NCBI GenBank assembly: GCA_964016885.1 | Contig: OZ024745.1 | Location: 68,944,001-69,008,000 of the forward strand | DNA length: 64,000 bases | Direction of reading: 5' to 3' | Source of the DNA: Eledone cirrhosa | Lineage: Eukaryota | Part shown: in pieces, positions 1 through 64,000 of the stretch | Numbering within the stretch: position 1 is the first letter of the stretch | Layout of the letters: each line of letters opens with the position of its first letter | Made by a program: the position numbers and the translations under genes | Notes under the pieces: generated by a model | Database searches by the model: none | Told to the model about the DNA's origin: nothing | The model's input: only the letters and a program-made list of their open reading frames with translations

Positions 1-619
1 TTTGTTGACATTACTGAAGGTTGATGTTTACACTGAAACATCAACTGAAATCCTGTTGTGTAAAAAAATAGAAATTAAAGCTGCTCATATCCTTTTGATT
101 CGATCACCATCATGGGATAAATGGAAATATGTTATTCAGTTTGACTAGAAGGTACTTGAGTATCATCGTCCTCCTTTTATGTTCACTTTCTATGATGATA
201 TGGGTTGGATGATCTAAGACTCAACAAGTCAGAGAGACATTATCTTGCTCATACATTCCATATTTTAGCACCTATTACTAATATAATGAGCAGTTTGAAA
301 TAGGGTCTACATTTCACATCTGTCCGGGGTTAATTATCAGTTTGTACAGGCCTGGTCATGGCTGGAATGCCTTTGATTATAAGTCTACTTCATTCAAGTC
401 TGACCTGGAGCAAAACTACAATATTCCTCATGTCTCTACAAATGTGGTTTAACCCTGACCACATTACTAGCTTAAAACCACATAAACAAATTTGACAAAC
501 AGTTTTAGTATTAACAGTACCAAGAAGAACTGATATATAGTTGACACTATTTAGTTTCAGTGAAGTAGTAGCAGAGACTAATTTTCTTTCGGCTTCAAAA
601 GAACTACAAGAGAGAAAAC

Positions 620-945
620 ATCATCATTTCAATCATTATTTTAGGTCTGTTTTCCATTATGGTATTGGTCAGATATGGCCAGATAATTATGTCTTGCTCA
701 TATGTTTCTATGGATGGATGCATTTCATAATGCTACCTACTAGAGTGTGATGGGTGCATTTTATTGTGGCACAAACATTACTACTTACAGAGTATACTAG
801 GTACATTTTATTACAGCACCAGCACTTCACAAAGTGTACTTGGGGAATTTCATTGTGGCACCAGTACTACCCTTGCATTGAGTGCACTACCACTTTACAG
901 AGTGGACTGGGAGCATTTCATTGTGGGTTCAGCACTCTCACTTAC
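620..945 (-). mobile_element. SINE 3' half (RTE-type tail) with internal ~46-48-bp tandem units
   Basis: CATCATTT...TTTCCAT tail on plus followed by repeated GGGTGCATTTTATTGTGGCAC...CACTTTACAGAGT units, reverse complement of the SINE body seen at 29331-29648 and 11890-12155. Confidence 0.6.
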
Positions 946-1586
946 AGATGTAAAATAAAAATAGGATAAATTTACAGTCCAAGGAAACTACTGGTAAAAC
1001 TGACTTGGTAAATATTATTTAGTAAAATTATCAAAATATCTGATATAGTGGAAAGAATTAAAAACATTTCAAATGCAGATGGTACAGAATCGTCAATGCT
1101 ATTAAAGTAATTTTGTAACTTGCATATATACGATGATATATTTTCTGGTTTCTATAACCAGCATAAAACTACTTTACAAGCATTTTAAATCCCATCTTGG
1201 CAGAAATTTAATAGGATAAGGTTATTACTGACTGTTATAGTAGCCTAGCCAAAGGATCCTGGCATGGATTTCTATATAAACAGCTGCTGCAACTAGAGAT
1301 GCTTAAGTGTGCCAAGAAAGTAATTTAAAGAAATGTTTCATTTTTGAAAATTAGCTCATTGCTAGAGATAGTCATGAAAGATGGCAGCAAGCTCCAATTC
1401 AATAACCGTCACTATCACTTAAAAGTGAAGATAAACATTGCTTTTAGCTGTTGATTTTTTCTTTTTTTCATATACATCTTTACTTGAAGCAGTTAGAGGG
1501 GATGTTGTGTGTTTCCTTTATTATTATTTAAATTCATATTCATAGTTTGCTCTAGGATTCTTCATTTGAAAATATTTTGTTGTTGT

Positions 1587-1631
1587 AGAGAGAGAGAGAG
1601 AGAGATAGATAGATAGAGAGAGAGAGAGAGA
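1587..1631. repeat. (GA)n/(GATA)n microsatellite
   Basis: Directly visible. Confidence 0.95.
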
Positions 1632-1881
1632 AAACGTGTTATTGTTTAACCCCCAAGTTAATCCTGACTGAGAAGCCCCACATTAATGATGTTACAACTA
1701 TGTCTATTCCATATAGTTTTTTTTTCATACATAGTATATCTCGAACTACATTAGCTAGTGAGTCTTTCCTTTAATAAAATAGACAAGCATTCTTTTAGTG
1801 GTATCATACTGCATTGCTGTTTTTAACAGGTCCTGTGACTAGTGATTCCTAAACTTATTTTGTTGTGGGATCCAAATAAAA

Positions 1882-2064
1882 CAATACAGTGCCCCTACAA
1901 CTCTATCAGGAGTTATGAGTCCATACATGCATACAATCTCTTATTAATATTAGAGTAATGGGTATTATATTTTATGTATAATCTCCACCACTCTAATTTT
2001 AATAAGACATTGTATGCATGTATGGTCCCTTAACTCCTGATAGAGTTGTAGGGGTGCCGTATTG
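1882..2064. repeat. Inverted repeat, 88-bp arms, 7-nt loop
   Basis: CCCCTACAACTCTATCAGGAGTTA...CCATACATGCATACAAT pairs with ATTGTATGCATGTATGG...TAACTCCTGATAGAGTTGTAGGGG; about 12 mismatches by manual alignment; loop 1970-1976. Confidence 0.95.
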
Positions 2065-4054
2065 ACAGCCAGTGTTTCTTGGGCATTTTAAACCTCACAG
2101 AACCCATCCCTCTCCAGGCCTGAGTACAGCAGATTTCTTCCAGAGAAGGATAGGAAGTGAGAGAGTGGAAATGAAATAGAGATATAGAGGAAGGATTGAC
2201 CCCAGATTCTTATAAAAAGACACTTTATCCTGGAGAATCCCAGAATGGTTTTGCTGAATGAACCAACTCTGTCTGGGAAACATTAGGGGGAGTCATTCTC
2301 ATTACCTTTAAAAACATGGATGGATACAATAACAAGCATTTTGAGAAGACTTTCTCTGCTAAAGCAGGGTTTAGCCCTCAGAGTACCATGGCAAGCTTCT
2401 CCATTTTGCCATATACTCTTCATCCCACCTCACAAAACACCTGACTTTTATTTCCTCCTACATCATCTTTAGTCATGTCTTTGTCTTCTTCCTCTACTTC
2501 TTTCTACATGTATTTCCATAACTCCTCCTACCCAGTCAATTTCACTCTTCTTCAACACATGACCCAGCCATCTCATTCCATTTCTCTTCACAACCTCTAT
2601 CACTCGATCTATTACCATCATCAGCAATTCATGTACTCCCCAAGCACCATGGACAAAGTGGAAAAAGAGAACTTCTGTTAAGTGGTTATTGACATGAAAG
2701 AAGCTAATATATATTTAGACACACTGTGCCACGCTGAATCTCTCTGAATATTACATTATAGATACATGTAATTGTGGAGTGCTAAGCCACTTACATGTTA
2801 ATTCCACACTAGTCTGTTCCACTGATCAAACAACTAGAACACTCATCGTCAAAATCGACAGAGGTCCATTTCATTCCATACAAAAATATTGATAAATAAC
2901 AATTTCTTATATTGATAGGGAGCCAAAAATTTAGATCAGAAGAAATATAAACATTTAAATCAGCTCTTCTACATAAATGGCATTTTTATTGATTTAAACT
3001 CAGAAGAGTGATGGAACTAAATACTGAAAAGCATTTGGTTCATTGCTTCACTGATTCCGCATTCCACCACCCTGTCACCCTCCCTCAATATATTGATATG
3101 CAATGAATAATAATGATAATTTATTGTATATTTTAATTAAAAACTCGTTTATTTTGGCAAATACAGAAATAAGGACATATTTTACTTTCATAACAACTTT
3201 GACCTATAGATTAAAGATTATAGAAATAACATCTAAAAAACTATTTTACACCATTTTAGCATCAACTTCAATGATGTATGTTGAAATTAAAATAGTAAAC
3301 AACAGAAAAATATGATTTTTTTCATGAAGCCAAGACTATTTTAATGTTAATTACATATAAACATATTGTATATGAGTCCAAATACATTTTTATTGTGAAT
3401 CATGCTGTGATAGTGCTATCTTTAATTAAAACTAACTAGTCAAGCTCACATTATTTGCAGGTAAGACTTCTGCAAGAATAGTTTATTTACAAAATCTCTA
3501 AGATATTTTTCTTTTGTCCTTTCTGGGCTGATAAAATAAAGTACCAGTCCATGGCATTGACATGGTAAAATTGGTAGAACCTCAGACGAGATGAATTACA
3601 GTGTCTGTCCTGGCTCTCTAACTTAAGATTTAAAACCAGCTAGGTTCAACTTTGACTGATCCTTTGGGTAGTAATAAAATAAAGTCCCACTCCATGACAG
3701 TGTACTGATGGAATTGTTAGATCATTAGATGAGATGCCTTATAGTACCTGCTCTTGCAATTTATGTTCTGAGTTTAAATTCTGCCAAGGGATTCAGACCC
3801 CACTAATCGCCAGGGCTAATCACCTGATCACATGACTATAACTGATTATGAAGATAGCAGAGGGTGGATGAAGATTGTATCTATCAGTTGCTGCAGTCAA
3901 ACGATAGTGATTAGTGAGATAAAACAGTGAATAGTTTAAAGCCTATCATATTATCTGTATTCTGGTGGCAATTAATATAAATATAAATTGTTAACATGCT
4001 CCTCTAGATGTGCAGTGTTAGTGTGAATAAGTAACAAAGCACAGATAAATTAAG

Positions 4055-4285
4055 AGAAAAGATTGCACTGGTATGGACATGTGATGCATATAAAATATTA
4101 TTTGATGGTAACGGGCCAGGACATACCAAAGAGGAAAATCTAGGCAGAAGGGGTGAAAGCTGATCTAAAGATTCTCAAATTTGAAGAGGAGATGATGAAG
4201 AAATGCAACAGGTGGAGGGAAGATGGACTGGAAAAGACCCATCTAACTTATACATGGAAGGGTGAATGTGAAGGGTGATAATGAA
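4055..4285 (+). mobile_element. Decayed RTE LINE 3' fragment
   Basis: AGATTGCACTGGTATGGACATGTGATG (RLHWYGHVM) and a downstream GR-P-K-W-like segment match the RTE 3' end at 11600-11850 and 61700-61950. Confidence 0.7.
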
Positions 4286-4459
4286 ACTGGTACCTATTTT
4301 TCAGCTGAGATAAAATATGTAGTAGTTATCATGAGGATAGCAATAGCAATGATAATTTGGGCTTAGTTACTTTTTATCATGGAAGAAAAGACAGAGTTCC
4401 ATAAGGTGAATATTGAGGAATGTCTGTAAATAAGTAAATAAATAAAATAACTCATTATT

Positions 4460-4920
4460 TTAGGTTCATTTTTCATGCCAGCATGTATTGGACTGTTTGT
4501 CATCCTCCTAAACGAAACAGGTTGAAGAACCATATCACTGCAGGCTGCATGATTTCTATTGTTCAATACCCTTCCTAATGCCAACCACTTTACAATGTTG
4601 ATGAAGCATTTTATCCTGGGCACCAATACTGCCTCTTTATAGAGGTACTCTTTATATTTGATCATAGAACCAAGACTTTCAATAACCAGGGTGCACGGGG
4701 TACATTTTATTGTGATACCAACACTACCATGTCCCAGTGTGTACTGAGTGCATTTTATTGTGATTCCAACACTACCATGTCACAGTGTGCACTGAGTGCA
4801 TTTTATTGTGATTCCAACACTACTATCTCTCCGTGTATACTGAGTACATTTAAATGAGGTACCAACACTACTACTTGATAGTGTGTATTCAGTGCATTTT
4901 ATGATAGCACCAGCACTGTA
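4460..4920 (-). mobile_element. SINE 3' half with 48-bp tandem array (~4.5 units, 4698-4915)
   Basis: Unit GAGTGCATTTTATTGTGATTCCAACACTACCATGTCACAGTGTGCACT starts at 4746 and 4794; CCTTCCTAATGCCAACCACTTTAC SINE motif upstream. Confidence 0.75.
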
Positions 4921-5499
4921 TAGGTTGTGTTCTCAGCGGGATGAAAAAGAACTTCTCACTCCTACAATATCTTCATTCTATTCTCTTGAATACTTAAAGT
5001 TAAAGACCATTTGCATAATATATTTTCCATAGAATCCTCATGGGGTTGGGAAGATTTGGGGATTTGTTTACAGCTAAGAGTAATCCTAAGTACCACCCAC
5101 ATTATCATGAAATGAAATCAGGATCATATTCTCAAGAAGATAGATTAAGATATTAGATTTAAACAATTAGAAAATGTTATTTGGCACAAATACAGAATTC
5201 AATGTCTAAAGAGGGTTTGAATCTATAAAGTAATACCTAGCACATTAACTCTTTATACACTACTGGCACTTTAACCCTTTTGTTACTGTATTTCTAATGA
5301 ATTTAATAACAATTAAGAAGCTGGAGATATTTAGTAATATAACTAACATACTCATTATTAATCTGTTGTTTGGCATATATTCTTACATAAATAATGATGG
5401 AAGATTTATAAACACATAAACATTTAGAAATAAACAGCCTAAGTATAGTAGAATGAGGGGTGGTATCAAAATGATTAACATACAAACATCACTCATGCC

Positions 5500-6010
5500 C
5501 CAACTATCATTCATTCAGCCCCATCGATCACTGTGGAGTATAGGCCATTGATGACCATCTGCCCTCATACATGATCCTGGACTACTCTCGCTACTCCACT
5601 CCAGTTTACTTCTAGTTTTCTTAATCAGCCTTAGTGTCACGCCTCCAGCTGCCACGAGGCTGGCCTCTTTTTCTTTTACCCTGTGAGTTCCAGGTCAGAG
5701 ATTAGTGTGTGGTCCTGGATGCTGGTTTCCTGAGGGTGTGTCCAATCCAGCTCCACTTCCTCTGCAGAATCTTCTTTGCTGTTGCTTCCTCTCCCTCTTG
5801 CTGCCACAGATCTTTGTTTCTGATTTTCTCCGGCCATTTGATGATGTAGATGTACCTCAGACAAGTGTTGAAGAATGTCTGGATCTTCTGCTTCATCTTC
5901 TTTGTTGTCATCCAAGTTTCACATCTGTACAGCAGTACAGCTTTCACATTGGAGTTGAAAATGTGAAGTTTAGTTCTTGGGCAGATCTCTTTTGACTTCC
6001 ATTTCATTGT
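5500..6010 (-). mobile_element. RTE-clade LINE 3' fragment (different family from the 61.7-kb element)
   Basis: ORF 5702-6043 TKLHIFNSNVKAVLLYRCETW...FFNTCLR...KWSWIGHTLRK is the typical post-RT C-terminus of RTE-like elements. Confidence 0.85.
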
Positions 6011-6099
6011 TGTTGCTTCATGTTCTGGCAGACAGAATTGCAAATGTTTTACCCCGAAGGATAGCAGATGTGCTGAAAGAGCCAGAGCAGTGAGTAAGG

Positions 6100-6400
6100 A
6101 GAAGAATTGCGTATGCCGTCATCAGAAGTAGCCACTGCTATGAGTTCAATGAAGAACCCCTTGCAGTTTTAAGCCTATTGGGTAACATAGCCTGGGTTTG
6201 GGTCTGATGCTGGTTTTACTAGGTTGCCACTGGAGAAAGTATCACTACAAGTTGCATCCCAGATGAGAGGATTATAACCTTGGAATAGTAAGATTGTGAT
6301 GTTTGATTTTTTGCCATCTTCTTGGTTTAACCCTGTCACTTCCAGCAGTGATGGGATGCCAGCCACATTTAATAATCTCATTGAGATTGGCATGTACTGG
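6100..6400 (-). mobile_element. CRE-clade non-LTR retrotransposon RLE fragment (decayed)
   Basis: AGIPSLLEVTGLNQEDGKK...PLIWDATCSDTFS matches the RLE region of the 31.3-kb copy (GFPSQLELVGLDQRDGNR...ALI*DATCSNTFS). Confidence 0.75.
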
Positions 6401-7951
6401 GAAGTAGCCATTGCTGAAGTGGCATGATAGTTGGTGGAGTCAAAAACATCACTCATTATTCCTAAATATGCTACACATTATATTTATTAGATTATTAGGA
6501 ATAGGTGGATGGCATTTTAAAAATGTAATATGCTGCTAATTATGACTAAAAATAGCCTGAGCTATGTTTATCTCTATCATTTCATAATTCAGGGGAACTA
6601 ACTATAAAATTATATATTTTATAACATGCTACAAGAAATAGGAAACATAAGATAGTTTGTAGCTTAGGTATCTAATATAATTAACACTAAGATATGTTTT
6701 TGTTTATGAAAAAAGAATTCAATACAATGCATGAAAATGGACCCTATTCTAAGTACACTTAGGTCCCAAATAATAGAGTGGGGGTTGGACATGTGCTTAA
6801 ATTCTTATAAGCGAGAGGGAATCATTCGTAAATATAGGTCTTCTTGTAATGTTCTTGTTTTATCATATATAATGTTTTTTTTAATGTAAAATAAAATTAT
6901 TATTAGATTCTCCAGCTGCTGTATGAATATGAATCACTTACAATAACATTTTGCCAGAGATAAATTAGCAAAATTTAATAGGCGGGAGGATTGAAATAAA
7001 TCTGAAAAATTAATAAGCGGGAGATAGGGGGGATTATTTAAGAACTGCTATGAGAAATAAACTATGAGAAATAAATTCAGCACACACAGTATATACTTAT
7101 GTAAAACACACACAGTATACACTTATGTAAAAGTTACCTATTTTTTAATTTAAAATTTGCATGTTTCAATGTATCTCATGTAAAAATCAGCCATAGTTCT
7201 TCATGGACAACAAATCAACATTTGGGAAGAAATATTACAATGAAGAAATCAATTTTACACCACTGTTAGGTTCAAATGTGCATAAGTGAAAATATTCACA
7301 AATGCTATGTTACTCTATTTATGTGTTTTGGTAGTTACATGGTGTGTTTTGATCCACAGCAACATGGTATTATTGCTGTAACAGTGCAGTGATTGGGGAT
7401 TGGTGAAATTGTTATAAGTTGAAAAGGATTTTTGGAGGCATGTGTTCCTTCCCTTTTTATAAAATTTAACCCACAGGCTAATCTGAACATTTGGTAGCAT
7501 GCAGGAACATATCTAAGCAGGATACAAGCTTCCAGCCCAACTAATGGGTTAGTAGCTTTGCTTAAATACTGACCTGGTCTGTTGATAGCCAGTCCAACAC
7601 TTACTGGAAGGAAAATATATGTTAAACAATGATGTAATAACCAGCTCTCTATTTTCAACTGCCTTTTTGTTGGCTTTTATGGGCTATGTAGTCTATCTTG
7701 AGCCTAGGAGTTGATTAGGCTGTTTCATTGGCTTTATGGGACTAATAGTATAAGACACTGCCTTGGATGGGACGTTAATCTATTGTAACATTAACTTCCA
7801 GCAGCTGATGGTACTCATTTTCAACTGAGGTAACTGGAGCAACACAAAGAGTTTTACTGAAGAACACAACATGCTGCCTAGTTGGGGAGTCAAATCCACT
7901 ACTAGGCCATATCTCTCCATAATATAATAGTATACAACAGCCTATTTCATG

Positions 7952-8207
7952 TTAACTCTTGATACCAGCCCATCCAAAACTAACTGTGTGGACTTGTTTC
8001 AAAGAATCAAGAGTTTCTATGAAACAAAGCCTCACATTTCCAATGGTTTCTATTTAACTTAAACTTGTCTCAGAGAATTTTATATAAGACCCTTTTGTTA
8101 GGTTATATTATAAATACCATCTTAATGAAAAAAAATTAATAAAAATTATTCATTAATCAATTCAAATACAGTGTATTTCATTAGAAATATGGCAATGGAA
8201 GGGTTAA
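7952..8207. mobile_element. TTAA-flanked (piggyBac-like) MITE
   Basis: TTAACTCTTTGATACC ... GAAGGGTTAA ends; same family as 26796-27050. Confidence 0.55.
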
Positions 8208-9834
8208 ACTAATTCTAGACCTACATACACAACCAGATGGATGTTTTCTATAGCCACATGGGAGTATAATTTGCCTAAATGATTCAAGTTTTCATTTATT
8301 AACAAATTCATTACATTTATTAAATTTACTAATTTAGAAATTATTATTGACATTCCATGTAAAAATTTGTACCTAAGTTATTTTATGTAATTATTAATTA
8401 GTATCAAAGGACAGAAAACTAATTTTGTTATATCATTTGTACATCAAGGAATCATAGAATGATAATTATAATTAACATCATACTTAATATTCACATATAA
8501 ATCTATGAAAATATAAGTTAAAACATTATTATCCTCATTTTATATCCATTTTCCATGCTGGCATGTGCTGGAAGGGTTGTCATGTTCTGAGACTAGACAG
8601 GTTGGATGACCACGTCCACCTCATATTTTCCTGTTCTATGTGGGTTTTATGGCTGAATGCCTTTCCTAATGCCAACCACTTTACAGCATTTACTGGGTAC
8701 AATTTAAAGCTCACACACAAGCCTTAGGTTAACTCAAGGCTGTGGTCAATGACACTTGCTCAAGATTCCACACAATGAGATTGGAGTGGGAAACATGATT
8801 GCAATATGAGCTACATAATGCTGACACCATCAAATATACATACAAACTTAAATATTCTTAAGACATCAGGCAAATAAACCACCATAACAGCACTATCAGA
8901 TATAATATTGCATATTGTTTTGACGACAAACATTTTATGAGGATACAGTTACATAAACTTATTAGAAAATACCTCTTACCACCAGGCAGTCTGTGAATGC
9001 AAATGTCTTGTCTGAATTTGTATGTTTGGTTAAGTAATAAATTAGTACTATTATGTTTTCTTACCATTATTGTCTAAATAATTTAGTCTGGGGCATTATT
9101 TGATGTTGATCGTTATTGCAACTAGAGATAGTTGAAATGGAATAAAATAAAATGGTGTAACAATTGTTTGATTAATGGAATAGCTCACTCAAGAAATTAA
9201 TGTATAAATGGTTAAACATTCTTCAGATACGTGTAACCTTAATGTTATTTTAACCTTTTAATGTTCAAACCGGCCAAAACTGGCCAGAATTCTCTACCTC
9301 TTTCTGTTGAAACTAACTGTAACTGGTCGCTCAAACTGATGTTAAGGTATTGTTCTCAAAATAAATACTCTCAAAATCTCATAGATTCGATATTATGTGA
9401 GATAATTATGCGAGGTGTAGCCTTTACCATGAAAATATAATAGTATATATAGAGTAATGTGAATGCTAAAGGGTTAACGGAGATTCATTGTGAAATTGGG
9501 TTAATGGAAGCTGTTTCAAAACCCATTGGATGGAATGTGTCTGTAATTAATAAGGCCACTCTTGTCACACATTGTCATGCTGAATCTTCCAAAAAAATTA
9601 TACTATGGGTACACGTATGTATGAAATGCTCAACAACTTTCATGTTAATTTCCTGAGCAGGCTTCACTATTGATTGAACAATTGGAGTACTCATTGTCAA
9701 AACCAACAGAGGTCCAACAACCACAATAACATGTGAGAGGGAATATAATGTCTTTATTGTTGTTTAAAGAATATGTAAGATGATATGTATATTTGATAGT
9801 GTGGAGGTTGTTCTTGTTGATTAGTTTATACATT

Positions 9835-10140
9835 GTGAAGGCATTTTACTTAGTGGTTAGGGTGTTGTGCTTACAATCATAAGGTTATTTGTTCAATTGC
9901 CAGTCCAGGTGGCATGTTTTATCCTTGAGCAAAACACTTATTTCATTCAAATGGGAAAAAATACATTGCAATGACCCTGGTATCAATCTGTATCAGCTTT
10001 TGCCTATCCCTTGGATAACATTGGTGGAGTGAAGAGGGAGCTTTACATGCATAGGTGACTGCAGATTTACCTCAGATAGTACTTTAGTTAGGCTTGTATC
10101 CTGATGCAATCCCATAGTAAGTCACATTTGAAAGGGACCT
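9835..10140 (+). mobile_element. tRNA-derived SINE (CORE-like body), decayed
   Basis: A-box-like TAGTGGTTAG, B-box-like GTTCAATT, CCTTGAGCAAAACACTT domain as in 29331. Confidence 0.6.
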
Positions 10141-11169
10141 CCATATCTATTTCCAAGTTACCTTCAGGTGTCAAACTGTAGATGAGACTGATTAAATCAG
10201 TAAATAAAAACGGAAATGGTGAGATTAATTACTCTGATAAAATCACAAACATATTAAACCTGTAATAAATCAAAGTATATTATCTAAACACAAACATAGA
10301 ACCTCCCACACACATATATATGAATACATACATTGCTACACACACATACATACATTCACTTACATATCCACACACATACATGGCCACACACATTCATACA
10401 CTCATATACATAGACACACACATACATGGATACAAATACATCCACATATGCACACACACACACACATAACGGCTATTCCCTTAAGTCAAAGAAAGACTCT
10501 CACTAACTATTTAAAAAAAGGAACCATATATTTAAGTTATATTTTGAACAGACTAAACACCTACATGTCTTTTGGCAGAGCTTATAAACAATGCTACATA
10601 TGTGCCATGCATGTCTGTATGCACAATTGCATTCTGAATTATATCACTGTGTTTTTTTCATCTATCAATTCATTTATAAGCATTCCCATATGAGCTACAC
10701 AACTGCACACACAAATACATATACATGTCCATGCACAAGCACACATAGATATACACACATACATAAGTATGTAATATGTATGCATTTGTATAATCTGTAT
10801 GATTATTTAAGACAAAGAAAATTAAGACATATCTGCATGGTAGTTATATTTCCATCAGCTTGTACGTATATTGTACAGAAATGGGGTACCTTAACTGATG
10901 ATGGATTTGTAAGGGTTCTGTCTTAGGCATTTAAACCTGGTATAGCCCATCCCTCTTCAGGTTATAATTAGCTAATTTCTTCTAGGGAAAGTGAGATAAA
11001 TAGAAAGCAAGAAAGAAAAATTAATGAAGAGAATGAGCGAGTGAAAGTGAGAAAGTTATATTGGGTAAAAACGGCCCAGGACTTATACTTATTCATCGAC
11101 ATTTAAAATATGGAAGGCAATGGGTACACAAGAGATGTAGTGGGATCTCAGGAAGCTTAATTAAGAATG

Positions 11170-12155
11170 TAGGATTCACATGCAGCAGCTGTACTGGGAC
11201 AGCAAGCAGCAAATAGCCACAGGAAACAAGTACCACCAATCTCTGGGAGGGCTCTGTAGAGACAGTAGACAGCTTCTGCTACCTAGGTGACCGAATTAGC
11301 AGCGGAGGTGGGTGTTCAGAAAGAACAATAACTAGGGTAAGAACGGGATGGAAGAAGTTCAGGGAACTACTACCACTGCTAGCTGCAAAAGGCTTCTCCC
11401 TCAAAATGAAAGGCAGACTGTATGATGCGTGTATCCAAACAGCAATGTTACATGGTAGTGAGACCTGGGTGCTGAAGGTGGAAGACTTACATAGATTAGA
11501 GAGAAACGAAGCCTGCATGCTCCGATGGACGTGTAATAGTAATATATGCGAACGACAAAGCATAAATGAATTGAGAGAGAGACTGAGAATAAGAGGAATC
11601 AAATGCTGTGTGCAGGAGAGGCGGTTGCGTTGGTATGGACATGTGATGACATGAAGGATGACAGCTGCATAAAAAGGTGCAGAGCACTAGAAGTCGATGG
11701 AAACCGCTGAGTGGGGAGACCCAAGATGGCCTGGGATGAGCTGATAAAAGCCGACCTTACCCAATTACACCTCTCAAAGGCGATGACACACGACCGTGAC
11801 CTCTGGCGTCACGCAGTAATACAGAGTACCCGACCTCCCATGGGTACAAGCTGAAGCATATAGACAATATGCCCCCACACCCTCCCACTGCAAGGTGGTC
11901 GTGGAGGTGCCACGGCAAAAAAGCACCCAGCCCACACTGTAAAGTGGACGTGTAGGCACCACGAAAAAGCACCCAGCACTCACTGTAAATGAGGTTGGTG
12001 TTAGGAAGGGCATCCAGCTGTAGAAATCAAGCCAAATCAGTTCCTGTATGAGCAAGGCATGGTCAGCCGACCAGACACTGCCCACAATAGGACAACCCGT
12101 CTAACCCATGCTAGCGTGGAAGAACGGATGTAAAACGGTGATGATGATGACGATG
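11170..12155 (+). mobile_element. RTE LINE 3' fragment joined to a SINE-type 3' half ending in (GAT)n
   Basis: WVHKRCSG, FCYLGD, KGRLYDACIQTAMLHGSETW, RRLRWYGHVM motifs (ORF 11406-11654); from ~11890 the sequence matches the 3' half of the SINE at 29331-29648. Confidence 0.9.
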
Positions 12156-15100
12156 AAGGCAAATGTAACCTTTGCAGGATTTGAACTTAGAATACAGAGA
12201 TCCAGAGCAAATATTATGGAGTATTTTATCTAATATTCTAAAGGATCTGACAACTTACCAACTTACACATTGAATGACAAAGTAATAAATAGCAATATTT
12301 TACCAAATTCTTGTCATTGACAACACTGCTAATATGTGTTAGTATACAAACTACTACTTCATAGTGTAGACCAATTAAACAGGTAAATCATCATCATTAT
12401 TTACCCTCTGTTGTTCTATGCAGCATGGATTGGCTGTTTTATTGTGGTGTGAGACTAGATGGGCCAGAGTACCATATCTTACATGGTTTCAGTGGCTAGA
12501 GGTCATTAATATCAACCACTTTACAGAGTTTTGTGGGTTCATTTTATTATGACACAAGCACTACTACTTTATAGAATGTATTGGGTGCATCTTATCATGG
12601 CAACAACCTGACCAATTCATAAACTATACTGGGTGAATTTTATTATGGCATTAGTATGACTACTTTACAGAGAGTACAGAGTGTAAAATTTAACCTAACA
12701 AAATAGAATTTTCCTAGAAAGGACTTTTCCTGAAACAGAATTTTGCAAATAAATTTCTTTATATAGATTAATGGTTTTAGAAATCTGACTTTATATTCTA
12801 ACAAACATAGGAATTTCTGAAAATCAAATATTTATAGAATCATATATCTTACAGTTAGATATTGTTTAATGTGCAAGTATTTCCTAATCTCTTACATGAT
12901 AAACTAAATAGACAAATTTCCTTATTATGACACAACCATCTCATCTCAAATATCTTCCCACAAATTATGTACTTGTTATTATATATATATTAATTACTAT
13001 GTAATACATTTATATATCATCATCATCATCTTTTTGCATACATTTTCCAAAGCTTGAATATAAAATATTAGACAATTTATATATTACATTTATATATCAT
13101 CATTACATTATATAATACATTTATATATCATCATGATCATCTTTTTACCTGCATTCTTTCAAGCTTTAATATAAAATATTATAAACTTAATTTATATATA
13201 AGTTATTATTACATAACACGTTTACAACTAAAAATTATATCTCTTTATCCAAAACTCAAAGAATTTAACTATTCAGTATTGCCTGTTTTTTTTGAAAGAG
13301 AAAATAATACTGCTGTGGAATGCAATTATATGAGACAAATATCTAAAAATACTTTAAAAGCTCTGAGCAAGACGTTAAATTACATCCTATGCTTCTTTTG
13401 GCATCTTGAAACTCAGCATTTCTGGCATTTCATATGAGAAACTATACTTCCTTTGCATCATCAAGAATTACTTCATTTTCTGTGTGCAATTCTGTCAGTA
13501 GAAATCTCTAGTCAAGTTTTAAATATTGCATCTTTTTTGTAGCAACTAACTGATATTCAGTAAAGTTCCATTACACACACACAGAGGGTCAGTGCTACCA
13601 TTAATGCCAACTAGGCAGTAGCCTAGAGTACAGACCCCAGGGAGATGCATTACTGAACCTTAAAGAATCAGTTTTATATGAATTTGTATAATTCAATTAA
13701 ATATATAATAATTTCCTGTGATAAATAGATAAAAATAAGAGCAACTCAATTTAGAGTAAATATTTATGATAGGTGTACATCTATTTAAGATCAATGAAGA
13801 TTATGATTTTGGCAACAGGATTGATTGAGGTTTGTGTCCATTGATGCCTAATGATAGGCAGTAAAGTGGCAGAATAATTGAAAAGCTGGATGGAATGCTT
13901 CGCAGCATTCATTCTGGCTCTCTGCGCCCAAATCACGTTAAGGACAACTTTACCTTTCATCTTTTCAATATCAATAAAATTCCAGTTGAGTAATGGTGTC
14001 AATACCCCCTCTTTAACTCTGGAAGAAGTCAGCTGTGTTCAAGCAAGAAGTAGTATGTGACATCACCAGATTTAAAAAATGGCCAATCATGACAGCACCT
14101 TTATGGCTCCACCAAGAATTCTGGGTCCATGGCATGGATGGGATTGCCTGATGAAGCCATTCCTGGCATGGAAATAATAGCCACATATAAGTTAGACATG
14201 CAGAGCTCATATTTAGTTTCTGCTGCCTGAATTCTGTGCCCCATGCATGGATTTTGTGCCTTTGTTGATGGGAGTTAGATTAACTGAACACACACTAATT
14301 CATATATCGTCATCATCATTTTTACATCCATTTTTTTCTATACTTGCATGGATTGGACAAGTCTTTTCCAGTATAACTTCCTTCCACTTGTCATATTGCA
14401 CTATCATCTATCTGAGGTTCAGCTCTCAACAATTTTTCCCAGGTTTTCCTTAGTGTTCTCCTTTTGCAGCTACTTGAAACATCATCATCCATATACATCT
14501 CATGCCATCTGTAGCACTAAAATATTCCCTCTTGCACACAGCCCCTCTTCCCCTTATGCCCAGTTTTATAATATTCAAATATAATATTCAAATATAATGA
14601 AAGAGGATTTAAAAAGATATTTTCTTCTTACTTCAGAGGAATGGAGGGCTACGATAAATTAGGCATATTCCTCTTTACTTTATTTTAGGAATAATAAGGT
14701 AAGTGACTATTTTACATACTATATATCATTTTATACTTTCACAGGTTTCAATCATTAGATTGCAATAATGTTGGGATACTGCTTTGATTTAGTTAACCAC
14801 ATTGACCCTGGCTGCTAATATTATGACACACACAAACAGACAGAGAGAGAGACACACACACACATATATGCAGTCTATGTCTATTAAATTCTACTCATAT
14901 GGTAGTGGCTAACACAAGGTTATAGTAGAAAACATCTGCCCCAAAGAGCTGCATAGCCCAACAAACCAAAACCATGTGATTTGGGAGCAAACTCCTTAAC
15001 CACACACTAATCATTGTATATGTTGCAACTTTCTTTCTAAGAAAATATGATGTAAAAGTAGAATGCTGTTCTAATTCATATTAATTACTAAGTCAAGATT

Positions 15101-15214
15101 GATATATGTAAAAAAAGATGCAACTTATGTTAGTTCAACTTATACATGGCATATTGTTTGCCTTTTATCCTTCAGGTACTGGGAATGAAAAAAATAGATC
15201 ACTCTTAACACCCA

Positions 15215-15600
15215 GTCTCTTTTATCCTTCCTCAACACATAGCCCAGTCATCTCATTTCATTACATTTAACAACATTCATCACAACCACCATTCTTCTCA
15301 TACAATTATTTTTATCCTTTCTCAGCACATGGCTCAGTCATACCATTCTATTTCTCTTGAGAACGTTCAACACTGGCTCTATGCATCTCTCACAATTACT
15401 TTCATTGCTCAACACATGACCCAACCATCTCATTCCATTTTTCTTCACATCAACAACCACTGACACTATTCCCATCACCCAGTCATTTTCATCCCTTTTC
15501 AACACATCACCCAGCCATCTGATTTTATTTTCCTTACCAACATTTATTACTGATTCCATCCATTGTTTGGCTTCTCTCTGAGTAATGCCTCGCTTATCCA
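15215..15600 (-). repeat. Four tandem ~90-bp units derived from the RTE RW.GHVL segment
   Basis: CACAT..CCAG.CAT units start at 15236, 15326, 15413, 15503; ORF 15338-15601 reads RWLGDVLKRDENDWV...RWLGHVL. Confidence 0.75.
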
Positions 15601-16294
15601 CTGAACCAGATTTTACGAATGCCTGCTACATTATTTCGTATTTTACTGCTGTAGAAGCTAAGGTGCATTTGTTCTTGCTCAGAGATCATTGACTGAGTAC
15701 TTTAAAGAAAAGAGCTTATAGAGTCAAAGATAAATTAATATTCCATTAACCAATCATGAATAAAAGAACAAACTTATTTGGAATGGAAATTTATGAGAGG
15801 AGGAATATGTAATATAAATTTTGTTATTTTAGTTATGTGCAAATGTTGAGATAAAGTTTGAAATTCTATAATTTTGAATCCATTATAACAGTGATTGTAT
15901 ATATGTTTAATATAGCAGGTGCAGTAGAATAGAAATATGTTGTCAGTGAAACATTTTCTGAAGTTAGTTTCACTTGTAGCCATTTTAATTCACTTCCATA
16001 GCTAAAATTCCTATTGAAAGTTATCATCATGTTAGTTTTCTTTGTTTATTATGGTTCACACCTGCATAGTTTTAGCCAGACTGCTTTGAATTTGCATTTT
16101 ATAAGAAGTTTCTTGGCTACTTTAAACCTTTGGTGCCTGCCTGGCCAAATCTGGCTCTGGATTTATGAAACAAACCCAGTCATAATTTTGTATATGATCT
16201 TAGTTGTGAAATAATTAATGATTTAAGCACAGAATTACAAATTAATGAAAGATAAAACAATTATAAAATTCAGTGACCAGTTAAGAACAGAGTA

Positions 16295-16349
16295 AGTGAT
16301 TTCTGATGAGAATGCAATGACATTTGAAACTATAGTCCAGCTGATCATT
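16295..16349 (+). ncRNA. Minimal hammerhead ribozyme core (stem I degenerate)
   Basis: CTGATGA(16303-16309)-GAATG/CATTT stem II-GAAAC-TATA-GTC(16335-16337); stem III region ACTATAGT is palindromic. Confidence 0.5.
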
Positions 16350-18244
16350 ATTTTTCTATTTACAGTGATGTATAAGCAAACTTATTTACAACTGTCCAAT
16401 GTATCAACATTTTTATTAGTTAACACATGAGTGATGGCTAAAATGTGTTATGCTATAACATAAAAAACAAACACCATTGAGGTATCAGTAATATATTTAA
16501 TCAAACATGATCCTTTTCAGGACCTCTAAGGAGAAAAATATCCCCAAACTGATCTGGAAGCTTGTAACAGTGAATTCTACTAAAAGCACCTAATGGTGTG
16601 TCTTGGATAACCTGGTGGAACCCATCCTCTTCTATGTCTAAACACAGAAAAGAGGTGAGAGAGAGAGGGAGAGAGAGCAAGTGAGAGAAGCAGGATTGTT
16701 AAATAATGAGTGAAGTCACTTCCCAGGTGTCAAACAGAGTTTACACTCTTTCTTACTAATTTGTATTTTGATGTTGTTGTGAGAGAACATTTAATGTGTC
16801 ATGGACATGAAAACCTCTTTAGTGATAGAGTCACAAAATAATATGCACTTAATACATTCTGCAAAATTGTTGGGTGTTAGAAAGGGCATCCAGCCACAGA
16901 AATCATGCCAAAACAGGAATGCATGTAAGTAAGACATGGCCCCTGGCCTGTCTGGGAGGAAAGTAGCTCTGATTAAGTACTAACTTGGTCTGTGATGACC
17001 CATTCAACCCAAACTGGTATGGACAAAATAGATGTTAAATGAGTATGATGATGATGATGATGAGGTAACCATATGATTATTTTGTCTCCAGATCATTCTT
17101 TAAATTTGGAACTTTTTCTGCAGTTTTAAACAGAGGTTCTTATGAGAACCATAATATCAATATATGAAAGTTTCAATAGATACCCAGTCCTGAGGTCCTG
17201 GTGTTAGAACTTCAAAGAATGAAAAAAATGTAAGTTGACAATAAAGCAATTGTAAACACTAAATCCATCACTTTATTTGTTGCCAATCCTTCTGAATTAT
17301 GCTTAAAGCATTCTTGTACTGACTGGAAATATTTAATAGTCATTTATCTATTTCTAGATTTTTTCAGGCTCCCAACAGACTACAGAGTGAAACTTTGTAA
17401 ATGTTTCCTGCAGGCTTACAAATACAGAAGAAGGGATTGTTCAAAGCTAATAAAAACTGAATCAGTTGTCTCACCTGAAATATGACCTTTCTGATTTACT
17501 GTTAACACAATCTTGTTCACATTGATACTAAATTGATACACAATCTTGTTCAAATTGATACTTTTGATACTAAACTGACCCAAAACTACCCTGATTTCTA
17601 TGATACAAAACTGTTTTTTTTAAAAGTATTCATATTTAATTTAAACCTCTGATCAAAATGTTCTGTAAGAACCTTTAAGTTATATTCTTACATCAACTCG
17701 ATGAGAAAATTATGTTAATTCACTCTAACCATCATCATATGTTTGTTTTTCCATGCTAACATGGGTTGGAAGGGTTGTTTCAGACCAAGTCAGTACTTCT
17801 ATAGCTAGATAGCCTTCCTAACACTATTTTATCATGGCACCAGCACTAGAGATATTGAACTTTTGGAAAGACTGAAGAGTTCCCATTACCCTATATTCTT
17901 ACCATATAAGTGCCTTTTAATTATTTCAAAATGATTTGAGATTATGAGTAACATCTTTCATTACAAAAGAAAGATAACAAAAGGGTTAAACTCCTCATGA
18001 CATAACTGGAATGATTCATTAACAAGTTACCTCTCTAAATTATTAAGTACGTAACATTAAAAATACATTAAGGTTTATTAATGGGGTGGTAAAACTATAT
18101 TACACACAACAACCAGTTTCAAATTTCTTTTCAATGAAGTATAATTGGTTTTAAGGTATATATTCAATAATAGTTGATTATATCAATAACATAGGAACAT
18201 TAACTTTATTGTAAATATTAGCTAAATAGAATATAAAATGTGGT

Positions 18245-18530
18245 TAAGGAAAGAAAGACAGCTGGACAATCCAGCATAGTTACTGAAATGCTAAAACCTC
18301 CAGCACGATAATTATGACCCAGTCAAAGGCATAATAATCAAGTAGTACAGGATGGTGTCATATCCAATCCCTGGTGCAGTAGATCATTGTAAACTGCGGA
18401 CAAAGACAAAGGAGACATACAAGAAAAAGGTAACTACAGAAGCATCAAGCTGATGAAGCAGGTTATGAAAGTTACTGAAAGGGTTATAGGACAATACATT
18501 AGGAAGAGAATCCAAGGTAGATGAGATGCT
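18245..18530 (+). mobile_element. Decayed RTE RT fragment
   Basis: Translates to KGD...GNYRSIKLMKQVMKVTERVI...VDEM, matching ORF 62581-63333 (KGDALERSNYRGIKLMDQVMKVAERI). Confidence 0.8.
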
Positions 18531-18811
18531 ATGTAAACAGGAATATACTCCTTCCTATTTAGATAGTACTGCTTCAAACATTTACATATTATAACAGAAT
18601 GAATCACACCCAAGCCTCAATACAAGCATCAACCTGCAATTGCCAAACCTGCTCCTTTAAGTCTACTGAGCCAGCTTCACACTGCAAGCTGACTTCCAGA
18701 GGAACTATATCGGCCTAACGACCGATGAGTTCACGAGTAGATTTACCCAATATGTACACTCACTTCGGTGCAAGAACTCGACTACATTGTCCTATATATA
18801 TATATATATAT

Positions 18812-19016
18812 GTTGTGAGGTCACTATTTAGTGCTACTGGTAACATGTAAACCAGTACAACCTGTCGCATGGTCGGGTCGTCGGCGACTAAACTGGCAAC
18901 CCCACCAAGTTTACTTGGTGAGGAGGGTGATTTTGGACACCCTGCAGGACAAAAAACAAAACCTAACAAAGGGCGGAAGAACTCATAAGAGTCAACAGCC
19001 ATCCAAAAATCTGTAA
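18812..19016 (+). mobile_element. GC-rich insertion between TA-rich tracts, resembling an RTE 5' UTR segment
   Basis: Sharp GC/CpG shift after (TA)n 18793-18811; GGCGACTAAACTGGCAACC...GGACACCCTGCAGGAC...GAGTCAACAGCCATC resembles RTE 5' UTRs as recalled, not searched; internal hairpin ACCAAGT/ACTTGGT. Confidence 0.45.
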
Positions 19017-19068
19017 ATATGTATATACACATGTACATATGTATCTGTATGAATATGCGTGTGTATAT

Positions 19069-19798
19069 GCCTGGGGTGTCAGGGAGGGGATGTACCTCTG
19101 TAGGGAGGGCTAGCCATACCCTTTTCAGGACAACTCGTCCTGCATTGGGTCCCACCTGACAATCAGCTCTCACCTGTGGCCCCAAGAAGCTGTAGCATGC
19201 GACAGTTGCCACATCCCGGTAAACCGCCTTGGCTGGCGTGCCGAACCACGTTGAGGGTAGCTGGACGGGTCTGAAACCACGTGGTGAGTTAGATAGGGGA
19301 TGCCTGCTCCTGCATGCGAAGACTGGACCTGGTAGAGTGAGTGGAGGAGGACAACATCGTCCCAACGGTCACAAATGCGGCGACAGCAAGCGGTGTGGAG
19401 CGCTAGGGCACGGTAAGGCACTACAGACGTCGTGGCCATCCACTGCATACAAGGAAGTCCCTGGTCATGACGGTCCTCCGTACCACCGAATTCTGGCTTC
19501 TGCGGCCGAGTGAGTGAGACCGTCACTGTGCACTGGCTCTCACACTATAAACCTTTCCCGCACAGGTTTCTTCTTTAGCGTGCACTCCCAAAGCCCTGAG
19601 GTGATGGGCGAGAGGTGGAGGTAACAGGTGGAGGTAACCTCTGGGAGTTGCCAGTCTGTCTCCGGTCTCTTCCCCTGCCCCCACTGTCCCCGGACCTGCA
19701 AGTCAAGGATCGGCCTCCACAGCCACCTTCGTGCCCACAGCAGACGGGAACAACAATAAAGATGTCATCATCGTTTATGATGTACAACCAAGAAGGAT
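19069..19798 (+). mobile_element. Bipartite non-autonomous RTE-BovB-like element (5' UTR fused to last codons and 3' UTR)
   Basis: 19670-19759 encodes FPCPHCPRTCKSRIGLHSHLRAHSRREQQ* (BovB-type terminal C2H2 finger); 19080-19540 resembles BovB-like RTE 5' UTR (CTCTCACCTGTGGC...GTTGAGGGTAGC...CATCCACTGCAT); ends in (TA)n. Confidence 0.75.
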
Positions 19799-21148
19799 AT
19801 ATATATATATATATGCACCAGGCATCTATATAGTTTCTGTCTACTGAATTCACTCACAAGGTACTGGCCAGCCTGAGACTATAGTAGAAGTCAATTGCCC
19901 TAGGTGCCACACCATGGGATAAAACCAAAAACTGGTGGTTGTAAAGTGAACCTCTTAACCACATAGACATGCTTGTACAGAAAACATAAAATTAAAAATA
20001 AATGAAAAGTTTTATTGATCTTAACTAAATTCTTAAACATTTTCTTAACAACATATGTTGTGTTCTCACAGGGCTTGATCCTGTATATACTGGTGTCAAT
20101 GAAATCTAAATCTTTTCTCTATTGCTAAAGGATTTTCCCTTGCAATAAAGGCTATAATATAATATAATGGAGGTTATATAAGTTTATAAAATTATACTTT
20201 AAAAATGCCGTTTAATTCCAACACAAATTAAAATAAATTCTACTTAAAATAGATTCATTGTTAATCTTAATTCTCAACAGAATTAATTTTATTCATTGAC
20301 AACAGCCAGGAGAGAAAACAAATATGAAACTGAAATCACTTAGATAAATTATCAGTCAATATATATTTATATAAACAAATTTTCTTCATGCTTAGTTCCC
20401 TTGTTTACCATAGTTAGACACATTGAATTATCACCAATACGGCAGTAATCTCTTTATAAAAAATATTTTAACAAATGTTTTACTTGCTTCTTCAAAATCA
20501 TTATCATAAAAAAATGTCTGTTTCCCTGTTAGCAATAGTTGGACGAGTTGTCAGCAGACCATGTTGGTACTTAAACAGAGACAACGAACCCATGTATTCG
20601 CTAGGAGCCTGCATCTCCCTTACATACGTTCCCGCATTCTACTGAATTCTCAGACAAACCAGTGGCCCACATCTCACTTACATATGATCCTCTGTTCCAC
20701 TAAATGCATATTATCATGGCAGAAGCACTAGGGAGGTTGTTATGTCTTTAAGACAGCTGAATTGTCCTCCATATGTGTGTGTGAATCCATAGTAAAATTT
20801 TCTGTTTGCGTCCCATAACGTAGCAGTTTGAGAAACAAAATAAGTATTAGGTTTGATATGGTCATCCACATCCCTCCAAGGTTGCATGACTAAACCAGTA
20901 AATGAATGTAAAAACATTTTAAAATTATATTTAAAAGCAACATATAATATTAAACAGTAGATTCTTTTCACAGAACCAAGTTTAGGAAATACTGATCAAG
21001 AAAGAAGATAGGATTTGTGTTCATGATTTCCACATTAAATGTAATAAAAGACAATTCTCTTGAAAGGCTATCGTTAAAAGAAAGCTATACTGGTATTGTT
21101 GGATATTCTAACTACCAAACATTCCAAAGCAAATATGAAAATAAATAT

Positions 21149-21184
21149 CTGAAGATGATTCCAACTAGAATTGAATCTTAGGTC
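21149..21184 (+). ncRNA. Degenerate hammerhead-like motif
   Basis: CTGAAGA-T-GATTC/GAATT stem-GAAT(for GAAA)-C-TTAG-GTC; stem I not evident. Confidence 0.3.
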
Positions 21185-22089
21185 AAGCTGTTCATAATTT
21201 TCAAAAAATAATTAATTTCAACCGATCAATCATTGCAATTAGAGAACAAACAGTCAACATGGCAACATAATAAATTATCATTGTGCAAATAACGAACTGC
21301 TAAAGATGAACAGCGAAGTCTCTGGTGTGTATAACATTGTAAAGTTAGACAAAAATATAATATTTAAATGAAACAGAAAAAAAAAATGAAGCAACGAAGA
21401 AAAGGGACAGAGAGAGACACTCTGCACCAGGGGATCCGAAACTTTCTGGCGTCATCACCCACTTTCACATGGAAAATTTCAAACGCCTACCTTTATAGTA
21501 AATATTCAAAAGCATACCAAAAATAGTTGGTAAAAGTTTGTTACTGGTTCGTAAACTGACATGTTATGTTATAGTAAAAACAATCAGAAGGAGGTAACAT
21601 ACCGCTGCTGCTAATACTGTATTAAAGTACGTTTGATCATTTAAACCTGTAGCCAGTATCTGAGAGATACAGGGTTCGATTCCTCGTAGCGGCTGATTAC
21701 AGCTCCCCCACCCCCGTTTTTTAACGGCTTTCACCCTACTTTATAAGCTATTTTATAAGCTATTTTATAACCTCTTCGTACAATTGACACATTGTATTGA
21801 CACATTTTCTTAAATGGAGATATTGGGGTGTTAAAAATCGTACAAAACGCATAGTAGGAACAATATAGATATCAAAATTTTCGTTCACCAAGTTATATTG
21901 TTACTCGAGGTCTGTTTTTAATCATCCACAAATACGAGAAGATATAAATCAATACAATACAACAACTTCAAGTAGCTGATTGAGCATGCACATCGAGCTC
22001 TCAACAGGTCCCATCTTGGGATTCTCATACTTTGTCTAGCACCACCTTGTCTCCGGCTCCGGCCAATTTAATTGTGATCTCTCGGTGTT

Positions 22090-22200
22090 ATTAAGTTTAT
22101 CCCGCCGAGGTTAACTTTGCCTTTCATCCTTCCGGGGTCGATAGAATAAAGTACCAGTAATGCATTGAGTAATTGCTGGCCTTGTGCCAAAAGTAGAAAC
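22090..22200 (+). mobile_element. 5'-truncated tRNA-derived SINE (Meta-like central domain)
   Basis: CCCGCCGAGGTTAACTTTGCCTTTCATCCTTCCGGGGTCGATAGAATAAAGTACCAG...GGCCTTGTGCC. Confidence 0.85.
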
Positions 22201-24119
22201 AGTTATTAAGTTTATCCTAATTTTACTTGCAAAGTTGGTTTTCTCTTCTCTGATTTATATTCGGAAAAAAAAAAAATTATTAAGTCCGAAGAACTGTTTG
22301 AACGTTGACCTTTCTCAAAACTATAAAAAAATTCCAAAGTCTTCCTTGTTTGCGACTATATTTATATCTTATCTACGAATTTGGCACAGTTATTTATTTC
22401 CATTTAAACTTCTGTTTTTTACGTTTTTGCGTATCTTTGTTTTTATTTTTTATATGTAAATTTTATTCACAGTTCTATAAATGACATTATAAATTGTTCA
22501 CAATTCTTTCAGAATGACAATATAAATACAATTAACTATTGCAATGAATCTCACAAATATAACGCACCAAAATATATGGTCAAAGCGAGAGAATGAAGAA
22601 AAAGGGAAGAAACAAAATCAATAGAGAAGTTGCCTGGTACTCCTTGTGACGCTGTCTTTTGCTCTGGTGTTGGCTCGGTTGTTCACCCCTTCCTTTACAT
22701 TTTCTTTAATATTGCAACATTAAAAGAATATATCCTTCTGAAAGAATCGCGAGCAATTTATAATGTTATTTAAGCATTTGTAATGTTATTTATGAATATA
22801 TTAATTGTACTGTGTTTATATTTTCATTTTGAAAGAATAATAATAAATACCATCAATTCCCCACCAAGTGCGACAATCAGCCGCACATCACAAACATCAT
22901 CGGAATATTTTGAGGCAATCCAATAAGCTCGCAGCATTACCGCAGCGGATGGTGAGGCTAAGGCACTGAAACACCTGGCACCTCAGTAAGGCGAGCCGCC
23001 AACGATGACAAGAACTTTGCGTTTCTCCTTTGAATAATTTTTCTCGAGTAACATATGTTGAAATATCGATCGTCTTAATACTCAAACGAACTTCTGTTCA
23101 GTTGTCCATCGCCCACCCAACAGTTGAAATCGCTCACTGTTGGGCAATATCGTCCAAGTTGGGAAACCTTACTTTACACCCAGTTTGCATAGTGATTTGG
23201 CCCTGACAGAATGGTGAAGTGAACAGTGTGAATAAGACATTATATATAAAGTTGTGTGGTGACAGATCTTTCGTTAAATCTGTTTCTGCACAGATACGTA
23301 ATAACTGCCTAGTGCACATTTTAATACACACACACACACACATATATATGCATATCATACTTATTTATTAGACAATAAAATTTTCATAATTGAAACCTTC
23401 AGAAACAGCCAACATCTAAATGTAATCGTAAACTAACGTTAATCAATCATTTGTGTTCTACCTTAACCATTTCATGACTTTGAATTAATTTTGAAAATAA
23501 TATAAAATTGAAAAGATTTAATAAAGTAATAAACGTTTTCATTATTAACACTTTCATTTCTATATTTGTAACGAGAAATACTGCCTATGATTTTCAAATC
23601 TTTTTGAATATAAAAAAACTATTTGGTAGGTTTTTACCTTTCTCATTATTATTAACGCTTTCATAACTTTATTTCTCATGAAAAATACTGCCTGTAATTT
23701 TCAAAACCTTTTGAATATTATAAAGAATTTGGAGGTTTTAACGTTCTCATTATTAAGCTGGTCTTTTGAGCATAGTTTAACAAAAAAATTATGACTAGAG
23801 GCTTTTAGATAAATATAAATATTTTACAACATAACAAAAAGGGTTTATGCATGTATATAAAATTATAATGAAGGTTTAATTTAATTGCAAACAATTTAAA
23901 ATCGTAAGTTTTGTATGAAAATTAGGGGTGAACCTCAGGGGAATTGGTAAGACAATGAGTAAAAAGGAAGATTTATAATCAATTATTTTCTTTCTGTGCT
24001 CCATTTACTTGATCAATAAATCAATTGAAATATATAATGTTGAAAAGTAAATCACAATTGAAATATATGATGTTGAAAAGTAAATAAGGATAAACAATTG
24101 ATTTACTGAATGACCTAAT

Positions 24120-24750
24120 AATAAGGATTTTTATTTTAAGCTCAATGTCATAAATTTGGAGGAGTTTGATTAAATCGACCCCAGCACTTTATCTTATCAA
24201 ACCTAGAGAGATGAAACTCAAAGTTGACCTCGATGGCATTTGAACCCAGAATGTAAGAAGCTGAAACAAATGTCAGAAAACATTTTGTCTGACAAAATGA
24301 ACCTGCTAATCCAATGACCCCAATGACCTAATAATTGTTTCTACTTTTGGCACAATGTCAGCAAGTTGATGAGAAGGGCAAAGTCAATTAAATCGATCTC
24401 AGTGCATTATTGCTACTTTATTTTATCAACCTCATAAGGATGAAAGGCAAAGCTAACCTTAGCAGGATTTGAACTCAGAAAGTAAAATGCCATAACAATA
24501 TGCTCCTGAGCCCTACTGATACTGCCAATAAATAATAATGATTTCAAATTTATGCACAAGGCAAACCATTTTTGGAAGGGGAAAGTCGATTAAATTGACC
24601 TCAATACTTAACTGGTACTTTATTTTATTGACCTCAGAAAGATGAAATGCAAAGTTGACCTCAATAGGATTTGAACTCAATGTAAGGAGCAGAAACAAAT
24701 GTCAGAAAGCATTTTGTCTGATGCTTTAATGATTTTTGCCAATCTGATGC
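24120..24750 (-). mobile_element. Three head-to-tail Meta-like SINE copies
   Basis: Three repeats of GATGAAA..CAAAG.T.ACCT...ATTTGAAC.CA at ~24210, 24440, 24640. Confidence 0.8.
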
Positions 24751-26795
24751 CTGCAATGACATAATAGTAATAGGCATTCATAATTTAGCATCCATTTTCC
24801 CTGCTAGCAATGACTGAAAATACTATCAGACTGAGTCAGTATTAATATTCAGCTACTGATCTTTCTGGTGGCCTTGGGGCCCTAGGTTTTGCTTTTATAC
24901 CTACCAAGTGTACAAATGTGCCAGCATCTCGCCTTCATATGTTCATGCACTCTACTGATTGCAATTTATTATGACACTAACAATAAGGAGGTTGTCATAT
25001 CTTTGACACAGGTGAAGAGCTCCCTAGACCCTTTATTTGGCAGGTTATATACATTCATACATGATGATGATGGCTGCAATTCAATGTTAAGTAATGCCAT
25101 CACTTGATATTTAAGCATGAGCATCATGGACGTGGCATGGCGTTTTAGTCTTGCTAGGGACTTGCCTATGACCAGCAATGCTGTGCATCACAAAAAATGT
25201 CACGCATCAAGCGATGCCTGTGTTTGAAGTCTTTTTAAGTGAGAAAGGGCATTGCACAGGTCCAATCCCACTCTCTGAACATCCAATGCATTTACCCAAA
25301 GAGTAGAACTGGTCTACATTGATGGATGCAAACAAATTCATAGGTCTTATATCAGAGTCACCTTCTAGAGCGATGTCTTAATGAAGACTAGGAGTCTCTT
25401 GCATCACAAAGCCCCCCCCCCCCCTTTTACATACATACATAAGCATATATATACAATATACACATATACACATAATATACACATACATATACAGACAATC
25501 CATAAATATAGCTTTGTTACAATTTGGTTACAAGAAACCAAAATTACATATTCAGTCCATAAAACAATGGGTTATGTACTGGTAGTCAATAAGTGTCAGG
25601 ATATTTTACTGACTTTAACTAAATGGTTATAAATAAAACAATTCTGTTACTAACATCTGTTGTATAAAGAGGTTTAAATGTCCAATTTAAATGAATTTAC
25701 TTTCAAGCAAAGTAATTTTATTTGCAGATATTTACATAAAATTTTCTATTATATAAATCACTCATGAAAAAAATATATGAAAAACAACAACTCAACCTGC
25801 AATACAGAATATAAGATATAACTAGCAATAGAGAATGCTTATTTTTATAGTAATATTAATGTTTCTTCAATTTAATTCCAAATAAGCTGAATTCAATATG
25901 AATGAAAATTGATTAAAAAAAAATATTTTCCTTCTTTTACATCAAGATTTATGTCTAAGCATTTAAGATATTTTATTATACTATTTTATTAGGGAAAGGA
26001 CCTGTAACCTTGGTATGAAATTATAAAATAATTAAGTTTATATGAAATAGAGAAAGACAAGATGGAGTAAATGAAAAAAGAATTAGAAATATTGTAGAAA
26101 CGGAAAGAAGAATTATGTAATCTAATAAGAAACTATATGAAAATGAGAGCGATATTAACAAGATGTAGTCCCATGACTTGTTTAGGAGAACAATAGCTCA
26201 AATTAAAAACAAACTTGATCTGTAACGATATGTGCAACCCATACTGGCATCAAAAAAGTGGATGTAAAATGATAATATTGATTATATTTAGGACTACATT
26301 ATCCAATATGTCCTTCCATTTTTTAAAGACAAAGAATGTAGAGTCATTTATCAATATCCCTACATCTCTCATTACTAAGTTGGTATTTGGAATGTTTGGA
26401 ACGTAACTTAGCATAGGTTCATAAATAAAATCATGAAAAAACTTTAGATAAATATAAATAACTTAAAATAAACAGCTTACTATCATAAAAACATTGGTGA
26501 TTTCTTGTGGATTAGTATCAAAATGGCTAAAATAGCTTTTCACCATAGAAGGGATGGTGGGATGTTGATGTTGAAGATAATGATAGTTACAGTGGGAGAG
26601 GAGGGGTGATGGGTCATTGATGATGTAAATAGTATCTATCACAGAAGAGTTAAGCTTTTTATTTCAATAAACAATAAGGCTAATAAATATAATAATAATT
26701 TTTCCCTTATTACTTTATATTTTATCAATCAGCCAAGTAATCTCAGGGAAGCATTATCATACCACAAAAGAAATATGGATCCCTTAATTAATTAA

Positions 26796-27050
26796 CCCTT
26801 TCATTATAATATGTCAAATGAAATACACTGCCTAGAATTTTCAATTGATTAAAAAAAATAATAAACAATTTGTAAAGATTTAGTAATATAAATAACTGCC
26901 ATTTTTAAGTTGGTGTTTGGAGTATAACTGAACAAAATTTTCTTACATAATATTATGATGGAAGGATTTTAGATAAATATAACTAGTTTAAGACAAACAG
27001 TTTTGTATCGTAGAAACAAGGCAGCTTTAGAATGTTTGGGATCAGAAGGG
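26796..27050. mobile_element. TTAA-flanked (piggyBac-like) MITE
   Basis: TTAA|CCCTTT ... GAAGGG|TTAA; related copies at ~5272, 7952, 9250, 17560-17990, 30290, 48220, 50505, 58950-59166. Confidence 0.65.
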
Positions 27051-28633
27051 TTAAACATTTTCTTCATAAAGTAATTGGACTTGGGTGATTAATTACAATA
27101 GAAATTTAAAAGCTATTTTGTAAAGTCTAATAGCAAAATGAAACTGAATTTATAATGCCATTTGCATTGTTATTTCAGTTTCAATTAATTCAAAGAATTT
27201 AGGAATATCAAATAGATTTTTCCTTCTTAATTCTATTGCAGATTACAATAAAACGCAAGTGTTCTAAGGCCATTTTTCCTGCTAAAGTTGAGGTTAGCCT
27301 TGTAAGCCCAATGACAGTCTTCATATGCATGAGATCTTTTTGATGCAATGTTTTATAGGTATGTGGCCCAGTGGTTATGCTGTCACACTTCGAATCATAA
27401 TATTGTAATTTGAATCTCACACTGGTAAATATGTTTTGTTCCTGAGCAAGATACTCCAGTTCACTCAACTGAAAACAACATATATACCAGCAGCTGCTGG
27501 AAGTTAAGACAAAGTTTTTTCATGATAGGACCAGGCCCCTAACATTAAAACGTGCATGAAACCTTGTAGAAGGCTAACTAAACCTAACTAAAAGTGTAGA
27601 ATATAACAACCTCCTGGTGCCAAACTTTTAGTTACCTATTAGGATGTGTAGAAATACGGTTAACGTTTAGTTACCTATTAGGATTTGTAGAAATATATTG
27701 GATACACACTGTAGATTATTATCTTCATCACTTTATGTCTACTTTCCACAATGTCATGGATTGCATGGGTTACCAAAGTCTGAGACCAGATGGATTGGAG
27801 CGACCTCATCATGCATTTTACAGCTGGATGTCCTTCCTAACACCAACCACTTTACAGAGTATATTGGGCGTGTTTTCTCATGTCACCACCACTACCACTT
27901 TACAAAGTGTGTTGGGTGCATATTATTGTGGCATTAGCACTAGTGAGGTAACAGCTCTCTGAACTTCATCCACCCTGTTCTCACTCTAGCTACAACATTT
28001 TAAGTAAATATACCTTCACTGTTCTTGAGGACTCCTAGATAGCAAAGGCTTTCAACTACTGCAAGCAAACTATCAGAACATTTGAGAGATTTCATTTACT
28101 GAGTACTCTTCCTGTTGACTACTCCTGTACACCTGTCACATATGAGGTCTACCTTCTCTGTCCACCTATCAGTGATCATTCTACATCTAGTGTGCAGCCA
28201 CTGTCCTCATTGAGCTTTACAGGACCTAGGTAATATTTATAAAAAAATCTAATGCTATATTGTAAATCATAACAGGTGCAAGCATGGTTGTGGGGTTTAA
28301 AGAATTTGCTTTGCAAACATATAGTTTCAGGTTCAGTCCCATTTCATGGCATCTTGAGCAAGTGTCATTTAATATAACTTTGTAAGTGATATTTGGTAGA
28401 CAGAAATACTGTGTATATATACACACAATATGGTCCTCCTTTCGCAGTAGGGTCTATACCGTAGTTAGAACTCATTAGAATGTAATTCAGTGAGATCCTG
28501 TGATTGGTTCCATTGGATATTAGGTATGTAAATTATAGGTTTGTATTATTTAGTACTTTTTTAACAATGATAACAAAGAATGAGATATGTAAAATAACTT
28601 GCCTTTGTTATCATTGTTAAAATAACTACTATG

Positions 28634-28635
<2 letters not shown>

Positions 28636-28681
<46 letters not shown>

Positions 28682-29330
28682 CGGAAAAGATTGTTTTGGT
28701 AAAAAGAGGAGTAAGTAGGAGAAAGCTCTCAACAATCGTTGTTTTTAGTTACGATGGAGAATTTTATAAAAATAACAAAATAAGATGCTGAGGTTACATA
28801 TATCGTTTAATCATTATAATTATTTCCACGGTGCTCCATGCAATCTAGATGTCCTTCATGCATTTGTTGTTGATTATAGGAACGGTATCCTCAGATGAAA
28901 TCTGATATGTTTGATATGTCGCTGGCAGGAAAAACACACGTCCTATTGCTTGTGTGCCCAGCAGACATATGAGTTCCCTGAAGGGTTTGCCCGCCGTCAT
29001 GTTTGCTAGAAAAAGCTATCAACGTCTAGCAAACACGACTGCGGGCAAACCCTTCAGGGAACTCATATGTCTGCTGGGCACACAAGCAATAGGACGTGTG
29101 TTTTTCCTGCCAGCGACATATCAAACATATCAGATTTCATCTGAGGATACCGTTCCTATAATCAACAACAAATCCATGAAGGACATCTAGATTGCATGGA
29201 GAACTGTGGAAATAATTATAATGATTAAATGATATATGTAACCTCAGCATCTTATTTTGTTATATATATATATATATATTATATATATTTATATATTATA
29301 TATATATTATATACATATATATATTTATAT
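28636..29330. mobile_element. (TA)n-flanked palindromic element: arms 28772-29010 and 29025-29263 (239 bp), 14-nt loop, 94-bp extension on the left arm
   Basis: About 6 mismatches between arms by manual alignment; (TA)n at 28636-28677 and from 29261; same architecture as 51373-52079. Confidence 0.85.
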
Positions 29331-29648
29331 GGAGGCACATGGCTTAGTGGTTAGAGCATTGGCCTTGCAATCAAAAGGTTGTGAGTTCAATTCTCAGACC
29401 GGGTGATGTGTTGTTTCCTTGAGCAAGACACTTTATTTCACATTGCTCCAGTTTACTCAGCTGTAGAAATGAGATGCAAAGTGGTCGCGGAGGTGCCACG
29501 GCAAAAAAGCACCCAGCACTCACTGTAAATGAGGTTGGTGTTAGGAAGAACATCCAGCTGTAGAAAGATCAAGCCAGAATCAGTTCCCGTCCCACCCTTA
29601 CCAGCAGGGAAAAAGCGGACGTAAAATGAAATGATGATGATGATGATA
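29331..29648 (+). mobile_element. Full-length tRNA-derived SINE with RTE-shared 3' tail
   Basis: A box TGGCTTAGTGG, B box GAGTTCAATTC, CCTTGAGCAAGACACTT body, tail CCCACCCTTACCAGCAGGGAAAAAGCGGACGTAAAATGA(TGA)n matching the RTE 3' end at 61669-61730. Confidence 0.9.
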
Positions 29649-29727
29649 TAGGTCTGTGTGTGTGTATATATATGTAAAATGCATCCAGTGCTGTTTGAAT
29701 TGTTGTTTCACTTTCAATTAACTTTGA

Positions 29728-30022
29728 CAGTGATTCCCAATGCGTGGTGCATGCCTCACAGGGGTGGAGAGGGGGATTTGAAAATAATGTTAATGAGAAC
29801 AAACTTCAGGTTTTACTTTATTTATTTTTACACCAAGGCAACTTTGGTATGCATTACTGTCGGAAATTCTTGTTTCACCTCCTCCACACATGTCATTATG
29901 CATCTGGATTTAATTTTATAATATACTTTTACAAAACTCAATTTGTTTTTATATCAAAGGGGACATAACAATGTTTGAGATGTTCAGGTGGATAATAGTA
30001 AACAAGAGGTTGGGAACCATTA
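29728..30022. mobile_element. hAT (Charlie-like) MITE, decayed
   Basis: Ends CAGTGATTCCCAA ... TTGGGAACCATTA; TSD not clearly conserved. Confidence 0.55.
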
Positions 30023-31316
30023 CTCTAAGAATATATGAAATTACAATAAATATCACCACAAAATAGCTTTTTTATTTCTTAATTCTATAATATACTACAA
30101 TAAAATAGATTTTATAGAATCCACACTTTTACATTTATATGCTTATAAATTTCTAAATAGATTATCACTAAAAGTACCAGATCCTTCATGTTACTCTTTC
30201 TTTACTAAACCGAATCACCTTAGATTATCCTTTTATTTCCCAATACATCCTTCTTAATAGATTATGTTTCTACTCTTTATTACCAACATTAACCCCCTTG
30301 ATACCAGCCTAGCCAAAATCGGGTCTGGTTCTATCACACAAAACCACCCATTTTAAAAGGTTCCTGTGTAAGTATCTTCCAATATAATTCTTTTATGAAG
30401 CATATGTTAAGTTAATATTTTAGTAAAGAAAACTGGTGCGTTGACAAAATTGTTAAAGCACTGAGAAAAATACCTGATGGTATTTGTTCCAGATCTTTCT
30501 ATTTTGAGTTCAAATCCCACCAAGATCAACTTTGATTTTAATCCTTCCTGGATCATTAAAACACAATACAGGTCAAGTACTAGGGTTGATATGATAGACT
30601 TCCTCCACCCAACAAAATTGCTGGCTTTTAATCATTAATTATTTTAGTAAAACCTTCAAAAGTTCATTATTTAATTGAAATAAAATTTATTTCCTTAGAA
30701 ATTCAGTCATGAAAATGTTAAGATCATATACAATGTATACAATGTTTATGATTTACAAAAGAAACAAATTGAAGAAAAAGAATGAAAATATGGAGAAGAC
30801 ATACAATCAGACACTACAATGGCAGAATTAAAAAAACAAACTATTTTTTAAGAAATTAACATCTTTAGATTAACATTGTTAGAATTTCATTTTTTCTATT
30901 TTGTTTTATTTTAATATTGTTAATCTGGTAACTTTTGTTTTATTTTGATATTGTTAATCTAGTTGTAACTTTTGTTTTATTTTCCTAAAATATGACAATT
31001 GAAATACAACATGAAATTGAATAAAAACTAAGTAAAAATCAATATGAGTTGGGGTAACCCTTTTGATAGCAAACTCCTTGAAACTACCCTGGTTCTAGGA
31101 TGCAAAACTGCTTATTTTGAAGTATTTGTATTTATCTAAAACTAAACAACATAATGTTATGTAAAAACATTTGATTAGTTGCAAATGCCAGATAACTAAT
31201 GTTAAAATTATATCACTAAATCCCTAAAAATTCATGATTATTTTCAAAATTATTTGAAAATCATAGTTAGTGTCTTTCATTAGAAATATGTTAATGATAT
31301 CATTAAAAAAATTTTC

Positions 31317-31995
31317 CAGCAGGCTGAAACCTCACAGTGATGCCTTGCCCTTCCATGCCTTGCCTGCCTTCTCCACTGGCATGCAGCTGGATAACGATAG
31401 CCTGCACATCGACGTTTCCTTGAGGCTTGGACTCCGGATCTGCAAGCCGCATAAATGTTGCTGTGGATCCACCGTGGACTCTTTTGGCCTCCACCCGCTT
31501 TCCTGTCACCACAGTGCTGGCCGCCTTCCACGCCATGCTGCCCTCAATGAGGTCATAAAGCATAGCTTGGATGCTGTAGGCTTCCCCTCCCAACTCGAGT
31601 TGGTGGGGCTGGACCAAAGGGACGGCAACAGGCTGGACAGTATGACCATCTTCCCATTCCGCGGTGGCAAAGCCCTCATCTGAGATGCCACATGCAGCAA
31701 CACTTTCTCCAGCCACAACCTGGTGCAGTCTGCGACTAACCCAGGTACTGCTGCACGTCGGGCTGAACAGGCCAAACTCTCCAAGTACCAGTCGCCCTCC
31801 GACAGGTTCGCGGTTGTGCCGTTAGCAGTAGAGACTTCTGGTGTCCTTGGCCCTAGGGCTACCTCCCTATTCACCACCATAGGTGCTGAGCTGGCCAGCC
31901 ACAGGTGTGAGCCTTGTGAGTTGGAATGGCTCTTGCAGCGCATCTCCCTAACCATTCTCCAGGGAAACACCTTCTCCATCCTGTCTGCCAGGGGT
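31317..31995 (+). mobile_element. CRE-clade non-LTR retrotransposon 3' end (Zn knuckle plus RLE endonuclease), inactive
   Basis: LRLGL..C.PH.C.CG..VD..GLH.LSC...GR..RH.ALN, DGNRLDSMT (canonical RPDG mutated), TGA stop at 31681-31683 in place of W, AE.AK..KY, P.AVET.G..G, LQRIS..I..GN across ORFs 31270-31683 and 31723-32112. Confidence 0.9.
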
Positions 31996-32124
31996 GTGGG
32001 GAGGCCAGCATGTGGGATCCTATTTGCTCACCATACGGATTATCTACACTGTATGACATGCATTTTTCGACAACATACTTACTGCTCTCAAATAGGTTTC
32101 CTGATGAACTAACCTATAACAGTG

Positions 32125-32275
32125 GAATCATCTGACATTTTGTGTCCTTGAACCACCTCCCTACTTACTGCAACTGAGTTGAAGATGGCCATCTTTGAGA
32201 AAAATTCCTACAAGCTGGACTGACATTTTCAAAGCATTTCACTCACTATCCTCCAGGGTAACATACTGACTAATT
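32125..32275 (+). mobile_element. Older second copy of the CRE C-terminus
   Basis: Translates to TTSLLTATELKMA...FQSISLTILQGNI, matching ATSLFTTIGAELA...LQRISLTILQGNT of the upstream copy. Confidence 0.65.
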
Positions 32276-33554
32276 TGACCTGGCTCCCTCAAATGTACAT
32301 ATGCACACTTAATTAAAGTTCTCAATAAGATTTAACATGACATAGTGTGTAGCAAAACTAATTTTGTTTTCAGCTGAGTGGACTGGAACAACATGAAATA
32401 AAGTGTCTTGCTCAAGTACATAATGCTCTGCCAGAAATCGAATCAAGACCTTGCGATCATGAGCAAAACACTCTAAACACTAAGCCATGTACCTCCACAT
32501 ACATATGAATCCCCAGAGAAACACATACAAATATATATACACAGAAACACATCAACAGAAAGAACCACACACACGCATATTCATCAAACCCAAAATACAG
32601 GGAAATTAAGCCAATATGAAGTCTAAAAGAAATGAACATAAAAACACAAGTATAACTGAGATGATAGATCTATTTTTTCTCTCCTTTGTATAAGAAACTG
32701 AACAACCAATCAGAATGAAGCTTAATATATGAACATATTTTTGTTCTTTTAAGCAAAATTTATATAATCTCAACTCAATTTTCATTTCCTTCACATTAAT
32801 CTTGCATATTGTTTTATATTATTATTATTGTTAAAGAAATCATTGCTGTTGTTATTCTATGTTATTATTATTATTATTACTATTATTATTATTATTACTA
32901 TTATATTGCAGTTTTAATATATGTGTGCAGTAGAGGTTTCATTGTTTTTACTACCAAAATTTCATTACTTCAATACAATTCAATTTAATGATATATTAAT
33001 TTAAATTTCAATGATAATTTAAGACTCATATGTTGTGTTTTTTTTCTTTTTACTCTGCTATATTTCTGAATCAGCAAGATGATTGGGAGAGTCATTAGAA
33101 CATTAGATAGCATGCTTTTTAATATTTATTCTGGCTTGCTGCACACTGAGTTCTAATCCCACCATGGTCAACTTTGCCTTTCAGTCTTATGTGGTCAATA
33201 AAGAAAATGCCAGTACAGTACAGTGGTTGATTTTTCACTCTATGTCTCATTCTTCACTTCCTCTCTACTGCTTTCTTGGTTGTATTCAGATCTGGAGAGG
33301 GGATGGGCTCTGCTAGGGTCAGAGAAAATGCCCAAGAAATGCTGTATGTCACTACTGCACCCCGACAACTCTACCAGGAGTTAGAGATCCATCAATCTAT
33401 CCAAATTATATTTATGCTTGAGCCAAAATATTGTAAATTCATTTTTGATTTTACACTTCTTTTTCTTTCTGACTCTTCAATGACGATAGCCCATGGCAGA
33501 AACATCCACCCACCCACCAATAAATGCAAGCAAAATCAAATATAAATTTATTAA

Positions 33555-33750
33555 AGGCAGATAGAATGGCAGTATTGGTAGAGTGTGGGACAACATGCCT
33601 ACACATCTTTACGTTCTGAGTTCAAATTCCACCGAGGTTAGCTTTGCCTCTCATCCTTACAGGGTCAATAAAATAAAGTACCAGTAATGGATAAGTGTCA
33701 ATTTAATCGATTTCTCCTCCCCACCAAATTGTTGGCATTATGCATAAATG
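33555..33750 (+). mobile_element. tRNA-derived Meta-like SINE
   Basis: TGGCAGTATTGG A box, GAGTTCAAATTCC B box, GCCTCTCATCCTTACAGGGTCAATAAAATAAAGTACCAG. Confidence 0.85.
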
Positions 33751-36700
33751 TAAATTTAGTGAGGAAATGGAGGCTGCAAGGAGTGAAGAGGCCACCTTTT
33801 AGCCTGCAGTAAACACGATTGGCTATTAATGAATCAAGTCAACATGGTAGAGAGGACCTTCTGGATTTATCAAGTACATGATAGTTTCTCTAGTGCTTCT
33901 GCATTGATAAACCATACCCAATATACATTGAAGTGGTTTGTATTAAGAAGAGCACCTAACATTAAAAGCCATATCAAAATTGGGAACATATGAGCAAGAT
34001 GTGGTCTCTTTGACCAATCTGGTCTTGCAACATGCCAACCCATCCAACCCATGCCAGCATGGAATGTAGACACTGAATAATGAAGATGAATGTAGAAATA
34101 CAAAAATGTGAGAATGATTAAAAAGTATACCAAATTAATATAAACATTGGTTGACATACGAAGTATTGAGAAATTTGAAATTCAAAAATATATTTGCCAC
34201 AACGCAGATAATTACAGATAATTGAATAAATTGGATAAAATACCCTGAGAGACAGGAAAAATAAACTATTTTCTAGTTATCTGCATTGTGGTGAATATAT
34301 TTCCAAAAACCAATGGAAGATTGTATAGCAATGTGTTGTTTTATTGGGGTTTAATCCTCAAGTGTTGCTAGAGAAGTATAGCATATAATTACAACAATAT
34401 AAAAAAATACACATCATAAATTGATAAGGATGGAATAAATGAGCATTACAATGTTATTGAATTGAACAAGTCGGCAAACGAATCTACTTCTGCCTAAGAT
34501 ATCACTATTCAAATTAAACATACATACATACACTTGTATTTATGTGTATGTATATATATATATAAAACACACAGACCTATACATCATGATCATCATCATC
34601 ATCATCATAATCATTTTACGTCCGCTTTTCCCTGCTTGCAAGGGTATACATACATATACCAATACACTATATATAGATATATATTCCTTTCTGGTTGTGT
34701 ACATTTGAATGCATATGTGATAACATCCAGATGACACTTTGTTGAATAATCCCTGGCTGAAGTAGATAGTATCTAAGCTATTAATAATATACAACATAGA
34801 AACCTATACAAAACAATTGTCATTTTTCCTCTTCAACTTAGATTCCAGCTTTAAGTTTCCCTCATCTAGTTATTTCTGAGAGAAACTAGATCATCTATCC
34901 TAATAGATATCTTTAGTGAGTTTAGTAGTAACTGTTTTTTACCATATTCCTAAAGAATGTTGAGGCCTTTATTAACATTATTGATTATTCATGATTAAGA
35001 TACTAACTTATAAAATTCTGCTGAAAGAGTTTTATGTAAATAGCAACCATTGAAAATATGTGGTTTGATTTCATGGAACTAGAGCCTGTTCTAGTCAGAT
35101 AGCTATCAAAAGGTTTAATATGAAGTAAAATATGTGTGATGAATGCAGAGAGGTGCAGACTCGAGCGAAATGAATGAAGCATGTGTAATAAATGGGGTGA
35201 ATCTGTGCTGCAAAGATCTGTCCAACTCATGCAAGTATGGATGTGAAATGATGATAGTGATTTCGTTTTTTAGGTACAGGGAGATTGAGACTAGTATTGG
35301 TGGAATTGATTCCCCTGTAATGCATACAGTGAATCTCTGGATAAGTAAGAGTAGTCATAGGTTGTCTCCAATGATATGCAACAGTTCGAAGTTGAACATA
35401 CCAGGCAATGACACAATCAAAAGGCAAAGGCTTCATAGTCCTTGTATCACTTCTTTGTTGCCTATATCACAATGATCAGAATTTAATTAGATCTATTATA
35501 TTATTTATTTAAGTATGGCGAGAAATAAAATTCTAATTTTATTTTTATTATATTATTGTTGCATATAAAAAAAAAATTTGAAAAAGTTAATGCTTTCTAA
35601 ACAAAACAAAAAGCAAATTCAAAAGTGACATTAAAATTTTACTGGTGTTGGCTGCAAAATTATCATTTTGATAATCACATGATCATATTTTTCATTAAAG
35701 AAATAAGTGTACACAATACATGAATAAATATGATAGAGCTTGAGGAACCTAGTGATGGTGTGGGGAAAAAAATCATTCAAACATAAGTAAAACAAAAATG
35801 GTCTGTTAAAAAATAATCAGTAAATTTTTTGTAAAATATAATAGCTTATTAGTTTACCCAATACTTATCTGATAATTTGTCTTAAGCTCATCATTGTATT
35901 TCTCTCTCTCTCTATCTATCTCCAGTTTAGAATAGGTAAACCAAATCCCAACATGTTGTAAGAGATGACCAAAATGAATGGTATCAGGAAGGGGATCTGG
36001 TAATAAAACATTGCCTTCGAAAGGACCCCATGATGGGTATGAAGCTTGTCATGGGGCTTTAAATATTTCCTTAAATATTTGTTGTTAATGTAGATAATGT
36101 TAAAGCTTCAGAATTATCATGGTTTCTAAAAGACTAATGTTATATACTGAATTTCTTTACACCATAAATTTTACTTTGGAAATACTTGCCAAAATTTAAC
36201 TTACAATAGCAAACATAACATAATCAAATTTAAAGTTAGTAAAATCTATAACATGAGAACAAAGGAATGCAAATACCAATAAATTCAGAAATTTGGTTCA
36301 TGTTGAAAATTTGTTAATTATATTTTAAAAAGAAAGCTGTTTTCCCATTGGTTAACATCTCCAAGGAATGCAAGATTCAAACAAAAAATATATTCCACTA
36401 TAAATTTGCAACCTGAAAACACAAATCAATGAAATTTGGAAATCATATTTTTTATATTTCATTCATATTTTAAAATAATTTTGAACCCTATAGTTTGACT
36501 TATTCAAGTTAATACTAAATAAAATTTCATAATGGCTTGCATTGATCAAGTATAGGCGTGGGCATAGATGTGTGGTTAAAGAGGTTGTTCCACATTCACA
36601 TGGTTCTTGGTTCACTCCTATTGAGCAGCACTTTGAGCAAATGACTTCTACAATATATTCTCAGATAGATCAATGTCTTGTGTGTGGAATTTTAGGTGCC

Positions 36701-39603
36701 AGGGGGTTAGACCTGTGATGCACAGGTGTTGCTTAGTTTAGCTTAAAGAACATGAAACCAGGATAAGTTCTGGGCTATATCCAATCCATTCAAGAATGGA
36801 AGATGACTAATTATACACTGAAAATACAGATTTAATTGCTTCTCTTTCATTTAACCATAAATTGAATAAGTAAAAGTGACAATTTTTCAAGCAACTTAAT
36901 TTGTATTCTTTAGTCCTTTCCTACTTCACCAGTCCTTTCTCTCCAATAGCCACCCTACCTGCCCCTTGCCCCTTGCCTTCATGTGCCCTTTTTGAATCTC
37001 CCAATAGCTCCAGGTGGAAGGGAGGGAAAGTTGATTATATTGACCTCAGTACTTAACTGATCCTGAGTGAATGGAGGGTAAAGTTGACCTCAACAGAATT
37101 TGAAATCAAAATGTAAAAGGGTGGACAAATGTTACAAAACAATTTTTTCCATTAAAAATCCATGATCCTCATCAATAATGGTTTCTAAGTTAGGCACCAG
37201 GCCAGCGATTTGGGAGGGCAGAGGAGTGGAATATATTGATTTCAGTCCATGATTGGTACTTTATTTTATTGAGACCAAAGGGATGAAATCAAAATTAATC
37301 TCAGCAGGGTAATAATTGAATTCCTCAAAGCATTCACCCAGATGGCAATTTGGTTGATTACACTTTTCAATACAGTATTGGATTGTTAATTTATTGAACC
37401 CAGACGAATGAAAGATAAAGGTGAGTTAAGCAGAATTTGAACTCAGAATGTGAAGAGCCAGATCAAATGCCACAAAACAATTTATCATTTGCCCTTAAAA
37501 AGACTGTGCCAACCTCACCAATAATAATAATAATAATAACAACAACAATAATCAATGAACATTTTACATAGAATTTTGTCTAACACTAAGCTCCAGTCAA
37601 AAAGTTTATATATGACAGCCTATAACCATCAAAAAGGTCTTTAATCATAGAATACTTATTTGTTTCTCAACTTGAACAATTTTTTTAGCAAGTTTATTTT
37701 TATTGTACTTTTTGAATACTATATTTTGGTATCATAGAGTTTTGTTCTGCAGGGAGAAAATATTTTCTCTTTTGTACATAAAATTATGTTGATTATGTGA
37801 CCCATGAATACAAAGTTTTTAATCTTCTGAAAGTCTTTTATAGCTATCTGATATTCAAGAGAGCAAGAGAGACTTCTTTAGAACCAAAATGTAAAAGACC
37901 AACACTATAAAAATATATATAAAGAAAAAAAATATAGCCAGCTGTATTAAAAGTAAAGAATTGAAGATTCCACTGCAAAAATATTCCAGTATTTTGAAAA
38001 AAAATGCCGAATATATCAGACAAAAAAGGAAAACAATACTATAGCTTTGTTTTTAACCAAGTTGGTTTTTCTTTGTCTTAATTTTAGGGAAATAGTTTGG
38101 GGATAAAAGATATATATATTTATATTTTATTTTTTGCATTAAAAAAATGAACTGATTTAGCAATCATGATTTTTGTTGTTGTCTATGCTTTGGGATTTTT
38201 TTAATTAGTTATTTCAATTCAAACAGAAAGGAAAAATCTTGAAAAGTAAACTCTTCTCTTGAAATACAGAATAGATAAACAGAACTGAAAATGTTTGGCA
38301 GAGAAGACAAAGGAAAATTCTAGAATAGTTGACAGTTCCACAAAGAAAGAGGCAGCCAATTTTACCAATATAACATGGATTAATTTAAGTATTCTTCTCT
38401 GATTTCAAACAATGCAGTATAAATTGGTTGTTTAGCGCTATTATAGAAATATGAACACAAAATAAACTATTTTCAACTTTGAAAAGTTTATAGCTGTTTT
38501 GTTGAGTACTACATATGTTAAAATTATATATAAGTATTTTTAAATGTTTTCAGATTGTCTGTATAAAAATATTTTTCTTATGTCATCAGACTTCATGGTG
38601 ATATTTAAAGGTTTATGTAACATGAATTTAATCAAATATCTGTTTATATATATAAATGAAATGAAGATATTTTAACTGCTGTTATAAAACAACTTCATCA
38701 TCGTCATCATCATTTTACACCCACTGTCCATGCTGTCATAGCCTAATACTAGATGAGTCAATGAAACTTCATATTTTTCATATATCCTATATTTAGCATA
38801 GTTTCTATGGCCGAATGCCCTTCCTAATGCCAATCAACTTACATTGTATACAGGGAGTATTTTACTGTAGCACTAACACTAGCGGAGTTCTTAGTTATTT
38901 GACATGACCAGAGGGTCCTCTCTCTACATAGATATAGCCTGTTCATTCAACACTTTAGAGAGTGGGTAATGAGTGTTCCATTTTGATACAGATACCTCAT
39001 CCACTGTAGGACCTCTCCATCCCATGTAGTCACCAATATCTTGCCACACACACAGACACCAAAAAAAAAGAAGTTTTTTGAAGAGTCGTCTTAAGATTGT
39101 AATTTTCCATTGTTATTGTTGTTTGTTACCTTCCCCAGCTTTTTTGTCCATTTCTCTACTGTCCTGTTTGTTCCATTTTCCACTTGTTTCATTATATTTC
39201 ACTTACCACATATTCCAATGCAACACAGTATTTTCCCATTTCTCTGACTTTTGGTTTACTATTATTAACTGTGACTAGAAATAATTATCTCATCTTTCAT
39301 ACTTCTGTCTTCCCTACCGAATTCAGCACTACTCTCTACTTGATTATCTCCCTTGTTCTACATAAGACCAGACAGGTCTGCTTCTATGTTAACTTCACAG
39401 ACATACTTCGACATAGACTCATACCTATTTACCCCACTGTGCTCCCTTGATCCTTCCTCTAGTGTTGTATTCTCCATGTTGCCTGTATTTTTCTTCTAAG
39501 TCTTACAACTTGTGGTTTGATATTGGTATCACAGTCATTTGTTCCTGCTTCTCAATAATTTTATGTCAGCTATCTATTTACATTTTTTTATATTTGTCTA
39601 GCC

Positions 39604-39793
39604 CAAAGGTTCTCAACGGGGGGCATATGCACCCCCAGGGGGGTGGAGGCGTTTCGGAACTCCAGGGGGGCGTTTAGGAGCAAGGTCGCGTTAGGGGGCG
39701 TTTGGAGCTGAGGGAGGGGGTTAGGGGGCACTGCGTTTCGTGATTTCGAGGGACAAAAGGGGGCGTTTGGCCTAAATGGGTTGAGAACCTGTG
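39604..39793. mobile_element. hAT MITE with 14-bp TIR and 8-bp TSD
   Basis: TIR CAAAGGTTCTCAAC / GTTGAGAACCTGTG (13/14); TSD GTCTAGCC at 39596-39603 and 39794-39801; internal GGGGGCGTTT subterminal repeats. Confidence 0.92.
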
Positions 39794-40670
39794 GTCTAGC
39801 CTATTCATTTGTCTGCATAATATTCTGTGCTTTATGTCTTTTCTGGACAACTTCTGCCTAATTTGGGAGTATTGAAATGATAAACTCTGGTTTTCTGACT
39901 GTTTACCTACTGAAAGACCATGAGTGTAGAGGAGTCAGCTGAAGATCAGAATTTTTTTGTTATTGTCATAAATTATTGTCATATTCCCTCTTTATCCCCA
40001 TTTCTATACTGTCCTGTCTGTTTGAGGTTTGTTCTATTTCTCATTTGTTTCATTATATTTAATTTAAATACATATATATAAAACAGGTATAGGCAGCAAA
40101 TTGGCAGAGTTGTTAGAACATTGGTTAGAATGCTTTGTGCTATACTTTCCATCTATCTGCTCTCTGTGTTGAAATCCTCCAAGGTCAAGTTGGTTGATAA
40201 AAGAAGTACCAGTTAAGTACTGGAGTCAATTCTTCCTCTATATCTCTTACTCACGTCCATTCTCTCTCTCTGAGAGAAATCTGCTTTTATTCAGACATGG
40301 AGAAGAGATGGCTCCATCAGGTTGTGAAAAATGTCCTTGAAATGCCTTATGTCAATAGATCATCTCTACAACACTTTCAGGAATTTTGAGACTATGCATG
40401 CATATAAAACAGGTAGAAAATATCACAGCCTGAAAAAAACCCATGGCACAAAATTTTATCCAAATTCACAAACTGTCCACAAACACACATGCATTATCAT
40501 TATCATCATTTAACGTCTATTTTCCACACCAGTATGGGTTAGACGGGTTGTCTCGTTTGAAGCAAGTTGGGTCAGGTGACCATGCCTTGCTCATAAAGCT
40601 GCATCTGGCTTGGTTTCTACGGCTGGATGCCCTTCCTTCTCTCTCTCTCTCTCTTATATATATATATATA

Positions 40671-40771
40671 CAGGGTGTCCCAAAAATATGCACACCCACT
40701 TCAACAGCATTCTAATAAATATTGCCTGTACAAGTAATCAAAGTGTGTATACATTTTTGGGGGACACACTA
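40671..40771. mobile_element. Tc1/mariner-type MITE in a (TA)n tract
   Basis: TA|CAGGGTGTCCCAAAAATATGCACAC ... GTGTATACATTTTTGGGGGACACACT|ATA. Confidence 0.75.
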
Positions 40772-40868
40772 TATATATAAGCAAAAGGCAAACAGAAATA
40801 ACAAAGCAAATGACACAGTACAATGAACAAATATATTATTGATTTTACACTTGATATAGTAGGAAAAG

Positions 40869-40904
40869 TCTTAACGTTTTGGACACTAGTCCTTCATCAG
40901 AAGA
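40869..40904 (-). ncRNA. Minimal hammerhead ribozyme remnant within a Penelope-like fragment (~40775-40950)
   Basis: Minus strand TCTT-CTGATGA-A-GGAC(TAGT)GTCC-AAAAC-GTT-AAGA; only G12 is altered (CGAAAC to CAAAAC, CpG-type change); palindromic ACGT stem III. Confidence 0.7.
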
Positions 40905-42513
40905 AAGAATGAGAATTGAAAGAAGAAATAGAATGGTTGAGGAGACGGGCAAACATATTTTTATATCTCAGAGGATTATATTATTTGTTCTTATATATAT
41001 CACTTATAAATAAAACATTTAAAATGTAACAATAATTTTTAATACTTAGTAGTTGTTTTTAATGAAACTCTGGAATTTCAATGTGGTCAGTTCATATATC
41101 AATGACTAATCTATCTTGATTCTTTTTTATATCATCATATATTTCATTTCATAAATCAGCCTTCCTCCGTTGATATCAAATGATACCCGTGACTGCCCCT
41201 TAGTTTTATAATACAAAACTGTTCCTTCTAAATTATTTATATGTATCTAAAAATCTTCCATTGTAATCTTATTTAAGAACATTGATTAAGTTATGCTCCA
41301 AACACTAAATAAATAATGAGAAAATTTAGTTATATTCTTACATCTCTGTAAAGTTTAGATTATTTTCAAAATTATTTCAAAATCATAGTGTATTTAATTA
41401 GAAAAATGGTAATAAAAGGGATTAAATCTCTCCTAAATATTCAAAAGAAAGGGCATGAGACAGGATAACATAGCCCTATATATAGAGTTTGAAAAGCTCA
41501 CTTGAGCAGGTCCTACATGGAATAAACAACAACAAAACAGCTAATTTGGATATTCACATTATTATAAAGTATTTAATGTAAACTAATGTAGAGATTTTCA
41601 TTATTAAATTTTTATGCAAAAAAAAAAAAAAGAAAAGTAGATTGCACTGTACACAGGTATTTGTTTGAAGTTGGTATTTATGCATGCATTTTCACTGGCT
41701 GTAACCTACCTGGTTACTGTATACTGTAGATTTGCACAGTTCTGTTGGCTAACCTATACTGGTAAGCTCCTACTGACTGTCTTCAATTGCTACATCTAGA
41801 GCAGAACATCATTGACTATGTATATTGCTTAAAATCACCAGACAGCTTTTATAAATGAAAGACAAACAACAGGTTTTTTCTCCCTCTATCAAACTTGCAT
41901 ACATCTTCATTCATACGTGTTCATATCACTAAAGCATTGCTTTTCCAATTTATCTAATTGATTTGTTTAATTACCAATACTTATTTTCTAAAAAAAAATT
42001 GTATCAAAGATTTTACACAGTACTGATGTACCACTATGATAAGAATACCAGTATTCTTCAAATATTAGGGTAAGTTTATACAAAAGCTCTAAGAAAAAAA
42101 TCAGTATTTTTTCCACCCCACAAAATCAAGCAGAATCATAGCAGAATGATACATGTGTATGCATGGCATGGGTTTCAATTAATTAAGTCTAATGAGATTT
42201 TGTTGTTTGAAATAAAGAAATGAAAATTGAGAAGGGAGTATTTAGAGATTAGATTAAGATTATAGTTTCAGTAAGATTTTAGGATTGGAATAAGATAAAT
42301 TTTAATACTTACATATGTGGCCTTACAAACATTCTATTACTACTACTACCTTTATATAAAGCTACAACTCAAAAGTCAACTTTTAAACTTCAAAGATTTT
42401 TATATATTTATTTTGTCAGTTAGTCCTATAAAACAACTATATAACAGGCACAATCTGTCACACACATTCACATTCATCTTTGTACAAACATTTTATGGCA
42501 CGATGTATGAATT

Positions 42514-42552
<39 letters not shown>

Positions 42553-43455
42553 GAATATATGTATACACACAAACATATATACCTTACTGATATATTGATT
42601 AGAGTCAGTCTGTGTGTATATGTATTTGTGAACAAATGTGTTCATGAGTTAAGTATATATATATGTGTGTGTGTGTGTGTGTTTGCATGTGTAGACATAG
42701 ATATATAGATATACATATATATACAAAACTCCATTTTGTATTTGCTGTTCTATTGTATTTATTTATTTTTATATATTTTTGTAAAACATGAATGACACAG
42801 CCACCTGTTACTAACTGGTATACAAAATAATGATTCCTCAAGAGATAAAATATCCTCTATTTCAAAAACTACTTTCTATTTTCAATCATTTAAATTACTA
42901 TCCTCATATTTGGTAAATTAAAGAAAAGAAAAATTCAAAGAAATTCAAATTTCATCATCATCATCATCATCATCATTTTATGTCCTTTTTATATGGCATG
43001 GGTTGGACAGGTCATTATGATAAAAAATTAGATGAATCAGAGAACCATATCTTGTTGATACAGGATGGACTGGGTGCATTATATTATGGCACCAGGACTA
43101 TCACTTTACACAGTGTACTGTGTGCATTTTAGCAAAGAACTAACTAAATTACCGCTTTATAAAATATACTGAGTGAGTTACTGAGTGTATTTTATTGTGA
43201 CTGCAGCACTGCCAATAATAAGGGTATGGAATGCATTTTATCATGGCATCATTTAAAAAATAATTCTTTCTTAAATTGGCACAATGCCAGCATTTTTATG
43301 TGTGGGGTATTCTATTTGACTTGACTTTCTCCTTTCCCCAATTTACTGGTTTTGTCTCAATTTAAAATACTGATATTATAATCATATAAGCTATTATTTC
43401 TATCCACATGATTACATCATAACCTTAGGTTATGCTAACCCTATATTCATAAATA

Positions 43456-43730
43456 TTTTTATGAAAATTACATCATCTTCATAATCATCATCATCATCAT
43501 TTTATGTTGTCTTTCCATGCTGACATTGGTTATATGCGTTATGATAGTCCAAGTCAGTTTTTATTCAAAGCTACAGCCCTCCTAGATGTGTTCATGTCAC
43601 TCAATGCATCTAGGCAGGCTGTAGCTTTGAATAAAAACTAACTTGGACTATCACAACACATACAACCAATGTCAGCAGGGAAAGGGAACATAAAATGATG
43701 ATTATGAAGATGATGTAATTCTCATAAAAA
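43456..43730. repeat. Inverted duplication, ~130-bp arms, ~10-nt loop
   Basis: GATAGTCCAAGTCAGTTTTTATTCAAAGCTACAGCC pairs with GGCTGTAGCTTTGAATAAAAACTAACTTGGACTATC; arms include (ATC)n and the SINE tail. Confidence 0.95.
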
Positions 43731-43734
43731 GGTT

Positions 43735-44010
43735 TGTGTATATAGGGTTGATGGCTGAAGAGTTCCTAACATCAACCTTAAGTTGTGAGAAAAACATACA
43801 GAAGACAACAGCATGGTGTCATCAAGATAGATACAGAACATTGAGAAAAAACGTTGGAGAAGGAAGGAAGACAAAAGGCTGTGACAAAAGTTTGCCAACT
43901 CCCAATCAAGGCAGTTACCTTCAGCTGTGACCTGTGGGGACAGTTTTTCTTTGCAAAAAAATCAGCCTTGTCAGCCACTAGTGTCACCGTCATGGATAAT
44001 AATACTGAAG
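43735..44010 (+). mobile_element. Decayed RTE-BovB-like 3' fragment
   Basis: Basic stretch then TFSCDLWGQFFFAK.(I)SLVSH, a degenerate version of the terminal C2H2 finger at 19670. Confidence 0.5.
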
Positions 44011-44122
44011 AGATGGAAAAATATTCTCAGAAATGAGGAAGAACAACCACTGTGATTAAGTATGTATATGTATATATATATGGATATGTATGCATATATG
44101 TATACATATATATGTAAATGTG

Positions 44123-44310
44123 CCAGGATTGGCTGAAAAGTTCATAGGCTGACCAAGATACAGTCATGGAATTACCAAATGAGGTTTTTCAACATAGTCC
44201 CTGGAAAGAAACAATGTCATTATCAATAAGAAAAGTTGAAATTAATGCATGTAAGATTTCACAGCTCTAGTATCACTCCTTCAGCTTATGAGTGTTTCAG
44301 CCCATCCTCA
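44123..44310. mobile_element. Mariner-like MITE
   Basis: AGGATTGGCTGAAAAGTTCATAGGCTGA / TCAGCTTATGAGTGTTTCAGCCCATCCT imperfect TIRs. Confidence 0.65.
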
Positions 44311-45639
44311 TTTGTAGTTATGCATATGTCTGTTTCCGTCTATGTCTGTCTTTATTTATGTCCTGTAACTTAGCAGTTTGAAGAATACAGAGTGATAAAA
44401 TAAGTACCTGGTAAAATACGATCAGTTAACTCAACTAACTCCCTTCAAGGTGGTGCCGCAGCATGGCCTCAGTCTAATGACTGAAACCAATAAAAAAAAA
44501 ATATGTCTGAACCAAAGTTAACAAATTGAGAACTTCATGTAAAATTTTCCACAGCTATTACAAAGCTGTTATTCTCAATATAATTGTTTAGTTCATACAA
44601 ATACTGTCTTTACTTATGTTAAGTGATGACTTTGATAATCTCTAAACTTAAATATTGCTGTACATTGAAAATATGAAGGAGTGTAAGCTGCAACATTTTA
44701 TCTGTTTACAATATTCTAGTTCTTTCCTTGTGTAAGCTGTTGTATTGAACAAAGCCAACATTATGTATTCACTAAATTTTCCATATAAGATATAAATTTA
44801 GTTGATGTCTTAGTAACCCTTACTTCTAAAGTAACTACTATGCTAATGTGTTTTCTGATACATTATACTGTAAACTGTTGTAGCTTAGTGGTTACGGTGC
44901 AAGATTTTGAGTTAGATTCCCAGTAGCACATTGTTTCCTTGAACAAGACATTTAATTTCATGTTGCTCCAGTTCCCACGGCAGACAAAAATGAATTATAG
45001 CTCTAATTTAAAGGGCCAACCTTGTCACACACTGTGACATGTTAAATTTCTCTGAGAAATTTGTTAAGGGTGAAACCACTTGCCCATTAATTTCATGAGC
45101 AGGCTGTTCCATTGTATGAACTACTAGAAACTTGATGTTGGAACGGATGAAGGTCCAACACACACATGCATGCACACACACACACATAAACTATGCTGTT
45201 TGTGCAGAACAGATGTTTTTAGCTATTGTACTGTGGGACACTAGTGTGCAAAGAATGCTCCACAGCTGTGCTCAAGTTTTCTTAGTGAGTTGAAAAATGC
45301 CAGGATATTTAGAAAACCAGTGCATCTGTATGTATTGCTTTATAGCAAATCAGAATGCATGAAGCTATCTTGCTTTCAAAACAATTTTAATATTCATAAT
45401 GTTTTTTTTATGTAAAATAATGTAAAATGTTATTGTTTAGTGTAGGATGCACCGAAAACACTCTGTAAAGTGTTTGACAAACACTGGTGTCACAATAAAA
45501 TGCACCCAAGACACCTGTAAATTGTTTTACAAATAGACTCCAGCCAAAATAAACATGCTAAAAATGTGATGTCTTATTGGTAAATGGTGGTGTTTCTATA
45601 ACATTTGAGGCTAATTAGGATTACCTTGGTGAAGCAAAC

Positions 45640-46300
45640 TTAGTCACATTCATTGTACGATAGAGATTCTTTTATTCCTTTCTAAGGGATAATAGGTGGT
45701 TAACGTCTTCCATATATTTACCAGCTCATTTTTAACCCAGCATATGCAATTTCGGCTGTTTTTGAATTCTGTAGCACCAGTTGCAATTAGTTTCCCCTGT
45801 TCCACCCTATCTCACACAAGATCTTTCCATCTGCCAGTATCAATGTAAAACTTGCACTCTTAACATTTTTTCTCTAACATCTCATAATGGGACGTAACAA
45901 GTACCTTGTTTTCTTTAACCCAATCTTGATTTTTATGTTTAACAAGACTAAATGTAATGGCAGTAGCTGCTTGCTAAAGCTGACACATGGGTCATCATTG
46001 CCAATGATGCTGAGTGTTTGTGTAGTTTCTTGATACTGTTTACATTTTTCAGGACACTTTAACAGAGACACATCAATACATCACGGAATCTTTGCATCCC
46101 TGCATCTTTACTAACTATGGAGAGTAACCTGCTAGGAGGCTTGTAAGTGATGATGCTCCATCCAACACTCAGCGCAATGCAAACAGTGAACAGACATGAC
46201 ATCTGCTATGTCTTTCCTCCAGACAATATCATAATCAAGATGTGCCAGTGACTTGAACATGGGTCATTCCATGTTGCCTTATATTTATCCTTCTGCTTGA
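45640..46300 (-). mobile_element. Decayed RTE endonuclease-region fragment
   Basis: Minus strand KATWNDPCSSHWHI, then after a frameshift DYDIVWRKDIADV, resembles RTE EN motif TWMHPRSKHWHLIDY. Confidence 0.55.
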
Positions 46301-47519
46301 ACCAACTATCGGTTATCTAACTCCTGGCATAGTTATAATAAGAGGAAACATTTGTCACTACATTTTCCCTTTTGCTGGCAACCAATGCAACTTCACAATT
46401 CATAATCACAACTGACTCGGGCATTGAAATTCCCCAACTTCAACAGTTTGTCATTCTTATGTAATCAGAGGAAATTCCCTTTTCTAAAGAAATGTTAAAA
46501 AAAAAAAAAAAAAAGACACTCTGATATCTTAAATTTTAATAATATTCCTCATCATCATTTTACGTCCATTTTTCCAAGCTGGCATAGGTTAGATGGTACA
46601 TCAATCCAAATTATTTTCAAATTTTAATTATATTGCAGCTCTTAACAAATTTAGCAAATTGCTTAGTATCTAATGAACTCTTTCCAAGCTGCATCAGGAT
46701 CTACTTTACTCTAATTTATATTGAACATAACTATAGTCATTACACAGACATCAACTATATTACTCTAAATTTAGTGATAGTCTTGCTCAAATTCTAAAAC
46801 TGATGTGTCTTCAGAATCAAGGTTGATAACTGAAGGCAAAATTCATTTTAATTTTCCAATAATTTTGTACTAAGAACAAAGAAAAGAAAATATTTTAATC
46901 TAAACAAATGAAAATTACTTGTTCTAAGAGAATTAAATATTATTTCCTTTAACAAAAATCAATTTAAAACAATATATAATGTAGTATTCAATAATAAAAT
47001 TAATTATCAGTGTTTGTTTCAAAGTTATAAGTAATAATTATATAATCAATAAAATTCATTTCCTTAAAAGAATAAAAGTGAAGCCTGAAGATTTTATTGT
47101 CTTCCTTCTTGAAACAACCATTACTTTAAATTTAGAGTTAGGTAATTTTCAATATTTTAACTGTCCTATTGTATGGTATCGTCCTGTAACTCCTGGTGGA
47201 CTCATAGGGGCGCCATAGTAGCATACAGATTTCTGGGACATTTTAAGCTGGTGGAGCTCATCCATCTCTAGGTCTGAAAACAGCCTATTTCTTCCTGTGA
47301 AAGATAAAAAGTGATAGAGGAAGAATCGACCCCAGTACTAAACTGGTACTTTTTATTGACCTTTGAATGATGAAAGACAAAGTTGACATTGGTGGCATTT
47401 GAATTCAGTGAGTAGAGAGCTGGAACAAATACCACAAAGCTGTCTATCTGACATAACTCTTGCCACTTAACTGTCCTATAGAATATGATACTTTAGCAAT
47501 CAAATTATTCGTAACACCA

Positions 47520-47825
47520 TCCACTTATTCCAGGTAGGGGTGGAGTCTGAGTCCTCAAACACCTCTTTCAAAGGGTCATATCAGAAGCAGCCGTTTACAA
47601 ATGATACAGCTGGAACCCCAAGTAAAAACAACCAAGCTCATCTATTTTATCTAACTATCTTGCTCCTGGTCTCCATCTGTGTCTCCTGTTGGATGGCTTT
47701 GCCTGTAAAATCTATCCAGTGATTTTTTTTCTTTAGACATTGTAGCCACATGTCTATAGTACCAGAGCTGTGATCTCTTAATAACGAAAAGTAGTGGCTC
47801 TACTTGCAATTACTCCCTGATCTAA
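47520..47825 (-). mobile_element. Decayed RTE (Expander/Rex3-like) 3' fragment
   Basis: Homologous to 60640-61020 (GAGTCCTCAAACAC..., CAGAGCTGTGAT). Confidence 0.6.
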
Positions 47826-48219
47826 TTATTATATGATTATCTTTAATTATATAATTATGATTATTTATTTAATTATCTACCATTTTTTTCTTCTGTTTCA
47901 GTTTTCTAGACAGCTAGACTCATTATCATTATTTTGAACAATGATATTAAGTAATGTAATAAATTAATCGTATTAACGTTTTTTGAATCTGTTAAATTTT
48001 GTTTTGAAAGAGATGGCATAATTGTGAGACTAAATTCCCCAAATACACGATATTTCATTTGTTTACTATCATTTTTTCCTGATGTGACACTGAACATAAC
48101 ATGTGTATAGATAGATAATTACAGTAATGTATTAATTGATAAACACTATGATGAAGTGGTTACAAAGTTCATTTTGCTATCATGAGGAACCGTGTTTGAT
48201 ATCATATCAAATTTTTCAT

Positions 48220-49267
48220 TAACCCGTTTGATATCAAATTGCCTGAAACTACCTCAAGTTCTATGATACAAAATTTTCTAAAGTGCTTATATTTGTCTAA
48301 AACCTTTCTATCATAATTTTATGAAAGAACCTCTGATAAGTTATGTTTGAAACACTTTTGGCACAAGGTCAGCAATGAGAAGGGAAGGTGGAAGTCAATT
48401 AAATCGACCAGTGCATTACTGGTACTTTATTTTATTGATCCCATAAGGATGAAAGGCAAAGCTAACCATGGCAAGGTTTGAACTTTGACAATAAAGGGGT
48501 ATAACTATATGCCGCAAATCCTGCTGTCCAATGCTCTACCGATTCTTCCAATCCACTGCCCTCACACCAGATAAATAATTGTTTCTACTTGAGGCACAAG
48601 GCCACCAATTTGAAGAGGAGGGGTAAGTTGATTAAATCGACCCCATAAGGATGAAAGGCAAAGTTAACATTGGCGGGATTTGAACTCAGAACGTAAAGAT
48701 CTATAACTCTCTGTTGCAAAGCATGGTGTCTGATGTTCTACCAATATTGGACTGGTAATCCACTGCCTTTACAACATATAAATAATTGTTTCTACATTTG
48801 GCACAGGGCCAGCAATTACCCAATACATTACTGGTACTTTATTTTATTTACCCCGTAAGGATGAAAGCCAAAGTTAAGCTCGGCAGGATTTTAATTCAGA
48901 CCATAAAGGGCCGTAACTCTTTGCTGCAAAGCATGGCGTCAGACCCTCTACCGATACTGCCAATCCACCACATAAATAATTGTTTCTATTTTTGGCACAA
49001 GGCCAGCAATTACCCAGTACATTACTGGTACTTTATTTTATCGACCCCGTAAGGATGAAAGGCAAAGTTAACCTCGGTGGGATTTGAACTCAGATCATAT
49101 AGGGACGTAACTCTATGCTTCAAAGCATGGTGTCCAACTCTCTACCGATACTGCCAATCCACAATGAAAGTTAGTTATATTACTGAATCCCTCCAAATGT
49201 TTTATTATTTAAGAAAACTATTTTTAAATTAGTGTTTTTCATTAAAAATAAGGTAATGAATGAGTTA
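48220..49267 (-). mobile_element. TTAA MITE interrupted by four head-to-tail Meta-like SINE copies (~48350-49162)
   Basis: TTAACCCGTTTGATATC start, GAGTTAA end; four GGATGAAAG.CAAAG.TAA..../GATTTGAACTC units inside. Confidence 0.75.
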
Positions 49268-51107
49268 ATCAACTGTGGCATTGCAATATTGTGTTTGCTG
49301 AGTATTCAGGAGTAAATTTGACAGCAGTTCAAACTACTTATGAAGTTAGGGTAAGGAATTGGCAGTGAATTCAGTACATTTACAATATGGCTGAGGTTCA
49401 TCTGGGAACTATCCTTAGCCTCTGCTTTTTTTTTTTTTAGCATATTCTTTGAGAAGGTAAAACAAATATTGCAAAGGCCTGAGGACCTAGTGGTTAGGGC
49501 TTTGGACTCACAAATATAAGGATGTTTGTTCAATTAGTTGACTGGGGTTCCTATCATTAAAACACCTGAAAAACCTGCTATGAGATGTAACTTGCTAATA
49601 GAGATGTAAAATGTCAATTGCTCTAACAATTTCCCGAATCCACTGAATTAGATTGGTATATTATTTCTTTGAACCAGAAACGGTGAAAGATAAAATTGAC
49701 CTTGGCAGGATTTGAACTCAGAGATCTGGAACAAATACAACAAGATATTTTGTCCTCTGTTCTAACCACTTTGCCAATTTGTCACTTAACCTTTATACCA
49801 GATGAAAATAGACTTGTTTGATGCTTTAGGATGTGTGGTGTTGAGAACCCAATATTGTGTATGCTGTATATACAAGAGATACACAAATACTGTAGTGAAA
49901 ATATAGCAGCTACAGTTTAGAAGAGATGGGAAGAGAGCGAGTTGTTGTTTGGACAAAGGTCAATCCTGATGAAACAGACATGATCAATGCTATTCTAGCC
50001 ACAACCATCCTGTCATAGTATATCTGGCTCAACATTGTTCAATATGTCCTTTCTGTTTTAAGACAGTAAGGTATGATTTGAGGGAATTCCACTGCTATTT
50101 CTACCAGATCAAGCAACTATATAAAGTCTCTATTGTTGGCTCATCCTTATTGGTTATTGTATCAAGGAGAATGATTGATTGTATGGATATGCAATGATAA
50201 TCATGAAATGAGTTCAGTAAATGGAAAGACATCATTGTCATCATAAGTTTTATATCTCCTTCTCCATATTGGTATAGGTTGGACATGACTTTGTGAAGTA
50301 GTGCTTAATGATTGAATTTTTATCTTCATAACCCTTTTAGTAGCAGGTATGCAGTGTATTTATTCTAAAAACAAGGATACAGAAGAAGTGGTGAAGTTTG
50401 TTCTATGGTTTGGGGGCAATAGAGACAAGAGGACAACTTTTTGAAAGACATAAAAAATGCATACTAATATCTGCATTATGAAATGCTTTTCCCATAATAG
50501 CATTAACCCTTTTGTTACCATATTTCTAATAAAACACAGCATATGATTTTCGAATAATTTCGAAATTATTTAAGAATCTTGAGGGATTTAGAAATATGGT
50601 TTCTGATTTAGGTACAAGGCCTACACATTTTTGGGAAGGGAAAGTCGATTAAATTGAACCTAGTACATTACTTTATTGATCCCATAAGGATGAAAGGCAA
50701 GGCTAACCATGCCAGGATTGGAAATCAGAATGTAAAGGGACATAACTATATGCTTTAAAGCATGTTGTTCGATGTTCTGCTGATACTACCAATCCCCTAC
50801 CCTAAGGGATTTAGAAATGTAACCCCATTGTAAAACTGGTGTTTGGACAAAACAAAAGTTGTTATATAAAATTATGATGAAAGGTTTTTTAAGGGGTGAC
50901 TTTATGTGATTTCATATCAAAAGGATTAATAAAATTGATAGGGTGAATGAAATAGAAAATATTTAGAGATTGTAAATTGATTTCAAGCATCATTGTTGAA
51001 ACAAAACTTCAGCAACAGGTGTTGTTAAACAAATTCATTTTGTCAGTTCAACATTTAATAATAATATCACTGGATTGAATTACAGTTCACAGTAGGTAGG
51101 TAGGTAG

Positions 51108-51109
<2 letters not shown>

Positions 51110-51152
<43 letters not shown>
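51110..51152. repeat. (TG)n microsatellite
   Basis: Directly visible. Confidence 0.95.
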
Positions 51153-51156
<4 letters not shown>

Positions 51157-51370
51157 AAAGGTAAACAGAAATAACAAAACAAACGAAACTACATAGATGA
51201 AATATATTAGTCTTACAGTTTTGGACACTAGTCCTTAATTAGAAGATAGAGTTAGAAATAGAAGATAAATAGAAAGTAAAGAGCAATAAGAGGAAGGAAA
51301 TGGGGAAATATAAGAGAGAAAAAGAGAGAAAAAAAACAGGTGTGTATTCAGTCAGCCATCTTGAAGCGTT

Positions 51371-51372
<2 letters not shown>
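51153..51372 (-). mobile_element. Penelope-like fragment with decayed hammerhead (51211-51246), same family as 40775-40950
   Basis: Shares AAAAGG.AAACAGAAATAACAAA.CAAA and GTTTTGGACACTAGTCCTT.AT.AGAAGA with the 40.8-kb copy. Confidence 0.65.
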
Positions 51373-51432
<60 letters not shown>

Positions 51433-51644
51433 CGTTTCTGAATTTGTTTAGCAAGATTCTTTATCTGAAATCGTGTGTTGAAACCGATATTGTTATACTT
51501 TGGGAGGGTCATGTTGTCAATAAGAAACACACGCACCAGTTGCTTTCACTTCAATTTATTATATATTTATAAATTTATAAATTTATAAGTCTATAAATTT
51601 CTGGTTGGTTGGTTGGTTCCACAACCAGATAGTTGTTTATATAT

Positions 51645-51689
51645 AGTCATAGTTCTTTCGTCACACACTATGTGACTTCTTCAGTAACT
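51645..51689 (-). ncRNA. Minimal type I hammerhead ribozyme (left arm)
   Basis: AGTTA-CTGAAGA-A-GTCACA(TAGTG)TGTGAC-GAAAG-AA-CTA-TGACT. Confidence 0.75.
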
Positions 51690-51798
51690 GGGGATTCCTT
51701 TCTTTGTTTCTGTGCCTCTCCTTTGTTCTGTCCTACGCCAAACAAAATGGCGTAGGACAGAACAAAGGAGAGGCACAGAAACAAAGAAAGGAATCCCC

Positions 51799-51843
51799 AG
51801 TCACTGAAGAGGTCACAGAGTGTGTGACGAAAGAACTATGACT
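51799..51843 (+). ncRNA. Minimal type I hammerhead ribozyme (right arm)
   Basis: Stem I AGTCA/TGACT, CTGAAGA 51804-51810, stem II GTCACA/TGTGAC, GAAA 51829-51832, 2-bp stem III, CUA triplet with predicted cut after 51838. Confidence 0.78.
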
Positions 51844-51993
51844 ATATATAAACAACTATCTGGTTGTGGAACCAACCAACCAACCAGAAATTTATAGATT
51901 TATAAATTTATAAATTTATAAATATATAATAAATTGAAGTGAAAGCAACTGGTGCGTGTGTTTCTTATTGGCAACATGACCCTCCCAAAGTAT

Positions 51994-52083
<90 letters not shown>

Positions 52084-53333
52084 CTCTTTAAAGTTAGTAA
52101 AATGTTGACACAGGAACCATGTAGAAAAACTGTTAATTTTTTAAAATATCCTAATGATGCATATCTTAGTTCCATAATTCCTGCCTAAAGTAAAATTGAT
52201 ATTTCACTCACATTCCCATTCATTTTGAAACCTTTATAACGTCTTCAACGAGAAGGAATGTACAAGGATGGCTATATATGCCTATATATATAGACACAGA
52301 TTAAGTGAAAGGTTTCCTAGCATTTAAAAAAATTGGATGTAAAACTAAAACTCCTTTGAAACATGCGTAAGGGAATAAATATAGTTTTTTTAAATAATAG
52401 AAGTTGATTTTTTCATTGGTATATTTGTTTATATTTGCTCTGTGTTTATGCCTACACCTCCACATTTATCTCACTAATAACTTCTTTCTCTTCAAACCTT
52501 TATATTATATAACTGCATTGAGCTTATCCTAAAAAGATGTGGCAATTACATACTATCATATGTAATTCTCTAATTTCTTCTGAGCATTGTTTGTATAGTT
52601 CTACCTTTCCTATAATTATATATATACATATATATATATGTACATATAAATGAACTGAATATTATCACAGACTAACCACTACTTGGTAATATTTTTCAAT
52701 ACAGTGCTTTTTATTGGTAAACCTATATCTGTTGATGTACGAATGTTGTACTTCCATGTGTGAGACCTGTTGAAATATCTATACAAAGAGACCATTTGTT
52801 ACTGAAATATCAATCAACAACAAATGTATCATAGATTTATCCAATTCCAAATTGGATAATGTACAGTATATTATCTGATTTCAGCAAACATGTCAGAAAA
52901 CTTAATTGCCAGGTGTGAAAGAATGATCATTGTCATAATCATCACCCTTTTACATCCAATTTCCATGCTGGCATGGGTTGGACGGGTTGTTATGGCCTGA
53001 AACTAGATGTGGCATAGTTTTCATATTTGGGATGACCTTCCTAATGCTAACCACATTTCAGGGTGTCCTGGATGCATTTTATCATGGTACCATCATTACC
53101 ACTTTACAGAATGTACTAGGTGCATTTTTCTAGGCACCAACATATATGTTAGAGTTATTCTTTTATATTAAATCACTTGAAACGGCACTTCGTTCTACAA
53201 TACAAAAATATTTATTTTGAAATGTATATATATCACCAAGTTAATAATGAGGTTATATTTCTAAATCCATCAAAATTGGTTATTATTTTCAAGATATTTT
53301 GAAAATCATAGTATCATTTATTAAAAATATGAT

Positions 53334-53520
53334 AATTGTTTCTACTTTAGGCACAAGGCCAGCAATTACCCAGTGCATTACTGGTACTTTATTTTATCGA
53401 CCCCGTAAGGATGAAAGGCAAAGTCAACCTCGGCGGGATTTGAACTCAGATCGTAAAGGGACGTAACTATGCTGGAAAGCATGGCGTCCGACCCTCTACC
53501 GATACTGCCAATCCACCACA
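53334..53520 (-). mobile_element. Young full-length Meta-like tRNA SINE
   Basis: Minus strand TGGCAGTATCGG A box, GAGTTCAAATCCCG B box, GCCTTTCATCCTTACGGGGTCGATAAAATAAAGTACCAG; CpGs retained. Confidence 0.9.
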
Positions 53521-54020
53521 GTATTTTTCATTAGAAATATGGAAATGAAAGAATTAAGAACAGAAACAACAAAATACACAATACAAACCATGTCTGTTAA
53601 CATTTTTCATTCTTTTATACAAAGCTGTTTATTTTTAAGTGTTTATATTTATCTGAAAAATTTCCACTATAATTTTATATAAAAAAACTTAAGTTTTGTT
53701 CAAAATACCAGATAAATAACGAGGAAGTTAATTATATTACAAAATCTTTAAAAGCCTATTTTAATTTGATGCACAAGTGGTTTAATATTCTGTAACATGT
53801 ATCATTAACATAGATCTAAGAGAGGTACAGTATGATACAAGATGTAACAAGGCTTGCCCTTTGAATTACAGATTCATCTCATTTTTACTAGCATCATTGA
53901 CAGGAGCAATATAAAGTAAATTGCCTTGCTAAAAATCCTAATGAATCTCTGGGAACTGAAATCCCACCTTATGATTGGGAGCCATTCTAACCTTTAAACG
54001 ACATACCCTCACAGGATGAA

Positions 54021-54517
54021 AGTAAGTCACAAAATAATTGTTTCTACTTTAGGTACAAGACCAGCAATTCTGGGGGAGGGAAAAGTCGATTAAATCGACC
54101 CCCAGTGCATGACTGGTACTTTATTTTATTGACCCCATAACGATGAAAGGCAAAGCTAACCTCAGTGAGATTTGAACTCAGAACATAAAGAGCCGTAACT
54201 ATGCCATGAAGCATGTTGTCCAATGCTCTACCAATACTGCCAATCCACTGCCCTTAGTAAATCACAAAATAATAATAGTTTCTTATATAGGCACAAGGCC
54301 AGCAATTTGGGGGGAGGGGAAAGTCAATTAAATTGGCCCCTGTGCATGACTGGTACTTTATTTTATGGACCCTGTAAGGATGAAAGGCAAAGTTAATCTC
54401 GGCAGGATTTGAACTCAGATCATAAAGGACTGTAACTCTATTCTGCAAAGCATGGCGTCTGACCCTCTACCGATACTGCCAATCCACTGCCCTTAGTAAA
54501 TCACAAAATAATAATAA
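54021..54517 (-). mobile_element. Two tandem Meta-like SINEs separated and flanked by a triplicated target sequence
   Basis: AGTAA(G/A)TCACAAAATAAT at 54021, ~54256 and ~54495. Confidence 0.85.
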
Positions 54518-54574
54518 TATGAATTGAGTTTTGTGGCAATTTTGAAAACATTGACAATATTGTAATTTTTTTTT

Positions 54575-54826
54575 AATGACTAAAAGACCATTGCATATAA
54601 AGAAATAAAATGAAGTGTTTTATTCTAACTTTTCAGTCTTAAAATACTTTCATCAGTAAATCGGTATGTCAGAAAGATTTTAATGCTGCTCTTCCAAACT
54701 TCAACTCCAATTTGACTGACCATTAACCTATGTTAAAATCTTTCTGGCACACCAATTCACTGATGAAAAATTTGAATAAAACCAGGTTTTATGTTTTTAC
54801 ATGCATTGTTTGGAATCTTAGTCATT
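54575..54826. repeat. Old imperfect inverted duplication
   Basis: Core TTTCATCAGTAAATCGGTATGTCAGAAAGATTTTAA (54648-54683) pairs with TTAAAATCTTTCTGGCACACCAATTCACTGATGAAA (54733-54768); outer AATGACTAA/TTAGTCATT. Confidence 0.75.
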
Positions 54827-55874
54827 TAATAATTTGTAATAATAATAATAATAATAATAACAACAGTAATAATAGTTTCTGATATTGGCACAAGACTAAC
54901 AATTTTATATTTTTGTGGGGGAGGGAACTGGGGGTCGATTAAATTGATTCCAGTACTTTGCTGATACTTTATGTTATCAAACCCCAGAAAGATGAAAAGC
55001 GAAGTTGACCTCAGCAGAATTTGAACACAGACTGAAAAGGGGCAGAAAAAAATACAATAAATCACTTCATCCAACACCTTAACAATTCTGATGATGATGA
55101 TGATTATGATTGTGCTAGTGATGATGATGATGATAGCAGTAGTTGTAGTAAGCTATGTAAACCACTTAATACATGAAGTCAATATACAGTGATCATCATC
55201 ATTAGCTAACTTGGAGTTGTCTCCAGTAGTTTCATGGACAACCCAAGAATTACTTTCATGAATTCTAGTAACAACCAGACTCTCCGTCAGCCAGGAGAAT
55301 GAGTTTAACAGTTTTTAGCTATGCACAGAAAGAAATGCACTGCTGACATTTTATACTTTAAACATTATGCAAAAGCAACCTAAAGGCATCCTCTTCAGCA
55401 AGTTCTTATCGTTCAGTAAAGTTTGGCAGACAACCCAAACATTTACATGCCAAAATTCCATTTTCCCAGAGGAAAAATAGATTAAAAAAAACCACAAACT
55501 TGTGTCACATTGTTATAACCAGACAGTAAAACTTAATACAGTAAGACAATTACGGGAAGGTGTTTTTAAGCTATATTATATATTTCAAAACAGGTAAAAC
55601 ACACAGACACACATCTATTTTTATCGTTGTAACTTCATTAAGCCAAATAAAGTAGATGTTTTTACTTTATTTTCATATAGTTGGATAGTTAAGGAATTCA
55701 CTTCATAATCACATTGGTCTGGTTTCAATCCTACTGTGTGGCACCTTAGGCAAGTATCTTCTACTATAATCCCTGGTTGACTAATGGTCTGTGAAGGGAA
55801 TTTGGTAGAAACAAACTGCAGAAAGCCATCATATATACATATGGTAATAATTATATCTATTTATTTATATATAT

Positions 55875-56120
55875 TGTCATTATCATCATCATTTTACATC
55901 CATTTTCTCATGCTTGCATGGGTTGGATGGGTCCTTTTAAGCATAACATCTCTCCACTTGCAGCCTTTCTTCGTCATCTCCTCTGTAAGTCTCAGTGTTT
56001 TGAGGTTAGCTCTCATCACCTCTGCCCAGATCTTTCTTGGTCTACCTTTACTGTGGCTTCCATTCAGTGGCATTTCTCGGCACCTCTTCACCCATCGATC
56101 ATCATCCATGTGCATCACAC
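55875..56120 (-). mobile_element. RTE LINE 3' terminal fragment
   Basis: ORF 55894-56118 MHMDDDRWVKRC...GRPRKIWAEV, close to the 3' end of the 61.7-kb element; (ATC)n tail. Confidence 0.9.
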
Positions 56121-57672
56121 GTCTTATATATATAATATTTTTATCTGTATATATAGTAAAGAATTTTTTATTATTATTTAAACATGTTTACAGACTTGAA
56201 TATAAAAAAAAGTGTGTTTATGTATATGTTTCATGCATTTTCAGTTCAAAACCTGTATTTTATGTACAGATAGGAATTTATAATATACTTCAGCTGTTTG
56301 GTGCACAATATAATGTGTGTCTGTGTGTATTACCATCATCATTATCATTTTATATCGACCAATCCATTGTAGCATGGGTTTAACAACATTCTTTGAGGTA
56401 ATATTTACAGCCAAGAGTTTGAGTCTGGGTCATATTTATGTCCTATATCTTAGCATTATGAAAAAAAAATAGATCACTGAAATCAAACTTGAAAAATAAG
56501 TACTGGGGTCAATATGATTAACTAAATCAAGGTGGTTCTCCAGCAAGGCTACACTCTAATAACTGAAACCAATAAAAGAATATATATTGCTTCTCTTATA
56601 AGTATTATCTTTTCTTGGAATGACAGAATCATTAGAGTGGGTATAAATTTCCTTGCATTATAAAGTGCAGTTTTGAATAAAGTGGTTGAAAAATATTTTT
56701 TTCAAATAAAAACAAAAAGCTGTAAAATTCAACGTTCTGTTACACATGAAAATGTATCATCAAATTTAAGGGAAACACATCTCTTACTCTACCACAATTA
56801 TTTTTTTCCTGAGTTTGTCCACTTCCAGAGAACCCGATGCTATGCATCCCCCAAAACAATAGCATAAATAGGCATCTTAATAGGAATGTCTTGAACATAT
56901 ATCTTAAAACACTTATGTATAAATAAGATACTGAAAGTTTACAAAGGAAACAATTGTTCCCATTGATCTTTCCATTGTTGATACTAACTACTGGCCCCAT
57001 CATACAAAAAGAGATAGAATTTGAACTCAGAATGTATGGAACAGAATCTCATACCACAAAGCATCTCATCCAACTCTTTAACAATTCCAGCAATCAACTC
57101 CTTCCCTTGACTGGTATTTATTTACCAACCCCATAATGACAAGCGGCAAAGTTGACATCAGAAACTGAAAATAGAATTACAACAGAACAAATTATAACAA
57201 TCGGCAAATTAATATTTTTCACAGGAAAACCAGCAGAGCTTGTGAATAAATTTATTAAACGATATCAATTAGTTTTCAAGTAAAAATATCTTAATCACCT
57301 TCATTCATTATAATTTTGTGCTACTTCACACATAAAATATCACACAAGATGATGATTTTTGAAGAAGTAATTAATCTTAGCAATTACTTTCAATAATTCA
57401 TCTTTACACTTTTAAATAGTTTTAAGATAAATAAGAGATAATCAATAATCAGATTGATTTCTTTCTTATCAGAAACTGGTGCAATTACCTTAAGTCAACT
57501 AAAATTATGTAACAGGAAGTCTATTTTATATAGACAGATGTCTCAGTAGTGTGAAAAGCTAAAGCAAACAGATAGTAATCTTATATCTACTAGCTGTTAT
57601 GATTGAAGACTTTTAGAATAATATGAATTCCAACCTTTGCTAGCATGGCAAATGGATGTTAAATCATGATGA

Positions 57673-57892
57673 TAGTGGTAATGATAATTGTTTCTACTTT
57701 AGGCACAAGGCCAGCAATTACCCAGTGCATTACTGGTACTTTATTTTATCGACCCCCGTAAGGATGAAAGGCAAAGTTAACCTCGGCGGGATTTGAACTC
57801 ACAATGGAAAGGGCCGTAACTCTATGCTGCAAAGCATGGCGTCAGACCCTCTAACGATTTTGCCAAGTCACCGCCCTAGTGGTAATGATAAT
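57673..57892 (-). mobile_element. Meta-like SINE with 16-bp TSD
   Basis: TAGTGGTAATGATAAT at 57673-57688 and 57877-57892 flanks a full SINE. Confidence 0.92.
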
Positions 57893-58733
57893 GATGATGA
57901 ACATTGTCAAATAAATAATTTTGTAAGATAGGAAGAGGGGCAATTTCAATGGTTTAGTATCAAAAAGATTAAAAATTAAAACAAAGTATTACCTCTTGCT
58001 CTGAGAGTAACATTGTCACAGATAACACCCCAAAACACCCGTCACATTAGCCACTTCATCTCACAGGGCTCCTTCCTTAGGTGGGATGTACACCTCCTAA
58101 TTTTGTGAAGGAAAATGGTAGTTCTGGAATCAAGGACACTGAATGTCGGAACAGTTTCAGACATGAAAAGAAAGTAGTCAGTTTAGTCTCAATATTTGGA
58201 CATCTATTCTTCTGTGTTGCAGGTGGCAGTGCCTGGGTATGTGGCCAAAGTGACAGGGTTGAAGGTGGAGAATGTATTGCAACACATGACTTTTAAGATT
58301 CCAGATTTATCTCACTTGAGCAGAGAAACAGTTCTTCTATCTGGGTGCTTAAGAAATCTATGAGGAAGCGAATTGAGGAGGTGGACATTAAACTGTAATT
58401 ATACAGCAGTTTTTACAGTCCATTGCTGGTGTAATTTTATGTCTACTACAGCCATGTATAGATAATATCATGTTTAATAAATGGCAGCAGAAATGAAAAT
58501 GCACAGAGTTTGAATATTTCATCCAGGATTTTAGTTTCAATCTTTCCTTTTCTACTTTGACAGTCATAAACTGCAATCAATTTAATATACTATGTATAAC
58601 CCCACCTCAATATTGACTATCCTATAAAAGTTGACCTTGTTTAAAGTAATCAATAAACTCTACCAGTTAAATCAACATTTCCCAGTGAAAATAAATAAAC
58701 AAATAAATATCTGACTAGCATGTCTATACAAAA

Positions 58734-58922
58734 CTGGTAATAGGCATAGGTTAGATGTAAAATGTAGGTTCACTCCTACTGCCAGCTGGTAATAGACCCA
58801 AGCTAGATGAAAATATAGGCCCACCTCTCCTGCCAGCTGGTAATAGGCCTAAGCTAGATGAAAATGTAGACCTACCTCTCTTGACAGCTGGTAATAAGCC
58901 CAAGCTAGATGTAAAATGTAGG
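58734..58922. repeat. 51-bp minisatellite, ~3.7 copies
   Basis: CTGGTAATA at 58734, 58786, 58837, 58888. Confidence 0.9.
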
Positions 58923-60639
58923 AACCCCAAAGCTGATTATAGGTTTTTTGGTACCAAACTTTCTTAAACTGCCACTGGTTCAAAACTTTATATTTACCTA
59001 AAATCCTTCCATCATAATTTTATCTAAGAAATTTTATGTTGTTTCAAACATCAGGTAAATAAATTAATTGTATTACTAAATTCTTTCACATTCTTGATTA
59101 ATTAAAAAAATCATTTGAAAATCATTGGCAGAGAATTTCATTAAAAATATGGTAACGTAAGGGTTAAACCTGTTTTTCCTAGTCAAAAATGTAAATGTCT
59201 GAGAATTTATTTCTATTTCTGATATTCATATGTAGAATAGATGATGTATGTACATGTAATAGAATAAAGCTCTATAATTCTAGGTAATTAGATCCTCTTG
59301 AAATCATAAGCCAATGCCATGCAATACTAAATATCTGGATTCAATATAATTGAAGAATGAAATAAGATGAAATTTACAACTCACATATACTGGTTTAGTT
59401 TCCCCCCACCCCATGAGGTTGCATCTCTGGGTGAAGTTCCTTGGGTGTTTGAATGATATGATCCCCAGTTCTACCACGAAAAACAATATGGAATGAAGTG
59501 TTTTGTTCAATACTGCAATCTACCACCCTATCCAAGAATTTAACCTAGGGCTTTATGATTGTGATCTTAACATCCTAACCACAAAGCCACATGTTTCCAT
59601 TTTCAATATAATTCATTCAGCTATAGATTTGGTGTCAACTATGTTTTGATTTAAGAGATATTTTATATAAAAGATGATAGCCATACAGTTCTGGTCAGAA
59701 CTAAATCCTGACTATCATTGGTAGATATATTTGAAGTTGTTTGGGAATACTCTAAATGTTGGATGGGGAACCTGCAGCCTTCTGGAGTAGTTCTGGATTT
59801 TGCATTACAGAAACTCCACGAAACAAAACTCTATAACAAAATCCCCATTCCTCTACTATGTAGGTTTTTGTCCAGTAGGGTGAAGTTGTTATCCAGTGCT
59901 CTTGTCATGGTTGGCTTTAGATTACATAGCCAGCTTTGACAATAGTACTTTGAAGAAAATAAAACATATCTCACTGGATTCATTTTGCATGTTCCATTCA
60001 AAGACAAATGCATGAAAATACACACACACATGAAAGTACACACACACACACACACACACAGAAAGAACCAGTAAGGGAACTGTAACATGTATATATGTAA
60101 TGAATCTGATGAATTGGAAGAGATATTCTCCTTTTATTGAAAGGAGATTTGTTGACAATGGTATTCGATTACGCTTATTCGATGCAGCCTTTGTCATTGA
60201 TGGTGACTCATCATACTAAAATATCAGGTGATCTTCATGGGAGTGCTTGGTTATTCCAGCATCTTGGCCTGACTATCACCCTTAGCAATGCCACAAAAAT
60301 ATTTAAAAGGAAACATCAACATAGCTATGAGATGTTTTAATCATGCCTCTATTGCTGGTTCATATCCCATCTTTGCTTAAGTTTAGGGTCAGCATCATGT
60401 AGAGAATAAAAGTTATTGTATTAAATAATATAAACTGAAAGACAAAGTATATTGGTTTAAGTTTGTATCCTTTGTGCATCAAAAATATAGTTTTCCCCTT
60501 TCTTACATTTATATACATTGATAGATGTATTATAAAACACAAGCACATAATTACACCAGTAGAAAAACCTTGGAGTATTTCTGTATTTCTGCTAGCATAT
60601 ATGTATATGTATGTGTGATTGTGTAAGTATATATCTTCT

Positions 60640-61020
60640 TCACCCACTTATTGCTGAGTGGGTTATGGAGGAAGAGTCCTCAAACACTCCTTCCAGTGGG
60701 TCCTGTCAGAAGCAACTATCTCCAATAGATCTGGCTGGATCCCCAAGTGACATCAGCCAAGCTTATGGATGTTATCCAACCATCATGCTCAGAGTCTATC
60801 AGAGTCTACCAGCGATTCTTTTCTGAGACATTCTAACCACATGCTCATAATATCAGAGCTGTGATTTCTCAATTTGGAAAAGTAGTAGCTCTACCTCGAG
60901 TGAGTTTCTGATCTCAGAGTTATGTACTCTATTGAGTAACATTACCCCAAAAACTCTTCAGAGGAACCCCATTTCAGCCGCTTGAATTCACGATCATATT
61001 CTTTTGGTCATTACCATAGG
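60640..61020 (-). mobile_element. RTE (Expander/Rex3-like) 3' fragment
   Basis: Minus strand IQAAEMGFL.RV.GVMLLNRVHNSEIRNSLEVELLLFQIEKSQL..YEHVVRM. Confidence 0.75.
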
Positions 61021-61668
61021 TTTGGCATATATATATATCCCTTGCTAGCATGGAAAATGCATGTTAAATGATGATGATATCTATCTATCTCTCATTTATA
61101 TATAGTCCATTTCTCCCATGTTGGCCAGGATGTTTTTCAACTGTATGCTCTTCCTGGCACCAAACTTTTTAGTCATCTTTTACAACACTCATGGATACAA
61201 TGTACTCATTCATAAAAACCAGGTTACACCCAGCAAAGTATATATATCTATAGGAGGGGGATGATGCAAAATACATCAAGTGAAGAGGATGAGATATTTT
61301 CATTCTCTTCAAAGGAGAGCTATTGTCAAAAATACCCCACCACCATCTTCCATGATGTTCGTTAGTTCTTATATGTAAACAACGATAGAGTAGAATATCT
61401 TACTATGAAATATATCAAATATTTAACCTTGTGACTGAGAAAAGAAACAGTGGTGGTTATGGTTGGTTCAACCACACTTCCATGTTATAGTCATTATTGA
61501 TTTCAGGATATATATTGCACATACATAGATCATCTCTTTATTGATTTCACACCGTTAAGAAATGTAGTTAATATAAGATAAACAAAAATTGTTTGCATAT
61601 CATAACAAAAAAATATGAACACAAACGTATTATACCTACAACACACACACACACATATTATATATATA

Positions 61669-64000
61669 TCATCATCATCATCATCATCATCATTTTACGT
61701 CCGCTCTTCCCTGCTTGCAAGGGTGGGACGGGTCTTATTCAGCACAGCATCTCTCCACTTGTCACGGTCCTTCGTCAACTCCACCATGAGCTTCAGCGAT
61801 CTGAGGTCTGTTCTCACCACCTACGCCCATGTTTTTCGTGGTCTACCTCTACCACGTCTTCCTTCAACTGGCATTTCCTGGCACTTCTTCACTCATCGGT
61901 CATCCTCCATGTGCATCACATGTCCATACCAGCTCAGTCTCCTCTCCCGTACACTATATTCTATCCCTCTCAGACACAGTTTCTCTCTTAACACATTCAT
62001 GGTGGGTTGTTCATGCATATTGACAGTGCACATCCAACGGAGCATGCTTGCCTCATTTCTCTCCAGCCGTCGCATATCCTCTGCAGTTGCTGCCCATGTC
62101 TCACTACCATGCAACATCGTGCTCCTCACACAGGCATCTTATAACCGGCCTTTCGTACGCAGGGAGAAACCCTTCTTCGTCAGCAGAGGAAGCAGCTCCC
62201 TAAACTTCTTCCATCCAACCCATCCTTATTCTAGATACTATGGCCTCAGAACACCCCTCCCATGCTAATCTGATCTCCTAGGTACCGGAAGCTATCCACC
62301 ACTTCTAAAGCACCCGCCTGCATTTTAAAAATGTGTCTATCAATGCGACTTCTACTGTCTAATTTCCCTGTTCATCTACTGCATACATATTTCTCCCTAC
62401 CTATTAGTTTGCCTGCTATCCTGCTACATCTCTTGTGTACCCAGGATCTGCATTGTGTGCATTTTATAGAATTTATGCCAGTTCCTTTTTTGCATATCGA
62501 ACATGGCCATTTCCCTGACGGAATCCGAGTTTTGTCCTCTTTTCTATTCATCAACACTTTTGTCTTAGCTAGGTTCACTCTCAGTCCTCTTGCTTCCAAC
62601 TGCTGTTTCCATAGCCAGAATTCTCTAGCTCCTCTACTGATTCTGCTATAAGAACCAGATCATCAGCATAGAGAAGTTCCCATGGACAGCCAGTCTTAAA
62701 CTCCTCTGTTATGGCTTGGAGGACTATAATGAACAAGAGCGAGCTGAGGACCAAACCTTGATGTACTCCTACTTGTATCTGGAATTCCTCACTAAACTCC
62801 ATTCCGACCCTGACTTTACTGACAGTACCTCTGTACAAAGTTTGCACTGTCCTCACAATCCATTCCTCAACACCTAGTTTCCTTAGGGACCACCAGATGA
62901 CAGATCGAGGTACCCTATCAAAGGCCTTCTCTAGGTCAACAAAGGCTAAGTATAGTGGCTTATTTTTCTCTAAGAACCTCTCTTGCAATTGTCTCACCAA
63001 GAAGAGGGCATCTGTTGTACTCTTCCCAGGCACAAAACCAAACTGCATCTCATCTAGTTTGACCCTTTCTCTAATTAGTTGTGCTAATATCCTTTCTGCC
63101 ACTTTCATAACCTGATCCATCAGTTTTATACCCCTATAATTGCTCCTCTCCAGAGCATCCCCTTTACCTTTGTAGGAATTTATGAGAATTCTGCTGCACC
63201 AGTCTTTGGGTATGACACCACCATATATAGCCTGATTGATGATGCATGGAACCAGTTTAGTGCCTACGTCCTCTGATGCCTTCAGCATCATAGCAACTAT
63301 TCCCGATGGTCCAGCAGCCTTACTATTTTTCATTTCCTTAATCGCTTCTTGGACCCTATATTCGTCAATCTCAATAGCTGGTCCCTCTATCGGATCTACT
63401 GAGGGTAATTTCTCTCTCTCCTATTTGTTCTCCACATTCATCCCTCTCTCATAATGACATTTCCAGGCCTCCTTTTTCTGACCATTTGTGACACTAAGTA
63501 CACCGGCATTGTTCCGGACACATTTATCTCCAACAACATCCTGATTTGCATTGACACACTACCTTGCAATGTGGAACACCACATGCCTCTGATCTTCCCA
63601 TCGCAGAACATTGGCAAACCTCCTTCTCTCAGCCTCCCTGCGTGCTAAGTACACCTGACGTCTAGCTTCTCTCTTAGCGGCTGTATATTCTTCCCTACTC
63701 CCACCCTTTTTCCAAGCCTTCCATGCTAGTCTTTTGTCTCTAATGGCCTTATCTACTGTACTGTGCTGTTCCACCACCAGGTCACTCTCTGTCTGGTTGG
63801 AGCTCTGCTCCAGCCATAAGTTTCATCAGTAGCCTGCAGTAAGTTGTCACGTAAGAAATTCCAGTTATTATCTATGTCATACATCTCTAAATCATCTTCT
63901 TTTTCGTCATACACATCTTGAAGGGCTTTCCTAAATTTTTATTTTAGTGAAAGGTCTTTTAGCTTCCAGACCTTTCTTCTCCACACCTTCCTGTATGTCT
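61669..64000 (-). mobile_element. RTE-clade LINE, 3' 2.3 kb (runs past window end), frameshifted RT
   Basis: ORF 62581-63333 has KAAGPSG, NYRGIKL, QFGF, AFVDLEKAFDRV, GVHQG..LS, YADDL; downstream RWYGHVM; tail (ATC)n at 61669-61692. Confidence 0.97.

Follow-up and report, generated by a model that had tools for sequence, protein, structure and literature searches.

A palindrome in the Eledone cirrhosa genome is very probably a pair of truncated 3' ends of a Hydra-clade Penelope-like retroelement joined head to head

A palindrome lies between simple-repeat tracts at positions 28636–29330 of the stretch of Eledone cirrhosa DNA analyzed here (the window; 64,000 nucleotides, assembly GCA_964016885.1, contig OZ024745.1, positions 68,944,001 to 69,008,000 of the forward strand). 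Both of its arms are almost certainly the 3' end of a Penelope-like retroelement of the Hydra clade, about 4.15 kb long. The palindrome as a whole is very probably the product of two primings at sites 87 nt apart, which left two 5'-truncated 3' ends of that element head to head in (TA)n. The family identity of the arms, the link of their ends to a reverse transcriptase (RT) and a GIY-YIG endonuclease, the two fixed outer ends, the variable inner ends and the TA flanks were observed directly, as described below.

The initial annotation, made from the letters alone, had described arms of 239 bp with about six mismatches, a 14-nt loop, a 94-bp extension on one side and (TA)n at both ends; every part of this layout was found again. 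The arms (28772–29010 and 29025–29263) pair with 6 mismatches, and the extension occupies 28678–28771 on the left side only; the remaining features are listed in Table 1. By strict palindrome count the extension is 94 nt, but in the family register it is 87 nt, since the arm end is rich in T and blends into the TA run. The arm is the second longest among 589 inverted pairs in the window, and its length at 97.5% identity far exceeds chance. Counted from the 3' end of the element, the palindrome consists of family positions 1–346 (minus strand) joined bluntly to positions 332–88 (plus strand), with zero shared bases at the junction 29024/29025. The 14-nt loop is not a spacer; the left arm simply continues there. 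Six-frame translation of the arms gave no ORF of note, and the copy is non-coding and has decayed since insertion. A target-site duplication was unreadable inside the (TA)n flanks, and no empty site was seen.

Table 1. Features of the palindrome and of related tailed ends
Feature	Position	Strand	Basis or comment
(AT)21 tract, left part of target microsatellite	28636–28677		sequence
Tailed arm, last 346 nt of the element with its 3' end at 28678; includes the 14-nt loop	28678–29024	−	96% to family majority
87-nt tail separating the two fixed family ends	28678–28764	−	copy comparison
Bulged hairpin box TCTC-stem loop-TT-GAGA-GCT, candidate start signal	28724–28760	−	5 nt beyond tail-less end; putative function
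Predicted type I hammerhead motif, left arm; its long stem II has one additional mismatch	28811–28898	−	descriptor match
14-nt loop, surplus length of the left arm	29011–29024 (minus strand)		family positions 333–346
Tail-less arm, covering family positions 332 to 88; its final 7 nt blend into the TA run	29025–29270	+	94% to family majority
Predicted type I hammerhead motif, right arm	29137–29224	+	descriptor match; cleavage predicted
Degenerate (TA)n tract, right part of target microsatellite	29261–29330		sequence
(CA)n at tailed end	L004, L011, L019, L021, L023, L026, L030, L116, L125, L020		mostly between element and TA run

Other repeats lie close by. An AT-rich small fold-back (28552–28630) stands just left of the TA tract, and its 27-nt arm has one exact match in the genome. 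A tRNA-derived SINE of very high copy number (29331–29650; depth near one million) begins exactly where the right TA tract ends; it has a weak Rfam tRNA match at 29340–29397, and a similar SINE head adjoins a family copy in L189. No tRNA gene was found by ARAGORN. Two older fold-backs, with arms of 88 and 109 nt, are found elsewhere in the window (1882–2064 and 43480–43715).

The initial annotation had called for a genome-wide search for copies. With the left arm as query against 3.0 Gb, this search gave 2079 candidates, the best 40 of which scored at 90–93%, and the repeat is thus multi-copy. Among these best 40 of 2079 candidates, one common outer end adjoins (TA)n or (TG)n, most copies continue past the loop, and most extend into the 3' UTR or the ORF. 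An autonomous partner, which was also to be looked for, was found physically joined to the same ends in three loci (L031, L035 and L165), where the RT is followed by a C-terminal GIY-YIG endonuclease. L035 extends from its tail over 3878 nt that take in both RT and endonuclease, and then flips into an arm whose end lies at position 88, counted from the 3' end; in L031 and L165 the order is inverted arm, direct 5' repeat, ORF, 3' repeat and tail. The family majority line, built from 28 loci, gives a unit 4150 nt long, of which about 1.5 kb is 3' UTR.

A sister Hydra family (L131:4382–7060 and L132:3413–6094) has unbroken ORFs of 893–894 aa at about 99% identity and, judged from these ORFs, is probably young or active. 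Its protein P0004 (893 aa) is 61% identical to P0001 over 397 residues and had 880 homologues among 7992 scored candidates, those listed being mostly near 700 aa and unnamed. A different arrangement was seen in L187:1528–2269 and G000:C1:217.33–217.71 Mb, where family 3' pieces end at 66 on both sides; these pieces are nested in a longer inverted repeat, recur at roughly 50-kb steps and are probably a segmental array.

The Hydra clade has been defined by RWK and DKT in the RT, a CxCX5C linker, a GIY-YIG endonuclease that lacks the CCHH motif, and CxxC and CxH motifs around the conserved E and N; the available text also gives (TA)n targets and an octopus member, Hydra-1_Obim of Octopus bimaculoides (Craig et al. 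2021; PMC8557442). The majority ORF of our family reads MRWK, ADKT, YRDD, CNCRNPSNC, GIY-YIG, CDLC and CLH. MRWK and ADKT (DKT from DKG) are present in both the majority and P0004. The linker is CNCRNPSNC in the majority and CNCRNPESC in P0004, its third Cys being lost in single decayed copies. Only one Cys lies between the two motifs of GIY-YIG, and CDLC and CLH follow downstream. Of 42 tailed ends, 24 are directly followed by TA and 9 more have (CA)n first; of 15 unselected tail-less ends, 13 are followed by TA. By this motif list, the parent almost certainly belongs to the Hydra clade of Penelope-like elements. The C-terminal endonuclease, the (TA)n targets and a type I hammerhead that lies close to the 3' end and has a minimal stem III likewise agree with the available description of the clade (PMC8557442). 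A Naiad or Chlamys affiliation was rejected; it would need an endonuclease N-terminal to the RT.

Pfam gave no RT in any family piece and a GIY-YIG match below its cut-off in 1 of 10 pieces (E 0.0017), and sequence searches of the PDB gave nothing useful. The RT was recognized solely in a fold search with the predicted model of P0004 (pLDDT 81), whose top match was telomerase TERT (E 1.4e-8), followed by other RTs.

Several features set the parent apart from what the available text of PMC8557442 reports. Hydra elements are given there as generally <3 kb, whereas the parent is 4150 nt long with its long 3' UTR and extra linker sequence, and P0004 has 893 aa against about 700 in most homologues. 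By eye, protein and hammerhead differ from those of Hydra-1_Obim enough to make ours a separate family, and the parent has direct and inverted terminal repeats, whereas Hydra-1_Obim is listed with "no pLTR".

The absence of a canonical hammerhead core, as the initial annotation had it, proved mistaken. Both arms contain CUGAGGA and GAAA, and their stems I, II and III follow the type I arrangement. The core halves are 61 nt apart, outside the 7–17 nt spacer of Craig et al., and Rfam did not recognize the motif, which accounts for its having been missed; this distance also separates it from the published Hydra hammerheads for which the available text gives a description. In the right arm, stem I is formed by 29137–29140 and 29221–29224, CUGAGGA lies at 29141–29147, the 61-nt stem II region at 29148–29208, GAA at 29209–29211 and the 3-bp stem III at 29212–29219, and the predicted cut follows A29220. 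None of 5000 arm shuffles matched the hammerhead descriptor. In 47 aligned rows, 94% of the hammerhead cells were paired, compared with 21–46% for slid controls; the core positions were constant in 45–47 of the 47 rows, and the cut position was A in 27, T in 20 and never G. Covariation within the family was weak (double changes at 4 of 28 pairs; 64 of 500 shuffles as high), as expected because the copies have decayed. By eye, the sister families have the same build with paired changes, stem I being UCAU/AUGA versus UCAC/GUGA and stem III AUA/UAU versus ACA/UGU. Free folding of the region did not recover the ribozyme fold (z −0.25), which is not the fold of lowest energy (−1.0 versus −18.5 kcal/mol here, −8.8 versus −19.5 kcal/mol in a near-majority copy). 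Rfam gave no hammerhead over 28500–29700, and its microRNA matches in the same interval were discarded as generic hairpins below the gathering score. From motif and pairing, both arms carry a predicted type I hammerhead with an unusually long stem II.

In four copies (L102, L111, L113 and L121) the AT-rich part of the hammerhead around stem III contains later insertions, three of which share a short hairpin end. These insertions account for the apparent cases of inner ends piling up at the hammerhead cut (position 137), and such a pile-up was rejected.

Comparison of the copies showed that two outer ends are fixed, at positions 1 and 88 and thus 87 nt apart, and that the inner junction is free. 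Twelve copies were picked solely by their tailed arm; the partner arm ended at 88 in nine of these, at 93 and 97 in two, at 138 in one and at position 1 in none. From 33 head-to-head junctions we dropped one duplicate, two with complex 5' repeats and ten that were rearranged inside or lacked a resolved outer end. All of the remaining 20 simple two-arm copies, 14 of which had been picked by the tail-less pattern, had one tailed and one tail-less end. Exceptions to this one-tail rule were L187, which ends at 66 on either side, and L083, a member of the 51.4-kb family described below, which is tailed at both ends. In searches with exact patterns, tail-less ends abutting TA numbered 51 and 16, and 58 copies read through. 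The long direct copies L166–L168 also end at 88, with no inverted partner seen in the fetched stretch.

The inner ends of the 20 simple copies ranged from 42 to 2690, and when L035 was included the inner junction points ranged from 42 to 3878 nt. According to the initial annotation, variation of arm ends and loop points among copies would mark a retro-type insertion and constancy a MITE; with fixed outer ends and such variable inner points, the result is of the retro type. In 12 of the 20 copies the tail-less arm extends further inward than the tailed arm, and in three the two arms share no sequence, so that copying of one arm from its partner is excluded unless the overlap was lost through later deletions. 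The palindrome belongs to the other eight, its tailed arm being the longer (346 versus 332). Its arms share eight non-majority bases, which indicates that both come from one source. The 332/346 junction was absent from the best 40 of 2079 candidates and from the other copies examined.

The two kinds of outer end also differed in the adjoining sequence. (CA)n stood directly after 10 of 42 tailed ends (nine by rule and L020 by eye; Table 1) versus none of 15 unselected tail-less ends (Fisher p 0.049). The element RNA reads ACAC at the tailed-end start. The (CA)n could have arisen by telomerase-like repeat copying of ACAC by the RT, or by priming in a (TG)n tract.

We propose that the endonuclease would nick both strands of (TA)n, one nick priming a cDNA at site 1, which would give the tailed arm, and the other a cDNA at site 88, which would give the tail-less arm. 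Each start may be set by a bulged RNA hairpin just downstream. Both cDNAs would stop early, here at 346 and 332, and host end-joining would link them; it would be by chance that two stops so nearly equal gave a neat palindrome. In vitro, a Penelope-like protein (Poseidon) nicks and extends both strands, two internal RNA start sites bracket the tail, and insertion is independent of hammerhead cleavage, according to the available text of Frangieh et al. (2024; PMC11167929). That work concerns Poseidon and not Hydra, and further-reaching tail-less arms might also have been produced by later deletions in the middle of a palindrome.

The same parent could have produced the inversion by fold-back: the first cDNA would have stopped at 346, looped back and copied itself as far as 88. 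The second arm (332 to 88) does lie wholly within the first (346 to 1), the loop is just 14 nt, the arms share their eight private bases, and palindromes at inverted junctions were interpreted as self-priming in the available text of PMC3846280. Yet the junction has no complementary bases, fold-back offers no reason for a stop at 88, which is also the end of the direct copies L166–L168, and the 12 of 20 copies with a further-reaching tail-less arm would be impossible unless later deletions are added. We consider fold-back unlikely. The remaining explanation that concerns the element itself is that of an ordinary fold-back MITE, or of a non-autonomous hairpin unit that moves as one piece, bounded by terminal inverted repeats and flanked by a duplicated TA target. 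The small size, the long inverted arms and the TA flanks would suit such a unit, but the 332/346 junction recurred in none of the best 40 of 2079 candidates, the inner points vary without any uniform length, and the linked protein is an RT with GIY-YIG rather than a transposase. The initial annotation had argued against a MITE with terminal inverted repeats from the asymmetric end, and the argument is borne out, the asymmetry being fixed at 87 nt while the inner junctions vary; a MITE is highly improbable.

Palindromes between simple repeats are a familiar artefact of long reads, and chimeric fold-back reads might have created this one in the assembly; among the pieces listed, none spans the whole stretch. 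Against this, a 106-nt contig from the public run X8 covers 28965–29070, and so spans the loop, with zero differences, and the depth of the loop bin in runs X6–X8 was 19–24, that of a single copy (these runs are from one sample, their platform is unrecorded, and they may be the source of the assembly). Runs X1–X5, with only 5–6% of the words, were left out, and X9 (RAD-seq) does not cover the loop. The six arm differences are also unexpected from a read chimera, three of them being C-to-T at CpG. From the contig across the loop, the single-copy depth and the CpG mismatches we conclude that the palindrome is real and has aged in place; an artefact is hardly credible.

The window contains a second palindrome of this kind, the 51.4-kb element (51373–52083), whose family has two fixed ends, a 57-nt tail, variable junctions and a short canonical hammerhead. 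The initial annotation had seen no sequence similarity between the two palindromes and had regarded them as different families with the same type of insertion, two outward 3' ends in a TA tract. Both points stood. The best blastn match had an E value of 0.49, and the protein of the 51.4-kb partner (L138:630–3734), which has a YVDD RT and a CX4CxxC linker, had no significant match to the Hydra protein (E 0.094). By the motifs in the available text of PMC8557442, the 51.4-kb element appears to be Neptune- or Nematis-like. Its partner belongs to another Penelope-like clade, so stubs of this type are left by two clades. Within the 51.4-kb family, many copies (L082–L100) stop or flip near 311–340, a possible truncation hot spot, although the 316-nt query may bias this.

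Penelope-like insertions with an inverted, 5'-truncated copy and a one-sided tail of 30–40 bp are already described in the available texts of PMC8557442 and PMC3846280. The palindrome resembles these inverted pseudo-LTR insertions in having an inverted 5'-truncated neighbor and an extension at one end only, but its arms are too short to retain any coding part, and the tails are longer: 87 nt here, 97 nt in sister family B and 57 nt in the 51.4-kb family. As in the available account of Poseidon_Ac (PMC11167929), the tail is the stretch between two start sites and both strands are nicked and extended; Poseidon_Ac is of another clade, its starts are located within the ORF in a stem loop rich in AC, and that account, as available, does not mention a bulged hairpin recurring beyond both starts. 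Animal non-LTR retrozymes (bioRxiv 10.64898/2026.07.22.740005) are, in the available text, short non-coding hammerhead units related to Penelope-like terminal repeats and in that respect similar. They are tandem head-to-tail units forming families of their own, whereas the palindrome is a one-off head-to-head truncation of a coding element. A retrozyme was rejected on its head-to-head order, the lack of a tandem unit at the locus and the absence of the junction from the other copies examined.

A predicted bulged hairpin box (N-C-Y-C, upper stem, T-N, G-A-G-N', R-C-T) starts about 4–6 nt beyond each of the fixed ends. Both boxes were found in four of five families (A, C and D by a loose pattern, B by a strict one) and a single box in family E; paired bases covary among the sister families, and the closing pair is T-A, A-T or G-C, depending on the box. 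The boxes are spaced 88 nt apart in the family of the palindrome, whose tail is 87 nt, and 99 nt apart in sister B, whose tail is 97 nt. The strict pattern, which was fitted after the sequences had been seen and which misses the site-1 boxes of A, C, D and E, has a single match in the window, at 28760 in the tail, against 0.03 expected per random 64 kb. The loose pattern was intact in 14 of 29 decayed tailed copies. Among published consensuses, as far as available and by eye, Hydra-2_Amil and Hydra-2_Ajap have the box at their 3' ends, and Hydra-1_Ajap has two at its 5' end; in the Hydra-1_Obim consensus it was not clearly visible.

From their position and recurrence, the boxes likely mark the two starts of reverse transcription. 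A more specific reading, for which we see slightly better than even chances, is that the conserved hairpin pair positions the RT, that box spacing sets tail length, and that a pair of proteins at both (TA)n nicks would use one box each. The site-1 box sits in the 5' leader of the parent, outside the palindrome insertion; to yield the tailed arm, an RNA would therefore have to continue past the terminal repeat and into the leader, which would be the case in a tandem or circular transcript. We found neither such a hairpin box nor twin priming described for Penelope-like elements in the literature within reach, which excluded subscription journals and bioRxiv supplements. If true, the paired-box reading would tie both the tail and the inverted ends to a rule at the sequence level; the literature still describes this part of the Penelope cycle as undefined.

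The palindrome is an ordinary product of a known class of retroelement, and the inverted, tailed layout in (TA)n is already published; what is new is the longer family, the longer tail and the long-stem hammerhead. Such stubs resemble MITEs or microRNA hairpins, and caution is warranted in their annotation. The insertion cycle of Penelope-like RTs, the sister group of telomerase, has not been worked out, and the palindrome is a readout of that mechanism. With two fixed ends, each beside a conserved predicted hairpin, and a genome that also encodes an intact sister-family protein, it can be tested directly how the tail and the inverted ends arise.

Follow-up and report, generated by a model that had tools for sequence, protein, structure and literature searches.

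A palindromic, hammerhead-bearing locus of Eledone cirrhosa read as a truncated head-to-head insertion of an abundant Penelope-like element

The window analysed here is a 64,000-nt stretch of the Eledone cirrhosa genome (contig OZ024745.1, positions 68,944,001 to 69,008,000) in which a short palindrome lies between two (TA)n tracts. Unsigned positions are those of the window; signed positions are those of the element, numbered on its full-length copy L110 (ATG = +1). The locus has the following layout.

51373..51429, no strand: (TA)n target on the left side, a sequence repeat
51430..51486, minus strand: tail, ORF positions +27 to +83 of the element, which with the target-shared ATAT ends at +86 (long end)
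51487..51740, minus strand: left arm, 5'-truncated pLTR from -207 to +26, with the ATG at 51512
51645..51689, minus strand: minimal type I hammerhead motif of the left arm, predicted to be cut after 51650
51741..51747, plus strand: centre, made up of additional 5' element bases (-214 to -208) that belong to the right arm and are not foreign DNA
51748..52001, plus strand: right arm, pLTR from -207 to +26 (short end), with the ATG at 51976
51799..51843, plus strand: minimal type I hammerhead motif of the right arm, predicted to be cut after 51838
51998..52083, no strand: (TA)n target on the right side, whose first 4 bases (ATAT) are common to the element end

The palindrome, the hammerhead motifs, the 57-nt extension of one arm and the (TA)n at both ends, all described in the original prediction, are real features of the sequence; both motifs and their cut sites were read from the sequence. 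The arms (51487-51740 and 51748-52001) are 254 nt each, 98% complementary and separated by 7 nt. The three arm differences previously reported in the ribozyme (51686/51802, 51677/51811 and 51670/51818) were found again, and two more lie outside it, giving a total of five rather than three. At all five sites the right arm has the majority base of the family, and the excess of changes in the left arm (5 vs 0) is not significant (P=0.06). The left arm also has 57 extra non-TA bases at 51430-51486, reading MTLPKYNNIGFNTRFQIKNLAKQIQKRI. In L110 coordinates the left arm extends from -207 to +86 and the right arm from -215 to +26, and the junction base 51740 is compatible with both. Because the right arm begins 8 nt further 5' (-215 vs -207), the 7 nt once regarded as a loop are in fact its own extra element bases.

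The window also contains fragments of a non-LTR retrotransposon RT at 62581-63420 (minus strand) and 61606-62268, presumably RTE-like by their motifs, as well as a SINE-like repeat at 48414-49162, 50660-50749 and 53381-53470, with a 194-bp tandem array of 3.7 copies at 48414.

Searching the genome of the same species with the left arm gave 2,684 candidates, 40 of which were scored and proved to be 96-100% identical. Palindromic and TA-flanked copies are among those of the family, and the longer ones run on, upstream of the arm, into RT and nuclease coding sequence. Among 59 long loci scanned, the whole ORF is open in one, L110, where the order is (TA)n, an inverted truncated copy with tail, pLTR, the intact ORF, pLTR and (TA)n. 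This ORF (L110:1922-5608, minus strand; protein P0001) encodes 1,228 aa beginning with MTLPKYNN. The tail of the window copy, which had been likened to the start of an ORF following a pLTR, is exactly that on L110 coordinates, and the intact parent bears out the proposed Penelope origin. Some copies, such as L121 and L144 (element -357 to -261), have a duplication of roughly 97 nt in the pLTR; in L129 a deletion (-278 to -69) removes the hammerhead.

Across 36 homologues, the RT motifs DKSG, SMDVVSLYP and YVDD can be aligned, as can a CX4CxxC linker and a C-terminal VY..YIG nuclease with its R, E, H and N residues. In P0001 the linker cysteines are C1102, C1107 and C1110; C1129 and C1134 lie inside the VY..YIG core, and two histidines follow later. 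P0001 itself had no match in Pfam at E<=1, and among the 36 alignment members RVT_1 was detected in three and GIY-YIG in two, below the curated cut-offs. The single P0001 sequence gave one low-complexity match in the PDB (E 3), and the alignment profile matched a solved RT structure (E 7e-5). Among named proteins, one of Octopus vulgaris comes closest (69%). An Asn/Thr/His-rich low-complexity stretch, at about residues 190-430, lies in frame before the RT.

The element combines several features of EN+ Penelope-like elements: a single ORF with RT and GIY-YIG, a pLTR (a partial tandem) that includes the ORF start and contains a hammerhead motif, and an inverted 5'-truncated copy with a tail at one end. 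The C-terminal EN with a CX2-5CxxC linker and a CCHH motif is found in the Neptune clade, and we take the long linker of the L110 protein to be Neptune-like. A linker finger combined with a C-terminal EN excludes Penelope and Poseidon, which have no linker finger, and Naiad, whose EN is N-terminal, as these groups are described in the relevant part of PMC8557442. By the features listed there, rather than by a tree, the parent would be of the Neptune or Nematis type. We thus regard the window copy, with great confidence, as a short insertion in (TA)n, head-to-head and truncated at its 5' side, of an autonomous Penelope-like element (Neptune-like) that is abundant in this genome.

The ends of the copies are sharply defined. 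In a set of 79 loci, 40 of which had been selected for the long end, 104 of the 113 terminal ends fall at +26 or +86. Within the 4,039-nt unit, the heptamer AATATCG has just two occurrences, at +22 and +82, exactly where the two ends fall; both ends follow AATAT, so ATAT is common to the element end and the target. In the same set, no end fell at a longer TA run that lies at -105 to -113. In the whole genome, exact patterns within (TA)n numbered 14,339 for short ends and 12,413 for long ends, which upholds the predicted targeting of (TA)n; exact read-through junctions numbered 470, and reversed control patterns had no matches. Note that the end counts are lower bounds: the long end of the window copy, with one change, is itself uncounted. 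The predicted RNA structure at the putative +26 start site differs between two folded segments. In addition, a 46-bp tandem array (G000:C1:132947043-132947570) contains the +86 read-through junction, with 12 matches among those listed.

The two types of end are almost always paired with each other. From the first 100 short and 90 long ends by position on C1 (first 37 Mb), we obtained 46 outward-facing pairs within 5 kb, of which 42 were long plus short, three long plus long and one short plus short (50% long plus short expected, P=2e-9). The same pairing was seen in 14 of 16 pairs at loci chosen for the pLTR-ORF junction, where the long arm can be either one, and in 15 of 17 loci chosen by centre, besides the window copy. 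This regularity suggests that both cut DNA ends are likely to start copying from the same element RNA. The arms of one insertion are also related: they differ by 1.8%, as opposed to 3.5% between insertions (45 of 57 pairs, with at least 100 shared bases), a value not reached in any of 2,000 shuffles. Subfamily haplotypes agree within pairs, both arms carrying one source haplotype. Gene conversion between inverted arms can also yield such similarity. In PMC8557442, the tail is said, in the part bearing on it, only to be often at one end. Our literature search, which covered the papers cited here and listings of others, yielded no count of long-plus-short pairs, no link of the two ends to a common heptamer and no use of twin priming to explain PLEs.

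A second palindromic, TA-anchored family was observed at L228-L239 (e.g. G000:C1:55963093 and G000:C2:83276776). It has its own hammerhead-like motif, whole in L237, and a tail of about 100 nt, and each of the 12 loci combines a long end with a short one. Its centre recurs inside the stem II hairpin of its hammerhead, which implies that hairpin-guided joining also makes hotspots.

The centres, where the two arms meet, are concentrated but not uniform. Pair spans are continuous from 37 bp to about 5 kb. Counted on the immediate 5' side, position -207 has 1,121 centres, -93 has 59 and -155 has 46, of which about half come from the second family; the main concentration, at -207 to -235, lies upstream of the ribozyme cut. 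The listed centres near -207 are diverse. A further breakpoint hotspot, at -58 to -68, accounts for 10 of 68 arms tabulated (L120-L179); it lies in a self-complementary AT-rich run, and several centres there overlap by 15-29 nt.

Motifs at -260, -251 and -211, which we take to resemble ETS, NRF1 and YY1 sites, would place a transcription start in the main hotspot. A YY1-like motif as the common cause of hotspots in both families was considered and dropped, since the centre of the second family is the stem II hairpin. An extra cap-derived G at the junction was clear in one case (L214) among 30 loci, most others being point changes in continuing copies; without a cap-G signature, pausing of the RT remains a rival cause of the hotspot. 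The chances that the RNA 5' end is the cause are, in our judgement, about even.

The strongest competing explanation is self-priming, in which one cDNA (or antisense RNA) folds back on itself and is copied into the inverted arm, as has been proposed for rotifer Penelope palindromes in the section of PMC3846280 concerned. It would account for the shared haplotype of the arms, and it agrees with the overlapping centres in the AT run at -58 to -68 and with the natural hairpin at the centre of the second family. However, copying of one strand cannot place the tail and the longer 5' reach on different arms. Among 19 pairs ordered by position, the tail-less arm extends more than 5 nt further 5' in nine, the tailed arm does so in four, and six are level; the nine cases argue against a simple fold-back. 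The window copy behaves in the same way: the arm without the tail is the one that extends further 5'. Each arm holds sequence absent from its partner, so neither can be a copy of the other. We therefore consider fold-back unlikely as the general route, while giving it more weight than any other rival.

Considerably less probable is that the palindrome is a mini-element in its own right, non-autonomous but itself transcribed and mobilised again in trans. About 1,100 palindromes centred in a narrow zone might suggest such a unit, as might L186 and L193, which are identical in centre and haplotype, with a third such centre among those listed. Yet L186 and L193 have their tails on opposite arms, palindrome sizes are continuous, and centres are diverse. 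The exact centre of the window copy with its flanks occurs three times. The copies examined that have the same centre, L181, L182 and L190, belong to three other subfamilies, and none of these carries the set of five left-arm changes of the window copy. A discrete unit amplified with a shared centre and private changes was thus not found among the copies compared, and the non-autonomous derivative originally proposed, as a self-standing unit, is not supported. Variable centres, and the same centre in other subfamilies, indicate instead that each palindrome is built anew. As an insertion of the autonomous element, the window copy would be passive, because it is without RT and without the promoter-like motifs at -260 to -242, and it is likely a dead end.

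The hammerhead motifs raise the question of function. In the right arm, stem I is formed by 51799-51803 and 51839-51843, followed by CUGAAGA (51804-51810), an extra base at 51811, a 6-bp stem II, GAAA (51829-51832) and a stem III of the form G-AA-C. The hammerhead scan proposed earlier, carried out with Rfam over 48000-56000, matched no hammerhead model at E<=5, with only generic hairpin families below the gathering score, and the 45-nt motif, when folded by itself, gains no stability over shuffled sequences (z -1.1 and -1.7). The identification accordingly depends on the core pattern, which is complete in each arm as claimed, and on variation in the family. The core is kept in 158 of 170 copies. 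Shared family variants occur at four of 10 tolerant sites vs one of 35 core or stem sites (P=0.006; P=0.13 if flanking sequence is taken for comparison). These tallies were made without duplicate loci (219 of 240 rows), and the same four ribozyme variants were seen in raw DNA reads of other samples. The stem III loop is changed from AA to GA (equivalent to window position 51834) in 45 of 184 copies, which would give tandem G-A pairs in a dimer, and the cleavage base is changed from A to U in 30 of 185.

It is highly improbable that selection maintains this copy as a working ribozyme or dsRNA switch. All three ribozyme differences do lie at tolerant positions, as the claim of a preserved fold requires, although as a sign of selection on this copy they mean little: one of them is polymorphic in the family (11 of 179 copies), and in other copies rare changes strike the core at 0.66% per site, vs 0.8-1.1% elsewhere. 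The core is so widely kept simply because the copies are young. As far as sequence variation can tell, the distribution of variants fits selection on source copies, not on the window copy. Moreover, a stem III of 2 bp with a 2-nt loop is predicted to be active only as a dimer, according to the account of minimal motifs in PMC4209133. The suggested cleavage as a dimer fails in cis, because the two motifs are on opposite strands and any transcript contains one motif and its antisense. The predicted fold of the 572-nt palindrome RNA is a single long hairpin (-448.8 kcal/mol) in which the core is base-paired, and any read-through RNA would fold as a long duplex hiding the ribozyme.

None of the 68 arms tabulated ends at -96 to -130, around the predicted cut at about -117, which indicates that the cDNA passes an uncut or re-ligated site. 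This agrees with the report that hammerhead cleavage is not needed for insertion (PMC11167929, in the portion on this point) and is compatible with the circular template proposed in the corresponding portion of PMC4209133.

Sequencing reads were examined over 51610-51880: the DNA runs show the family, and one RNA run (6% of words) yielded no contigs. An assembly fold-back artefact is scarcely credible, for although no read among the pieces listed crosses the centre of the window copy, the arms differ at five sites and end unequally at the two fixed sites of the family, the centre contains additional element bases, and many loci repeat this architecture.

Taken as a whole, truncated insertion by two-ended priming on RNA from one source is, with good probability, the best explanation. 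It builds on what the copies display, namely the parent ORF, the fixed ends at +26 and +86, the pairing of one long with one short end, the shared haplotype of the arms and the variable centres. As a possible course of events, the RT/GIY-YIG protein would cut both strands of (TA)n, and each target 3' end would pair with the AUAU in one AAUAUCG site, two of which lie in the ORF start. Both cDNAs would then extend 5' through the uncut hammerhead, stop near -207/-215, probably at the 5' end of the RNA, and be joined head to head. The central step, that two cut target ends each prime reverse transcription on element RNA from one source, is somewhat favoured by the evidence. A stricter version, in which one RNP uses each AAUAUCG site exactly once by AUAU pairing with the two (TA)n cut ends, and the stubs are run-off from the RNA 5' end, is put forward only tentatively. 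In fact, the RT of PAc, the green anole Poseidon element, starts without homology to the cut DNA in the experiments of PMC11167929 considered here, so ATAT pairing may not be required.

In kind, the locus is ordinary: inverted truncated copies with a tail have already been described (in the pertinent parts of PMC3846280 and PMC8557442). Like the inverted-pLTR-plus-tail units of Pen2a_Av (PMC3846280; PMC8557442 Fig. 2), the copies are head-to-head, 5'-truncated and placed in a microsatellite target, and as in the account of Pen2a_Av in PMC3846280, the pLTR includes the first ORF codons, the tail is on one end only and the ORF has an asparagine-rich stretch. The N-terminal stretch of P0001 has a counterpart in the N-rich inserts noted for rotifer Penelopes in the same account. 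The tail is longer here, 57-60 nt vs 30-40 in the rotifer-type units as given in these two sources; unlike in Pen2a-type units, so far as they are characterised there, a target duplication is unreadable inside (TA)n and both ends share one heptamer. The one-end tail rule is counted here (42/46), whereas the described units come without such a count in the parts of PMC3846280 and PMC8557442 concerned.

Among C-terminal-endonuclease PLEs, those of Neptune, Nematis and Hydra share the RT, the CX2-5CxxC linker, the GIY-YIG with internal cysteines, the hammerhead in the pLTR and the (TA)n target; compared by features, the long N/T/H-rich N-terminal stretch (about residues 190-430) is unlike Neptune-clade members. 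As with PAc in vitro (PMC11167929, in the experiments on target cutting and priming), two RT start sites inside the ORF start bound the tail, here 60 nt apart, and both strands are cut and extended, which for the present element is our reading of the genomic copies. The PAc sites have no homology to the cut DNA in those experiments, whereas the genomic ends here sit at target-shared ATAT. The hammerhead resembles the minimal ones of metazoan PLEs, in the description given in PMC4209133, with a long stem II, an extra base after A9, a 5-bp stem I and a tiny stem III. Motif pairs 100-700 bp apart on opposite strands have been noted (PMC4209133 and bioRxiv 10.64898/2026.07.22.740005, in the passages on motif arrangement). 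Retrozymes, as defined in the latter where the term is introduced, are tandem arrays of at least two consecutive units; a non-LTR retrozyme was rejected for the present locus, which is a head-to-head pair only, with no head-to-tail tandem units each bearing a hammerhead.

The origin of the inverted repeats and tails of PLEs, and how these elements find microsatellites, are named as open questions in the discussion of them in PMC8557442, and have been answered in part in PMC11167929, as far as the experiments considered here go. The present family is young; it includes an intact ORF, and its exact ends number more than 12,000 for either type. The predictions that it allows are that copying starts at +26 and +86, each site being used once in an insertion, that this depends on pairing of AUAU, and that the RNA begins near -207 to -235. 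If true, two-ended, homology-guided insertion would explain the tail, the inverted repeat and the microsatellite targeting of Penelope-like elements in one step, and would replace the self-priming model. For the genome itself, the family adds roughly a thousand or more long perfect hairpins, which are a possible source of dsRNA and A-to-I editing.
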